In this document: in pieces, positions 1 through 64,000 of the stretch
How the letters are laid out: each line of letters opens with the position of its first letter
Position numbering within the stretch: the stretch's first letter is position 1
Assembly: GCF_000143415.4 (NCBI RefSeq)
Contig: NW_003314279.1
Span: 1,997,679 to 2,061,678 of the forward strand
Length of the DNA: 64,000 nt
Direction of reading: 5' to 3'
Source of the DNA: Selaginella moellendorffii
Lineage: Eukaryota; Plantae; Lycopodiophyta
The notes under the pieces: model-generated
What the model was told of the DNA's origin: nothing
The model's input: only the letters and a program-made list of their open reading frames with translations
The model's database searches: none
Translations under genes and position numbers: made by a program

Positions 1-77
1 TTTTGTGTTATAATATTGTGAAATATAAAAAATAAATTAAAAAACTGATAGAAATATTAATAAATATTAATTAAGTA

Positions 78-470
78 CTAGGAAATGGCATGTGGACACA
101 TGCTAATTAATGTCCCACTTTACTGAATAAGTTCCACTTTAACGAAATAAAGCATTTTTTATATATTTCGCAAACATGCAAGATTTTTTACCATGTTGTC
201 TACACTAGATATCTCTTGGGAGGTGTACCTCCCTCCAAAATACTTCAGAATTTAATAGTGTAAATACAATAAATAAAAATATATTAAAACTTAAACATGA
301 TAATTTAAATATTTTAAACTAAAATTTAGAAATAATATAGTAAATTTTTATTAAATCATTTATTTCATCTTCTCTTCTAATAAAAAGTATGCTTTAAATT
401 TTTATAAATGCTTAGATAATAATTAGTATTTATACATTATTTCTAAATTTTAAATCAGGTGGCAAATAGA
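78..470 (-). mobile_element. Possible non-autonomous Helitron (3' terminus well formed, 5' end tentative)
   Basis: The minus strand reads hairpin GCATGTG-TC-CACATGC (88-103), 6 nt, then CTAG (78-81) followed by T. A candidate A|TCTA 5' end lies at 470. The body is AT-rich. Confidence 0.4.
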
Positions 471-504
471 TCATTTTAAAGTTTTGATCAAATTTTCATC
501 CACT

Positions 505-1992
505 CTAGAAGGGAGTGGCATCGTAGAGAGGAAATGCCAGGTTGAGGATCTTCCTCAGCTCCTCCTTGGACACTTTAGCCTTGAGCGATCCAGCGGAGCT
601 CCCCTCCACGATTGATCCGGGCGAGCCCAGCACGCTCCTACACATGCGCTGGAGCTTGCTCCCCTGCATCTTGAAGCTCATCCCAAGCTCCTCGGACTCG
701 GCTGCCGACCTCGTCTTTTTGAGCACCAGCGCCACCACTGGCTCGTGGCGCTGCTGCTGCCGCTCCTCCGCCGCCTCTTCTCCGCCTCCCATCCCTTCTG
801 CCACTCCCTCCTCCTCCTCGCCCGCCACCTCCTGGTTGCACGAGTGTGAGTTCTCCACCCATTCTCCCCTCAGGAGCCCCCTCGTCCTCTTGGGATTGCG
901 CTCGAGGACGTCGTAGTCGTGGACGTCTCCTCCGTTAGCTACTCCGCCGAGTTCTTCGATCTCGATCTCCAGCGCGTCTGGTTCTTTCTTTGGCGGGAGC
1001 AACACTATGTTGGCGGCGTTGGCGCGATCACTGGATTTGACCAGCTTGCGGCGCTTGAATATCTCGACGCGGAACGTGATCATCTCGGAGGAGTTCTCCT
1101 TTTGGAAGACGAGGACGTCTCCCTTGACGAGTTCGTGATGGACGCAGAAGGCTTTCCACCCGGCACCAATCACTGGCTGCACCGTCCAGTTCCATCTCAT
1201 CCTCCATTGGTGACCACTCCGGTCGCGGACGATCACCTCGGCTCTCCCGTGCGGCATCATCTTCTTGCAGTAGTTCGAAGGAAGAGTCTGCAGAAAAAAA
1301 ATAAAGAAGAAAAGAAAAACGATTAGCAAGTTCTTTGTGAAGATATCGAAGGGAAAAAAGACAAGGATAGCGAAACATAAACCTCGAGCTTGTTCTTCGC
1401 TTACCATAACGTATGTGCCGCTCACACAGCACTGGTTCAAGACTTTAATGGTGCTGCGACTCTTCTTTGCAAGATGTTGCTGGTACTCCTGCGCGGCTTG
1501 GAGCGCTTCGTGCGAACCTGGCAGCTCCTCGCGATTCCGCCGCTGCCGCTGCTGATTGGAGGGGATGTAACTCGACAGAGGACTGTCTTCCTCGTAAGAA
1601 CCTGCGAAGATACGCTCGAACAAATATAAGAAACGAAGTGATGAGAGAAAAAGAGCGAGAAGGAAAGCTCTGACCAGATGGATAAGCTTCGCCGCCGCTC
1701 GACTCCATAGCTGCGCTCTCGCTCTTCTTCTTGCTTGCTGAAGGAAAAACCTCGCTGAGAGAGCGTCCGGTCTACTAGTACGTCCTAATGATGAATGATC
1801 CTGCGCCGTCGGATTTGCTCCATCCGACGGCCAGCATTCACGTACGAAAATGCTCGTATCTTTCCAGTAGCCGTCGCTTTCCGTTTCGTGATCTTTGCTC
1901 CATTTTAGAGGCAACCTTGGAGACTTGCTTGGATGGCTTTGCACATGGAAATATACCAAAAAAAAATTAAAAAAATCCATAGTATCAATCAA
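505..1992 (-). CDS. B3 DNA-binding domain protein (REM-like), spliced; start uncertain
   Basis: B3 signature LPSNYCKK...VRDRSGHQWRMRW...IGAGWKAFCVHHELVKGDVLVF...FRVEIF. The ORF reads through T-rich intron-like segments (~1290-1405, ~1610-1670). Confidence 0.8.
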   Translation of the reverse strand: MIDTMDFFNFFLVYFHVQSHPSKSPRLPLKWSKDHETESDGYWKDTSIFVRECWPSDGANPTAQDHSSLGRTSRPDALSARFFLQQARRRARAQLWSRAAAKLIHLVRAFLLALFLSSLRFLYLFERIFAGSYEEDSPLSSYIPSNQQRQRRNREELPGSHEALQAAQEYQQHLAKKSRSTIKVLNQCCVSGTYVMVSEEQARGLCFAILVFFPFDIFTKNLLIVFLFFFIFFLQTLPSNYCKKMMPHGRAEVIVRDRSGHQWRMRWNWTVQPVIGAGWKAFCVHHELVKGDVLVFQKENSSEMITFRVEIFKRRKLVKSSDRANAANIVLLPPKKEPDALEIEIEELGGVANGGDVHDYDVLERNPKRTRGLLRGEWVENSHSCNQEVAGEEEEGVAEGMGGGEEAAEERQQQRHEPVVALVLKKTRSAAESEELGMSFKMQGSKLQRMCRSVLGSPGSIVEGSSAGSLKAKVSKEELRKILNLAFPLYDATPF

Positions 1993-2064
1993 AACTTCAG
2001 CTCTAAAGAGGCGAGATTATCACCTTCCAGGTATCGAGTGTGTTCTTCGTTTCTATAGATGATA

Positions 2065-3180
2065 TTACGCGGATCCAATAACTCGGAGCCATTCGTCATT
2101 CAAAACACCTTCCGCAGTGTTATACGATTTGCCTACGAGAGCTTGAAAGGCCTGAATGGTTAGAAGACGAGGATAATGCTTATGCATCAAGAGTCCCACC
2201 GGGTAGAGGTCCGACCTCGTCGTGTGGGAATTCCCCCATTGCTCGTCCCAGCATTTTCCATCCCTGCTGTGCACACGCCTTCCAGATCAACTTTCTTCGC
2301 TCGTAGTCATACAAGACATTAGCTGGTCGAATGTCGCGATGCACCAAGCCTGCACAGCCACATGAAACTATAAGCTCCCAAAGATAGACGAGCCTCACCA
2401 GCACCATGTAAGGCCTTTAAAGCCTTGCGAATGCCAAGCACCATCTGTCGCAGCTCGTCTTCCGAAACAGGCTCTCGCACGGCAAGAAGAGGAACAGTCA
2501 TAACCATGTATGCTCCAGGAGCGTCGCTCCTGATCGTTCTTCGTTTCTTGGCGGAGGAATCACGGTCAGCAGTCCATGACACCGGATTCAACAGTTGCTC
2601 ACATTCACTCCTGGTCCTGAATTTGGGCCCTTCAACACTGCCAACGAGGTGTTTCCCACATTTGGGAGCCAGCGTGTAGGCCTGGAAGACATCTTCGCAG
2701 TTGACGCCCCACTCGTTGCAGGAATCGTTCCAGTTCCATATCACCTTGAGCACACCGTCATGGGTCAGCATCAGAGAGCTCATATCTCGTTCAATCTGTG
2801 GATTCAGCTCGCACCTGATAGCAATACAACTATCAGCCAAACTTCACATTTTCTCATTACACTCACATCGGTCCGGCTTCGATGGCAGCAAACATTCCAT
2901 GGAGCTTGATACAAGTTGAGGACTAGAGTCAGCGGAGTCAGAAACGGCTGCTCCTGCTTTAAAAAAGAGAGCAAATTGATGGTCGACAAAACGAAACCGA
3001 TCTTATGAGCTACCTGAGGATTGATTTGTACAGTGAAAAACTGGAGATGAGGTCCCAGCACGGCATAGCATACTAGAAACTGCCACTGGTAGAGTTGAGA
3101 CTTTGTCCGTCAACAAGGATTTCACTACCTCAAACTCAACGTCCTCCCTCTCTTCCCCGTACATGACACTCTCATGACAA
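2065..3180 (-). pseudogene. Crinkler-like REase + protein kinase relic (frameshifted)
   Basis: Hand translation across frames gives MYGEERED..KSLLTDK / FLVCYAVLGPHLQFF / VLSTINLL, then kinase pieces MVLGIRKALKALH and LVHRDIRPANVLY...LIW..GKCWD..SDLY. Several frame changes are needed. Confidence 0.65.
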
Positions 3181-3623
3181 TCCAGTTGTCAATACAGATC
3201 AAAGTCAAAATGAGCTTGACTTAGTTCTTGAAGCATGCGATTGGGCTGGTGTTCATTGCAACTAAAACGTGCCAGGTGCTGTGATTTCCGGGCTTCTGAT
3301 CCGGGGAGAAGAGATCACATCGCTCCAGGAGGTCCAGATTGCCTGCTCCACCGCTTCGGTAGTATTCCCCTAGCTCGCTGGGCAATTCAAGGCAGCCACT
3401 TCACAACCGGCAATATGCCAAGAGCTCCGGCGCCTCACTCACGGTAGCGTTGGCGATGCCAATGTGGAGGAATTCGGTCGCCGATAGAGGAGAACGAATC
3501 TTCCCCGTCATCCCCGTCACAAGCCGCTCTAGCAGGGAAATCTTTTATTGACTGGGCATTGACTGGGCCGTTAGCTCGCCTGCTCTGTGTGATCCTCTTC
3601 TTCCTGTGCTCCTTTTTGAGCAG

Positions 3624-5168
3624 CAACAAGGAGAGCCTGGCTATGGCGGGGATATGCGTGGAGGGGCAATTCCTGTGCACGACTAGGCGTGATGGGACTA
3701 CTGTTATAAGTGCCACTACATCAAAGGCAACTGTGAGATTTGCAGCACTGGAGTTTGCCATCACCTGAAATGCAATTGTATCGCCCCTGCAGCTGAATCG
3801 CGTGGTAAAATCCTGTTACTCCAAAGTCTCAATTGTTAAAAGTTTATTATATAAGCGAGAAGAATAGTAATTGGCACACAACAGTTACTTCAATAGTTTG
3901 GTTGTTTTTCACTTGCAAGGGCATTCGATGAGAAACAAAGAAAAGAAGAACATTGAAAAGCCATTCTCCTCAATCACAAAGTTGAGAAGAGGACGTAGAA
4001 ATTCTACATTTCATAATCTCTGTCCCATATCTTAGCAATTGAGTATTGATGTTCTTGATCAAGCCCCCCAAGGTCACTGGAGCACTTCTACACATTTTCT
4101 TTGCACCAATAATACGGCATATCTTGGCAACTAACAACGCAGCATCATTTCCTTCGCTCGTAACATAGCTCTAGCTAGGGCTTATTAGCTAAAGGAAGAC
4201 TCACGGCCATACTGAGATGGAACGCCACTAAAGCTCAAACACTAGCACTGGAAAGATCTCTTCATTGCCAGGTATATGAAGTACAAACAACAAAGGTTTT
4301 TTGCTCCTAGTTTCAGTAATGCTTGTGATACAAGATTGTTTTCGATCATCCCCCAAGGGGATGATTCGACGATCAGTGGCGAGCTCTCTTGCTCGGCGGC
4401 CCGGCTTGTTGTTGCTGAAGCGCCAGTTGCCTTGTGAAGTAGTTCACCTCCTTAGCCAGTCGCTTCCTGTTCGCTTCCTCCTCTTGCTGGAGCGCCACGG
4501 CCACCATCCGCGTGATCCGGTCGGCACGGGGAGGATCCAACGCCACCTCGTCCTCCATGTAATGGCAGTCCGGACTGAGCGCCCTCTTGTTGTTGGTCTC
4601 GGCCCAGTGATCATAGTCCGCGAAGTCGAAGCTATCGTATTGTTTCACCCGGATGCTCCTATTGTTACCAGCCTCGATCGCCAAGTCGTCAATCATGCGC
4701 TTGAGCTCAACATACCGCTCAACGTCCACCGCCACCATCTTCGATCTGCTCCGCTCGTGAGAAGTTCTTCTGGACTCCTTTTTACAATCACTAACCCTAT
4801 GTTTTTCGCCAAATTATTCTTTCATCATCTTTAAGATAAAAAAAAGGTTTTAACAGGCTTACTGAAATATTTTAAATTTGTTTTATGGAGCAGCGATCTC
4901 CGCCGATTTGAAGAGCTAGGAGCGAGGAGCCAGAAATTCGTGGATTCAACCAGAGTTTCGAAGACTTGTTTGGCCCCTGAATTTTTTCCCATCTTTCACT
5001 GAGCATCAACTGTCTGCTTCCAGGATTTAATCTCCTCGCCATCATCACGCGTCCAATCCCGTCCTCTCAGTCCAGCAAGAGTTTCTTCCACCAGCTGGGA
5101 CGCTTTGCATGTATAGCCCCTGGTAATTAATCCGCTGGAGAAAGCTCCCACGAAAATTCGCCTTGCAT
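3624..5168 (-). repeat. Left arm of long inverted repeat (partner ~7720-9619)
   Basis: Reverse-complement matches seen by eye: 3641-3680 vs 9565-9604, 4160-4200 vs 8773-8810, 4373-4738 vs 8206-8570, 5100-5168 vs 7720-7790. Confidence 0.9.
4373..4738 (-). CDS. Orphan 121-aa ORF, copy 1 (MVAVDVERY...PPSKRARH)
   Basis: Open frame nearly identical to copies at 8206-8570 and 13669-14034, with an NLS-like C-terminus. It may be a terminal exon. Confidence 0.45.
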   Translation of the reverse strand: MVAVDVERYVELKRMIDDLAIEAGNNRSIRVKQYDSFDFADYDHWAETNNKRALSPDCHYMEDEVALDPPRADRITRMVAVALQQEEEANRKRLAKEVNYFTRQLALQQQQAGPPSKRARH

Positions 5169-5345
5169 GTGCGCGAAGATGCTGCTGCGGGGTTAAAAGG
5201 AGACTGCATAAACATGCACACACTTGTCAATTACAGAATCATGCAAGGAGAGTAGGGGAGAAAAACAAGAACAGGACACACACACCGAAACAAGAAACAC
5301 CAGGGGAAAAAAAAAAGGTGGCAGCCACACCTGCAATGATGTCCT

Positions 5346-6852
5346 CTAGATATGTAATTGTACATGGCACCCTCGATCTCGTGCAGGGCGCTTCATCCGC
5401 ATGGGAGGCAGGACAATGGGCATCAGATCAAGCCTTTTCCACGAATGCCTGCCAGTCTTCGTAACCTTTGGCTGACCGTCTTCAATCACGTAGTCCCTCA
5501 GCAGCTGTAGTTGCGACAGCGTTGTGCGGGCAGACATGAACGAAGACTGGTGTGGTACAGGGTGCGCCATCTATAACCACGGAGTTGGGGCTTTCGGGCA
5601 TGGCCTCCTGGCGTACAACAAAATCTTTGTGCCCATATGAAGCATTTCAAGGAAAGATGTGTAATTCAATAGTGAGAAGGAAAAGAAAAGACAAGTCCTA
5701 AGCAAGAGAAAAATTGCTCCAACACAGCAGCCACGGGCATTTGCAGCAGAAGGCCCAGCTCTGGAATGTAGGAGTCCACAATGTCAAGCCTCCGCCTCAC
5801 GAGCCTCAAGTTGGGCCTGAAGGTGACGAAGGACATATGGTTGTTCACACCAGTGAATGTCCGATCACTTGTTGAGAGGAGGCGTAGTCCTCAAAGATCT
5901 CCCTACGCACAGAAGAAAAGTCAATCTGGGCGAGATTGGCCAGGGAAGCATCCATCTTCCCGGATGGGAAGACCTTGCTTGTAAACATAGTGCGGATGTA
6001 CCTGGAAGCAAAAGCTATCGTCTCAATCTGTCGGAGCGAGCATTTTGGACGGCTGTAGAAAACTTTGTCCGCCAGCTCCTCACGCCCCGTCACCAGGAAG
6101 CTCGACACTGCTCTTTGCTGTCTATCCGTCACAGTGCCCAAATCCTGGAAAAAATGCGGAGCTATGCCACCACAGACGTAAAGCCGTGCCAGGAAATGTG
6201 CTGCCGCTGAGAAATCTCCGGCCGTAAGTGCTCCTGAAACTCCCCGCCTGGTGCTTCCTCTTGAACGCTTTCAACAGCTCCGAAGGCTTCCAGGCATCCA
6301 TATGGAAAGTCACAAACCGGCCTCGTCCATTGTCGCCTCAGCGGCATCAGCACCATTCATCCGGGATGGACTTGTAAAGAGGACCGTCCTTCCTCGCGTG
6401 GCTCTATATCCTTGAAAGCTATCGTCCACAAGGAGCCACGTCCCTGCTAAGCTCAACAGGTCTGTCGGAACTTTATACGAGAACCGGACCTCTCCGCCCG
6501 GCGAGATGATGATGAAGACCCTGGCGTCCGCAAACAGTTGCACTAAAACGTATGCTCCAGCTAGTTTCGCGTCGCTGAGGAGCTCGCGAACGAAGTACCA
6601 GATGCAGCACGACTTTCCTATCCCCGGATTACCGGAGATGTGCGCGAAGATGCTGCGGGCGTGTCTCAGCTGACGATAGATCTTCGCGTAAGACTTGCGA
6701 ACGAGGATGTCGGTAGGGTTGGCTGTGAGCTCGGCTATGACGGCAGGGAGCCTCAGAAATGCTTCCGCATCCCGACCCCTGCATAGGTGCGAACTGGTGT
6801 CCGGGGGGAAAATCTTGTCCTTGGCAAAAGGGAGAGCAGAGGGAACATACAC
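5346..6852 (-). pseudogene. Crinkler/RHS-like P-loop NTPase + PD-(D/E)xK REase relic (frameshifted)
   Basis: Motifs in order: ILVRKSY, Walker A ISGNPGIGKS, Walker B WLLVDD, VLFTSP, FHMDAWKPSEL, CGGIA, FASRY, EIFE, and nuclease-like DIVDSYIPELGLLLQM. They are spread over at least three reading frames. Confidence 0.75.
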
Positions 6853-6994
6853 ACAACGAAAACAAAAAGACTGTATTGAAATTCCTGAGATACATCTCCA
6901 CTCCAGGAGCTAGGACAAAGTCAGGGCAGCACTGGCGCTTCAGCCACTTTCGGATGGCAATCTCATGCGGCACATTAATTAACAACCGTGAGCA

Positions 6995-7141
6995 TGAACT
7001 TCTCACGAGCAGAGCAGATCGAAGATGGTGGCGGTGGACGTTGAGCGGTATGTTTCGACGACTTGGCGATCGAGGCTGGTAACAATAGGAGCATCCGGGT
7101 AAAACATTACGATAGTTTCGACTTTGTGGACTATAATCACT
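6995..7141 (+). repeat. Truncated copy of the 121-aa ORF 5' part
   Basis: gaacttctcacgagcagagcagatcgaagatggtggcggtggacgttgagcggtatgt...gactataatcact matches 13641-13801 with a deletion. Confidence 0.85.
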
Positions 7142-7194
7142 GTTTTGATCCGCAAAGTCGATCTGAGGATGGGATTGACCACTGTTTTGATTCT

Positions 7195-8056
7195 CTGCTC
7201 ACACTTCCTCGACCAATTCTACCCTGGAAAACAGTTTGAGCGATGGAAAAAAAAGCGAGGCCTGGAAAACACTTACGCTTCGTCGTGAAGATGCTGCGTT
7301 AGTATCTCATCGGAAAGGGAGGAGCGATTCCAATCCTGACCTCGAACATCAAACGCTTCTCTTTGTCCTCCAGTGGAGGAACCATTCTTTTGGTCACGTG
7401 AGAATCCGTGACGTCGATGCCTTGGCCAGGAATGCTACGAGCTCGACATATCTACACAGGACTAAAAGCAAAGCTGTGAGTGACAAAACCATCACCTCGA
7501 CTGGAAAACTAAATTTGAAGGAAGAAAACCAGCTTACTGTCGATCTTGCAAATTCCCTCTTGATCTTGTTTCCTGGTGCCACTTAAGAAACTCTTGAAAC
7601 AAATCTGAGAATGGCCTCATTGCGTAACTAGCCTTCCCAGAGCTATCCAGCTCCAACCCAAGAAATTCTTCTTTCTTGCGGAGTGCTGGACCTCATCAAC
7701 TTCTCCCTGATTTCGAGGAATGCGAGGCCAATTTTTTTAGGAGCTTTCTCCAGCGGATTTTTTACCAGGGGCTATACATGCAAAGCGTCCCAGGAGCGAA
7801 AGCTGATGGAAGAAACTCTTGCTGGACGACTTGGACTGGTGGGCAGAGAACGAGATTGGACACATGATGCTCGACGGACGGCGAGGAGATTAAATCCTGG
7901 AAGCAGAGAGTTGACGCCATCAACGAGCTCAGTGAAAGCTGGGAAAAATCAAGGGACAGAAGCGAGTGAAATTCCGCTTCCAATTGCTTCGAAACTCTGG
8001 TTGAATCCACGAATTTCTGGCTCCTCGCTCCCGAGCTCTTCAAACCAGTGGAGAGC
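7195..8056. pseudogene. Rearranged CemA-like (DLDG1) gene fragments with an internal inversion
   Basis: 7195-7680 matches 14750-15380 in the same orientation, 7720-7950 matches ~15450-15800 inverted, and 7970-8056 matches 15870-15957. Confidence 0.8.
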
Positions 8057-9619
8057 ATAAAACAAATTTTAAAATATTTCAGTAAGTTGCTGAAAATCTT
8101 TATCTTAAAGATGTGTGAAACAATATTTGGCGTTTGTTTTGTATAGGGTTTGTGATTGTAAAAGGGAGACTAGAAGAACTTCTCGCGAGCAGAGCAGATC
8201 GGAGATGGTGGCGGTGGACGTTGAGCGGTATGTTCAGCTCAAGCGCATGATCGACGACTTGGCGATCGAGGCTGGTAACAATAGGAGCATCCGGGTGAAA
8301 CAATACGATAGCTTCGACTTCGCGGACTATGGTCACTGGGCCGAGACCAACAACAAGAGAGCGCTCAGGCCGGACTGCCATTACATGGAGGACGAGGTGG
8401 CGTTGGATCCTCCCCATGCCGACCGGATCACGCGGATGGTGGCCGTGGCGCTCCAGCAAGAGGAGGAAGAGAACAGGAGGCAACTGGTTAAGGAGGTGAA
8501 CCACTTCACAAGGCAACTGGCGCTTCAGCAACAACAAGCCGGGCCACCGAGCAAGAGAGCTCGCCACTGATCGTCGAATCATCCCCTTGGGGGATGATCG
8601 AAAACAATCTTGTATCACAAGCTCTAACAAACTTGTGAACAAAGCAAGCTCCTGCCAAGGATCAAAAACTTTTGTTATTTGTACTTCATATACCTGGCAA
8701 TGAAGAGATCTTTCCAGTTCTATGAGCTTTAATGGCGTTCCATCTCGCGGAATATGGCCGTGAGTCATTTGGGTCTTCCTTTAGCTAATAAGCCCTAGCT
8801 AGAGCTACATTACGAGAGAAGGAAACGTTGCTGTGCCGTATTATTGGTGCAAAGAAAATGTGTACAAGTGCTCCAGTGACCTTGGAGGGCCTGATCAAGA
8901 ACATCAATACTCAATTGCTAGATATGGAAGAGAGATTAGGATCAGTTAGGAATCTGGAAGAGGATAAATAACGTGGATGACAGGTTAAGAGCGGTGCTAC
9001 CAGATGAGACGGGAAATTGATCGCAAGTAATGGCAAAGTCTATACTGATGAATTCAACCTCTAAAAAAGGTAAGGAAAAAACGTTTGTTTTGTTTTTTTT
9101 TAAAGACAATGCGCCTACTCCCTCTTCTCAACTTTGTGATTGAGAAGAATGGCTTTTCAATGTTCTTCTTTTCTTCTTTTCCTTGTTTATCATCGAATGC
9201 TTGTGTTCTCGCTCCCGCTTCATCACTGCCCTTGCAAGTGAAAAACAACCAAACTACTGAAGTAACTGTTGTGTGCATCATGTTTTCTTCGAATCGAAGT
9301 ACTATTTTTACGCTCTCTCTGGTTCTACTTGCGAGAACAAACATGAATTTAGAGACGAGTCGTTTAAAATGAGTTCTTTGGAAGTGTGCTTATAAACTTT
9401 TAAGAACAGATTAAGGGAATGGAGACTTTGGAGTAACAGGATTTTACCATGGGATTCAGCTGCAGGGTTTACTTGAGGTGATGGCAAACTCCAGTGTTGC
9501 AAATCTGACACTTACTGCCTTTGGCACTTCTGGCAGTAGTCCTGGCACACCTGGTCGCTTGGAGGTGCACAGGAAGTGCCCCTCCACACATATCCCCGCC
9601 ATAGCCATGCTCCTTGTTG
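7720..9619 (+). repeat. Right arm of long inverted repeat (partner 3624-5168), with insertions
   Basis: See left arm. Extra sequence at ~8940-9110 and ~9280-9380. Confidence 0.9.
8206..8570 (+). CDS. Orphan 121-aa ORF, copy 2
   Basis: Frame intact; the provided ORF 8115-8570 contains it. Confidence 0.45.
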
Positions 9620-9789
9620 ACCACTCCAGGTTGACGAGCAAGTCCATGAGGTGAGCTTGGCCATTTTGGAGAATATATATTCCATTTCCCACTGAGGCTG
9701 TGGGTGGTAATGTCTTTCACAGGGTTAGTAGCCTCACGAACTGTCGTTGATTTCTTCGAACATGGCATGGTTGAGATGCTCTAAGACGA

Positions 9790-10650
9790 AATGGAAACAT
9801 CGCTTCTTTTCGTCCAAGAGGAGAAACGAAGAACGAACAATATGGAACGTACCTGAGGAAAATGTCTGAGAAAAGAACGATCCTTTCCAATGTCTGAAAG
9901 ATTGGAATACTTGAGTAACTCATAAGCTCCACCTGTTGAAGTTAGAAGTTAAAACACAACAGCCAAGAGTGGCAATTCCATTTACTTACTTGGACTGGAC
10001 TGAGTATGATCAGCACCATCAACGCTACTCCTGCCACCAAATCAGACCAGACGCTTGCAAAGTTGCTTCGATTCTCTGCTCTGACTTCCTCGACCAATTC
10101 TAGCCTGTAAAAACAACTTGAGCGAAGAACAAAGAAGCAAAGCCTGGAAACCAAACACTTACGCTTCATCGTGAAGATGCTGCGTTAGTTTCTCGTCGGA
10201 AATGGGAGGAGCGATTCCAATCCTGACCTCGAACATCAAACGCTTCTCTTCGTCATCCAGTGGAGGAACCATTCCTTTGGTCACTTGAGAATCCGTGACG
10301 TTGAATGCCCTGGCCAGGAATGGTTCGAGCTCGACATATCGACACAGGACTAAAAGCAAAACTGTGAGTGACATAACCACAAGGAGCACAGAAGCTACTC
10401 TGCATGACAGAAGAGGAGCTTAAGTTCCTTCAGTCGGAGCTGGATAGCTTTGGAAAGGCTAGGAAAGCAACCAGAGATTTACTACCTCTTCAACCAGCAG
10501 ACATCCTGGTCGAGTCGATCAGGAACGACACGCAGTCATGCATGACGAAGTTTTCCCAGGAAACTTCACCTGGAACATAAATTTGAAGGAAAGAAATCAA
10601 CTTACTGTTGATCTTGCTGTGGAACTTGCAAATCCCCTTTTGAATTTGTT
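9790..10650 (-). pseudogene. Second degenerate CemA-like (DLDG1) copy
   Basis: Peptides RYVELEPFLARAFNVTDSQ...FEVRIGIAPPISDEKL and RLELVEEVRAENRSNFASVWSD match 14600-15010. A small inverted piece lies at ~10410-10472. Confidence 0.8.
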
Positions 10651-11189
10651 TTCATGGAGGAAATGCACACTAGAGCACCTCTCACTGCACAGATATATTA
10701 TATACATATATGTTGAACTTCTATTTCAATTATTATTCTTAATTAATAATTATAATTAATTTTTTAGAAATAATTATATATAGTGACTGTTGGGCTGGTT
10801 ATGATTTAGAGTGGTTGAATCAGTTGAATTTCACTCATTATATAGTGAACCACTCTCAGAATTTTGTTGATCCTGTGATTGAAGTTTATACAAATCATAT
10901 TAAATCGATATGGAATGTAATGAAAAAATCACTTCCTCACTATGGTACAACAAAAGTATTATATAAATTTTACTTTCAAAAATATATTTGGTGAAAAATA
11001 TATATTAAAAGAAAGGAAGTTACATTTAATATTTTATGTAGTCATATTAAGCTACATAATCAATGCTGTTATAGTAGAATCAATAGTATATTTTATTTTT
11101 TACTTTTAAATACTTAAAAATAATATACTAGAACAATGTTTAATTTATAGTAATGAGGAAATCAATGGGGCCGTTGCATTTTTATCTCC

Positions 11190-12570
11190 AGAATATCCTC
11201 ATTCAGCCATATGCCCAGAGGGGGTCTTTGACAGGATGCCGTCCAAGGACGTGGTCGCGTGGACGGCTGTGGTGAATGCCTACGCCCGCTGACAACGGCG
11301 TTGTGAATGTATATTCGAGAATAGGCCCGTGAGGAACGTGGTGTCGTGGAACTCCATGATTTTCGCATATGCTCCGACAGGGCATTTCAGGCAAGACGTG
11401 GAGCTCTTTCAAATCATGCCTGCTCACAACGAGTACACGTGGAAGGTTATGATTCCTCGCTATGCTCTCAGTGGCAACACGGGCAAGGCTATGGCTGTGT
11501 TCCAGAGCGTCGGCGCAAGAACGCTAGCTGCCTAGAACGCTCTAATCTCGGCATTTGCCCAGGCTGGGGATTTCTCCATGGTGAAAGATCCCTTTGACGC
11601 AAGGCCTGCTCACAATATTGTGTCGTGGAAGAAGCGTGATTTCCTGGACAAGTATTCTGAAAAGTTACGCGGATGCATGGAACCTTAACGAGGCGAAGCG
11701 ACTATGCCAGAGCGAAGCTCAATCACCTGGAGCGTGATGCTTCAAGCATTTGCAGGGTTTGGGCATGTAATAGATGGCGAGAGTTTGTTTCATGCGAGAA
11801 ACCTCACTCGGCGATCCCAGTTGCTTGTCAGCCTGGACCAACATGATTGTTTTATAAGATTGACAAAGCTCGAGCAGTGTTTGATGCTTTGGCGTGCCTT
11901 GACATGGTCTCCTGGAACACCATGGTCGCTTGCTACGCACCCGACGTCCACCACTGCAAATATTTCTTTGAGCAATGCCCGGCCACAACCTGGTGTCTTA
12001 CAACACTCTCTTGTCCTCGCTGGTCAGCTGCAGATTATCCGAGGAAGCAGTGAAAATCTTCGTCGAAATGCCAGAGATAACATACAGTGTGATGATGCAA
12101 ACTTATGCACAGGAAGGCCAGCTTGCGAGTGCCAGGGACTTCTACGAGACAATGCCGGATCGCAACTCAGTGCTCTCATCACCGTGATCTTGGCACTCGC
12201 CCAGCCCAATCCCCGAGAACAGCCTTTGAGCGATTTGAGGCCTGGAGCTCGATCATCGCAGCCTATGTCCAGAACGGACGCGTGACTGGATCTCTTTCGA
12301 GAGATGATCTTGCTGGCTTTCAAGCCAGACGAGACCATTTTCACGACAAATCTAGCAGGGGCAGCGAGCCAGCTCGAGCAGTGTTGCCGAGATTTTTTGT
12401 CCATGATCGCAGACTTTGGGATCTCTCCCAGGATCGAGCACGCAATGGGGCGACCTGGTCAGCTGGAGCAATCCATGCCATTTGTTCCACAGCGGGGCTT
12501 GTGGATGATGGCTCGAAATGCAAAGGTTGTGGAAATGTCGGCTGGAAAATCCGGGATAATGCCAGGTTGA
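11190..12570 (+). pseudogene. PPR (short-repeat PLS type) pseudogene
   Basis: Fragments RNVVSWNSMIFAYA, DMVSWNTMVACYA, NLVSYNTLLSSLV and FLSMIADFGISPRIEH occur in shifting frames with stops. Confidence 0.85.
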
Positions 12571-13668
12571 CAACCAACAATCCTAGTCATCCCGGAGATG
12601 CGGGTGTTGTGCCATGTAAGCTGAAAACCTATCCCACCAGCCAAGGCGCGATAGAGGAACACCGGTATAAAAGAAATGGAGTAGGGGTTATGATTAATCC
12701 GGGAGAGCCTGAAAGGGCGCTTGCATCCCTCGGGTTGCTTAGTAAATGGGGTCGCTGACCCTTGACCACTTGGCCCCCCTCGTCGGTGACCCAGTAGTGC
12801 TAAGTCGGTATGGTCAACCCCACCGTGACCTACAGGATAGCGCTTGGTACCCAGGGCGCCCAAGGAGGCCCGATATCTTTTGCAAACATTTCTTCGATCT
12901 TCCTTTCTGGAATTTCTTGGTGCGGCCTTGAAGTATTTTTCACTCATTTCAGAGGAAACGAATGTTTGCGGCACAAGGCGGTTCTCAGACCATCAAAGCT
13001 CTGCTTCTCTCTCTTTCTTTTTCCCGAAGAAGCAAGGGTGGCACTTTCAAGGGGATAGAGAATTGCGTTACACTTGTTTGCAAGTCGGGCAGGTGTTACT
13101 GATTGTGAAGAAAGGTCTCCAAGCTAAAGAGGCTTGAGGAGGGATGTCTTCTACAAGAACAATAGCATCGATGAGGCTAACAAAGAGCTAGAATAAATAA
13201 TGACTCCAGAAGCTTATGGATAAATAAAACATTTATAAGTAAACCACCATAAACCACCATTTCTTTTCGAAAAATAAAGGTGAAAAAAAAAGGTATGCCA
13301 AAGCTATCTAGCTCCCACCGAAGAAATTCTTCTTTCTTGCGGAGTGCTGGATCTCGTCAACTTATCCCTGATTTCGAGGAGTGCGAGGCAAATTTTTGTA
13401 GGAGCTTTGATTACCAGGGGCTACACATGCAAAGCGTCCCAGGAGCGAAAGCTGATGGAAGAAACATACCGCTCCTGAGCTCTTGAAATCGGTGGAGAGC
13501 ATAAAACAAATTTTAAAATATTTCACTAAACCGGTTAAGTTGCTGAAAACCTTTATCTTAAAGATGGCGAAACAATATTTGGCGAAAAACAAAATATAGG
13601 TTTCGTATAGGGTTTGTGATTGTAAAAGGGAGACAAGAAGAACTTCTCACGAGCAGAGCAGATCGGCG

Positions 13669-14034
13669 ATGGTGGCGGTGGACGTTGAGCGGTATGTTGA
13701 GCTCAAGCGCATGATCGACGACTTGGTGATCGAAGCTGGTAACAATAGGAGCATCCGGGTGAAACAATACGATAGCTTCGACTTTGCGGACTATGATCAC
13801 TGGGCCGAGACCAACAACAAGAGGGCGCTCAGGCCGGACTGCCATTACATGGAGGACGAGGTGGCGTTGGATCCTCCCCGTGCCGACCGGATCACGCGGA
13901 TGGTGGCCGTGGCGCTCCAGCAAGAGGAGGAAGGGAACAGGAGGCAACTGGCTAAGGAGGTGAGCCACTTCACAAGGCAACTGGCGCTTCAGCAACAACA
14001 AGCCGGGCCGCCGAGCAAGAGAGCTCGCCACTGA
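13669..14034 (+). CDS. Orphan 121-aa ORF, copy 3 (convergent with DLDG1-like gene)
   Basis: Intact frame, preceded by a possible 3' splice site (gtatag at ~13605-13610). Confidence 0.5.
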   Translation: MVAVDVERYVELKRMIDDLVIEAGNNRSIRVKQYDSFDFADYDHWAETNNKRALRPDCHYMEDEVALDPPRADRITRMVAVALQQEEEGNRRQLAKEVSHFTRQLALQQQQAGPPSKRARH

Positions 14035-14185
14035 TCGTCGAAGCATCCCCTGGAGGGATGATCGAAAACAATCTTGTATCACAAGCATTAACAAAACTTG
14101 TGAGCAAAGCAAGCTCCTGCCAAGGAGCAAAAAAGTTTTGTTGTTTGTACTTCCATATACCTGGCAATGAAGAGATCTTTCAGCT

Positions 14186-16066
14186 TTAGTGGCGTTCCAT
14201 CTCGCGGAATATGGCCGTGAGGGACGGAGACAAGCGAGGAAGATTTCGGAAAACCTGTTGCAAAGGTGGTGGTGGTCAGTGTTTTGGTAATAGGAGCAAT
14301 GTACCCATAGCTTGAAGCAGGCATCGATGGTCACTGGAACTATCGCCACGAAGGAAGATATGGAAGCCTCGTTGGCCTTCATGCCGTAGTGCTCGAGGAA
14401 AAGGTTCACCACGGTCACCCAGCCCGACTCGGAATGGTACCTAGAAAGTGGAAACATCGCTTGGTTTCATACTGTTCACAAGGCAAAGAAAACACAAGAT
14501 GGTACCCGAGGAATATGTCCGAGAAAAGAATGATAAAGAATGCCTTCCCAATGTCTGAAAGATTGCTGAAGAGACGAATCCCTGAGTAACTCATGAGCTC
14601 CACCTGATGGAAGTGAGAAGTTAAACACAAGAGCCATGAGAATTCCTGTTGTGACGTACTTGCACTGGATTGAGTATGATCAGGAGCATCAACACTACGC
14701 CTGCCACATCGGACCAGACGCTTGCAAAATTGCTTCGATTCTCTGCTCTGACTTCCTCGACCAATTCTAGCCTGGAAGAGCAACTTGAGGGGAGAACAAA
14801 GAAGCAAAGCCTGGAAACCAAGAAACTTACGCTTCGTCGTGAAGATGCTGCGTTAGTTTCTCTTCGGAAATGGGAGGAGCGATTCCAATCCTGACCTCGA
14901 ACATCAAACGCTTCTCTTCGTCCTCCAGCGGAGGAACCACTCTCTTGGTCATTTGTGAGTCCGTGACGTCGAATGCCCTGGCCGCGAAAGGTACGAGCTC
15001 GACATATCTACACAGGACTAAAAGCAAAGCTGTGAGTGACAAAACCACGAGGAGCACAGATTTCCTACCTCTTTAAGAAGGGGACCAGCACGCAGTCATG
15101 CACGACGAAGTCTGCAAGCCACGGTATCAAAATGAGGCACGCAGCGAACTTCACCTGAAACATAAACACTGGACAAATAAATCTCTCGAGATCTTGAAAG
15201 GAAGAACACCAACTTACTGTTGATCTTGCCGCGGACCTCGCAAATCCCCTCTCGAACTTGTTCTCCTGGTGCCACTCGAGAGGCTCTTGGAACAAATCCG
15301 AGAATGGCCCGGTTGCTTTCCTAGCCTTTCCAAAGCTATCCAGCTCCGACCGAAGGTACTTAAGCTCCTCTTCTTTCTTGTGGAGTAGCTCCTGCTCGAT
15401 CTCGTCAACTTCTCCCCGAGAAGAAACTTCTTTGTCCCTGGATTTCTCCCAGCTCTCACCATCCAGCCAATCTTCCCAGTTATCACTGCCGGGGTCTCGT
15501 CCCCTCTTTCGGTACCAGCGGAGCTCGTTGATGGCGTCAACTCGCTGCTTCCAGGATTTAATCTCCTCGTCGTCGAGCATCATGCGTCCAATCTCGTCCA
15601 TGGCGGCCTCGTCGTTGTGCTCTCTCCACCAGTCGAAGTCGTCGAGCAAGAGTTTCTTCCACCAGCTTTCTCTCCTAGGACGCTTTGCATGTATCCTCCA
15701 TTCCAAGCCCCTGGCAATTAACCTTCTCTTCGCGCTGGAGAAGCTAGAGTTTCCACTGCCGCTGCCGCTACTAGCTACAAAAATTCGCCTCGCATTCCTC
15801 GAGCTCCTGGCAATCGATCCTCTAGTAGTCCTACAGAAATGCGAGTGCCCGAAGCGATCGGATACCAAAATCCGCTTCCAATTGCTTGGAAACTCTGCTT
15901 GAATCCACACGAATCTCTGGCTCCTCGCTCCTGAGCTCTTGAAATCGGTGGAGAGCTTACCGGGGCGAAGAATTCCATCTCCCCAGGGCTGCTCGCAACG
16001 CATTTCTCTCCGGCATAGAAGCGCATCCTCATAAACCCAAAAACCTAAAAATCGCACCATATCCAT
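14186..16066 (-). CDS. Nuclear-encoded CemA/Ycf10-like chloroplast envelope protein (DLDG1-like), ~7 exons; start may be ATG 16003
   Basis: Exons give WWKKLL..KSWKQR, DFVVHDCVLVPFL, FEVRIGIAPP, ENRSNFASVWSD, NLSDIGKAFFIILFSDIFLG|YHSESGW...EHYG...VPVTIDACFKLW|VFRNLPRLSPSLTAIFREMERH* (TAA 14186-14188). Confidence 0.9.
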
Positions 16067-16068
16067 TT

Positions 16069-16108
16069 GCCACGTGGCATAGGCCCCTCTAATAATCTGC
16101 CACGTGTC
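16069..16108. promoter_or_regulatory. Paired G-box/ABRE upstream of DLDG1-like gene
   Basis: GCCACGTGGC at 16069-16078 and GCCACGTGTC at 16099-16108. Confidence 0.55.
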
Positions 16109-16188
16109 TTCATTTTTTAACTTTGGAAGAACTTTGAAGAACTTTGGGAAAAAGGTTCATGGATTTCCAAAATCCTCAGTAGTAAGAT

Positions 16189-19100
16189 CTACAACATCGG
16201 TGGAGCAGACTCTGAGCTCTCAGGCACGTCGCTCAAGAATGTATCCCTGCTCTTCACTTCTGCTCGCTCCCTGTCCTCGTCGTCACGACCCGATGATCTT
16301 TGCTCTTGCTGCTGCTCTTCTTGGTCCTGCTGTTCTTGCTGCTGCTGCTGCTCTTGCTCGTGATCATCTTTCTTCTGTTCTCCTTGCTCTCCTCCTCCAT
16401 CTCCTGTTGCTGGCGTTGTCGTCGTCGCCTCGCTGCTTGCAAACACCATGCTCCTAAACGTTTCAATCAATCCTCTGGCTCCACCGGAAGAAGATGAAGC
16501 AGCGGCGCCTCTCCCTCCTCCTGGGTCTGTGTAGTCACGACGGCGTGAAACGAGAGTTGGAAGAACTGTTTTTGACGAGGACGAACAATCCAGTTGTTGG
16601 TGGTGGACTCTTTTCGACACCTGGATCACTCTGCTTATACGAGCGAACACCCAAAGAGAGGTTAACAAAGCCATCGTTGCTCTTCGCTCTTTCCGCTCTA
16701 TGCATGGCTTTGCTTTTACGTACCTTGCGACTCGGGGAAAATAAAACCGTGGACTTCCTGCTTCTCCTTCTCAACGATTGTAGAATTGGTTGAATAAGGA
16801 CTCCTACGCATGCCCTGGTCATGGATCCAGTTAGAAAGGCGAGCTTGAGCTTGCAAAGAAAGGCCTTTACCTGTCTAAACTTCCCTCCGTGGATGGCTGG
16901 CGTGAAGGTGCATTCGGCCATCTCTTGCTTTTGCTTCTCTTTTCGCAACGCCTCGACTCTGGCAATCCGTTCTTGTCTATCCAACAAGATCAGTTTGTAC
17001 CATTGACTCCTAGTGCTGCAAACAGGAAGGAATCCGAGAGTCAGGAGCATAAAGAGTTTTAAGAAACCGAGAACCAAAACAGTGCTCGTCACGCACCTAA
17101 ACTTTCTCCTACGAGCAGCAAGCGAGCGAGAGAGGCGGCACATCTTAAACTGGAACGGGAACTTCTCGTCCTTCTTCCGTAGCTTGAAAACGTTATGCAA
17201 GCCACTGGATACAATCTTTTTCTGCAAAGTCGCGTGAAGCAACTCCGAGTGTCAGCTGATCAAACCAAGCGAAAAACGAAACAGTTGAAACCAAGTTCCA
17301 TTACCTGCGCTGTTTGCATGAGTTTTTGGAACGTATCGTATGACAATGAACCTTTGCCATCGTCCATGCCCATGACAATCTTAATCTCGTCCACCACTTC
17401 GTCCGAGAACAAGGCAGTGTCGGCTTTTTCGAGATCAACGTAGCCACTCTGAATTTTTTTCACAAAATAGAGCGCGTTAAAGTTCTTCTGTTAGTTGAAA
17501 CGACACTTCTACAAACCTTATCTTTGTCGAGATGATCAAAGATTTGTTTCAACCTCCTTTCCTTGAGGTGATCCAGCAGCTGCCCGGATTTCGTACCAAC
17601 GTAGTGTGACTTGGCAAGCTCAATCCTGTGTTGGATATCTCTGTCCATGAGAGACTTCTTCTTGTCCTCTATAGCAAATTTCATCTGATATAGAAACTCC
17701 CCGATAGGCAAATTCCTCTGCAAAAAGAACAAGACAATGAAACATCCACAACTCAACAAGCTATGAAACGCAAAGAACGAAAAAACGAGTACAAAATCAT
17801 TCGACAAACCTCGCCAACAGGCTGTCGGCCGATTGTTGGAGTGAAAAACTCCTGACCCGTGGTCGGATCGATCAGCTTCCGACCTCCGGGTTCCAAAAGC
17901 TTTTGCTTCTTCTCGGCGAGCCTTTCAGCGTACTGCAGCAACCGATCAAAGACAGTCGTGTTGCTTTCGTCGACTTGTCCACCGTCTCCAGTTTTGTTGA
18001 TGTGAGGATGAAATGTAACTCTGGACGAAGAACAAGGCGAGGGTGAGAAACACAACCAGAGAGAAGGAAAGTTCTGGTAGAAATAGAAAGAAACAAATAA
18101 TTTACACACCCTTCGGGATACCATTGCATGTATTCCGCTTGACGTCGCCTCCGGTGCTCGGCATCGTAAAACAGTTGCTCGAACCGTGTCGTGGTTTGGA
18201 CGTCACGACGCTCAAACGAATGCAAGTAGTTTATCCTGGGTTTGAAGGTGCACTCCATAAGCTTGGCTTCCCACAACTGAAAGAAACATCAAGCGTTTAC
18301 TACGTTTTCAAGGAATGAAAGAATGCAGAGAACCAGTGTAAGTACCTCATTGCGAAGCTCTTGCAAGTGTTCCTGGTTTTGTTTGTCCTGGACTAGCCTC
18401 TCCCACACAACTTCCGTTCTCTTCAAACGTTTGGCGAGCTTACTTCATGCACGTAACAGGGAAGGGAGGCTGCTGATTAGAAACAAAAGGAACAGCGAAC
18501 AAACTAGCTTTATAACTGTGTGTTTTGTTGCTGGAAAAGAGAAGAAGAGAAGCAAAGTTTACCTGATCTCTGGCTTGGGAGAGATGAGCTTCAACTCGTT
18601 CATCTCGTCCTCCTGCTGCTTCTTCTCGATTTGCCGCCGCCGCTCCTGGTCCTTAGCAACAGCCTCCTGGTACAAGAGCTCGCCATAGTTTTGGAACTGC
18701 TCGGCCTCTCGTTCTCTGTTTCGCATCAATCGCCTACTTCTCTGAGAGGAAACTTTGAGCGCTAGTTAAGACAAAACGCATTCTTCTTGTTGTTTACCAG
18801 TGAAGTAACCGGTCGATCCTTCACCATCTTCTCATGGTATTGTTCCGCGATCAGCCGTGCTTCTTCCTCGACCCGTTGTTTTTGCCTTATATAGTCAGTA
18901 TAAAGTCTCAAGCAGAGAGCTTTCTACACGAAAGGAAAAGGAAAAAAAAAAAAAACTTTGTGAGAATGGATCAAGGTGAAAAAAACGCTCACCATCTTCT
19001 CGGATAGCTCCGCCTTCCTTTTGTGCCTCTTTTCCTTCTTCCCCCTGTCCACGGTCTTGGTAGAAAACGTAAACGTGTGTTGGAGGAGCCTCTCGGAGAA

Positions 19101-19598
19101 CTTAGCTGGTTTGATCCCCCTCCTGGCGGCCTGGTACTTCCGAAACTCCTCCAGCGTTTTGGGCTTCTCCATGTAAGCTCTCCTGGCCTGGCTGATAACA
19201 TCCATGGGGACCTGCTTTTGCTTTTGCTGGCCCTTCCTCCCCCGCTGCTGCCCATGCTCCTCGGCGGCGCCACCACCACCGCCACCCTTCCCCTTTGGAC
19301 TGCCACCATCGCCGCGCTGATGCTCACGGTTGATGCTCCGGAGGTTGTAGGTGATGTGCTCCGTCAATGGCACCACGAACTGGAGCGGCAGATCGTGCTG
19401 CTTGCAAAACGCGGTGGACACCTGCTCCGGGGAGTCGCCCTGCTTCAACTCGATCTGCTCCACGCGCCCGTCCTCGATCTCCACCGTGATGGAGAGAACC
19501 ACGCGCGGGTCATGGTCATCGGCCACGGACTCTTCGATCTCCCCACCGCTGGGGCTCTCGCTTGACATCTGGGCGATGGCGATCGACCCACCTCGCAA
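16189..19598 (-). CDS. Multi-exon coiled-coil protein with repeated ECTFxPxI motifs and an EF-hand-like segment
   Basis: N-terminal VVLSITVEIEDGRVEQIELKQGDSPE; motifs ECTFKPRIN, VTFHPHIN, FFTPTIG, ECTFTPAI; QIFDHLDKDK..GYVD; numerous GT-AG introns. Confidence 0.7.
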
Positions 19599-19975
19599 AA
19601 CTCAGCTTTGGACGCCTCCCGGATCTCTCCTCCTCATCCCCGCGCCAATGCCAATCCTGGATCCTCGCCGCCGCCGCGCCGCGCCGCGATCGAGCTGAGA
19701 ATGCCGCTGGGCGCCCTGTGCTAACGGAAAAGAGTGTGCTTACTGTGCTTCCAGTCGCGAGGGGTCGAGACTCTTCGGCGAGGGGCGTTCTCTTTCGACC
19801 CCCGGGTCGTTCGTTACGAGATTCTCGGTGTGACACGCATGCCCTAAAAGCCCGGCGCGCCCCACCGTGGCGCGCCACGTGGCCGCAACGGCCACGATCC
19901 GCCCAACGAAGAGCGATTTAACGGAATCTTTTTATAACGGTCAACGAACATTCTGTGAGGATGTGAGCTTTATCC

Positions 19976-20090
19976 GGGATCGAACCCGCGACGTGTCTAA
20001 ACCCAGGCGATTGGCTAGGGCTAAGCTTTTGGTGGGCATCGAACACCAGCGCGAGCGAGGGGCCGGTGTGCGGGGGCGGGGGATCGAACC
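19976..20090 (-). promoter_or_regulatory. Isolated Pol III B-box motifs (two perfect GGTTCGATCCC, one near-match)
   Basis: GGGATCGAACC at 19976-19986 and 20080-20090, and GGCATCGAACA at 20035-20045. No tRNA cloverleaf can be formed. Confidence 0.55.
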
Positions 20091-20142
20091 CAGTGCCGGT
20101 GCGTGTTAACACTTTGTCGATTCGATCCGGGGACAGTTGGTC

Positions 20143-23100
20143 ATGGTGGCGGGATCACGCCGTCGCGCTAGTGAACACCTTGGCTCTTCTTCTACTAGTG
20201 GCAAGCGCCCTAGATATGGCGCCTCCTCTTCTTCCTCCACACCCACATTGCTAGGGCGCGGGGGGCGCGCCTCGTCTAGGGCTGCCAATGGCGCGCGGGC
20301 GTCGTCGTCCGTGGTGGCGGACGATCCCGATTTCGAGCCGGGGGATTCCGAGTGCGTGGCGCTGCCCGAGGATTCTTGGTTTGGGGCGGAGGAGGCGGCC
20401 GCGGCGATCGTTCCAGTTGTCGAGGATGCCGATGTCTCTGCTGCTACTGCCGCAGCTTCATCGTCGGCCATGCCGCTGTGCTCCGGCCCTCCAGCACAGG
20501 CTTTCGCGCTCTCCGCCACTCCTCTCTACCCTAATTCCGTCAGGTGGTCTGAGGACAACCTCCTTGCAGTTGCCGCTGGACATATGGTCACTATACTGGT
20601 GAGTTCTTCCCATGCATTGTCTTGTTCTTGCTGAAACTTTTCTTTTTTCGTGAAGAATCCAGCATCGCTGTCGGGTCCCCGGAGCTTTGTGTCCGTCTCC
20701 GTGAAGCCGAGCTTCGATTTTGGCACCGTGAATCGTGATGGTACGTGTTAAGTTCGTTCTTGTGAGTAAGCTTTTGCCTAGAGTTTGCTTTTAGAGTTAA
20801 AGCATCATTTGCTGATGCCGCTTACGCTCTCGAGGGATTCTCGTGCCGTGGTTCGCTCGATCGATTGGTCTCCGCAAGGTGTTGGATCCCATGGAGGGTA
20901 CTTCTTTTTCTTTGTTCTCAAGTCACGGGCCTCTGATGTTTTCGTTTTCTCTCGGGCATTTTTTTCTTATCTTAGATGTCTTCTTGCGGTTGCCACGACA
21001 GATTATCGAGTGAAGCTGCACTCGCCACCCATGTCCGAGTATCGATCTGAGTGGATCGAGGTAAGCCACGCTTCCCTTGTTGTCTCTTGTTAACTATGAA
21101 TTTGTATTGGCAGTTGTTAGACGTTTCAGAGATGATGTTTGAGTATTGTATGAAGTTTGAGTTTTTGGAAACGGAAGCATCGTTTGACATGGTACTCCTT
21201 TCGCTGACAGTTTTCTTTCATGATTGACCAGCATTTTGATAGATGTCAGATGGCATAGCTTTCAACAGAGCTTACAAGAGGCAAGGACAAATGTCCCCAG
21301 CTGAGGATCTGCTTCAGAAAAGGAGGAGAACTAGGTACTTTTACGTTTACGTACGCGGCTTTATTTTTGAAATGTTCTGCTTGTGCAGCACACCGGAGGC
21401 TTCAGTACTTGGAATGGAGGTGAGCTACTTGTTTTGTGCTGATGGTTTTGAGCTGACTCGCATCTACTCGCAGGCTGGAAATTTGCTTAACCGTCCTCCT
21501 GTTCTATGGGATGGGCAAGCATCTCTTGCTTCAGCCCATATGAAACCTCTTGCAAACGACGGCATGGCGGATGATGCCATGAAGGTATAACTTGAATTTA
21601 TCTTCAGATGACGTAACGCCTCAATGCCAGAAACGCGGTAGAAGAGGGACTTACAGTGAACAGCTTTCAGGTGCTTGTGATTTTAAATTGTTTTCTCTAC
21701 GCTTCTAAGCAGGTTATGTTCTCGTAGGCTCTGCTGATGTTGAAGGTTTCGACGACGGAAAACAAACTAAAAAGAGAAAACAGCTGAGAGTCAAAGATGG
21801 ACAGCTCTCGAATCTAACCGTCACCGCGCCCCAATACATGACAAGGAGTTCAATGCTGGCCTCTCTAGCCTTGGCATGGTCCTCGAAGTGCTCTTGCTGT
21901 GATAGCAACTCGCGAGTTTTTAGTGCTGTTTTTCTGTCGGTTGGGACGAAGTCTGGCATGGTTGGCTTCTGGCGGCTATCAACACCTGACGTATACTCGG
22001 TTGAAAAAGTGCTACCGCTACCAGACGTAAGCTTTATCGGCTTCTTAAACGCACACGAGTCCTGGGTGACTGCACTTGATTGGGCGGCTGGAGCTTCAAC
22101 TGATCAAGTTCTTCTGGCAACCGGAAGCTCTGATGGGAGGTACAGTTCTACCTCGTATCAGTCTGTATCTAATGGATCTCACTCATGTTACAGTGTCAAG
22201 TTGTGGCAAGGAGATACAAGAGTATTGATGCAGTGGCAACCGTCGGCGCTTTTCCTCCCCTGGACACTTCTCTTTCAGGTGAGGGAACTATCTTGCATTT
22301 AGTTTAGTAAATGACTAATGAAAACTCAGGTTACTGGTGTCGACAGTGTGCCAGTGACGTCTTTGGCCTTGAAATATTCAATTGAGGCGGATAATATTCT
22401 TATTGTCGTTGGAAAAGGATCCGGTAGCGTTTTAGCTTGTGAATTAACAAGTGCAGGCCAGTGCTCTCGCAGGGCTTGCCTTCCACGGGCTCACGACCAA
22501 GCGGTATGCTTCCAAATATGTGCTTTCATGGTTTGATGTGCTTCGAGTTCCAGGTTATGGGAGTTTGCTGGTCTGCAGACAAAGATCAGATATACTCGTG
22601 TGGCCAGGTATGTTAACATTTGTTAAGCCACTAAGTATAAAGTCGTCTTTGACAGGATAACATGCTTCAACTGTGGGAATTCGCTGATACGCAACTCGTA
22701 GCCGTGGAGACTTCCCTTTTGGCATCTGAGGTCCCGGCAACTGCTCCTGACGTGTGTAAAACATTGCAATTGTACCCACACTAAACTTCTAAACCTTACA
22801 GCTTCCGGCATCGGCGTTGGAATCGTTTTTTGGTGTTGCACTGTCACCTGCAAATCTTTCTCTTGCAATGGTAGGATAGGTACTTAAAATTCTCTCTCTC
22901 ACTTTTCCATGTGCAGGTAAGAGGAATTGCTGCTGAAGCTGTAGATCCGATGTATCAATCCAGGTACCAATGTTGTTTTATTTTTTTGTTGGCTAGAAAT
23001 TTAAGATATTGTTTTTCGAAATCGCAGGTCACAAAAGGGTATTGTACAACTGGTCTGGGTCGGACAAGACGAAAATATCGTAAAAGCTGATTGTTTCGAC

Positions 23101-24158
23101 GATCCGAGTGCTGGTAGATCGGCTTATACTATTGCTGCAAGCTGGGAGACAAAAATCATATCGGCATTCTCTCATCTAGATCGTCGAGCCTCGTTCGTCC
23201 TATGGGATTTGCTGACAGTTCTATCATTTCTCAAGCAACTCTGTGGAGGAGAGATACTGGGGTCCGTTTTTCAGAAATGGCTCTCAAATTGGAGTTTCGT
23301 AAACACGGGTACTATCGAGGCTTGCTGCTGGTCAACAGAAGCTCTCAAGACGTGCTTACCAAGCTTGAGTTGTCGATGCCTACAGACAATGATCGTGATC
23401 TTTCGAAGGATAATCCTACAGGACTTGAAACTTGGACTACTTACAGAAGGGTTGGAAGCCATGCACAATTCTGGATCACGTACCCAGTTAACTTCAGAGC
23501 AGCAAACGTGGCTGGAAATCCTTTGGTGCATGGAGCACGAGCTAAGAGAGAGGCTGATGTTCCTGGCTTTGCTCACGGCTTTGTGGTGCAAGTCCCCTCA
23601 AGCAGAGAATGCCCAAGCTAGTGTCAAGATGGAAGCCAGGCTACCAACAGCATTTTTGATGTCCGACTGGATCCTCTTGAACTCGTCAAAGGTTTCTCCT
23701 CAACTGCTGCAGCTCGCCACTGAAGTGCATAAAGTTTATAACAGGTAGCTTCTTTTTTGTGATTGCTGTCAAGATGTTAATGCGTTTTCGGTTGTGGCAG
23801 ATCTGGATCAAGTTCACAAGAGCGCTGCAGCTACTGCGAGCAAACGGTTCCCTTGGAGTACCTTGAAGTTGGCTATTGCCGCGCAGAGGGAATCAACACG
23901 AGAATAAACCATCGGTTGCAGCGGTGCTCGGCTTCCTTGCAGATCTCCCTCCCTGGTCCGTCGTGGTATTGTACGTGCTGCGGTCGAAACGCCTTCCAAC
24001 AGGTTCCAGAGTTTTTTTTCTCCTTGACGTCGAGGGTCCAGATTGAGAGGCTGCCTTCGATTGTGGTGCTGGAGCCCGTTGTGTCGCGGTGTCCCTTTTG
24101 CGGAATCCTGATGCAGAGGATCTTACCGGAGTTTTTCCTCACACCGTCTCTGGTGTAA
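20143..24158 (+). CDS. TFIIIC subunit delta/GTF3C4-like WD40 protein with C-terminal zinc finger, multi-exon
   Basis: YPNSVRWSEDNLLAVAAGHMVTIL, VRSIDWSPQG..CLLAV, AHESWVTALDW..LLATGSSDG..VKLW, and C-terminal RCSASLQ..WYCTCCGR...CPFCGILMQR. Confidence 0.8.
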
Positions 24159-24363
24159 GTAATGAGGTGAGTTCTCTCCTTCCTTTCGAAAGTTTTTGAC
24201 GAACTTGCTGTGCTCTCGTTGCAGGCTGGTAGTTCTCAGTGCTGTGTATGTAACGGAAAACGCTTGTAAAATATGATGAGAGAGAAACTGATTATCAAGC
24301 AAGCTGGTAACACACTTTTCTTTGAGATATGCATTTTTTCACACCTCTAGCTAGCTGCTCTCC

Positions 24364-26829
24364 ATGTTTTTCTCTCTAGATCACGAGTTTGTGAGCTGTT
24401 ACTGCAAGGACAAGACCGAGTTTGCTACTCTTCTCAGGGAATGTGGAAACTCGAGAGCTCTAGCGCGGGGTAAGCGTGTCCATTCTCTTCTTACTTCTGC
24501 CGGATATGGAGACGATGCGATCCTGTGCAACTTGGTCGTGCAGATGTATGGCAAGTGCGGTAACTTGGATGATGCCCGCTCCGTCTTCGATCGTATTCCT
24601 GCCAAGAACATCTACTCGTGGAACATCATGCTGTCAGCTTACCAGCGTGCCGGTTGTGGAGTTTCGGCACTCAAGCTGTTGCGGGAGATGGATTTGGATG
24701 GTGTTCGACCGGACAGTGTAACTTACGTAAGTTATGTCACCGCTTGTTCATCGGCTGGTGCAGTCGAGCAGGGAAAGTTTGCTCATTCCAGGATCGCTGC
24801 TACTGGGCACTTCGCAGCGGACGTTTCCGTGGGGAATTCGCTGGTGAACATGTATGGAAAGTTCGGACTCGTGGAGGAAGCCAGGACGGTCTTTGAGAGC
24901 ATGGTCGCAAGGAATACAGTGACTTGGAACACGCTTATCGGAGCTTATACCCAGAACGGGCATAGCAGGGAGGCGGTTGTGCTATACAAGCTGGCGAAAG
25001 AGAGCGGTGTGAAGATGAGCTATGTGACTTACGTGGTGGCTCTTGGAGCCTGTTCCACTCTCGGGCAAGGCAGGGAAGTTCACTCGGACATCGTCGCTGC
25101 GACGTGCGAGCTCAACGCTACGGTGGAAAACGCTTTGATCGGATGCTACTCCAGGTGCCAGAGTTTGGAAGATGCCCGGCTCGTTTTCAACTCCATGCAG
25201 TGCCGGAAGAACGCCGTCTCTTGGAACTCTATGATCTCGGCCTGTGTCGCGAACGGGCGTCCTGACGAAGCTCTTGAGATTTACAGGAGGATGGACTCGA
25301 GGCCTGACAGGGTGACTTTCATGGGTGTCCTCGGTGCCTGCTCTAGTCTTCCAGAGGGAAGAGAGATCCAGCAGCGTATCAAGGCAGAAGGCTTGGAGAC
25401 TAATGCCTGTGTGGCCAACGCGCTGATAACCATGTACGGGAGGTGTGGAAGCTTGGTGGACGCGAGAGAAGTCTTTGACGCGATGCCGGGGCGAGATATC
25501 ATCTCCTGGAACGCTCTGATCAACGCTCATGCTCAAAACGGCGATGGAAGAGGTGCTCTCGGGCTTTACCACGAGCTTCAAGCGGACGACATGCTAGAGC
25601 CGGATGGTGTGACTTTCGTGGCAGTTCTCGGTGCCTGCGTAGCCTGCAAAGACTTCAAACAAGGTGACGAGGTCTCCAAGCGGATCATTCGTAGCGGGAT
25701 CTACAAGGACGACGTTGTTCTGGCCACAGCCCTCGTGAGCATGCTTGGAAAGTTTGGCGAGATGGAACAGGCGAGGACAGTGTTTAGCGGCATGGCTAAA
25801 AGGACAGCCATCTCCTGGAACGCCATGCTTGCGGCATACTGTGACAACGGGCACGCTCGCAAAGCTCTGGAGCTCTACCACGCAATGGACGTGGATCCGG
25901 ACGAGGTGACTTACATGACTGTCGCGGAGGCGTGCTCGAGCTCGCGAGATCTTCAAGAGGCTGGAGCTCTACACGAGCGTGCTGCTGCGTCCGGCATGCT
26001 GGCTCATGTCCCCCTGGCCAACGCTCTGGTCGCGATGTATGGCAAGTGCCAGCGCCTGGACGAAGCAACGCGAGTTTTCGAAGGGATTCCTCGCCGGAGC
26101 CTCGTCTCGTGGAACTCCATGATCGCGGCCTGTGTGGACAACGGGGAGAACGCCCGAGCTGTGGAGCTGTTCAAAGAAATGGAGCCGCCACCCGACGACG
26201 TAACTTTCGTGAGCGTCTTCGCGGCGTGCTCCAACCTTGGCGACTTGGCTATGGCGAGGGAAGCTCACGGAGCATTTGGATCCAGGGAGCTGCTCGATGA
26301 CACCGTGGGAACTTCGCTCGTGAGCATGTATGGGAGGTGTGGGAGCCTCGCCGACGCTCGAGCGGTGTTTAAGAGGATGCCGAGGAGGGACGCGACGAGC
26401 TGGACGAGCATGATCGTGGCGTGTGCTCGCGGCGGCGATGGCGTTGCCGGGGTGGCGGCGTTCTACGCGATGGGACTGGAGGGAGTGGCTCCCGACGAGA
26501 TCAGCTTCCTGGCGGTGCTCTTCTGCTGCAGCCACACGGGGCTGGGGCGCCAAGGCCGGGAGTTCTTCGTGCTCATGCTTGAGGAGCTGGGAGCTCGGGC
26601 CGAGCACTACGTGTGCATGGTCGACCTGGTTGGTCGGCTTGGATGGGTGGAGGAGGCACAGAGGCTCTTGGAAGCCATGCCTTTCCAGGCCGGTTCCATC
26701 GCGTGGCTGGCGCTGCTGGGGTCTTGCAACGTCCAGAGGAGCTCCCGGCGTGGAGCGCTGGCGGCCGAGCGCGTGATCGAGCTGGAGCTGGAGGAAGCGA
26801 GGCGTGGCAGCGATTTGCAAGGTTTGTGA
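24364..26829 (+). CDS. PLS-class PPR protein with truncated E region, no DYW
   Basis: Intronless 821 aa with repeated MYGKCG.L.DAR.VFD....N..SWN motifs. It ends after HYVCMVDLVGRLG..MPF..W.ALLGSC. Confidence 0.9.
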   Translation: MFFSLDHEFVSCYCKDKTEFATLLRECGNSRALARGKRVHSLLTSAGYGDDAILCNLVVQMYGKCGNLDDARSVFDRIPAKNIYSWNIMLSAYQRAGCGVSALKLLREMDLDGVRPDSVTYVSYVTACSSAGAVEQGKFAHSRIAATGHFAADVSVGNSLVNMYGKFGLVEEARTVFESMVARNTVTWNTLIGAYTQNGHSREAVVLYKLAKESGVKMSYVTYVVALGACSTLGQGREVHSDIVAATCELNATVENALIGCYSRCQSLEDARLVFNSMQCRKNAVSWNSMISACVANGRPDEALEIYRRMDSRPDRVTFMGVLGACSSLPEGREIQQRIKAEGLETNACVANALITMYGRCGSLVDAREVFDAMPGRDIISWNALINAHAQNGDGRGALGLYHELQADDMLEPDGVTFVAVLGACVACKDFKQGDEVSKRIIRSGIYKDDVVLATALVSMLGKFGEMEQARTVFSGMAKRTAISWNAMLAAYCDNGHARKALELYHAMDVDPDEVTYMTVAEACSSSRDLQEAGALHERAAASGMLAHVPLANALVAMYGKCQRLDEATRVFEGIPRRSLVSWNSMIAACVDNGENARAVELFKEMEPPPDDVTFVSVFAACSNLGDLAMAREAHGAFGSRELLDDTVGTSLVSMYGRCGSLADARAVFKRMPRRDATSWTSMIVACARGGDGVAGVAAFYAMGLEGVAPDEISFLAVLFCCSHTGLGRQGREFFVLMLEELGARAEHYVCMVDLVGRLGWVEEAQRLLEAMPFQAGSIAWLALLGSCNVQRSSRRGALAAERVIELELEEARRGSDLQGL

Positions 26830-27543
26830 ATCTCGAGCTCTTTCTGCAAACCCTGTCGGCACTTATAGCATATAAATCATTTCCGAGAAGAGAAAGCATT
26901 CCTGGATTTGGATTGATCTTGGTGTCTCCAGGATAATCTAGTCTCTGAACACGAGGGGGTGGTCATTTCTAAAAGCTTGAAAATACTGTTCTCTGCTCCT
27001 TTACTTTCTTTTCTTTACCCGATTTCCCAAAAGCCTGGTGCTGGGCTCCTGCAACAAAATCTGTGTGTTTTGATCGCCATGGAGGACACATTCATTCGCG
27101 AGCAGAGGTCGAGGGGCCCCTCAAGATTTAAATCTCTCTCCTCGACTGTCCAACCCTTTGGAAAGTAGCCATCTCGCGCGTTTTAAATCAACAAAATATT
27201 TCCTTTCAAGGTGTCAACGTGAGTGAAGGACCCCCTATGCATGGGAATTTAGCGATCTGGACGCTGTTGTGGGATCATCACTCGCTCAGCTGTGAGTTCT
27301 TTCTCGTGGGGTCGCGGGATCTTGTCAATCAATGGGTGGGTCGTTTCTTTCACTCGCTCGTTTCGATCGATGGACAGAGATTCATGGCCTAACCACAGGA
27401 CTGACAATTGCCCGCCGGTGGGACAACATTCATATGATCATGGCTCCACACACTCCCACACACTGACCTTGGAAATATAAGTACGAGATTAACATCGCTA
27501 TCCTCCGCTCCAAGAGCCTGTCCTCCTCCGAAGATACCATCCA

Positions 27544-28218
27544 TGTTACGTGGCTACGGTACGATCAAACTGCATTTCTAAAGCTTGAAAGCAAAATCTT
27601 CATGTCCGGCTCGAACAAGCTGTGTACAAAAGTTACAGGCCAGAGAGTGACACATATATGAAATGACCCAAGAGGACAATCAGCGAGGGTGGTGGAAGAA
27701 ACTCTGTAGTTAAATGTGTAAGTTGGAAGGGGAGGATCATCTTAAGATCTGAGTGAGTCAGGTGTGTGTTTGGTGTGATACTTGCAGACCAAAATGCCTA
27801 AGAATTTAGGAAGACTTCAAAGCTGTGTCATATCTCCAGTGTGGTAAAGATCACAATTTTTATATGGTTTTCTCTTACCAGCAAAGCATCTGGATTGAGA
27901 TGCAAGTTGGGCAGTACTTGTTTCTAGTAATGTCTTTTTTCCTGTTTTATGCAGCCAAGTGACCACAATCTTCTCCAGTTTTGCGGTACCACGTTCTAGA
28001 TTCATTCTTTGGCTTCTTTCAACAACACCAGGTCCTACAGACAAATGATACTAAGCAGATCCTTGCTTGTACAAGGACTAGCTGGAAAGGAAACTCCTTG
28101 CCCTTTGCTGTGAGCTTTCTTAGGAGCAAAGCCCTGCAAAACCACAGACCAGTGCTCCAGATGATGGGTTGTACTCAACTTTTGCATCACTCACCAGATA
28201 CAATAACATGGTATCAGA
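27544..28218 (+). mobile_element. LTR remnant followed by tRNA-iMet primer-binding site
   Basis: TGTTA (27544) ... TAACA (28208), immediately followed by TGGTATCAGA (28209-28218). No gag/pol is recognisable downstream. Confidence 0.45.
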
Positions 28219-30361
28219 CTAATTAAACACAATGCTGGTTGTGCTGTCCTGGCAGCAAGCCAGGAGCACAGCAAAGAAATGAAAGCCATGCCCAGCAAAA
28301 TCCATAACTATGACAAACATCAGGTGAGTATAATATGAGTTTGACTAGAGCATGCCCTCAATTACCCCTTTCACCAACCAAAACTCTTTTTCACTGCAGT
28401 TTACCAGCCACACCAGAGAGACAGGCACACAGACAAAGCAATCACCCTCTTAGTGATCATAGTACGTTTTTTAATTTCTATATCTTTACATACTAAAAGA
28501 AGAACTTGTTAGAGAATGGAGATGAAGATGCTGCCTTTGTTTTGTTTATGTTTCTGGGGTCATATTGAGGTGTGATCCCTCTCCACTCACCAGCAGTTGC
28601 TATCAAGATGAATTTTAACATATATTTTGACCACCACCAACTCTACAGTAACAGTAGAAACATGCAATATTTACTGTTCTGGGATTTTTATGGTGGAGGG
28701 TGGTAAGTTTCCTCACATGATGAAACTGCTATCATAAATTCCCCCAGTTTTTGCTGGTCTTCTTGTAATTCCACCACAAAGCACGATGAAGAAATGGGAG
28801 AAATACGACAAGATCATGTCGTAGTCCACCTGCTCGCTATACGCATGGTGTATAAACAAACACCTCCCTGATCAGAAGATCAGATCAAAGCCCTTTCCTC
28901 CATTTTCAGAGTTGCACGCTTGTTTAATATACTGCGTTTTTCATTTTTCTGCTGGAAGGACAATACACACACCACACCCTCCGTGTACTTCGTACTTCTG
29001 TATTCTGGGTGCGTATGGGTTGGAGCCATAAATTGAAAATCATCTGGCAATAACACCGACATTTACAGTCCACACAGTAAAAAACGGAGAGGACAAAAAA
29101 GGTCATCTAAACATATGCCCACAAAGGCAATTTCTGGTCATGGTGTTGTTGCGGCTTAAATCACACGCACGATCGCGCTTCTTGCGGATAATCTGGAAGA
29201 AACCGTGAGCTCTAGTCCCTAGCCTAGCATCTCTTTTGAATTCTGTGAAGGAGCTCTAGCTTTTTTTCTAAAGCCCAGTGTCCGCTAGTTCACCAGCTAT
29301 GGCGTGGTGCCAAAACATTTTGTTATGGCGTTTAACCAGTAGCCTGAGCTGGCTGGCAAGCCCCGGGGAACACGGGGCTGGTTTTCCTGCGTGTCCAAAC
29401 CTCTACTAGCGCCAGCTACGTGAAGACAACAACAATACCAAAGAACGGAGAACCAAGAGCAGCATAACCATTTGACATTGGTTTTTTTTCTCCGTGGTAT
29501 GACAAATCCACCAACTTGTATGACTGTCAACTGACAGACCCAAAAACTTGGAGTTTCCGAAACTCGTCTCAATGGCATCTTATACTTGTAGACTCTTGGT
29601 TCTCAGCAGATGCCGAGATTTGGCATTACGTTACAATCAATTCATGTCGTCCGTGTCGCTTGGATCGCGAGAGGGCGATCGCTTTCCGCCCCGCATTTTT
29701 GTTTGCGAGCCTTGTCGAGGGTCTGTTCCAGGTACCTTCGTTCCAATTTGATTTCAAAACTCTCCTCGCGAGGAATCAGTACAAAAGCTCCAAACTTTAT
29801 TCCGCGAAATCCTGCTTTGGGGGAGGTCATCTTCTTACTTTGGTGCCACTGCTCTAAATTCTTTTCCACTTTCTTTTCCCTGGTGTCATCGTCGTGGTTT
29901 GGCAGTCTTTCATTGTTTTTGTTGTGACCTTCTCATTGAGTTCTTTCCGTCCATCTTTTCTCTGGGCTCTTGCTCTTCTCCGCCTCTCCCAGCCTCGCCT
30001 TTAGCTTCAATGTGGATGCATTCTCCATGTGTTGCGTAGATTAGAGCCAGCAGCAGATATTTCATCTGGTTTTGGACTGCGATCTCTCCTTGGAGCATTG
30101 CTTTCAAGACAATCAAGGCCTCTCACGGTGTGCCAAGCTGTTTGTAAGTCGTAAAGAAGTCCCAGACTGTTTGCACTGCTTGCTTACCGCATCATTATAG
30201 CTCTCCACTTCCATTCCTTCCTCGGTTTCGTGGCCTTTTGCCTGAGACAACAAAACAAAAAGCAACCACCGAGCAAGAAGGAAGGAGAAGGAGAAGAGAA
30301 AAAAAGTCGTCACAGTAGTGAGGTGTGAGGAGAGGAGGAAAACATCCAAAGCTTTTCGGCT

Positions 30362-33300
30362 ATGGCAGACAGTCCAGGAAGATTGCTTTCAAGCATTTGT
30401 TTAGGTGGTGGTGGCGCTGGCGGCTATGGAAGCAGCGGCAGCGGCCAGTCCTCGGCAAAGTACGGCTGCGTAAATATTTTCCTCCATCTCTTCGATTGGA
30501 ACCGGAGGCTCTCCAAAAAAGGCCTCTTCTTGAGCAAGAAATTGCTGCCGTCAACGCTAGGTGAGAATGAGAGCGAGCCAGAGAGAGAGAGAGAGCTCTC
30601 TCTCTCTCTTTCACTCCCTCCAATCGAAAAATAAGCATGCATTTCTAATTCTAGATTTGCTCTGTGTGTTTGTGGCCAACCACAGAAGGGGCTGAGCAAT
30701 CCGGGAAGAATAGGAGGAGAAGAAAGAGCAGGAGCAACAAGGCAGCCATGGTGGTGGCGGCGTGCGAGGAGCGTTTGCCCATGGCAAAGTTGCTCCTGGT
30801 AAGCTCCAAACATTTCAACCATGAAAAAGAGAACTTTTACTTCTTTCTGGAGATTCGACTAAAAAGGAGAATGCTGTGTTTGCTACTCAGATTGCTGATG
30901 AGAAGCGGACGAATGGCAGCAATTTCGATGACATTCCAGAGGAAAACGAAGAGGAAGAAGGCGAAGAGGAGGAGGAACTAGAGCTCGAGAACACCACCAA
31001 TGCCAGCAAAGATAACTTGATGATCACCAGCGGCAGGAGCAGCTACAGCAGCAGCGACAAATGCTTTCCCTGTTCTTCGGAGACTCGCTCGCTCCAGGAG
31101 CTCCTCCACACTGACCACGACGATTACTACCACCACCAGTTCGCTGCCTCTCCTCCCAAAATGCTGCACGAATTCCTCGACCCGGCCGAGCAAAAGCCGC
31201 TTTTCAGCCTTCTCATCCAGGAGGCCAAAGCAGCGTCGACATCGTCCTCCTCCATAGCTCTCCCAAATTCCCGGGAAGAACAGAGCCACCAAGCTCCCAG
31301 CTCCAGAAACCCAAAGAGGAGCTCCAATTCCCTCTCCAGGCAAGTTTCCTCCGAGAGGCCGGCCTTCGCTCGCAGAGCAAACTCTCGCAAGTCCTCATCC
31401 TCGTCGCCCATGACCACTTCTTCCTCGTCTTCCTCCTCTACTAGCAAATGCCCCCGTGTGGCAACTGATGCGAGTCTTGGAGTCGCGGCTTCTGGATGCG
31501 GTGGTTTCAGCAGAAGGACGTCCGGGCTCTTTCTCGAGGCAGCCGCAAAGATACTTGATCCACGGGGCCAGTCGTCGAAGACGTTGACCAGGGTTGGCCA
31601 CCTTTCTTCGCGGAAGAAAGTGCCCGTCTCGAAGGTACCACTCGACCACCCCGCCACAGCCGACGAAAGTAAAGCCGCCCCGGAAGAACACAAGCACAGA
31701 AGATCATTCGAGGTTCTTCCCTCGGACATCCAAAACTGCTTTGCAAACTCCTCCAGAGCATCGCTGCGCGAGAGGAGATCTGTCTCGGCACCTTGCTCGC
31801 CCGGTCCCCGCGGAGAAGAGAAAGAAGGCACCGTCCCATACACTAGCTGCGCGTCCATCCGCTCGCTCATGGAGCTCTTCCTGGACGACCTGGAGGAGGA
31901 CATGGAGCTGAGCTGCCTGAGCCGGTCTCTAATCTCTCGATCACCTCGCGAAGACCTTCAAAAACTTTCCGACGCAGCACCCCCCGATGATCACAGGCAC
32001 TTCCGCTCCATCCATCTCCCAGATGGACGCGACCGCACGGTGGACGAGCTCGAAGAAGGCGACTACGTAAGCTTTCGGGACTTCCTCACGAAGGCGAAGA
32101 AGCCTAGTGCTACTCCAGCTCCTCCAACCGAAGTGGAGGAGGATGCCTCCACTGCCGACGAGCAGCAAGATGATTGCTGCCATGTCCCCAGCGACCACCA
32201 CGAAAACTTTGGATTCATGGTCCACAATCCTTTGTTCGAGGGCAGTAACTCCCCATCATCTTACTACTGCAACGAGGAGGAGCTCGGCAACGATGACGAC
32301 CGAGGTCTGGAGGAGATCCTCAAGTCCATCCTCACCCAGACGAGCGATCAAGCCAAGCAGCACCGGGATCCCTCGAGACTGACATGGCTACCGGATGAAA
32401 GCAGCAAGTTGGCAGCTCCAGATCAAAGCTTCAACATGGTAAGTTTGCGCATTCTTCCTCATGATCATCGGTAGAACTAGAGTTCTAAGCTTTCTTTCTT
32501 CTTGCAGTATAACAATACCAGCACCACCATCATTAACAACAAAGATGGCAGCAGTAGCTGCTCGGACGAGAGCCATCAACTGGACAGCGATAGCGTGGAA
32601 GTCACCTCCGAATCCAACTGTGGAGAGGACTGCGGTCAACCCAGCCCGGTCTCGGTGCTTGACTCCCCCTTTGACGATGATCTTCCGGGAAAACGAGGCA
32701 AGAGGGGCCCCTCGAGCAGCAGCAAAAGCAGTAGAAAACGACTAGACTTTTCTGGTAAGAATCCACACTTTTTTTCCTTGCGATCTCATTATCTTTTTTT
32801 TGTTCTTGCTTAGATGATCGTCACGCTCGGAGTGTAACCAGCAGCAACACCAGCAGCAGCAGCGCGAGCTCGCCAAGTAGCATAGTTCGGTTTCAAAACT
32901 TCGACACCAACGCGCTGGAGGAGGCCGAGGAGTACATCGCCATGGTCCTGGAGGAGTCGGGTATTGGCTACCATGCAAACGCGGTGACGCTGCTGGTGGC
33001 CGAGGCCAAGAGCGGTGGCGACTTCAACGCTGGGATCATCGGCGGCAGCGTCTTCGAGAGGCTCGAGGACCGGATGCGGGTGCAGCAGCTCATCGAGCAC
33101 CTCGAGTCGTGCAGCACGTCGTCCAGTGCCGAGGATCGCCCCAGCCACCACAGCCTCGAGAGCCTGAGAGCTCACTACGGGAGCTACCACGAGTCGAGGT
33201 CCCGGAGGAGGATGGTGTTCGACTTTGTGAACGAGATCCTGGGATCCATTGTCGCCAGGCACCTGGAAGATCACCACACGCGGGTTAGAACAGGGAGGCA

Positions 33301-33511
33301 GCTTGCTCAGGAGACTCACCAGCGGGTTCTCGAGTGGAAGAGACAGGCGTTTGATAGCATCCACGAGCTTGTTGACATGGAGATAAGTAGAGTGAGGAAT
33401 TCTTTGAGTGGCAATCTTGGCGTAGAGGTCTCCGAGATTGGGCTAATCTGCGAGGAGCATATTTTCAAGAGCATGGTGGAGGAGCTGGCCAGGGACCTCG
33501 TAACCTCATAA
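30362..33511 (+). CDS. TON1-recruiting motif (TRM/LONGIFOLIA-like, DUF4378) protein, multi-exon
   Basis: GCVNIFLHLFDWNRRLSKKGLF, LEAAAKIL, QPSPVSVLDSPF, RRMVFDFVNEIL and terminal EIGLICEEHIFKSMVEELARDL. Confidence 0.85.
30582..30609. repeat. Perfect (AG)7(CT)7 palindrome in first intron
   Basis: agagagagagagag|ctctctctctctct read directly. Confidence 0.9.
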
Positions 33512-34026
33512 AAGTCGAATGTAGAGGCCTTCTCTACGTACCTATTGTAAAACTTCAATTTATTTATTTTTCTCTCGTTTACGTGAGTGAGAAAGCTGGA
33601 TGTAGCAGTGTCAAATAAATGAATACCAACATGACCATACCTCTTCAACGAGAGAAGCAACGCGAGGGTGTATTGCCATTGCGGAGAGTATTTTCTTCCA
33701 CCTGGAAAGCTGAACCAGGAGTACTTCTGGAGATTGTCAAGAGGACGACTTACCCACCCAGGTAGCGCACGAAATCAATTCTGTGTGAAGTCGAAGTGCT
33801 TCTAGAAAGAACAATGGCAAGTTAGAGCTTTTGTTGTTTTATCTTCACGCAGCCAAATTTCCCAGAAGTCTTTGATAAAGTCTCGCTTGGTACTTCGAGT
33901 CCTGGACCATAAAGAACGTCAAATCGGATGCACTTTGCTACGAGCACACATACCGAAATATGACTCGGACTGACGCCAATGCGGAGCAGAAAACCGGAAG
34001 CTTTTCAGATTTTACCAGCTCACTGT

Positions 34027-37000
34027 TCAAGGACGATTCCAGCAGCCGCAGCACAGCCAAGATACTAGGCTCTTTTTCGCAACCTTTGGTGATTCAGGCT
34101 CCAGAGATTCGGCAGGCTTGTCACGGGCAGCGTCGACGACACATGACATGGAAATGTCGGTGTCTGGGGCTTTCGTCTTTGGTCTACCCAAGCTTTCTTG
34201 TAGCTGCCTGAGATGGATCATGACTTCATCCAGGGTGGGACGTCTACAGGGATCCCGCACAAGAACGAAGCGAATGAACTCCACCACAGGGCCAAAGTTT
34301 CCAACTTTCTCTGCTTTTTCGTTTGTAATAAGCTCCTGGAGGTTGATAAGCTTAACCATTCAGCTTCACAAAATGCTTTTCCAGCGCTTACCTCTGAATT
34401 TGTCGTCACGCGGATAAAGAAACGCATCCAATCTTCGTCATAAAGAAGGTACTCTGCTGCTAGGAGCTCGTAGAGGAGGCACCCGAGGCCCCAAACATCC
34501 ACTGCTTTTCCAACACATGTATCAAGACTAGCATCCCCTCCTGTTCGCAAAAGCTTGAGCATTTCTGGACTTTTAACGTATTCTGTTCCCCTGTTTCGAA
34601 CAGTGCATTCTCCTCCCTGAAACACGGACGCCTGCAAATATAGGAAGTCAAAGAAATCAATCACATTTTGCTTTTTTGAAATATAATAAATTTTACTTTG
34701 CTCTGGCCAAAGTCTGCGAGGCACACTCTGAATGGTAAAGGATGTGAATTTTCTTCTGATGGTGGCCATGTAGGATCCCAAAACTCTTCCTCTGAAATAA
34801 CAGAGTCAACAGGTTCAAGGAGAACATTGTCACACTTCAGATCATAATGAACGACGTTGTGAGCTTCAAGAACTTTCACCTGTCCCATCAAAAGTGAGCT
34901 ACAAACATAACCAAGGTAGAGCTTACCGCGTCAAGAACTGCAGCATACACCTCAAGGTAAAGCGGGAGCCGGTCGACAAAGGACTTGCCCGATTTATGCG
35001 AATGCAAGCCTCCCTGATTTAGCCTCCATGCACGAAGGCTGCACTTGTAGTGCTTCAACACGAGCACAAAAGTTTCTGATTCCAAGCCGTAGTCAAGCAA
35101 CTGGCTGATTTTCGGTTCTCCCAAGAACTTCTCCAAAATCTGGACTTCCGAGTATACGTCGAAAAACTTGCAAGGTTCGTAAGGTCCTTTAGGAAGTTCC
35201 ACAGTCTTCAGAACCACTAGCCTTGGCCCATCTTCCTCATTAACTGTGGCTTTGTAGATCTGTATACAGAAATACTGTTAGTCCACATATAACCATCCCG
35301 AAAGAGACCTGCGCAAATGCGCCATGAGCTATACGAATTCGATTCCTGTATAGTGACGAGTTGAAAAGTCCTCTCCAGGAAAGCCTTAAGATTCTGAAGG
35401 CAGAGTGATGAAACGCTTTCATCCTCTCCGTTAAGCAGGGAAGCAAATAAGAATTTGCTACATGATTCAGATCTGGATGCAAGTCAAGTTGAACAGTTTT
35501 CCATAGCAAAACAGCAAGTAAATAGAAAAGGATACGATAAAACAGGAAGAATGGAGCGTTGAGTTTCTGCTTCTCAGTTTGGAACCTATCACTGTATCTC
35601 TGGTCCAAAGTCCCCCTATGAAAAAAACTCAGGACAAGCTTAGTCCAAAGCGACAAGAAGGAAACAGCACATACTGAGGTGTTAGCATCAAAGTTATGTA
35701 AAGCTCGAGTAGAAAAAGATGGAGGCTCGAGTTCCGGTAAAGTCTTCTTTGCGAGCGCTCCATTTCGTAAGGCGTGGTGAGCTTGCAGCTGCCACCTGAA
35801 GTTTGCCCGTCTCCTGCCAGAGAAACGCCCGGCGACTTGTTTCCAGGCTTGGAGACCTGAATCTCTGGCTTTGCCTCCTCGGCACTGTTTTCTTGATCGC
35901 CCTTCCTAGCAGATCTTGGAAGATTCAGCTTCGGTATGAACGGTCGAAACGATGCCTTGCCACCCTCGTTTGCTAAGCTTCCAATGGAATCATCCTCAGA
36001 GTGAGTGAGAGACTCTGAATCGCTGCTGTCGTTGTCACTGTTTGGTCGATCCTGTCCATCTTCTTCTGCAAGTTCTCGCTCCACCTCTTCGTTCAGATCG
36101 AAAAACTTCCCAGTGTAGACCACTTTCTCAGGAGCAAAATCGCCTTCAATATCCTCTGCTAGATTGTTCTCGTCAACTGTCACTGGAAATGCGACCTTTT
36201 CACTCGCTTGCTCGTGGACAGGATGCATTGGAACCGCAGGCTTCATAACCTCTTGCCACTTCTGTAGAAATTCGTGCCTGCCGGTGAAGGGTCTGCTTAG
36301 CAAGTAGCTCTCGCACGATGATGACTGTACCGCGCTCAGAGTTCGAGCTGACAGGAACCCGAGCTCCAGCTTTGGCATGTCTTTGGACAAGGACTTCTCC
36401 AACTTCTTATGCACAAGGCAGGACTTGTTCGAGCCTTCTAACTCTGGCGAAAGTAAGCAAAGTCCTTTTTTCAAGCCTGCCACTGATGGTGTTGTGACGT
36501 CGCTTGATACACTTGACTCCATGCTCGGATGGCTGGTTTCGGACGTACGTGCGCTAGGATCTCCAACATTCTTAGTGCGAAACGAACTCGCCGAGCTCCT
36601 TAGCTGCGATGCCAATGCCTTGTTTATCCTGACTACGTCCCTCGGAGTCGCTACTTGAGAGGCCTCGTACTCCAGGGCAATCTGGTGAACCAGGAAATCC
36701 ATCACTCTGAGCTGCTTAAACCTCAGAGTCACGTCGTCACTTTGATTTTGCGCCAATGCCAGCAGCACTTGTACGTGTACCGCACACTCAAGTGAGAGCT
36801 GCTCGTCTCTAACTTCCGCCTCAGAACAGGGAGCTTCATTATCCGAGCACCAGGCTAAAGTGCAGCTGTTCTCGCTCACTTTCTCGAGAGTTGGCTCGGC
36901 AAGTTTCAGTTTCCGTCCTTGCAGCAAGTTGACGTAGTAGAGATGTATAAGCCGAAGGAAATGGAAATCCAGGAAGGGATAAGCATAAGCCTTCCCTAGA

Positions 37001-40000
37001 AATGGATTTCTTGCAGCCGTTCTTCCCAAAAGCGATTGGCTGAGCGTCGTGCGATGCCTTTGGCCATGGAAGCTCAGCCCGAAGATACTAGCCAAAAGCT
37101 GAAGACTGGCTATCTCTAAGTTCGTGGCTGCAAGGTAGGAGAGGTTGTACGAAACACTTGCCGGACCGGATACTTGGCCACCTTCTACCGCATTACCGCC
37201 AAATCTCTCAGTTCCCCGCTGCTGCCTGTTGGTTGATTCTTGAGGTGATGCAGGTACAGGATGAGGAACTCTCCCTGAGATACCTTGCCTCTGTGTGCAG
37301 AAAGGTATCAAGTTCCGCAAATCTTCTCTGACGTGCTTCAAATGGAAGAAAGCAGCTTCATAGTCTTTCTGAGGGATCATCTTCTTTTTGCTGAAACCAT
37401 CGCCCTTGAGCAGCTTCATCAGCAGTCCTGTAACAGGATTCATCAAAAACTCCAGCAGTATTCGAGTTTTTCCCGGCAAAAGCAAGTTCTTCTCTCTGTC
37501 TGCCTTCCTCTGGATGAGCCCGATAGTTAGCCGAAGAAACGAGACGAGGTTTATAACCGGAATCTCCTCGCACTGCATACTTGGCAACCACCTCGGTAGC
37601 CAGCTTGAGAAAAGATCACCTGTGGGGTCTGATAAATCGCGAAACTCCAAAGGCTCCCAAACACTCCACAAAGACTCCTCCAGAAGATCCCAAGTGCAGT
37701 CATGGCAGGCGTCCACAACGACCCACTGTGAATAGCGTCGAATGAACTCCCAGTTCTTGTCGATCAGCGTGTTCCACAGGAGATTATCCAGTTCCCTTTG
37801 CCTACAGTGCGAATTCTGCATGCATATAGCGAATAGCCGTAGAATGTTTTGCATAACTAGGAGCTCTCCGCCACCCCACGAAGCTGGACCTTCGGAAGAA
37901 GAAAGCAAGTGTAAAACTGCACCCACCTCTGCTCCGCAACGCTGAAATACTAGCAGTGCACCACCTTCCTCTGGCCATTTGCAAGCAAAGGAGCTTAGAA
38001 CCTGCAGGAGTGATCCGAGCGCGACCCACACTTCCCAGAGCGACACCATCTGTTCTGTCTGCTTCCCATCGTTTTCCATGACCCTGGCTTTGTGGTCTGA
38101 CAAAGTGGCCTTGATCCTCGACTGAATCTCCGAAAGCATCAAAACTGGATATCTGCTACCTTGAGACTTGTGCTCATCGGACTCGTCGAGTACGTGGATA
38201 ATCTGAAAGATATGCTCGTGTGCCTTCTCCGGAGAGCCATCACAAACTGTCCGCACCAATTCTTCGACAAACGAGCTAATCAGTAGCAGCTTACGTGGTC
38301 CTTTGAACTCTTGTACAAGCTTTCGTCTTGTCTGTGCTAAAGAAGAGCTTCTGTTGGTAAGCATCACAGCCGCTGCAGATAGAAGATGACATATGACAGC
38401 TGATGCCTTAGTCGAGTTGGATGAGACCTCCTTTGTACCACCCCGAGGGAGCATTAGCCTGAAAGCTCTACTTGCCTTCAAACTGGTCTTTTTTCCACCT
38501 GATCTGCCGCCATTCGGAAGTGGGAATCCTTTTACGGTTGAAACAGCTCCTACTCTCTTTAATACCAGCTTCAGTAGCACCTTGGCAAATCCACTTGACT
38601 GGCAAGAGCTTTTAAAAGTAGCTACTTGTTGTCCTTGAAGAATTGCGTTTATCCCGCTTGACGAAAACGGACAGAATGCCACAGTGGCTGAATGATCTTC
38701 ATCGCTTGCATCCGGAGCAGCACCGACAACAGGATAAGAATGCATCACTCTATCTTGCTCCAGAACCTCTCCTGGAAGATCACCGCAAGGAGAGACTTCC
38801 CCGCGACTTCCTTCGAAGTAGTAAACTTGAATGAGGTCGATAACAGCATCCACTGCTGTCCCAGCTATCAGATCAGCAAAAACAGCTGCAGCGATAGAGG
38901 ATCCATGAACAATAGCGGATAGCATGTTGCTGAGATGCACCATTTTCTCAAGGTTTTCCACTTCCCTGCTACTATCCTGTCCTTCCTTCCCCTCTACATG
39001 AATAGAAAACATTTCCTGGTCACTGTTCTTACCTGCACTGCTATGTCTACACACCGAGTCTAGAATGCTGCTAACTGCGTCCTCCAAATGCGTGAGGAGA
39101 AAAGCACCTATACTGCTACTAGCTTCACCTGGAATAACCTCTATAACCTTTAAAAACGCTTCTACCACCTTGCTCGCACCTCTTCCCCCTGAGTCGACAA
39201 CTAGCAATGCCTCTTCTAACAGTCTCTCTAAAAACCTTCTGTCTAGCCATTCTAAAAGCCTCAGCCATCCGTTGTTCTGCACACTAAACGAGCCACAGCA
39301 CTTGGACGAAGCGTAAACCCCGTCAGAACCTGTCTCGTGGAAAGTATTCCAGTTGATTGCCGTGTCCCGAGCACTTGGCACAATGCCTCTAACGCTTTGT
39401 CCAATAACGTTTTCGGCGCCATTTTCATGCATTCCACCCAGCAGAAACTCCACCAGAGCTGCTAGGCCTTGGCGTCTTTCTTTGATGCTGGAAACCTGTA
39501 GCTTTGACAGTGCCGACTGCTCTTCCTTTGAAAGACGAGCACTAGGAAACATGCCACTCGACTTACACTCGAACAGTGTCATCCCCGAAATGAAAAAGAT
39601 GAACTTCACCTTGTGTCCAGCTTCTTTCCAAGAGTTAACGAGGCAGTCAAGAAACCCGCGAACTGCAACGCCACCTACAAAACCTTCCTTTTCCACGTAA
39701 AAGTTGTTGAAGACAATGGCACCAAGAGTACCGATCCGCCGTGCATCCTGTTCCATTGAAACACTGTCCCATAGCTCCCACTCGTGCACCTGAAAAGCCT
39801 TCTCTGAATAAAAACTGACACCCAAACTCTCGCGTGACGTATCCGCCGAGAACCTGCCCTTACCGATTTTCAGCTTCCCCTCCGAGCAATCGAACCTCAT
39901 AATAGTCCATCTCAAGTCCCGGGTCATCACTAGCAAATCCACACCTTCAAACGTCAACACAAATGGAAAATGGGCCAGCCAGCACGAAAAGTCCAAGTGC

Positions 40001-40880
40001 CGAAATCCGACATCCGCAAAGTTTGTGCTGTCCACCAGTTGTCTCAGAACTATCTGAAACTCCGCTAAAGCTCCTCCAGGCTCGACCATGCACAAGAGCT
40101 GATGGAACGCTGTAGCAGGCATGATGAGCAACCACTTGACGAACAGACTATGAGCTTCGGTGCCACCGCCATTCTCTCGCAACTCAAACCTGGACTTCCT
40201 GTAGGCGGACAGAACAACAAAAGTCCCGGCCAAGATCGTCAAGTAGCTCGCTGTTACTGCTCGGAACCTGTATGCCAGCTTCACCTGGCTTGTAAAAAAC
40301 TCCTCACCACTGCTTGGAACGATCCCTCTAGTCAGCCTGTCATCACTGATCTCAACCCAAAGACAACAGGACGCGGGGCCAGAGACTTTGAGCCACTTCT
40401 CAATCCCTTCCTTGGAGCCGACCAAAACTCTAACCAAAACTGGCTCTTTGGAAACCCGTGCCTCGCTAAAGAATTCCCTGATCCTGCTCTTGTTTCGAAA
40501 CAAGCAAGCCTGAAGAGCGCTTTCCTCCCTCTCCGGAAAAATGATCCCTTCCGAGAGACCGGGAATGGCATCGCTACCACCCGCAGAGAAAGCCAGCCAT
40601 GGCTCCACCATGGCTTTCCTGCGCCGCCAGTCACAACCTGCTCAGTAGCTGCCAAGACCAAAACCTGTTCTTCGATCGAATGCCGGGAGCCCAGGAATCC
40701 AACACTAGGAAACTAAAGCCTGGCAAGAACATCGTCATGTAGCGGCCCGATATCCTCATCCAACGCGGCTGGAGCAAACGAAAACAGATTTCAGCTTGTG
40801 GCAGCTTCCAATCCAGCATTTTCAATCGAGAGGCGAGCCCATACCTCAATGCCGATGAAATCCTGCCTTCTCCGCGGCAT
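34027..40880 (-). CDS. Very large protein with C-terminal Ser/Thr kinase domain (5 kb exon 35629-40611); ends approximate
   Basis: IAHGAFAQV, VVLK, FDVYSEVQIL, VVHYDLKCDNVLL, ADFGQS, GTEYVKSPEML, DVWGLGCLLYELL and RDPCRRP in successive exons. Confidence 0.85.
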
Positions 40881-41111
40881 CCAGTCGCCCCGCCGCCGCA
40901 GTCCCATGGGGATCGCTCGCAATCCTGCCTCTTTGCAACAAACCCTAGAATCGCCAGGCGAATCGAGGCCGTCCGTTTGAAGATAGCGGGAATTTCAAAG
41001 GCACGGGATTTAAGCAGTTAGCTGGTGCCATGTGTATACTTCCCGCGATTTTTCTTTTCTTTCTGCCGGTGTTCTTCATCTAGGCCATGCCCTGTCAAAG
41101 TTTCCACATCG

Positions 41112-42327
41112 ATGGCGCTAGGGTTAGGGGTTCAAGCGATCTCGATTGCTTCTACGTCGCTGGTGGAGGAGAAGCGAGGATCAGCGATTCCGGAGCGCCA
41201 GTGCGAGCGCGTAGCATTCGCGAGAAGAATCTCTCCGCATGAACTTTTGCAGCTATGCTCGTCAAGAGAAAGGGAGAATGCCGTGGGAGTGAGGTTTAGA
41301 AGGAGAAAGAGAAATGTGATTGCCGCGGGAGCGCCAGCGCCTCCGCCTCCATCGCAGGTATGTTTGAATTCCTTTACTTTTTCCAGACTATAGATTTTGA
41401 CTTGCATAAGTCATCAGATAGATCGGCCTTTGGTGGGTAGCATGGCACCAAACTTTGAAGCCGAGGCTGTCCATCACCAAGAGTTTATCAAGGTACAAAA
41501 ATCTCTACATGTTTTCCAAAAACTCGATTTGAGTTTGTTCTTGGCAGGTCAAGCTTTCCAATTACATTGGAAAGAAGTTCGTTGTTCTTTTCTTCTACCC
41601 CCTCAATTTCACCTTCGTTTGCCCGACAGGTATCTTGCTTTTTCTTTGAAACTTTGTTTCATTCTCTGCGTGTGTGTTTTCAACAGAGCTAACAGCGTTC
41701 AGCGATCGGTACGGTGAGTTTCAAAAGCTCGACACTGAGGTGCTCGCAGTATCATCCGACAGTGTAGTAAGCTCAAAATCCATTATCACTGGTTCTGTCC
41801 TTGACATTTTCCTTCCAGTTCTCTCACCTAGCGTGGATCCAAACTGACCGGAAGTCTGGGGGACTTGGGGAACTCAATTACCCAGTTGTTTCGGATCTGA
41901 CCAAGGCAATCACCAAAGCCTATCGCGTGTTGCTACCCGACCAGGTCTTTCTATTCACTCACCGATCACACACATAGAACATAAGAGGCAAGGCAAGAAC
42001 ACATTTTTAAGTCTCTCGCAACTACAGATGGCCTTAACCTTTGCATAAAAACCACAGGGTATTTCCTTGAGAGGATTGTTTATAATCGACAAGGAAGGCA
42101 TCGTTCAGCATGCTACAATCAACAATCTTGCTGTTGGACGCAACGTTGACGAGGCCCTCAGGCTTGTCCAGGTAACTTCACTCGTTCTATATGTTTCACG
42201 TCGACAAAATCGTTTCTTTTAGGCCGTCCAATACGTGAAAGTGCATCCGGACGAGCTATGTCCAGCGGGCTGGCAGCCTGGGGAGCACGGGATTAAACCA
42301 GATCCAAAGCACTTTGCTGCTGTCTAA
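41112..42327 (+). CDS. Plastid 2-Cys peroxiredoxin (BAS1-like), 7 exons
   Basis: Transit-like N-terminus; [58 protein letters not shown]; stop at 42325-42327. Confidence 0.92.
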
Positions 42328-43309
42328 AGCCGGGTTTCTTTCTTCCTTTTGGCTCTCGCAACACCAGGTAATACGCTCTCATCTCACATGAAAAGCTTTA
42401 CAGCAAAAGCTCTGCAGATTTGTCGTGCGTGCCGTGCTGAATAGAAAAGCATCAAGTGGAGAAGGCTCACGTTGCAAAAGTTGGAAAGGCTGCTGGATGC
42501 GATAGTACGTCTTTTTTTCTCCTCCTGCATTCTTTTTGTTCCAAGTTTTTGTCGGAGTGAGGAGCTTCCCTTTGTTCTTTCTATGAGAGAGAAATTGTGC
42601 AAGCAAAGAAATCCAAGAGAATGATCAAAAGTTAGCATTAAAAGCAATGGAATCCAGAATGGCATTGGCAAGCTGGCCTGGGCATCTTCTTAATTGTTCG
42701 TCACCCTGTAGGGAATCGAACCTGGGTGGAGGCATTTAAAAGCCCCCATGGGTAGGGCAAAGAAATTTTAATACGGGGCAATTTTTTTTGTTACTGGCAG
42801 AGAGGGGAGGGGACGATAGCTGCGCTCGCGCTGCGAATGGAGGCGCTGGCTCTCGCATCATCCACATCGCCGCTGTGGATCTTCTCCATTTCCTCCTCGT
42901 CCTCGCCGCTGGCTATGCCGTTGTGGAGGAGCGCGCCGCCGATGTTGCTGCTGCCGTTGCTGGACGGGTTCTTTGGCGCCAGGAGCGCGGCGATTAGGTC
43001 AAGCGGGCGTGCGTGAGGGAGGATTCGCGCAATGCACAAGAGGTACACACAGATGGGCCGGGAGCAAATGCTGCTGCCCAATTTATTATAGTTACCACAG
43101 GGGGAAAGAGAGGAAGAGATTGTAGTTTATCATAGGCTATAGTTCCTTGATTTTTTCTTCATTCTGGTAGAGGATTCTGGTAGAGGCAGCGGCGGGGTTA
43201 ATCCGGGCTATAGTTTCTAATGGGTTAGGCCTGGGAAGAAAGAAAAAAAAACAAAGAGACAAGGGGAGATAGCGAGAAAAACTGGGTGTTAGATGATGGA
43301 GATAGGAGC

Positions 43310-44377
43310 ATGCAGGAGGTGCACGGGAGCATTGTGACACCAACACTGGTTTTGTCGCTGCTGGATTTGGATCCGAGCAGCAAGAACAGGTTGGAGGGGT
43401 GGCACTCTCCCGAGAGGCCCGACGAAGACGACGAGCTCGACTCACACGAAGACGAAGAAGAAGAAGAAGAAGAAGAAGAAGTGGACGAAGGATTGGGAGT
43501 TTTGGTAGCGAACACAAAGTGTGTGCTCGCTGGCTTCCAAAAGGAGACGTGGGTGCTCCCACTTGCTGGGCTCTTGTTGCTGCTGGGGTGCCGGGGACGA
43601 GACGACACCCATCGCTACGAGCTCCAGCAATCCGTCGTCCGCCAAGGTGGAAAATCCCGCGGGCCGTGGAGGTGGCGGCGGTGGCGGCAGCAGCAGCAGC
43701 AGCAGCAGCAGGACGGGGGAGTCGCCTATGCCGCCGTCGGCGCAGCCATCGTCCATGCCACCTCCGATTCCAGTTCCAGCGTTCCTCAGCAGCGACGAGC
43801 CCGTGCACCCGACCAATGGCGAGCGGAACTCGTCGGCGGCGTCGTCCGAGAGTGGGAAGAGTGCTGGCGGGGACGCTGCCGGAGGAGGAGGAGAAGGCGA
43901 AGTGAAGAAGGAGGTGGCGCGGCTGCCCGAAGTGAAACCGGGGCCGGGAGGAATCCGGAGGAAGAGATCAGGTGTTTTGGCCAAGAGGAAGATTACGTGG
44001 GTGGATGATCACGGAGTGGACATAGCTCAAATCAAGGAGTTCGAGCCCAGGTACAACTCTTCCTTTTTCTTGTTTTTTTCTTCCCATTTTCTCTCTTTTT
44101 TTTGCTGCGATTCTTTTGGTGGTTGTTCTTGTTTGACTCTTACTCTCTGCGTCAAGATTCCGTCAGCTTTAGTGGGCTGGTCTGGACGTGCGTGTTTTGA
44201 CTCGGGCATTTTTCCTTTTCCGTTCTCCACTGTTCTTGCTCTTTTACCTTTTATCCGTTCCCAGCTTTTTGGGTGTTCTCGTTGGTGTTCTTAGAAGTTT
44301 TAGTGCAGTGACTCCGAGGACTCCGATGAAGAGGGCGATGACGAATCCCCCCAGTCGTGCTCCTGCGTTATACAATA
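43310..44377 (+). CDS. Plant protein with C-terminal RK(I/V)xW..G..I..IKEFEP motif and CaaX end; 5' frame discontinuity
   Basis: RKITWVDDHGVDIAQIKEFEP, then an intron (~44051-44327), then SDSEDSDEEGDDESPQSCSCVIQ*. The start is uncertain (43310 or 43728). Confidence 0.7.
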
Positions 44378-44685
44378 GCATCGAATTTTCGCTGGAGCGA
44401 TTGACACCAAGAACAAGAGAGCTAAACCTTGTTTCTGGGACTGGAAGAGGAACAAGAGGATCAAAGCCACCGGGACGGTCGCTCTGTATATTGGCTGTAT
44501 TTCTACTGGCGCACCCGTCCGGGCTCACTACTTAGCATTGTCTTCGCATTCCTCAAAACGCTGAGAAATTTTTTTGTACGGTCTTGTAATGTTCGTACGG
44601 TACCTTGCAAACCCTAAAACATCAAATTTAAATGGGCCCAGTGTCCTTAATTGCCGCCGACAACGTCCTCTCGTTCTAGAGAGCT

Positions 44686-46164
44686 ATGGCTGCTGCTACT
44701 CTGGCGCACATCGTCGCAGTGCCCATTCTGCTCCAGGGCCACATCGCGCCCATGCTCCACCTCGCCCACGCCATCGCTCGCACCGGCAGGGCGATCGTGT
44801 CGTTCATCACCACGGAATCTCACGCGCGGGCGCTCGCCGGATCCAAGCACTCGTGGTACTGGCAGGGGATTGACGAGTCGCGGCTGCGATTCCTGGGATT
44901 ACCCGACTCGAGCGCTCGCAGTGGGCAGGGCGAGTGGATCGACGAGCAGGGACGCTGGCGGGGCGGCATGGACGCATTCGCTGGCGCGATAACGGGGCAT
45001 ATGGCAATGGAGGCGGCCCTGGCGGCGACGATCGAGGGCTTGGAATCAGTCGATTGCTTCATCTCGGATTCTCTCTCCCCGGTGCTCGATCCAATCGCTT
45101 CCAAGCTCGGGATTCCTTTGGCGGCGCTCTGGACTGGGTCAGCATCACTGTTCGCCTTGTATCTCGACATCCACGACAATGGGTATATTCCAGTGCAAGG
45201 TAGAGAATCGTTTTGAACTTAAAAACTGTTTCAAAGAGTTGTTCTAGGCGGGAAATCGAGCGAGCGGGTGATAAGAGGAGTTCCAGGAATTGGGGAGCTG
45301 CAAGTCACTGATCTTCCAACTACTCTCTACACGGATCAAATCGATCCGGGATACCAGAGAGCCTACATCGGGATGGCCAGGCTCAGGGAGGTCCAATTCG
45401 CAGTAGTGAATGCTTGCGAGGGGCTAGAGGGCGAGGTGTTGGCGGAGATCAGGAAGAGTCACCCAAATCTCCTTCCAGTCGGGCCTCTCGTCAAGATCCC
45501 TGGCGACGCTGATGACAATCACGGCCCCTTGAACAGCTCGAATGTAGGGCTGTGGGACGAGAATCACGACTGCATTACCTGGCTGGATTCCAGAGCACAG
45601 CGCTCGGTCATCTACATCTCATTCGGGAGCATGAGCGACTTTCGATTCGAGGAGATCGAGAGCATCGGGCAGGGGATTGCAGCCACCGGGCGATCGTTCC
45701 TGTGGGTTCTTCGCGAGGAGCTCGTGAGGGACATGCCGGAGGATTTCGTCAAGATGTTTGCGAGAAGGACGAAGGAACAGGGGATGGTCATCCCGTGGTC
45801 ACCGCAATCCCAGGTTCTAAACCACAAGGCCGTGGGAGGATTCTTCACCCATTGCGGCTGGAGTTCGTGCATGGAAGCCATCCTCGCTGGAGTTCCCATG
45901 CTTGCGCTGCCCCGGTTTGTGGATCAAACGTTCAATGCCAAGGTGGTTTGCGACGATTGGGAGGTGGGACTGCGGATGATCCCAAAGGGCGATGTTGATG
46001 GAGTCGTGAGTAGGGAGCGCGTGGAAGTGGGGATCAATGCGCTGGTGGAGAAAGGTGGCGAGCTGAGGAGCCGCGCGATGGAGTTGCGCAAGAAGGTCGG
46101 AGCTGGATCACGCGAATCTATCGAGGGGTTCATCGACTCGATTCTGGAAAGGAGGAAGGACTGA
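44686..46164 (+). CDS. Family 1 UDP-glycosyltransferase, 2 exons (intron 45200-45247)
   Basis: PILLQGHIAPM, SVIYISFGS and PSPG box WSPQSQVLNHKAVGGFFTHCGWSSCMEAILAGVPMLALPRFVDQ. Confidence 0.93.
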
Positions 46165-46236
46165 CAGTTTGTTTGGTATCAAAGCAAACTAATCCTCGAG
46201 TGGGAGTGTGCCACAAATCAAAATGGTATCGATCAA

Positions 46237-48384
46237 ATGAAGCACAACACTCGAGAGAAGTGGCTGGAACTCATCGAGAATTGTGACAATCTTTCTACTG
46301 CCCGGCGCATTCACTCGGGAGTCCTTGGCCAACACTCGCATCTTGATGTTTTCGTGCTCAACAAGCTTGTGGGCATGTATGGCAGATGCGGTAGCCTAGC
46401 GCACGCCCGAGAGGTTTTCGATGCCATTGCTGCCAAGGACGCCTTCTCCTGGCAACTCCTGCTATCAGCCTGTGCCCGCAATGGACCGCTCGGGCAAGCC
46501 AGAGAAGTTTTTCTCCAGATGCCTGACAAAGATTTGGTATCCTGGAATTTGCTGCTGGGAGCAAATTCTAAACACGGATCTCCCGAGGATACCAAGAAGA
46601 CCTTCGATTCCATGCCGCAGTGGGATTGTTTCTCGTGGACCATCTTGCTCAATGTATATGCCCAAGCGGGAGAATTGGAAGACGTTAAGAAGATCTTTGA
46701 TAGCATTCCAGATAAAAACATCTTCATGTGGCGCACTATGATCAAGGCATTTCATAAAGCTGGTGATGCTGTAAACGCGAAGAAGTGTTTCCACCACATT
46801 CCATTGTATAACCTTGTAATCTGGAATGCGATGCTTACAGCTCATGCCCAAACTGGGCATCTAGTAGAAGCGAGAAAGATATACGAGCAGTTTCCGGCAT
46901 GGAATCTTGAGTCCTGGAATATAATCCTGGCCGCGTACGCCAGGAATGGTGAGCCGATGGAGGTGCGTGAAGTGTTTGAATCCATGGAGCAACGGAATCT
47001 AGTGTCTTGGAACTCCCTTCTTTGGGCATATGTCCAAGGCGGGCATCTAAGAGAGGCCAGGCGAGTGTTCCAATCAACGCCAGAGAGGGATCTCATCTCC
47101 TGGAACACGCTGCTCGATGCGCACTGCCAGCACGCCGGATCGATCGACGAGGCGAGGCTGCTGTTCGATACGATGCCACATCGCGACGCGGTGTCATGGA
47201 ATTCAATCGTCGCGGGGTACGCGCGGGCTGGCAATCCGGAGGAAGCCAAGCGTCTGTTCGATAGGGCTCCTCAGCTGGATCTTAAGATCTGTACCACGAT
47301 GGTAGCGGCGCTGGCAGAGAGCGGCCAGATCCAAGAAGCCCGGGCGCTCTTCGATGGGATCCTCGAGAAGGATTTGGCGCTCTGGAACGCTCTGCTCGCT
47401 GGCTGTTGCCTGCGTTCGCAATCGCTGGAAAAAGCGCTGGAAATCTTCGATGCGATGCCGCGGGTGAATCTCTCATCGTGCTCGTCCCTGCTCTCGTGCT
47501 ACTCTCGATTCGGGGAGCTGGAGCGCGTCAAGCAGTTCTTCGATCGAATGCCGCAGCAAAATCTCGTGTCCTGGAGTTGCATGCTACTCGCGTATGCGCA
47601 GAACGATCGCCTGGATCACGCCAGGAGCTTGTTCGATCAGATTCCAGAGCGGGACCTCGTGTGCTGGAATTCGATCTTGGGAGCGTATGCCGGCAGTGGC
47701 GATCTGCACGAATGCCGCAAGATCTTCCAAGAAATCCCGGATCCAAGCGTGGCCTCCTGGACATCGCTTCTCACCGCCTTCGCGACCCAAGGGCATCTCG
47801 CGGAAGCCAAAGAGCTCTTCGATCGATGCCCCAATCGAGACACGATCATCTGGAACGCGCTGCTGGCGGCGTACGCGACCAGCGGGCGACCAGCGGTGGC
47901 AATGGATCTGTTCACCAAAATGCCCGATCAAACGCCCATCGCTTGGACTTCCTTGCTAGCAGCATTTGCCGCGAGGGGGCATCTTTTAAGATGCGAGGAA
48001 TCCTTCGCGGCGATGAAAACTCTCCACGCCCCTGGGGAGGCGTGCTTCGTGCTGGCCCTGGCGGCGTCTGGTCACGGGGGTCGCGTGTTCGATTCGCGCC
48101 GCCACTTCCAGTCAATGGTGGCTGACTTTGACCTGGAACCCCGGAAGCAGCACTACAGCTGCATGGTGGACGCGCTGGCCAGGGCGGGCTACTTGGACGA
48201 CGCGATGGAGCTCCTGGAGAATATGCCTTACCGCCCGGATACCGTCGATTCGATGTGCTTCCTGGCCGCGTGTAGGAGCCACCAAGGCGACCGCCCCCTT
48301 CGTCTTCTCCACGAGGGCGACAAAGAATCGTCCACTTACGCGCTCCTGGCTAGCATTTCCAGCTCTAGAGTCACTGCTCCTTGA
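46237..48384 (+). CDS. PPR protein of tandem ~31-aa short repeats, E-like end, no DYW
   Basis: Intronless 715 aa with repeated MP..DLVSWN.LL.AYA..G motifs and KQHYSCMVDALARAG. Confidence 0.9.
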   Translation: MKHNTREKWLELIENCDNLSTARRIHSGVLGQHSHLDVFVLNKLVGMYGRCGSLAHAREVFDAIAAKDAFSWQLLLSACARNGPLGQAREVFLQMPDKDLVSWNLLLGANSKHGSPEDTKKTFDSMPQWDCFSWTILLNVYAQAGELEDVKKIFDSIPDKNIFMWRTMIKAFHKAGDAVNAKKCFHHIPLYNLVIWNAMLTAHAQTGHLVEARKIYEQFPAWNLESWNIILAAYARNGEPMEVREVFESMEQRNLVSWNSLLWAYVQGGHLREARRVFQSTPERDLISWNTLLDAHCQHAGSIDEARLLFDTMPHRDAVSWNSIVAGYARAGNPEEAKRLFDRAPQLDLKICTTMVAALAESGQIQEARALFDGILEKDLALWNALLAGCCLRSQSLEKALEIFDAMPRVNLSSCSSLLSCYSRFGELERVKQFFDRMPQQNLVSWSCMLLAYAQNDRLDHARSLFDQIPERDLVCWNSILGAYAGSGDLHECRKIFQEIPDPSVASWTSLLTAFATQGHLAEAKELFDRCPNRDTIIWNALLAAYATSGRPAVAMDLFTKMPDQTPIAWTSLLAAFAARGHLLRCEESFAAMKTLHAPGEACFVLALAASGHGGRVFDSRRHFQSMVADFDLEPRKQHYSCMVDALARAGYLDDAMELLENMPYRPDTVDSMCFLAACRSHQGDRPLRLLHEGDKESSTYALLASISSSRVTAP

Positions 48385-48450
48385 TAGCAATCGATGGTAT
48401 TTATGGATTAGAGGGACAAGGATCTCCGATCCATGAATTTGTCTAGATGA

Positions 48451-48870
48451 TCAGGGTTTCTTGGACGAGGCCTCCTCCTCCCGGTCGACCACGGCGTGGA
48501 GCAAGCTATCGTCGTCCACGACCATCTCCATGGGCGAGCTGCCGAGGCCGTCGGCCACGGCCAGCAAGATCTGCTTGAGCTGCTCGCGGAACTCGGCGAG
48601 ATCCACCTTGCCGTCGTGATCCATGTCGAACATCTCGAACGCCGACTGGTAGAGCGCATTGAGCTCCTCGGGGGTCTTGCTCACCGGGAATCCGCCCACA
48701 GTCTCCAGAAGATTGAGGCGCTCCAGCGCGACGCGGAGCTCCGAGCGCGAGAGGACGCCGTCGTTGTTGACATCCAGCTCCTTGAACTGGGGATCCACGG
48801 CCTTGATCAGCGCCGCCTCGTCCAGCGCGAAGTTGCGCACAGCGTTTCCATCCAATAGCACCACGCCCAT
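48451..48870 (-). CDS. Two-EF-hand calcium-binding protein
   Basis: MGVVLLDGNAVRNF.., loops DVNNDGVLSRSE and DMDHDGKVDLAE. Confidence 0.9.
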   Translation of the reverse strand: MGVVLLDGNAVRNFALDEAALIKAVDPQFKELDVNNDGVLSRSELRVALERLNLLETVGGFPVSKTPEELNALYQSAFEMFDMDHDGKVDLAEFREQLKQILLAVADGLGSSPMEMVVDDDSLLHAVVDREEEASSKKP

Positions 48871-48906
48871 CGCCAAAAGCACCGCACACAAACCTTGCGT
48901 CTTCGA

Positions 48907-48983
48907 TTCGCGCCACGTGGCCTCTTAACCGTTAGATTGTGTCGCTTATGCGAATATGCCCTAAATTTCGCGCCACGTGGCCT
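48907..48983. promoter_or_regulatory. Duplicated G-box module in a 163-bp divergent promoter
   Basis: TTCGCGCCACGTGGCCT at 48907-48923 and 48967-48983, exactly 60 bp apart. Confidence 0.65.
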
Positions 48984-49033
48984 TTAAAAGTTTTTGGCCC
49001 ATCGCGCGGGCAAGCCCTAGAAATATCGAAGGC

Positions 49034-50652
49034 ATGGCTATGGCGGAGGAGAAGAGAAGAGAGGTTTTGCTCGACGACGACACGCTCATCGCCATTTTTC
49101 GGCTGCTGCTGCCGCGATCGCTTGCCAGATGCGCTGCGGTCTGCTCCCAATGGTGAGTCTCGATCGAGCTTGCAGGAAATATGTCCCTGATCGATTCAAT
49201 GCCTTGCTCCAGGCACAGGCTAGTAACTTCACAGCTCATGAAAGACGCATGCAGTAGACATGGGGGTTTACTGTATAGCGATCCCTCGCGTTGCAAAGAG
49301 ATTATGATCAGAACGGAGCAGTTTGATCGACTTTTTACATGCAACCCGAGCGTTCTTTCTTCTCAAGCTCACTCTGGCAGGTAAGCTCTAATTTTCGTCT
49401 TGTGATTTTCCAGCCCGAAGTTTCTCCAGAGTGAACTGCTGTCACTGGTCGATGGACACACTTGCAACAGGTTCCAGTGATAATGTAAGCTCGTCTAGAA
49501 AAAAAATTTCTTACGTTTTCTTGCTTTTAATGCTTTATTTCATGGTGGCAGACTGTTAGTGTTTGGTCGATGGATTCCATGCAATGCATGGAAGAATACA
49601 GAGTTCCAGATAGCGTCGCAGCTGTTAAGTTTGATGGAAGCAGAGTAAGTTCTCTAGTTGCTGGCCAATTCAAAGACTTCCATCCAGATATTCGCAGCGG
49701 CTGGCAAGGATGTCCACATATGGAAACGTGGGAACCGCGAAACTCTTCGAGTTCTTGGAGGTCACAACCAACGCTTGCATTCTATGCAGTAAGACTACGC
49801 TATCGAAGCTTGAAATGTTTTTTCTTGATTGTTTTCCTTTCTGTTAGCTGCATCGATCCTGAGTTAGCGGTGGGCTGTGCGGATGGCACAGTAAGGATTT
49901 TTGACATGTACACTGGTCGCTGCTCGATGCTCTTAAGGTGCGTTCCTTTTTTGTTGAATGAAACTCTCAGACGTTCTTTGCAGGCACCACACGGAAAAGG
50001 TAACGTGTATCAGATCTTTAAATAAGCCCAGTGTACTAGTTAGCGGCTCCTATGACTGCTCCGTGCGACTGTGGGATCCTTTGTCGGGAGAGAACGTTCG
50101 AAACTACTTTCCGGCTTCTTCAGGTGCAGTCGCTCAACCCTTCGCAACTTCTATGAACTTGATAGCTCATCCCCTTACCAACAGGCATTTCCTGCCTTCA
50201 TGTGGGAAAGGACAGGATTGAGCTCATCGTTGGAACTGTATTGGGCGACATAGATTGCTTCGATATCCGGTACAATCTCTTCCAACTGCTTGGTTTTCAG
50301 CTAGTTTCAACGTTTTTTCTTTTGTAGAGTCGGAGGTAGGCGGCCTTTGTGGTCTAGGCGCAGTAGTAACGGTCCAATCAACAGCATCCACTGGCCAACC
50401 TATACACTCGACAATTCATGCATGATAAAGGCGATTCTGATCGGGGGAAACGATGGCAAGCTGCATCTTATCAATAGCGACACCGGCCGCACCTTTCGTA
50501 CGTTTACGCGCGACGGTCACTCTTCTCCAGTTTTATCAGCGAGGCTGGGACATACTCGGTTCGTGTCGTGTCATGCCGATGGCACCGTGACAAGGTGGAT
50601 ATTTGATCAAGGACGTACCCGCGTCGGCTTCGCCATCTGCCAAGCGTGTTAG
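49034..50652 (+). CDS. F-box/WD40 protein, multi-exon
   Basis: LDDDTLIAIFRLLLPRSLARCAAVCSQW, then AHSGRVNC..LATGSSD, AVGCADGTVRIFD, LVSGSYDCSVRLWD. Confidence 0.85.
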
Positions 50653-51052
50653 ATCTAATCAACTTCGTTATCAAGGTAATACTCTCCTTGCTTTTTTCTT
50701 GTTTCCTAACGCCAAATCATCCCAGACATTTCAACAGAACATGAAAATCCAGAGACTAGTCCGCTGCATTGCTTTCAAGCAAAGTTTCTCGGCTTTTCCG
50801 GTCTTTGGAATGCGTATAACTTTCCTGGAATCCTCGAACCGCACGACTGTTGTCTAGCAGCCAGCACCAGGTTCTCGTTTTCCTAGCAATCTCTAGCACC
50901 AATTTTTTCTACTGTGTCTCCAGATGTGAGCGAGACAATGGCTTAACTTGAGTATAAGAGTCGCAACATGCTTTGAAATAGCCGTCAAGCTCAACGCTCA
51001 AACAATTATATGGGTACGCTTATGATCCGCCTTGTCTAATAGATCGACTAAG

Positions 51053-52948
51053 TTACTGCCTAGAAGGAAGTTTTACCGTACGTATAGCTCCCAAGCTACC
51101 GGAAGAACGATCTTCGCTGCGACGATCGTGAAGTGCTGCTGTCTCACCCAGCCCCCACCTCCGCATGAAGGCCTCCGTCTCCACATCCTCCACTAGTCCA
51201 GCTCGCGTCTTCATGACGTGCGTGGTGGCTCTGTGGAGCTCGACCTCGGCAGCTTTCATGATGCACGCCAGATCCAGGTCGTCCTCTTTCTTCCAGGTCG
51301 GGACGAACGCCTGGAAGTCGACGGAGTCCATCGCCGGCTCTGGGCTGGAGGAAGGAAGCTGGAGCTTTGGAACCGGGGCGGCTATGGGGATGTAGCGCGT
51401 GGAGGCGGCGTCGCCTTCGTCCTCCTCTTCCGGGATGGGTGCCAATATCCAGTTGCCTTCGTAGACTGGGGATCCCAGAGGCTCGGGGGCTTGAGCGGAC
51501 TCGTCGCCTTCTTCGAGCATCTTGAGGAACTGTCGCGCGACCGAGTTGGCCTCGTCGTAAATGTTAGTGGCAGAGCGGTCAGTGCTATCAGCGGTGTGGT
51601 CCTCATGGATCTTCGGTGTGACTTTGGCGATGGCAAGCTCCTTGCCCGTCTCTGCTATGGAATCCACCTCTTCCTCCGAGCCGGTTGAGTCGTCCAGGCT
51701 GTAGTCTTCTTTGGAGATCTCCACGGGCTCTTCGATAGTCGGCTTCTTCTCGCGTCGCTTTGATGATGCGTCGGAGGTGCTCTGGATCTGTGCTTGCACG
51801 AGAGAGCAAAGCATGGAGTCGAGGCGGCTGTCCGGGGCGGTTCTCAGGTCCTCCTCGTCTTGGTTGTGATCTTCGCCACCTTGGTCGTTGTCCGAGCAAG
51901 AAGACGAGCACGCCTCCTGCGCGAGGCCTGCGAGATCGGGCATCGACTTGAGCGACTCGGAGCGGGCAAAGAGCGTGGACGAGACGTTGACGAGGCCGCT
52001 GAGAGGACGGAGCCGCCGCCAGAGTGCTGGGCGATTGTGCTGCTGCTCGTTGGCGAATCGGCAGCTCTCGGTTCGGATGGATGGATTTGAAGGAGCTGGA
52101 ACAGCGGTTGTCGCAGCACCGCCACCACCACCACTGCTTTTGGAGAAGTTGACAAACTCGTAGCCAATGCTTGCGACCACACTGGCGCCTTTGAGGTTCT
52201 CGGAAGCACTGATCATGAAAGCGGCAGTCCAGGCGCTCGAGGCGGCAAAGTCGGCGGTGTCGCCGATCGCGGCTGGGAGAATGCTGCCGAGGTCGAGCGT
52301 GAGCTCGCCAAGAACCGCCTGATCGAAGCTCGACACGATGAGCAGCTGGAACGACTTGGACACCGGGTGCTTGATGGCGTGCGGCGAAGCCCTGGACGCC
52401 CTCACCTTGGAGTGGAGATGGAGCGTCTCCTCGAATTCAACGCTGCCATTGAGCGCCCGCGACGCCAGAGTCTTGGAAGAACGCGCCTTGCGCAGGCAGT
52501 GGACCTCGAGGAGGATGCCGTGCGTGAGGTAGACGGGGAGATCGCGAATGGCGTGGATGTGGATGGAGAAGACGCAATCGAATGCCCGGTAGTGGAAGAA
52601 GCGCCAGCCCCAAAACCTCTGCTGCTGCTGTTGCTGCTCCTGCTGCCGAATCGGATGATCCTTCTTCTTGCTGTTCTTCGCGTTGTTCTTCGCGACCTTT
52701 GGCTGCTCAAAACCCTGGGAGTGCGTGAAATATCGCCTCCATTCCCCCGCCTCCGGCCGTGGCGCTGCGTCTTTGCCTGCATTGTAGCTCGCTGGCCCCG
52801 ATCGCGACTGGCTCGCCGCGGCCTTCGATCCGGGCGGCTTGAGCAGCCTCGAGCTCGGCTTCTCGGTCGCATCAAACATCCTGCCCATCTCCCTGCCGAA
52901 ATACCCAGCTCCAAACATCAAGAAAATGCCGCCGCGGTCAAGAAACAA
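51053..52948 (-). CDS. NT-C2 domain protein, PMI1/PMIR-like (short)
   Basis: FDCVFSIHIHAIRDLP...SRALNGSVEFEETL, SVARQFLKML, KTRAGLVEDVETEAFMRRWGL. Confidence 0.8.
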   Translation of the reverse strand: MFLDRGGIFLMFGAGYFGREMGRMFDATEKPSSRLLKPPGSKAAASQSRSGPASYNAGKDAAPRPEAGEWRRYFTHSQGFEQPKVAKNNAKNSKKKDHPIRQQEQQQQQQRFWGWRFFHYRAFDCVFSIHIHAIRDLPVYLTHGILLEVHCLRKARSSKTLASRALNGSVEFEETLHLHSKVRASRASPHAIKHPVSKSFQLLIVSSFDQAVLGELTLDLGSILPAAIGDTADFAASSAWTAAFMISASENLKGASVVASIGYEFVNFSKSSGGGGGAATTAVPAPSNPSIRTESCRFANEQQHNRPALWRRLRPLSGLVNVSSTLFARSESLKSMPDLAGLAQEACSSSCSDNDQGGEDHNQDEEDLRTAPDSRLDSMLCSLVQAQIQSTSDASSKRREKKPTIEEPVEISKEDYSLDDSTGSEEEVDSIAETGKELAIAKVTPKIHEDHTADSTDRSATNIYDEANSVARQFLKMLEEGDESAQAPEPLGSPVYEGNWILAPIPEEEDEGDAASTRYIPIAAPVPKLQLPSSSPEPAMDSVDFQAFVPTWKKEDDLDLACIMKAAEVELHRATTHVMKTRAGLVEDVETEAFMRRWGLGETAALHDRRSEDRSSGSLGAIRTVKLPSRQ

Positions 52949-53964
52949 CAGCTTACCGCGGCGATCGCAAAGAAAGAATGGTCAGCTTATGGCGCGGGCG
53001 CGCGCGCGCGCTGGCATGGAAGCGAAGAACCCTAAAATTCTCTCCCCACCACTCTCTGAATCAATGCAGCACACCGGCACTAAATCTTTGTTTTCTACTT
53101 CAAAATACCGGTAGCGCGGGATATGGGTTTGATCCTCGCGGGCCATTTATTCCAACGCCTGGCAAAATCTGGGCCGTTGATCTGCCAAGGCCAGAATTTT
53201 AGAGTAACTTTGCCGCATTTTAAAAAAGTCACACTCCATTTTTAGGGCTCTTGCCCATGAGCCTCTAGGGTTTCAATTCCTTTGAGACAAGAATCCACAG
53301 CGCCTTGGAGCGGCCGTGGGCGCCGCGATAGATCCGCTCTCGCAACTCGAGGTACTGTAAATCCTCCCGTGCTCTCTCTGTTCAAGGTCGAATTTTTTTC
53401 TTTCGTTCTTTCTTTTTTCCTTTCGTTTTCTTTGGTCCGGCCCTTTCGTGAATTGCCCCGATCTGCGAGAATTTTGCCTTGTTTTCCTTAGCTCGACAAA
53501 ATTGCAGGGCTGCATGTCCGCTACTTCTTGAGTTTTCTAAGAGTTTGTAAAGTTAGCGGAGAAAAGCAATTGGGCAAACACCTTGTGTTTGTTCCTGTGA
53601 GGCGGAGGAAAAAAAAAAAGACCCTACAAAGCACGCTGGGAAAAATGCTACTGGATATCAAAAACTGTGTATGAGACACATACTGGAGAAAGATCCTCTT
53701 ATTTTACCTGAAAACTTCGATCTCGATCGACTCTTTGCTTTTTCTTGTGAGTGTGCCTTTTGTGAGTGTGCCTCGTGTCATTACTTCTTTGACTATCACA
53801 CCGCTGTTCTCTCTCGTATTGCTTGCCCGCTTGCTTTGTGTGCTGGAGCTTGAGTGTGGCTTCAGTGTTCTTCGTTTTGCTTTGCTTCGTTTTTCTGGTT
53901 CCTCGTTTTTAATGGTTGTTGACAGTGGCATAGTTGTATAACAGGTAGTGAAATCTCTCTCAGA

Positions 53965-55278
53965 ATGCCAAAGGATAAAAGTAGCAGCACTTTCTCAAAT
54001 AAGTCTCATGATTTGTTTTACAAGCCTTACTCGACAACGCGGGGGGCATCGCCCAAGCAGGAGGACACCGCCGAGTGGGAGGACGTGACTTGCCCGATAT
54101 GCATGGAGTCACCCCACAACGCAGTGCTCCTCCTGTGCTCCTCCTCGGACAAAGGCTGCCGCCCCTATATGTGCGATACCAGCTATCGCCACGCAAACTG
54201 TCTAGACCAGTACATCAAAGCTCACGCGAAAGCTCAGTCACCCAGCAACGCCAGCGTCAACACCTTCATCACCAGCGGCGGCGGCGCATCTCTGAACTCA
54301 CCGGCTGCTCGCTCCGCCGCCACCTCCGCCGCTAGAGGACCGACAGACATATCCGGACATATCGAGCTATACAAGGCTTGCAAAGGCTTGGAGCTCGTGT
54401 GCCCGCTGTGCCGGGGCAAAGTTAGCGGCTGGAAGGTGGTGGAGAGAGCCCGGCAGAAGCTCAACGTGAAGCGGCGGGGCTGCGCTCACGACTCGTGCGC
54501 GTACGTCGGGGCTTACGACCAGCTGCGCAAGCACGCCAGATATGTGCATCCTTACGCTCGCCCCTCGGAGGTTGATCCGGCTCGCCAGAGGGACTGGTGG
54601 CGGCTCGAGAGCCAGAGGGACTTGGGCGACGTTTTCAGCACCATCCAGTCGGCGATGCCGGGGGCGACTATCGTCGGGGACTACGTGATCGAGGATGGCG
54701 ACGAGGAGGACGAGGAGCGGGACGAGGAGCACGAGCACGAGTTCGATCTGGAGCACGAGCACGACGACGAGGACGAGGACGACGACGAGGACCAGTTCCA
54801 CGACAACAACGCTGGCGTTGGCGGTGGTGGCAGTGGTGGCGGTGGTGGTGGTGGCGGCGGCGGCAGCGGTGCTAGCGGCTCGCCCGTCGCGGGTGTGGAC
54901 CGCAACTTGTGGACGATGCTGTTTCTCTTCCGAGTCTTTGGGGGATCGTCGTCTTCGTCCTCTGCCGCTAGCAGCCGAGATCATCACACGAGCAGCAGCG
55001 GTGGGAGCAGCCACTCTCATCACCAGCAGCAGCAGCAGCATCGCGCTCACGGCGGCAGCAGCCGCCAGCAGCATTACCAACCCCGTCACCGCCATCACCT
55101 CGGTGTGGCTCCGCCGCCCAGGAGCTACCGAGGAGCCACATCGCCATACTTTGCGCCCCGTGGTGGTGGAAGCTCCTCGAGCGGCAGCAGCCGCGCTGCG
55201 ATGATGGATCGCAATAGGACGACGACTTCGTCTTCGTCATCGGCGTCTAGAAATCGACGCCGGAGCCACCATCGCTGA
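53965..55278 (+). CDS. DUF1644 zinc-finger-like protein
   Basis: WEDVTCPICMESPHNAVLLLCSSSDKGCRPYMCDTSYRHANCLDQ, CPLCRGKVSGW, YDQLRKHAR..HP..RPSEVDP. Confidence 0.92.
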   Translation: MPKDKSSSTFSNKSHDLFYKPYSTTRGASPKQEDTAEWEDVTCPICMESPHNAVLLLCSSSDKGCRPYMCDTSYRHANCLDQYIKAHAKAQSPSNASVNTFITSGGGASLNSPAARSAATSAARGPTDISGHIELYKACKGLELVCPLCRGKVSGWKVVERARQKLNVKRRGCAHDSCAYVGAYDQLRKHARYVHPYARPSEVDPARQRDWWRLESQRDLGDVFSTIQSAMPGATIVGDYVIEDGDEEDEERDEEHEHEFDLEHEHDDEDEDDDEDQFHDNNAGVGGGGSGGGGGGGGGGSGASGSPVAGVDRNLWTMLFLFRVFGGSSSSSSAASSRDHHTSSSGGSSHSHHQQQQQHRAHGGSSRQQHYQPRHRHHLGVAPPPRSYRGATSPYFAPRGGGSSSSGSSRAAMMDRNRTTTSSSSSASRNRRRSHHR

Positions 55279-55419
55279 GCAAAGACGAGAGCAAAGTTCT
55301 TATTTCTTCCTTTTTTCAAATCAAATAGCCCGCCCAAGGGTATATTCCACTTCTCTGCTTTTTTGAATTCAAATCACCCGCATATTCTCTCATTTTTAGG
55401 GTTCTTGGGGCTAGGGTTT

Positions 55420-57981
55420 ATGGCGACCGCGATCTTGTGGAGCGCGCATTCTCCGCCTCTCCCGCAATGCGGCGTCTCGATCGGAGTGTTTCGAACGTCC
55501 CGAGCAGGGGCATCGGCTTCGGCGGCGGTGGCGCCGTCCTGTGCCACTGGTGCCGACGAGATTTTCAGCGTGCGCGGTGCCGAGGAGGCGTCCAAGCAGA
55601 TCGAGACGAGAGTCGCCAAGCTGGTGAGTGCCTTCTCGTCGCCGGGGGGGAAATCACAGGATCTGGAGGGTGTAGCGCTGTGTCCTCGTGTGGCGGGGCG
55701 TGTCCTAGAGAGGATGTCCGACCCAGATGCCGCGCTGCGCTTCTTCCACTGGGCGAGCAAGCAGCAGGGCTTCGATCACAACGTCTACACCTACAATCGC
55801 CTGTTTGAGGCGCTGCTGCGGGCTCGCCGGATCGATGAGACTTGCCACATCCTTAAGAACGGGTGGCCTCCCGGGATCACGCCCAACGTCTTCACGTATG
55901 CTGTGGTGATCCAGGGCCTGTGTAAGTCCGGGGATCTGGACAAGGCTTGCGAGCTCCTGGAGGAGATGAGAGAATCCGGGCCCGTCCCAGATGCCGCGAT
56001 TTACAACTTCGTCATCCATGCTCTCTGCAAGGCCAGGAACACCGCAAAGGCTCTCGACTACTTTAGAAGCATGGAATGTGAAAAGAATGTGATCACGTGG
56101 ACCATTATGATCGATGGCCTCTGCAAGGCGAATCGCCTGCCCGAGGCCACCACCTATTTCGCGAAGATGAAGAAGAAAGGTACTGTGCCTAACGAGTGGA
56201 CTTACAATGTGCTGATCAATGGATTTTGCAAGGTACACAAGGTGCACAGAGCCTACTTGCTGCTCAAGGAGATGAAAGAGTCGGGGCTTGCTCCAAATGT
56301 GGTGACTTACAGCACGGTTATCCATGGATTCTGCCGGCAGACAAAGGTTGACACGGCTTACAAGCTCTTCCGGCAAATGGTGGAGAACGGCTGCATGCCA
56401 AACCTTGTGACTTACAACACGCTGCTCTCGGGGCTGTGCCGCAATGGGCTCATGGACGAGGCTTATGAGCTTTTGGACGAGATGAGGGAACGGGGGCTCC
56501 AGCCGGACAAGTTCAGCTATGACACCCTCATGGCTGGGCTTTGCAAGACTGGGAAGATCGATATGGCTTTGAAAGTCTTCGAGGATAACAGCAACGGTGA
56601 TTGTCCTCCGGACGTTGTAGCTTACAGCACTCTCATCGCTGGGCTTTGCAAGGCTGGAAGGCTGGACGAGGCTTGCAAGCTCTTTGAGAAAATGCGAGAG
56701 AACTCCTGCGAGCCTGACGTTGTCACTTTCACGGCACTCATGGATGGACTGTGCAAAGGGGACCGTTTGCAAGAGGCGCAACAGGTTTTGGAGACGATGG
56801 AGGACCGGAACTGCACTCCCAACGTGATCACTTACAGCAGCCTGATCGACGGGCTTTGCAAGACTGGCCAGGTGCGAGACGCTCAAGAGGTTTTCAAGAG
56901 AATGATAGTCCGGGGCATTGAGCCAAACGTGGTGACTTACAACAGCTTGATCCATGGCTTTTGCATGACCAACGGGGTAGACTCCGCACTTTTGCTAATG
57001 GAAGAGATGACAGCAACAGGGTGCCTTCCGGATATCATCACCTACAACACACTTATTGACGGACTTTGCAAGACGGGAAGGGCGCCGGAAGCGAACAGGC
57101 TGTTTGGAGACATGAAGGCCAAGTTTTGCAACCCGGATGTTATCACGTACAGCTGCTTGATCGGCGGGTTTTGTAAGCTGGAGAGAATCGACATGGCTCG
57201 CACGTTGTTCGATGACATGCTCAAGCAGGCAGTCCTCCCCGATGTCGTCACTTTCTCGACACTAGTGGAAGGATACTGTAATGCTGGACTGGTGGATGAT
57301 GCCGAGAGGCTTCTGGAAGAGATGGTTGCCAGTGACTGCTCTCCGGACGTGTATACTTACACAAGCCTGGTCGACGGCTTCTGCAAAGTCGGAAGAATGG
57401 TGGAGGCGCGCAGAGTTCTCAAGCGAATGGCCAAGCGGGGATGCCAGCCCAACGTGGTGACTTACACCGCTCTCATTGACGCGTTCTGCAGAGCTGGGAA
57501 GCCGACGGTGGCTTACAGGCTGTTGGAGGAGATGGTTGGCAACGGCGTCCAGCCGAACGTTATCACGTACAGGAGCTTGATCGGTGGCTTCTGTGGGACT
57601 GGGGACCTGGAAGAGGCTCGCAAGATCCTCGAGAGACTGGAGCGCGACGAGAACTGCAAGGCGGATATGTTCGCGTACCGGGTGATGATGGACGGGCTGT
57701 GTAGAACAGGGAGAATGAGCGCAGCTCTGGAGCTTCTCGAGGCCATCAAGCAGAGTGGCACGCCTCCTCGCCACGATATCTATGTGGCGTTGATCAGGGG
57801 GCTGTGCCAGGGGAAGGAGCTCGGCAAAGCCATGGAAGTTTTGGAAGAGATGACGCTCTCGAGGAAAAGCAGGCCAAATGCCGAGGCTTACGAGGCGGTG
57901 ATCCAGGAGCTAGCAAGAGAAGGGAGGCACGAAGAGGCAAACGCGCTCGCAGACGAATTACTTGGTAACAAAGGCCAGTAA
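55420..57981 (+). CDS. P-class PPR protein, organelle targeted
   Basis: About 20 canonical 35-aa repeats (PNVVTYNTLIDGLCK.G) and a transit-like N-terminus from ATG 55420. Confidence 0.93.
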   Translation: MATAILWSAHSPPLPQCGVSIGVFRTSRAGASASAAVAPSCATGADEIFSVRGAEEASKQIETRVAKLVSAFSSPGGKSQDLEGVALCPRVAGRVLERMSDPDAALRFFHWASKQQGFDHNVYTYNRLFEALLRARRIDETCHILKNGWPPGITPNVFTYAVVIQGLCKSGDLDKACELLEEMRESGPVPDAAIYNFVIHALCKARNTAKALDYFRSMECEKNVITWTIMIDGLCKANRLPEATTYFAKMKKKGTVPNEWTYNVLINGFCKVHKVHRAYLLLKEMKESGLAPNVVTYSTVIHGFCRQTKVDTAYKLFRQMVENGCMPNLVTYNTLLSGLCRNGLMDEAYELLDEMRERGLQPDKFSYDTLMAGLCKTGKIDMALKVFEDNSNGDCPPDVVAYSTLIAGLCKAGRLDEACKLFEKMRENSCEPDVVTFTALMDGLCKGDRLQEAQQVLETMEDRNCTPNVITYSSLIDGLCKTGQVRDAQEVFKRMIVRGIEPNVVTYNSLIHGFCMTNGVDSALLLMEEMTATGCLPDIITYNTLIDGLCKTGRAPEANRLFGDMKAKFCNPDVITYSCLIGGFCKLERIDMARTLFDDMLKQAVLPDVVTFSTLVEGYCNAGLVDDAERLLEEMVASDCSPDVYTYTSLVDGFCKVGRMVEARRVLKRMAKRGCQPNVVTYTALIDAFCRAGKPTVAYRLLEEMVGNGVQPNVITYRSLIGGFCGTGDLEEARKILERLERDENCKADMFAYRVMMDGLCRTGRMSAALELLEAIKQSGTPPRHDIYVALIRGLCQGKELGKAMEVLEEMTLSRKSRPNAEAYEAVIQELAREGRHEEANALADELLGNKGQ

Positions 57982-58365
57982 AAAGAGATTGTAATCACAA
58001 ATCCTGAATATTGTGTGAATACTATAGATGTTCTCCTGGTATGTTTCCTAAGGCTTTTGCAGAAATCAACAACAGTGGCCGTAAAACTTATGTTCGATAC
58101 CACTCATTTGCTAGCGATAAGGCAAAGGCTATATTATCCATCGTGTCATAATAGAATGTCATTGACTTTTTCAACCCGTGAGAATTCTAGCATCTCTTTA
58201 GCAAAAAATGATTCCCTAGATCACATCCATAATAGATGGACCACCAGCATCACTTTTTCACCTGATTGTTAACTTTCATTTTTTCCTTCTTGATTTTTTT
58301 GAAAGTTCTTGATCGTAAGCCACAAATTTTTCATTTTTGTCTATTCAACCACGTTCCAATTTTTT

Positions 58366-58549
58366 TTAGCCTTATGTCTATTCAATTACGTACTACATGA
58401 ACAACCAAAGGTTCCCACTTATTGTACCAATTCTTTCTTAGCCTTATGTAGATTCAACTACGTACTACATGAACAACCAAAGGTTCCCACTTATTGTACC
58501 AATTCTTTCTTAGCCTTATGTAGATTCAACTACGTACTACATGAACAAC
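58366..58549. repeat. 72-bp tandem repeat, ~2.5 copies, upstream of the terpene synthase
   Basis: ttagccttatg recurs at 58366, 58438 and 58510. Confidence 0.92.
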
Positions 58550-58652
58550 ATGAGCAACACAAGCAAGAAAACAACCATTCAACTGTTCAGTTTCTATTTT
58601 TATTTATAAAGCCCTCTTTTACAGTTTAAAGTTCATGTAGGACTCTTCTTTC

Positions 58653-59699
58653 ATGGCTGTTTCATCCATTGTGAGCATTTTCGCAGCAGAGAAAAGATAT
58701 TCCATTCCACCAGTGTGTAAACTCCTTGCCTCTCCAGTGCTGAATCCTCTGTACGATGCAAAGGCCGAGTCTCAGATCAATGCGTGGTGCGCCGAGTTTC
58801 TGAAGTTGCAACCTGGAAGCGAGAAAGCTGTGTTTGTTCAAGAAAGCAGGCTTGGATTGCTCGCGGCTTATGTTTACCCGACCATTCCATACGAGAAGAT
58901 TGTTCCGGTTGGAAAGTTCTTCGCTTGGTACTTTCTTGCAGATGACATTCTGGATAGCCCGGAGATCTCCTCGTCGGACATGAGGAATGTGACAACTGCA
59001 TACAAGATGGTTTTAAAGGGAAAATTCGACGAGGCCACGCTTCCAGTGAAAAATCCGGAGCTGCTGAGGCAAATGAAGATGTTATCTGAGGTCTTGGAAG
59101 AATTGTTCCTCCATATAGTGGATGAATCAGGCCGATTCGTGGATGCTCTGACCAAGGTGCTCGACATGTTTGAGATTGAATCGAGCTGGCTTCGCAAGCA
59201 AATCATTCCCAACTTGGATACGTACCTCTGGCTGAGAGAGATCACATCTGGTGTTGCTCCTTGCTTTGCTCTGATTGATGGTTTACTGCAACTTAGGCTG
59301 GAGGAGCGTGGCGTGCTGGATCATCCTCTCATACGCAAGGTTGAGGAGATTGGGACGCACCACATTGCGCTCCACAATGACATGATCTCGTTCAGGAAGG
59401 AGTGGGCGAAAGGATACTACCTCAATGCCGTGCCCATTCTCGCCAGCAATTGTAAGTGTGGCTTGAACGAGGCAATTGGCAAGGTTGCGAGCATGGTGGA
59501 GGATGTGGAGAAGGATTTCGCCCAGACAAAGCATGAGATCGTTTCAAGTGGGCTTGCCATGAAGCAAGGAGTCATGGACTATGTGAACGGGATAGAGGTG
59601 TGGATGGCCGGAAACGTAGAATGGGCATGGACGAGCGCTAGATACCATGGAATTGGGTGGATCCCTCCTCCAGAAAAATCAGCGACCTTCCAACTCTAG
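58653..59699 (+). CDS. Microbial terpene synthase-like protein (MTPSL), intronless
   Basis: 348-aa single-domain class I TPS with DDILD, R in WLREITSG, NDMISFRKE (NSE/DTE) and WxxxxRY. It resembles Selaginella MTPSL1/17/26-type sequences as I recall them. Confidence 0.93.
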   Translation: MAVSSIVSIFAAEKRYSIPPVCKLLASPVLNPLYDAKAESQINAWCAEFLKLQPGSEKAVFVQESRLGLLAAYVYPTIPYEKIVPVGKFFAWYFLADDILDSPEISSSDMRNVTTAYKMVLKGKFDEATLPVKNPELLRQMKMLSEVLEELFLHIVDESGRFVDALTKVLDMFEIESSWLRKQIIPNLDTYLWLREITSGVAPCFALIDGLLQLRLEERGVLDHPLIRKVEEIGTHHIALHNDMISFRKEWAKGYYLNAVPILASNCKCGLNEAIGKVASMVEDVEKDFAQTKHEIVSSGLAMKQGVMDYVNGIEVWMAGNVEWAWTSARYHGIGWIPPPEKSATFQL

Positions 59700-59733
59700 A
59701 TTGTTGCTCAAATAGTAATTAATAATTTCTCTC

Positions 59734-61226
59734 ATGGAGTGTTTTAGAAATTCATATCTAAGCAGTGTTTTCGTCCTGAACAAGCAAATTGAAATGCACG
59801 GTAGATGTGGTAACATCAAGCATGCAGCTCAGATCTTCCATGGTATGGCCAAGAGGGACAAGTTCAGTTGGGATCTTTTGCTGGTTGCCTTCTGCAAAAA
59901 CGGGCATTTTGATGAAGCGCGAAGGCTCTTCAGCTGCATGCCGTGCTGGAGTCTCGTGTCATTTACTGCTATGATTTCTGTTGCCTCCCAGAGAGGCCAA
60001 AGCAAGAAATACAATCTGTTACAAACTTGATGCCAGAGCACGATCTTTTCTCTGTAAACGCGGTGCTTTTTGCCTTTGCCGAAAATGGGCATCTTGATTC
60101 TGCCAAGGTAGTATTTAGCAAAATGCCTGCTCGCAACTTGGTGTCGTGGACGACGATGCTGGGGGCTTTATCTCAATTCGCGGATGTGGAAAGCACTTTT
60201 GAAGAGATGCCGGAGCACGATGTCGTCTCGTGCACTTGCGCAATTGCAGCATTCTCCCGTCACGGGCATCTGGAGTCTTCTCTGGAGCTCTTCCACGCCA
60301 TGCGTGTGAGGAATTTCTCGACTTGCACCGCAATCCTCTCCGGCTACGTCCACTGCGGCCTCCTGAAAGAGTCCGAGCGCTTCTTTCACGATCAAATGCC
60401 ACAGCACGATCTTGTCTCCGTCACAACGCTGCTCGTCGCCTACACCCAAAGCCAACGCCTTGAGGAAGCCAGCTGCCTCTTTGATTCTCTTCCGTACGTA
60501 GATGCCGTGTGTTGGAACGCCATAGCCACGGGACTTTCCCAGTGCGGCCTCCTGGACGAAACCACGAAAATCCTCGACAAAATGCCGGCATGGAATCTTG
60601 CAACCTGGAACACGCTGCTAACATCACACTCCTTGCAAGGGAATCTTACCGGGGCTAGAAGAGTCTTTCACGAAATGCCATACAAGAACTTGGTGTCGTG
60701 GAACGCAATGCTCTCGGCATATGCCCAAAACGGGCAGCTTTCTCTTGCAAGGAAGGTGTTCCAAACGATGCCCCTGCGCAGCGTTGAATCCTTCAGTGTA
60801 ATGCTGACCGCATATGCCCAAGCCAGCAGCCCCAGCGACGTGTTTGATTCCTTCGAAGAGATGAAGATAGTGGAGATGCCCGACGATTCCTGCTTCACTT
60901 TGGTGCTGATGGCGAGCAGCCAAGTGGGCGAGCCCAATGTCGGCGGCTCCTACTTCAACTCCATGCGTCTGGATTACGGGGTGGCGGCGAGAAAGCAACA
61001 CTACTGCTGCATCGTGGACATGCTGGGGCGAGCGGGATACCTGCATGCGGCGGAAGAGCTTGTGCAAACCATGCCTTTTCTTCCCAACTCGTGGGACTGG
61101 ACGTCCATGCTAAGTTCTTCCAGAGGCGATAGAATCTGGAAAAACGGTGCTCGAGTGACGAAACGAGCTTTGCTTTCGGGCCCCAGCGATGGAGCTGCTC
61201 TTGTGCTGCTCGCACGCTCCTCATGA
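59734..61226 (+). pseudogene. Short-repeat PPR gene with one frameshift near 60000
   Basis: ORFs 59734-60030 and 59943-61226 carry consecutive PPR motifs in different frames. Confidence 0.8.
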
Positions 61227-61268
61227 TTCTTACTACTTTTCCGAAACTTTACCTCTATAAAATGGGTT

Positions 61269-62703
61269 ATCGAATTTAGGGCCCCGCCTCTCCGACGCCG
61301 CGACGATGTGGTCGCGAGTTTGAATCGCTTCTTGGACATCTGGAAGGCGGCATCGGCCATCGGCCAGGTTTTATCCTTACTACCATTTCTCGTATTTTGG
61401 AGCTGAATCGCGTGATTCTAGAGGAGGCGCATTGCCATTGTTACATGTGTTAGGGTCATTGACAATTTCAGCTCGGGTAGTCGAGGAGCAGAGTGCGTTA
61501 TTCTTTCTTCTCATTCTTTTTTTATGATTTTTTTTTTCAAGGCACTTCCTTGCAAGTGACTGCTGTGATTTTCCTTCATCGGAGGCAAGCAGCACTCTTT
61601 TTTTCTTTTGCAAATGGTGATGCTACTTTCGTGAAATACTTTTTAGAGGATCTATGCAGCCATTTTGCCGCTCGCTGCCGGCTAATCCCATACAAGAATG
61701 TCTCGAGCCTGTGGATGGATCAATCCGGGGTAAGCGAAATCTGCCTTTTATTTCTTCGAGAGTTTAACTCCCGCTTCGCAGCACGAGAAAAATGGTTTGA
61801 TGCTGTCACTCGGGCAGTCACAGGACATAGCTCAGTTCTTGTTTCTCTTCTTGAGTTCTTAAGAATCAAAACAGGCGGTGCTCCAGAAGAAGCTCTTGAA
61901 GCTCGAGTTCACTACGCTCTTCGAGTACCTCCAAGTAAGAAACGTGCCGCGCAAACTCTGGTTTGTATGACGGTTTTTCGTGGCACATTTTAGAAGATTG
62001 TTGGAGCTGCCATGAAACCAGTTGGCAGGCATGCTATGTTTTACTTTGCAGCGGCTGTCTCCGACTTCTACGTCCCCTGGAACTCCATGGTAAGAACTTC
62101 TCGTCTTCTCTCGTTTTGTTTTCGGTGGAAATCTCAAAAATAATCTTCTCTATCCAGATGGAGCACAAGATCCAGTCGGATGACGGCTCGATGACAATGC
62201 AGCTCGCTCCGGTTCCAAAGATGCTTGGATTGTTACGAAAGCATTGGGCTCCGGAGGCCTTTTGCGTCTCGTTCAAGGTTTTTCATTTCCTCTTTACTCT
62301 TCTCCTCTATAGCAGCTCAATCGAGCAAAGTTTTATATCGTATCAGCTGGAAACGGACGTGGACATACTCCTCAAGAAAGTACGCTCGTCGCTTTGCAAG
62401 TATGGCATGCACGCGGTGGTCGGCAACGAGCTCGACACGAGGAAGAACAGGGTCGTGATTGTGACAAGAAAAGTAGAGATGGTTTTGGAAAAGGGTGACT
62501 GCTCCGACATAGAGTTGCCGCTGGTGAATTTTCTGGTCGGCCATGTATCTCCAGCAGCAACAAGCATGAATTTGGCAGCAGCACGAGAGCCTTGCGCTCG
62601 TCCCATCAAATCCTCCACAGGTCAAGTCCACTCACTCGCGAGTTCTTCCTTGTCTCAAACACTTGCCGGCTCCCAGGTCTTCCTCTCCAATCTCCTCATA
62701 TAA
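61269..62703 (+). pseudogene. Phosphopantothenate-cysteine ligase (PPCS/CoaB), degenerate copy
   Basis: APPL.., [61 protein letters not shown]|LETD. No in-frame ATG is seen and the TSGGT region is corrupted and frameshifted. Confidence 0.8.
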
Positions 62704-63500
62704 ATGTATGGAAGATGCGACCGATGCTCTCTTGGTTTTTGAGGGGTCTTGTTTGATCTCTTGTTCTTGGCATATGCCCAAAACGGACATCCACAAAGGT
62801 CACGGACGGCCATGTTGGTATTATACGCACGGAATGGCCACCTTGGCGATGCCATGGGTCAGAGACATTGTGGCCAACTGTGGCATATGCATCTTGTTAA
62901 AGAGCTTAAAATTTCTAGAGAGATGCTCAAAGAATCTTGTAGGGGGCATCTTGTTGGCGCCAAGTTCAGCGCGAGGGATGTTTGAAGTGATGCTTGAGCG
63001 AGATCTCGTGTGGAGCGTGATCTCGTGTCCTTGGCCAGAGTCTGTGGCATCTGATGAGCAGTAGAATAGGCGGACAAGCTGTCCTTGAAATCCCTTGCTA
63101 GTGCTTCTTACAAATGCTCAGCTAATTTCTTATGCCGAGCGGGGCAATTGGATCCGCTAAGCTTTCCTTTGATGCTATGCCGGGAAGGGATCAAGTATCC
63201 TGGAATGCTAAAATTTTTGTGCCGGGCATTGTCACTGTCGAAACTGATGCTTGATAGTGTTCCTTATCATATTGGAATGCAATGTTATCAGCAGCATCTT
63301 CAGTTTTCCGAATCAGTTTCTTTCATCAAATGCCAGACGTGTCTTGGAATGCAATGTTTTTCCTCATGCTTGCTTGGGATGTTATTTCCTTCAACACCTT
63401 ATTGGGCAGTATGCAGCTTGGAGGGAAACAAAGTATCGTTTTTCAAGCTGACACCCTTTGGTCAGTTGGATCCAATTGACTTAGGGTGTGAAGGATAAGA
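62704..63500 (+). pseudogene. PPR fragments
   Basis: MYGRC, LAYAQNGH, YARNGHLGDA, MPDVSWNAM..WDVISFNTLL with stops and frameshifts. Confidence 0.7.
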
Positions 63501-63599
63501 TTTTAACAGTTCTTTTGGACCATGATAGCTGAGTCTATTGCTGGACTCACTATAACGAGGGAATGTGTTAATCTTCTTATGTAAAAGTGTTCATATGTG

Positions 63600-64000
63600 T
63601 GGAGGTTGTACTTGCTATGTAAACCCTTCTCCATCAAACTTGCGGATGGATGCCTTTCCTTCTATAGTGCTATCCCAGCTCCGATACCATGAGACAAATC
63701 GGGATCAAAGCGCACCGCGCTAGCGGACAGAACAGGAAAACCCTAATGTCTACGTGGTGAGGGTGTGTCGTGTAACAATCCTGACTTGCCTGTGTTGGAG
63801 CCACGAGAACGTTGAGCCCGTTGCCACACTTATGATCGTGTTGAGCACCATGGGAGCAGCGCAAAAGTTGGTCATGTTGTGCTCGGCTATGGTGACAAAG
63901 ATTCCTTTGGCCGTCACCTGTGGAAACGAGGAACTTTACTGCTATACGAGTGTAAATGAAGAGATGAGGAAAAGCAAACCTGGCGAAGACATATGTTGGT
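63600..64000 (-). mobile_element. Ty1/copia remnant: end of 5' LTR (63690 onward), PBS and gag start
   Basis: The minus strand reads ...TCTCA|TGGTATCGGAGC (PBS 63678-63689), then EGKASIRKFDGEGFT*, resembling the copia gag N-terminal KFDG motif. Confidence 0.65.

Follow-up and report, generated by a model that had tools for sequence, protein, structure and literature searches.

The promoter region and 5' UTR of the TFIIIC90/GTF3C4-like gene of Selaginella moellendorffii (LOC9655725) carry a cluster of B-boxes antisense to the gene, which we propose to be B-box-only (ETC-type) candidate sites for tauB, acting in negative feedback on the TFIIIC90 gene. We estimate the probability of this reading at about 0.55. 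In the mechanism that we propose, abundant assembled TFIIIC would occupy the B-boxes, both the one at the transcription start and those within the 5' UTR, and the occupied sites would hinder initiation or early elongation by Pol II on the TFIIIC90 gene; a shortage of TFIIIC would leave the sites empty and the TFIIIC90 gene more active. Because the sites are located at the transcription start or beyond it, repression via such a block to Pol II is the favoured effect. Autoregulation by TFIIIC had been put forward in an earlier, sequence-only reading of this DNA, and the support that it receives here is comparative in nature; we infer that TFIIIC, and not another protein, would be the binder and that the effect on expression would be repression and not activation.

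The TFIIIC90 gene and its transcripts

The DNA analysed, referred to here as the window, is a stretch of 64,000 nucleotides of the S. moellendorffii genome. The gene of interest had been taken to encode a TFIIIC subunit, and this assignment held: it is the S. moellendorffii orthologue of TFIIIC90/GTF3C4, of the AT3G49400 family (Table 1). A search of protein representatives with the last exon returned P0001, which is 99% identical over that exon and corresponds to LOC9655725, and this database entry was the full-length protein analysed. P0001 (1030 aa) scored 72.6 bits against the Pfam family TFIIIC_delta (cut-off 27) and the last exon scored 26.2 bits against zf-TFIIIC (cut-off 23); Pfam searches with single exons were otherwise sub-threshold, significance being reached with the last exon and with P0001. 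Relatives of the protein carry the source names 'Transcription factor IIIC 90kDa subunit N-terminal domain-containing' and 'like AT3G49400'. As predicted from its sequence, the protein thus combines TFIIIC_delta with zf-TFIIIC, a pair that is the mark of TFIIIC90/GTF3C4 and not of the tau91 family.

Transcript contigs assembled from four public runs showed GT..AG joints throughout the TFIIIC90 gene, so the RNA behind them was spliced. At their 5' ends these contigs begin at 20015, 20035, 20049 and 20079, and contigs of the divergent upstream gene extend to 19773-19820. The only bin with zero transcript-contig depth, 19822-20008, holds the G-box discussed below. No TFIIIC90 contig extends beyond 20015 in the 5' direction, and B-box copy 1 is upstream of that point; copy 2 is covered by the X1 contig and is where the X9 contig begins, and copy 3 is covered by spliced contigs from all four runs. 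These data place copies 2 and 3 (20035 and 20080) within the 5' UTR and copy 1 (19976) at or just before the transcription start, a start which contigs cannot fix exactly.

Three B-boxes upstream of the ATG

Two exact B-boxes on the minus strand had been described at 19976-19986 and 20080-20090, and both are present. Each consists of the exact 11-mer GGTTCGATCCC extended to a 12-mer. The two near-matches described with them fared differently: the one at 20035-20045, with a single mismatch, stood and is referred to here as copy 2, while the one placed at about 20119-20129, with two mismatches on either strand, is at chance level. The three sites are at -167, -108 and -63 relative to the ATG, so that two exact 12-mers and one single-mismatch copy are found inside 115 bp, with spacings of 45 and 59 bp between copies. 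In the human complex, the positions of the 11-mer at which TFIIIC220 contacts bases are 2, 4, 5, 6, 10 and 11 (PMC11811891); copy 2 keeps all six of these base-specific contacts. The two exact sites and copy 2 therefore conform, at the base-contacted positions included, to the B-box consensus GGTTCGANNCC expected of an ETC site.

Across the window, exact GGTTCGANNCC was observed three times (0.51 expected), and B-box matches with at most one mismatch were observed 13 times (14.0 expected), which is chance level; since even this one-mismatch class is at chance window-wide, the fourth site carries no weight. The probability of at least two exact 11-mers in the 574-bp intergenic region, calculated analytically, was 9e-6 under a first-order model trained on the window and 9e-5 when the model was trained on the region itself, the latter figure being biased upwards. 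A third exact B-box (GGTTCGATTCC) stands by itself at 42712-42722 on the minus strand, and ARAGORN calls no tRNA there. The flanks of the Selaginella copies showed no mutual similarity, and simple tandem duplication of a unit was rejected on the grounds that these flanks are unrelated.

A second Selaginella copy of the locus (L001; GCA_000143415.2, GL377599.1) has a promoter 97% identical to that of the window and is probably the other haplotype. It contains about 12 extra bases (window 19998-19999 versus L001:2845-2857) that create an additional exact GGGATCGAACCC, giving B-box cores at -178, -149, -107 and -62 and no others in its 10 kb. With one exact B-box gained or lost through this indel of about 12 bp, copy number is polymorphic (three or four). 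The upstream neighbour in L001 encodes 799 aa, and a faint EF-hand match was the only hit to it. On the other side, an intronless gene for an 821-aa PPR protein (24364-26829, plus strand; PPR, 291 bits) begins about 200 bp past the TFIIIC90 stop, and the same neighbour is found in L001.

Two further elements were read directly in the intergenic region. The G-box that had been noted there is present as the palindrome GCCACGTGGC. Elsewhere in the window, TTCGCGCCACGTGGCCT occurs twice, 60 bp apart, at 48906-48922 and 48966-48982, and its central 14 bases are those of the G-box and its surroundings at 19874-19883; this pair may be a G-box-type promoter element of another gene, shared with the one described here. 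A role for the TATA-like TTTTTATAAC is suggested by its position.

Table 1 Features of the S. moellendorffii TFIIIC90 locus (positions in the window) and B-box cores in orthologous loci (positions relative to the ATG)
Feature or locus	Position	Strand	Description
TFIIIC90/GTF3C4-like gene, LOC9655725	20143-24158	+	many short exons; from translation, spliced contigs and Pfam
TFIIIC90 exon 1	20143-20598	+	ATG at 20143
TFIIIC90 last exon	23802-24155	+	stop directly after
Divergent upstream gene, first coding exon	18924-19568	-	ATG near 19568; from the list of open reading frames and contigs
Palindromic G-box	19874-19883		GCCACGTGGC; in the untranscribed gap between the divergent genes; identical in L001
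TATA-like element	19929-19938	+	TTTTTATAAC; about 38 bp upstream of B-box copy 1; conserved in L001
B-box copy 1	19976-19987 (11-mer 19976-19986)	-	exact GGGTTCGATCCC; at about the expected transcription start
B-box remnant	19999-20004	-	AAACCC; from alignment of the window with L001
B-box copy 2	about 20035-20046	-	TGTTCGATGCC; one mismatch, at position 1; in the 5' UTR
B-box copy 3	20080-20091 (11-mer 20080-20090)	-	exact GGGTTCGATCCC; in the 5' UTR
Fourth near-match	20120-20130		two mismatches, on either strand; not distinguishable from chance
Amborella (L007)	-320	-	GGTTCGAATCC; sole core (GTTCGANNC) in 31 kb
Thlaspi (L008)	-197	-	AGTTCGAATCG; sole core in 11 kb
Second Brassicaceae contig (JGI metagenome)	-264 and -116	-	two upstream cores
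AT-rich eudicot, six contigs (JGI metagenomes)	-117 to -129	-	AGTTCGAATCC; sole core per locus
One moss group, four contigs (JGI metagenomes)	44-56 nt before ATG	-	GGGTTCGAATCCC; sole core per locus
Sphagnum (L005)			no core within 600 bp at <=1 mismatch to the G-form 11-mer
Marchantia paleacea (L006)			no core within 600 bp at <=1 mismatch to the G-form 11-mer
Liverwort-like species (L002; 43-48% identical to the Marchantia protein)			no core within 600 bp at <=1 mismatch to the G-form 11-mer

Conservation of the antisense B-box in land plants

Alignment of the exon-1 peptide retrieved 33 plant-derived contigs from JGI metagenomes, which were considered together with the loci taken from genome records (Table 1). 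Wherever an orthologue was positive, the core was antisense, no more than 400 bp before the ATG, and the sole core in its locus (3-31 kb), with the exception of one Brassicaceae contig. The expectation that orthologous promoters would carry the motif was thus borne out in Amborella, Brassicaceae, the AT-rich eudicot and one moss group, and failed in Sphagnum, Marchantia, the liverwort-like species, a second moss group and the grasses. Among the metagenome contigs, the core was missing from those of Sphagnum type, from the second group of mosses (at most one mismatch, within 600 bp), from two that were unplaced and from nine grass contigs. Some of these negatives may have their promoter further upstream, because the grasses have a 5' UTR intron. 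The sampling left out ferns (Adiantum included) and represented monocots by grass metagenome contigs only, and P0006 was excluded as it is covered by transcript contigs only, with 2-43 nt of 5' UTR.

Two of the negative groups contain related sequences. In two grass contigs (L015:2330-2345 and L017), GGTTCGATCAG is found at -162 on the minus strand, with the two final C's lost and apparently inside the 5' UTR intron; it looks like a decayed B-box in a lineage otherwise devoid of the element. The liverwort-like orthologue contains TGAGGTCGATCCCGA, a B-box minus one T, twice (2222-2237 and 2300-2315, 78 bp apart, at -278 and -200), together with GAGATCGAACA at -79; all three may represent the element in diverged form.

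For the statistics, one representative was taken per lineage with a 400-bp window, against a background of 12 cores in 169 kb. Four of the 11 lineages, Selaginella excluded, were positive on the same strand, corresponding to a P of about 1e-5 (strand-specific) to 2e-4, figures to be read with the 9-base core having been defined after the Thlaspi variant was seen and with the eudicot lineages sharing ancestry, so that they are not independent origins. With the exact 11-mer stated beforehand in the sequence-only reading, Amborella and one moss group alone were positive, for which we calculate, from the 11-mer rate, a P of roughly 5e-4. Footprints of the element point the same way: in Brassicaceae, the motif falls within a block of about 50 identical bases, the remaining intergenic region being 72% identical, and in the moss group a 13-mer is invariant in three diverged contigs while sequence further upstream is unalignable. 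As at yeast TFC6/ETC6, a B-box is therefore found in the promoter region of the gene and is conserved in relatives, some lineages being without the motif. Overall, the element is, as judged from these alignments, conserved but not universal across land plants.

Alternative readings of the conserved element

The reading that survives best beside TFIIIC feedback is one in which a different sequence-specific promoter factor recognises the element, for example one of a translation or Pol III regulon with the telo-box, and the likeness to a B-box is incidental. We consider it rather unlikely, and the sequences around the core bear on it from both sides. In Brassicaceae, a second module, CGTCACT(T)GCG(A/C)TTCGAA, extends past the B-box. 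In both eudicot groups the B-box core is fused to the telo-box TAGGGTTT in an identical 17-mer, GATTCGAACTAGGGTTT, a composite that could have another reader. Amborella shows a telo-box-like CTAGGGTTT (L007:2746-2760) about 60 bp downstream of its B-box, as opposed to the direct fusion of the eudicots. The two TGAGGTCGATCCCGA copies of the liverwort-like orthologue, one T short, might not bind TFIIIC, which would also fit a different factor. On the other hand, the only part common to Selaginella, Amborella, mosses and eudicots is the antisense B-box, their flanks differing completely, and this argues against a different factor; so does the fact that Selaginella, Amborella and the moss match the tRNA T-arm consensus over all of its 11-13 bases. 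Moreover, the gene encodes a subunit of the very complex that binds the B-box. We know of no plant factor with this site.

It is improbable that the B-boxes nucleate a full Pol III unit antisense to TFIIIC90, with Pol III blocking Pol II as at the Polr3e MIR. The orientation, conserved in all positive lineages as in Polr3e, would suit such a unit, and on the B-box strand of Amborella an A-box-like site with two mismatches precedes the B-box by 37 nt and a T4 run follows 50 nt after it. In Selaginella, however, any A-box on the B-box strand has at least three mismatches (the best candidate has three) and no T4 run that could act as terminator occurs within 90 nt, so that the antisense orientation of a Polr3e-MIR-type unit is present while a complete promoter and terminator were not found. 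ARAGORN detected no tRNA or tmRNA in the window or in 13 related loci, and cmscan gave no match to an Rfam family at E<=10 in 19000-21000; tRNA-like or Rfam folds are thus lacking at the site, as had been claimed for tRNA. No separate small transcript was apparent among the transcript contigs, small RNAs being beyond what contigs can show, and the copy spacing of 45-59 bp is too short for separate type-2 genes. These negative results (ARAGORN, Rfam, A-box and terminator) leave B-boxes with no Pol III gene at the site, as expected of an ETC site.

Comparison of 19822-20142 by blastn with the window and all loci returned only itself, the second Selaginella copy and 12-mers. With no cloverleaf, no A-box and B-box at tRNA spacing and no dispersed copies in the window or the loci, a tRNA gene, a pseudogene or a tRNA-derived SINE was rejected. 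ARAGORN, Rfam and blastn in this way bear on the proviso that the motifs might belong to a repeat: within the sequences searched, the motifs belong to no tRNA, SINE or repeat.

Bound TFIIIC might instead act mainly as an insulator, or as a nucleosome-free boundary, between close divergent genes, a role compatible with feedback on TFIIIC90 but, as the main function, a long shot. The transcript sets of the two Selaginella genes end only about 200 bp apart (19820 versus 20015), the Brassicaceae gene is head-to-head with another gene, and ETC sites are known barriers in yeast. The sites nevertheless sit not midway but towards TFIIIC90, at the start of that gene or past it; in the moss the upstream sequence is a long AT-rich stretch, unalignable between contigs, in which no gene was seen; and a boundary leaves unexplained why the site follows this gene across plants. 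In two Brassicaceae (L008:2032-3001 and L013:1680-2501), the partner of the TFIIIC90 orthologue is a TFIIIC subunit 5 gene (Pfam Tau95), and the intergenic region that they share contains two related modules of the above type. Upstream of the gene in Selaginella, in Amborella and in the remaining loci, no such head-to-head pairing with Tau95 was seen.

An element acting on the mRNA, in which the complement of the T-arm in the 5' UTR pairs with tRNAs or tRNA fragments and tunes translation or stability, appears very improbable. In its favour, the transcribed 5' UTR includes two of the Selaginella copies, and an RNA role would agree with the constant orientation; yet conservation covers only 9-13 nt with no extension into the complement of the acceptor stem, B-box copy 1 is upstream of all contigs, and the 5' UTR folds no better than its shuffles (z = -0.02). 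The last value also led to rejection of a structured 5' UTR RNA.

Lastly, functionless motifs arising as chance matches or as decayed tRNA genes or a tRNA-derived SINE, a possibility for which the isolated exact B-box at 42712-42722 with no tRNA and the frequent occurrence of B-boxes in tRNA-derived repeats could be cited, are strongly disfavoured by the chance P of 9e-6 to 9e-5, by the lack of a tRNA remnant, of an A-box and of another copy of the region among the sequences compared, and by recurrence at orthologous positions across land plants, where neutral decay would not spare the B-box alone.

A possible ancient circuit

The distribution of the element raises the possibility, to which we give somewhat short of even odds, of an ancient circuit in much of the land plants whereby TFIIIC would sense its own abundance via a B-box lying antisense where transcription of the TFIIIC90 gene starts. 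Such a circuit would predate the split of lycophytes, mosses and seed plants; it would have three to four copies of the site in Selaginella, have become fused to a telo-box in eudicots, have been lost in grasses and some bryophytes, and be shared in Brassicaceae with the head-to-head Tau95 gene, co-regulating two subunits. By our estimate, the positive plant lineages split about 450 million years ago.

To our knowledge, little is known of how the level of the Pol III machinery is set in cells. The self-sensing arrangements that we found are those of yeast TFC6/ETC6 and mammalian Polr3e/MIR only, with none in plants. If the proposed circuit is true, feedback via the recognition motif of the complex itself would be a recurrent or an ancient solution, and plants would have ETC-type sites. 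It would also offer a short, defined element of 9-13 bp to mutate, present in Arabidopsis relatives, and the patchy distribution (loss in grasses and some bryophytes) offers natural controls.

Comparison with known systems

In the literature searched, the coverage of which was incomplete, we found no report of a plant ETC site or of an autoregulated plant TFIIIC gene, and no plant TFIIIC binding data; two recent papers on plant tRNA genes treat B-boxes solely as internal tRNA promoters. Isolated B-box-type sites near Pol II genes are known as the ETC and COC sites and the TFIIIC-bound Alu elements of yeasts, worms and mammals. The sites described here resemble them in this respect, the barrier and looping roles being those of the known classes. 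These are classes defined genome-wide by ChIP, whereas the plant element is known from one locus, through its sequence and its conservation.

In mammals, the first intron of Polr3e contains an antisense MIR that is occupied by Pol III and exerts feedback by interference with Pol II (PMC5358760). What the two have in common is an antisense promoter element of Pol III type, located towards the 5' end of a Pol III machinery gene and conserved across a large clade. The MIR, however, is a complete, SINE-derived intronic unit with Pol III on it, whereas Selaginella has B-boxes only, with no A-box or terminator and no repeat origin, located in the 5' UTR and where transcription starts.

The comparison with yeast TFC6/ETC6 concerns the same complex. 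Human TFIIIC90, TFIIIC110 and the N-terminal part of TFIIIC220 form a rigid tauB scaffold, the module that reads the B-box (PMC11811891). In yeast, according to the summary of Kleinschmidt et al. 2011 in PMC3334521, binding at ETC6 in TFC6 lowers TBP occupancy and mutation of the site raises the mRNA about twofold. The two cases share a B-box with no Pol III gene in the Pol II promoter of a gene for a tauB subunit, conservation of the site among related species, and the proposed logic that the complex limits synthesis of its own subunit; the regulated gene encodes a TFIIIC subunit in both. The subunits themselves differ, being tau91/Tfc6/TFIIIC110 in yeast and TFIIIC90 (the tau60/Tfc8 position) here, and so do the kingdom and the number of sites, which is one in yeast and three to four in Selaginella. 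The yeast site is placed at -150 to -90, as compared with the transcription start and 5' UTR in Selaginella; the plant orientation is fixed as antisense, by our estimate over about 450 million years, and the feedback in plants is a predicted one. Overall, the B-boxes of TFIIIC90 would extend the ETC6/TFC6 kind of site to a different subunit and a different kingdom, and in Selaginella to a multi-copy form.
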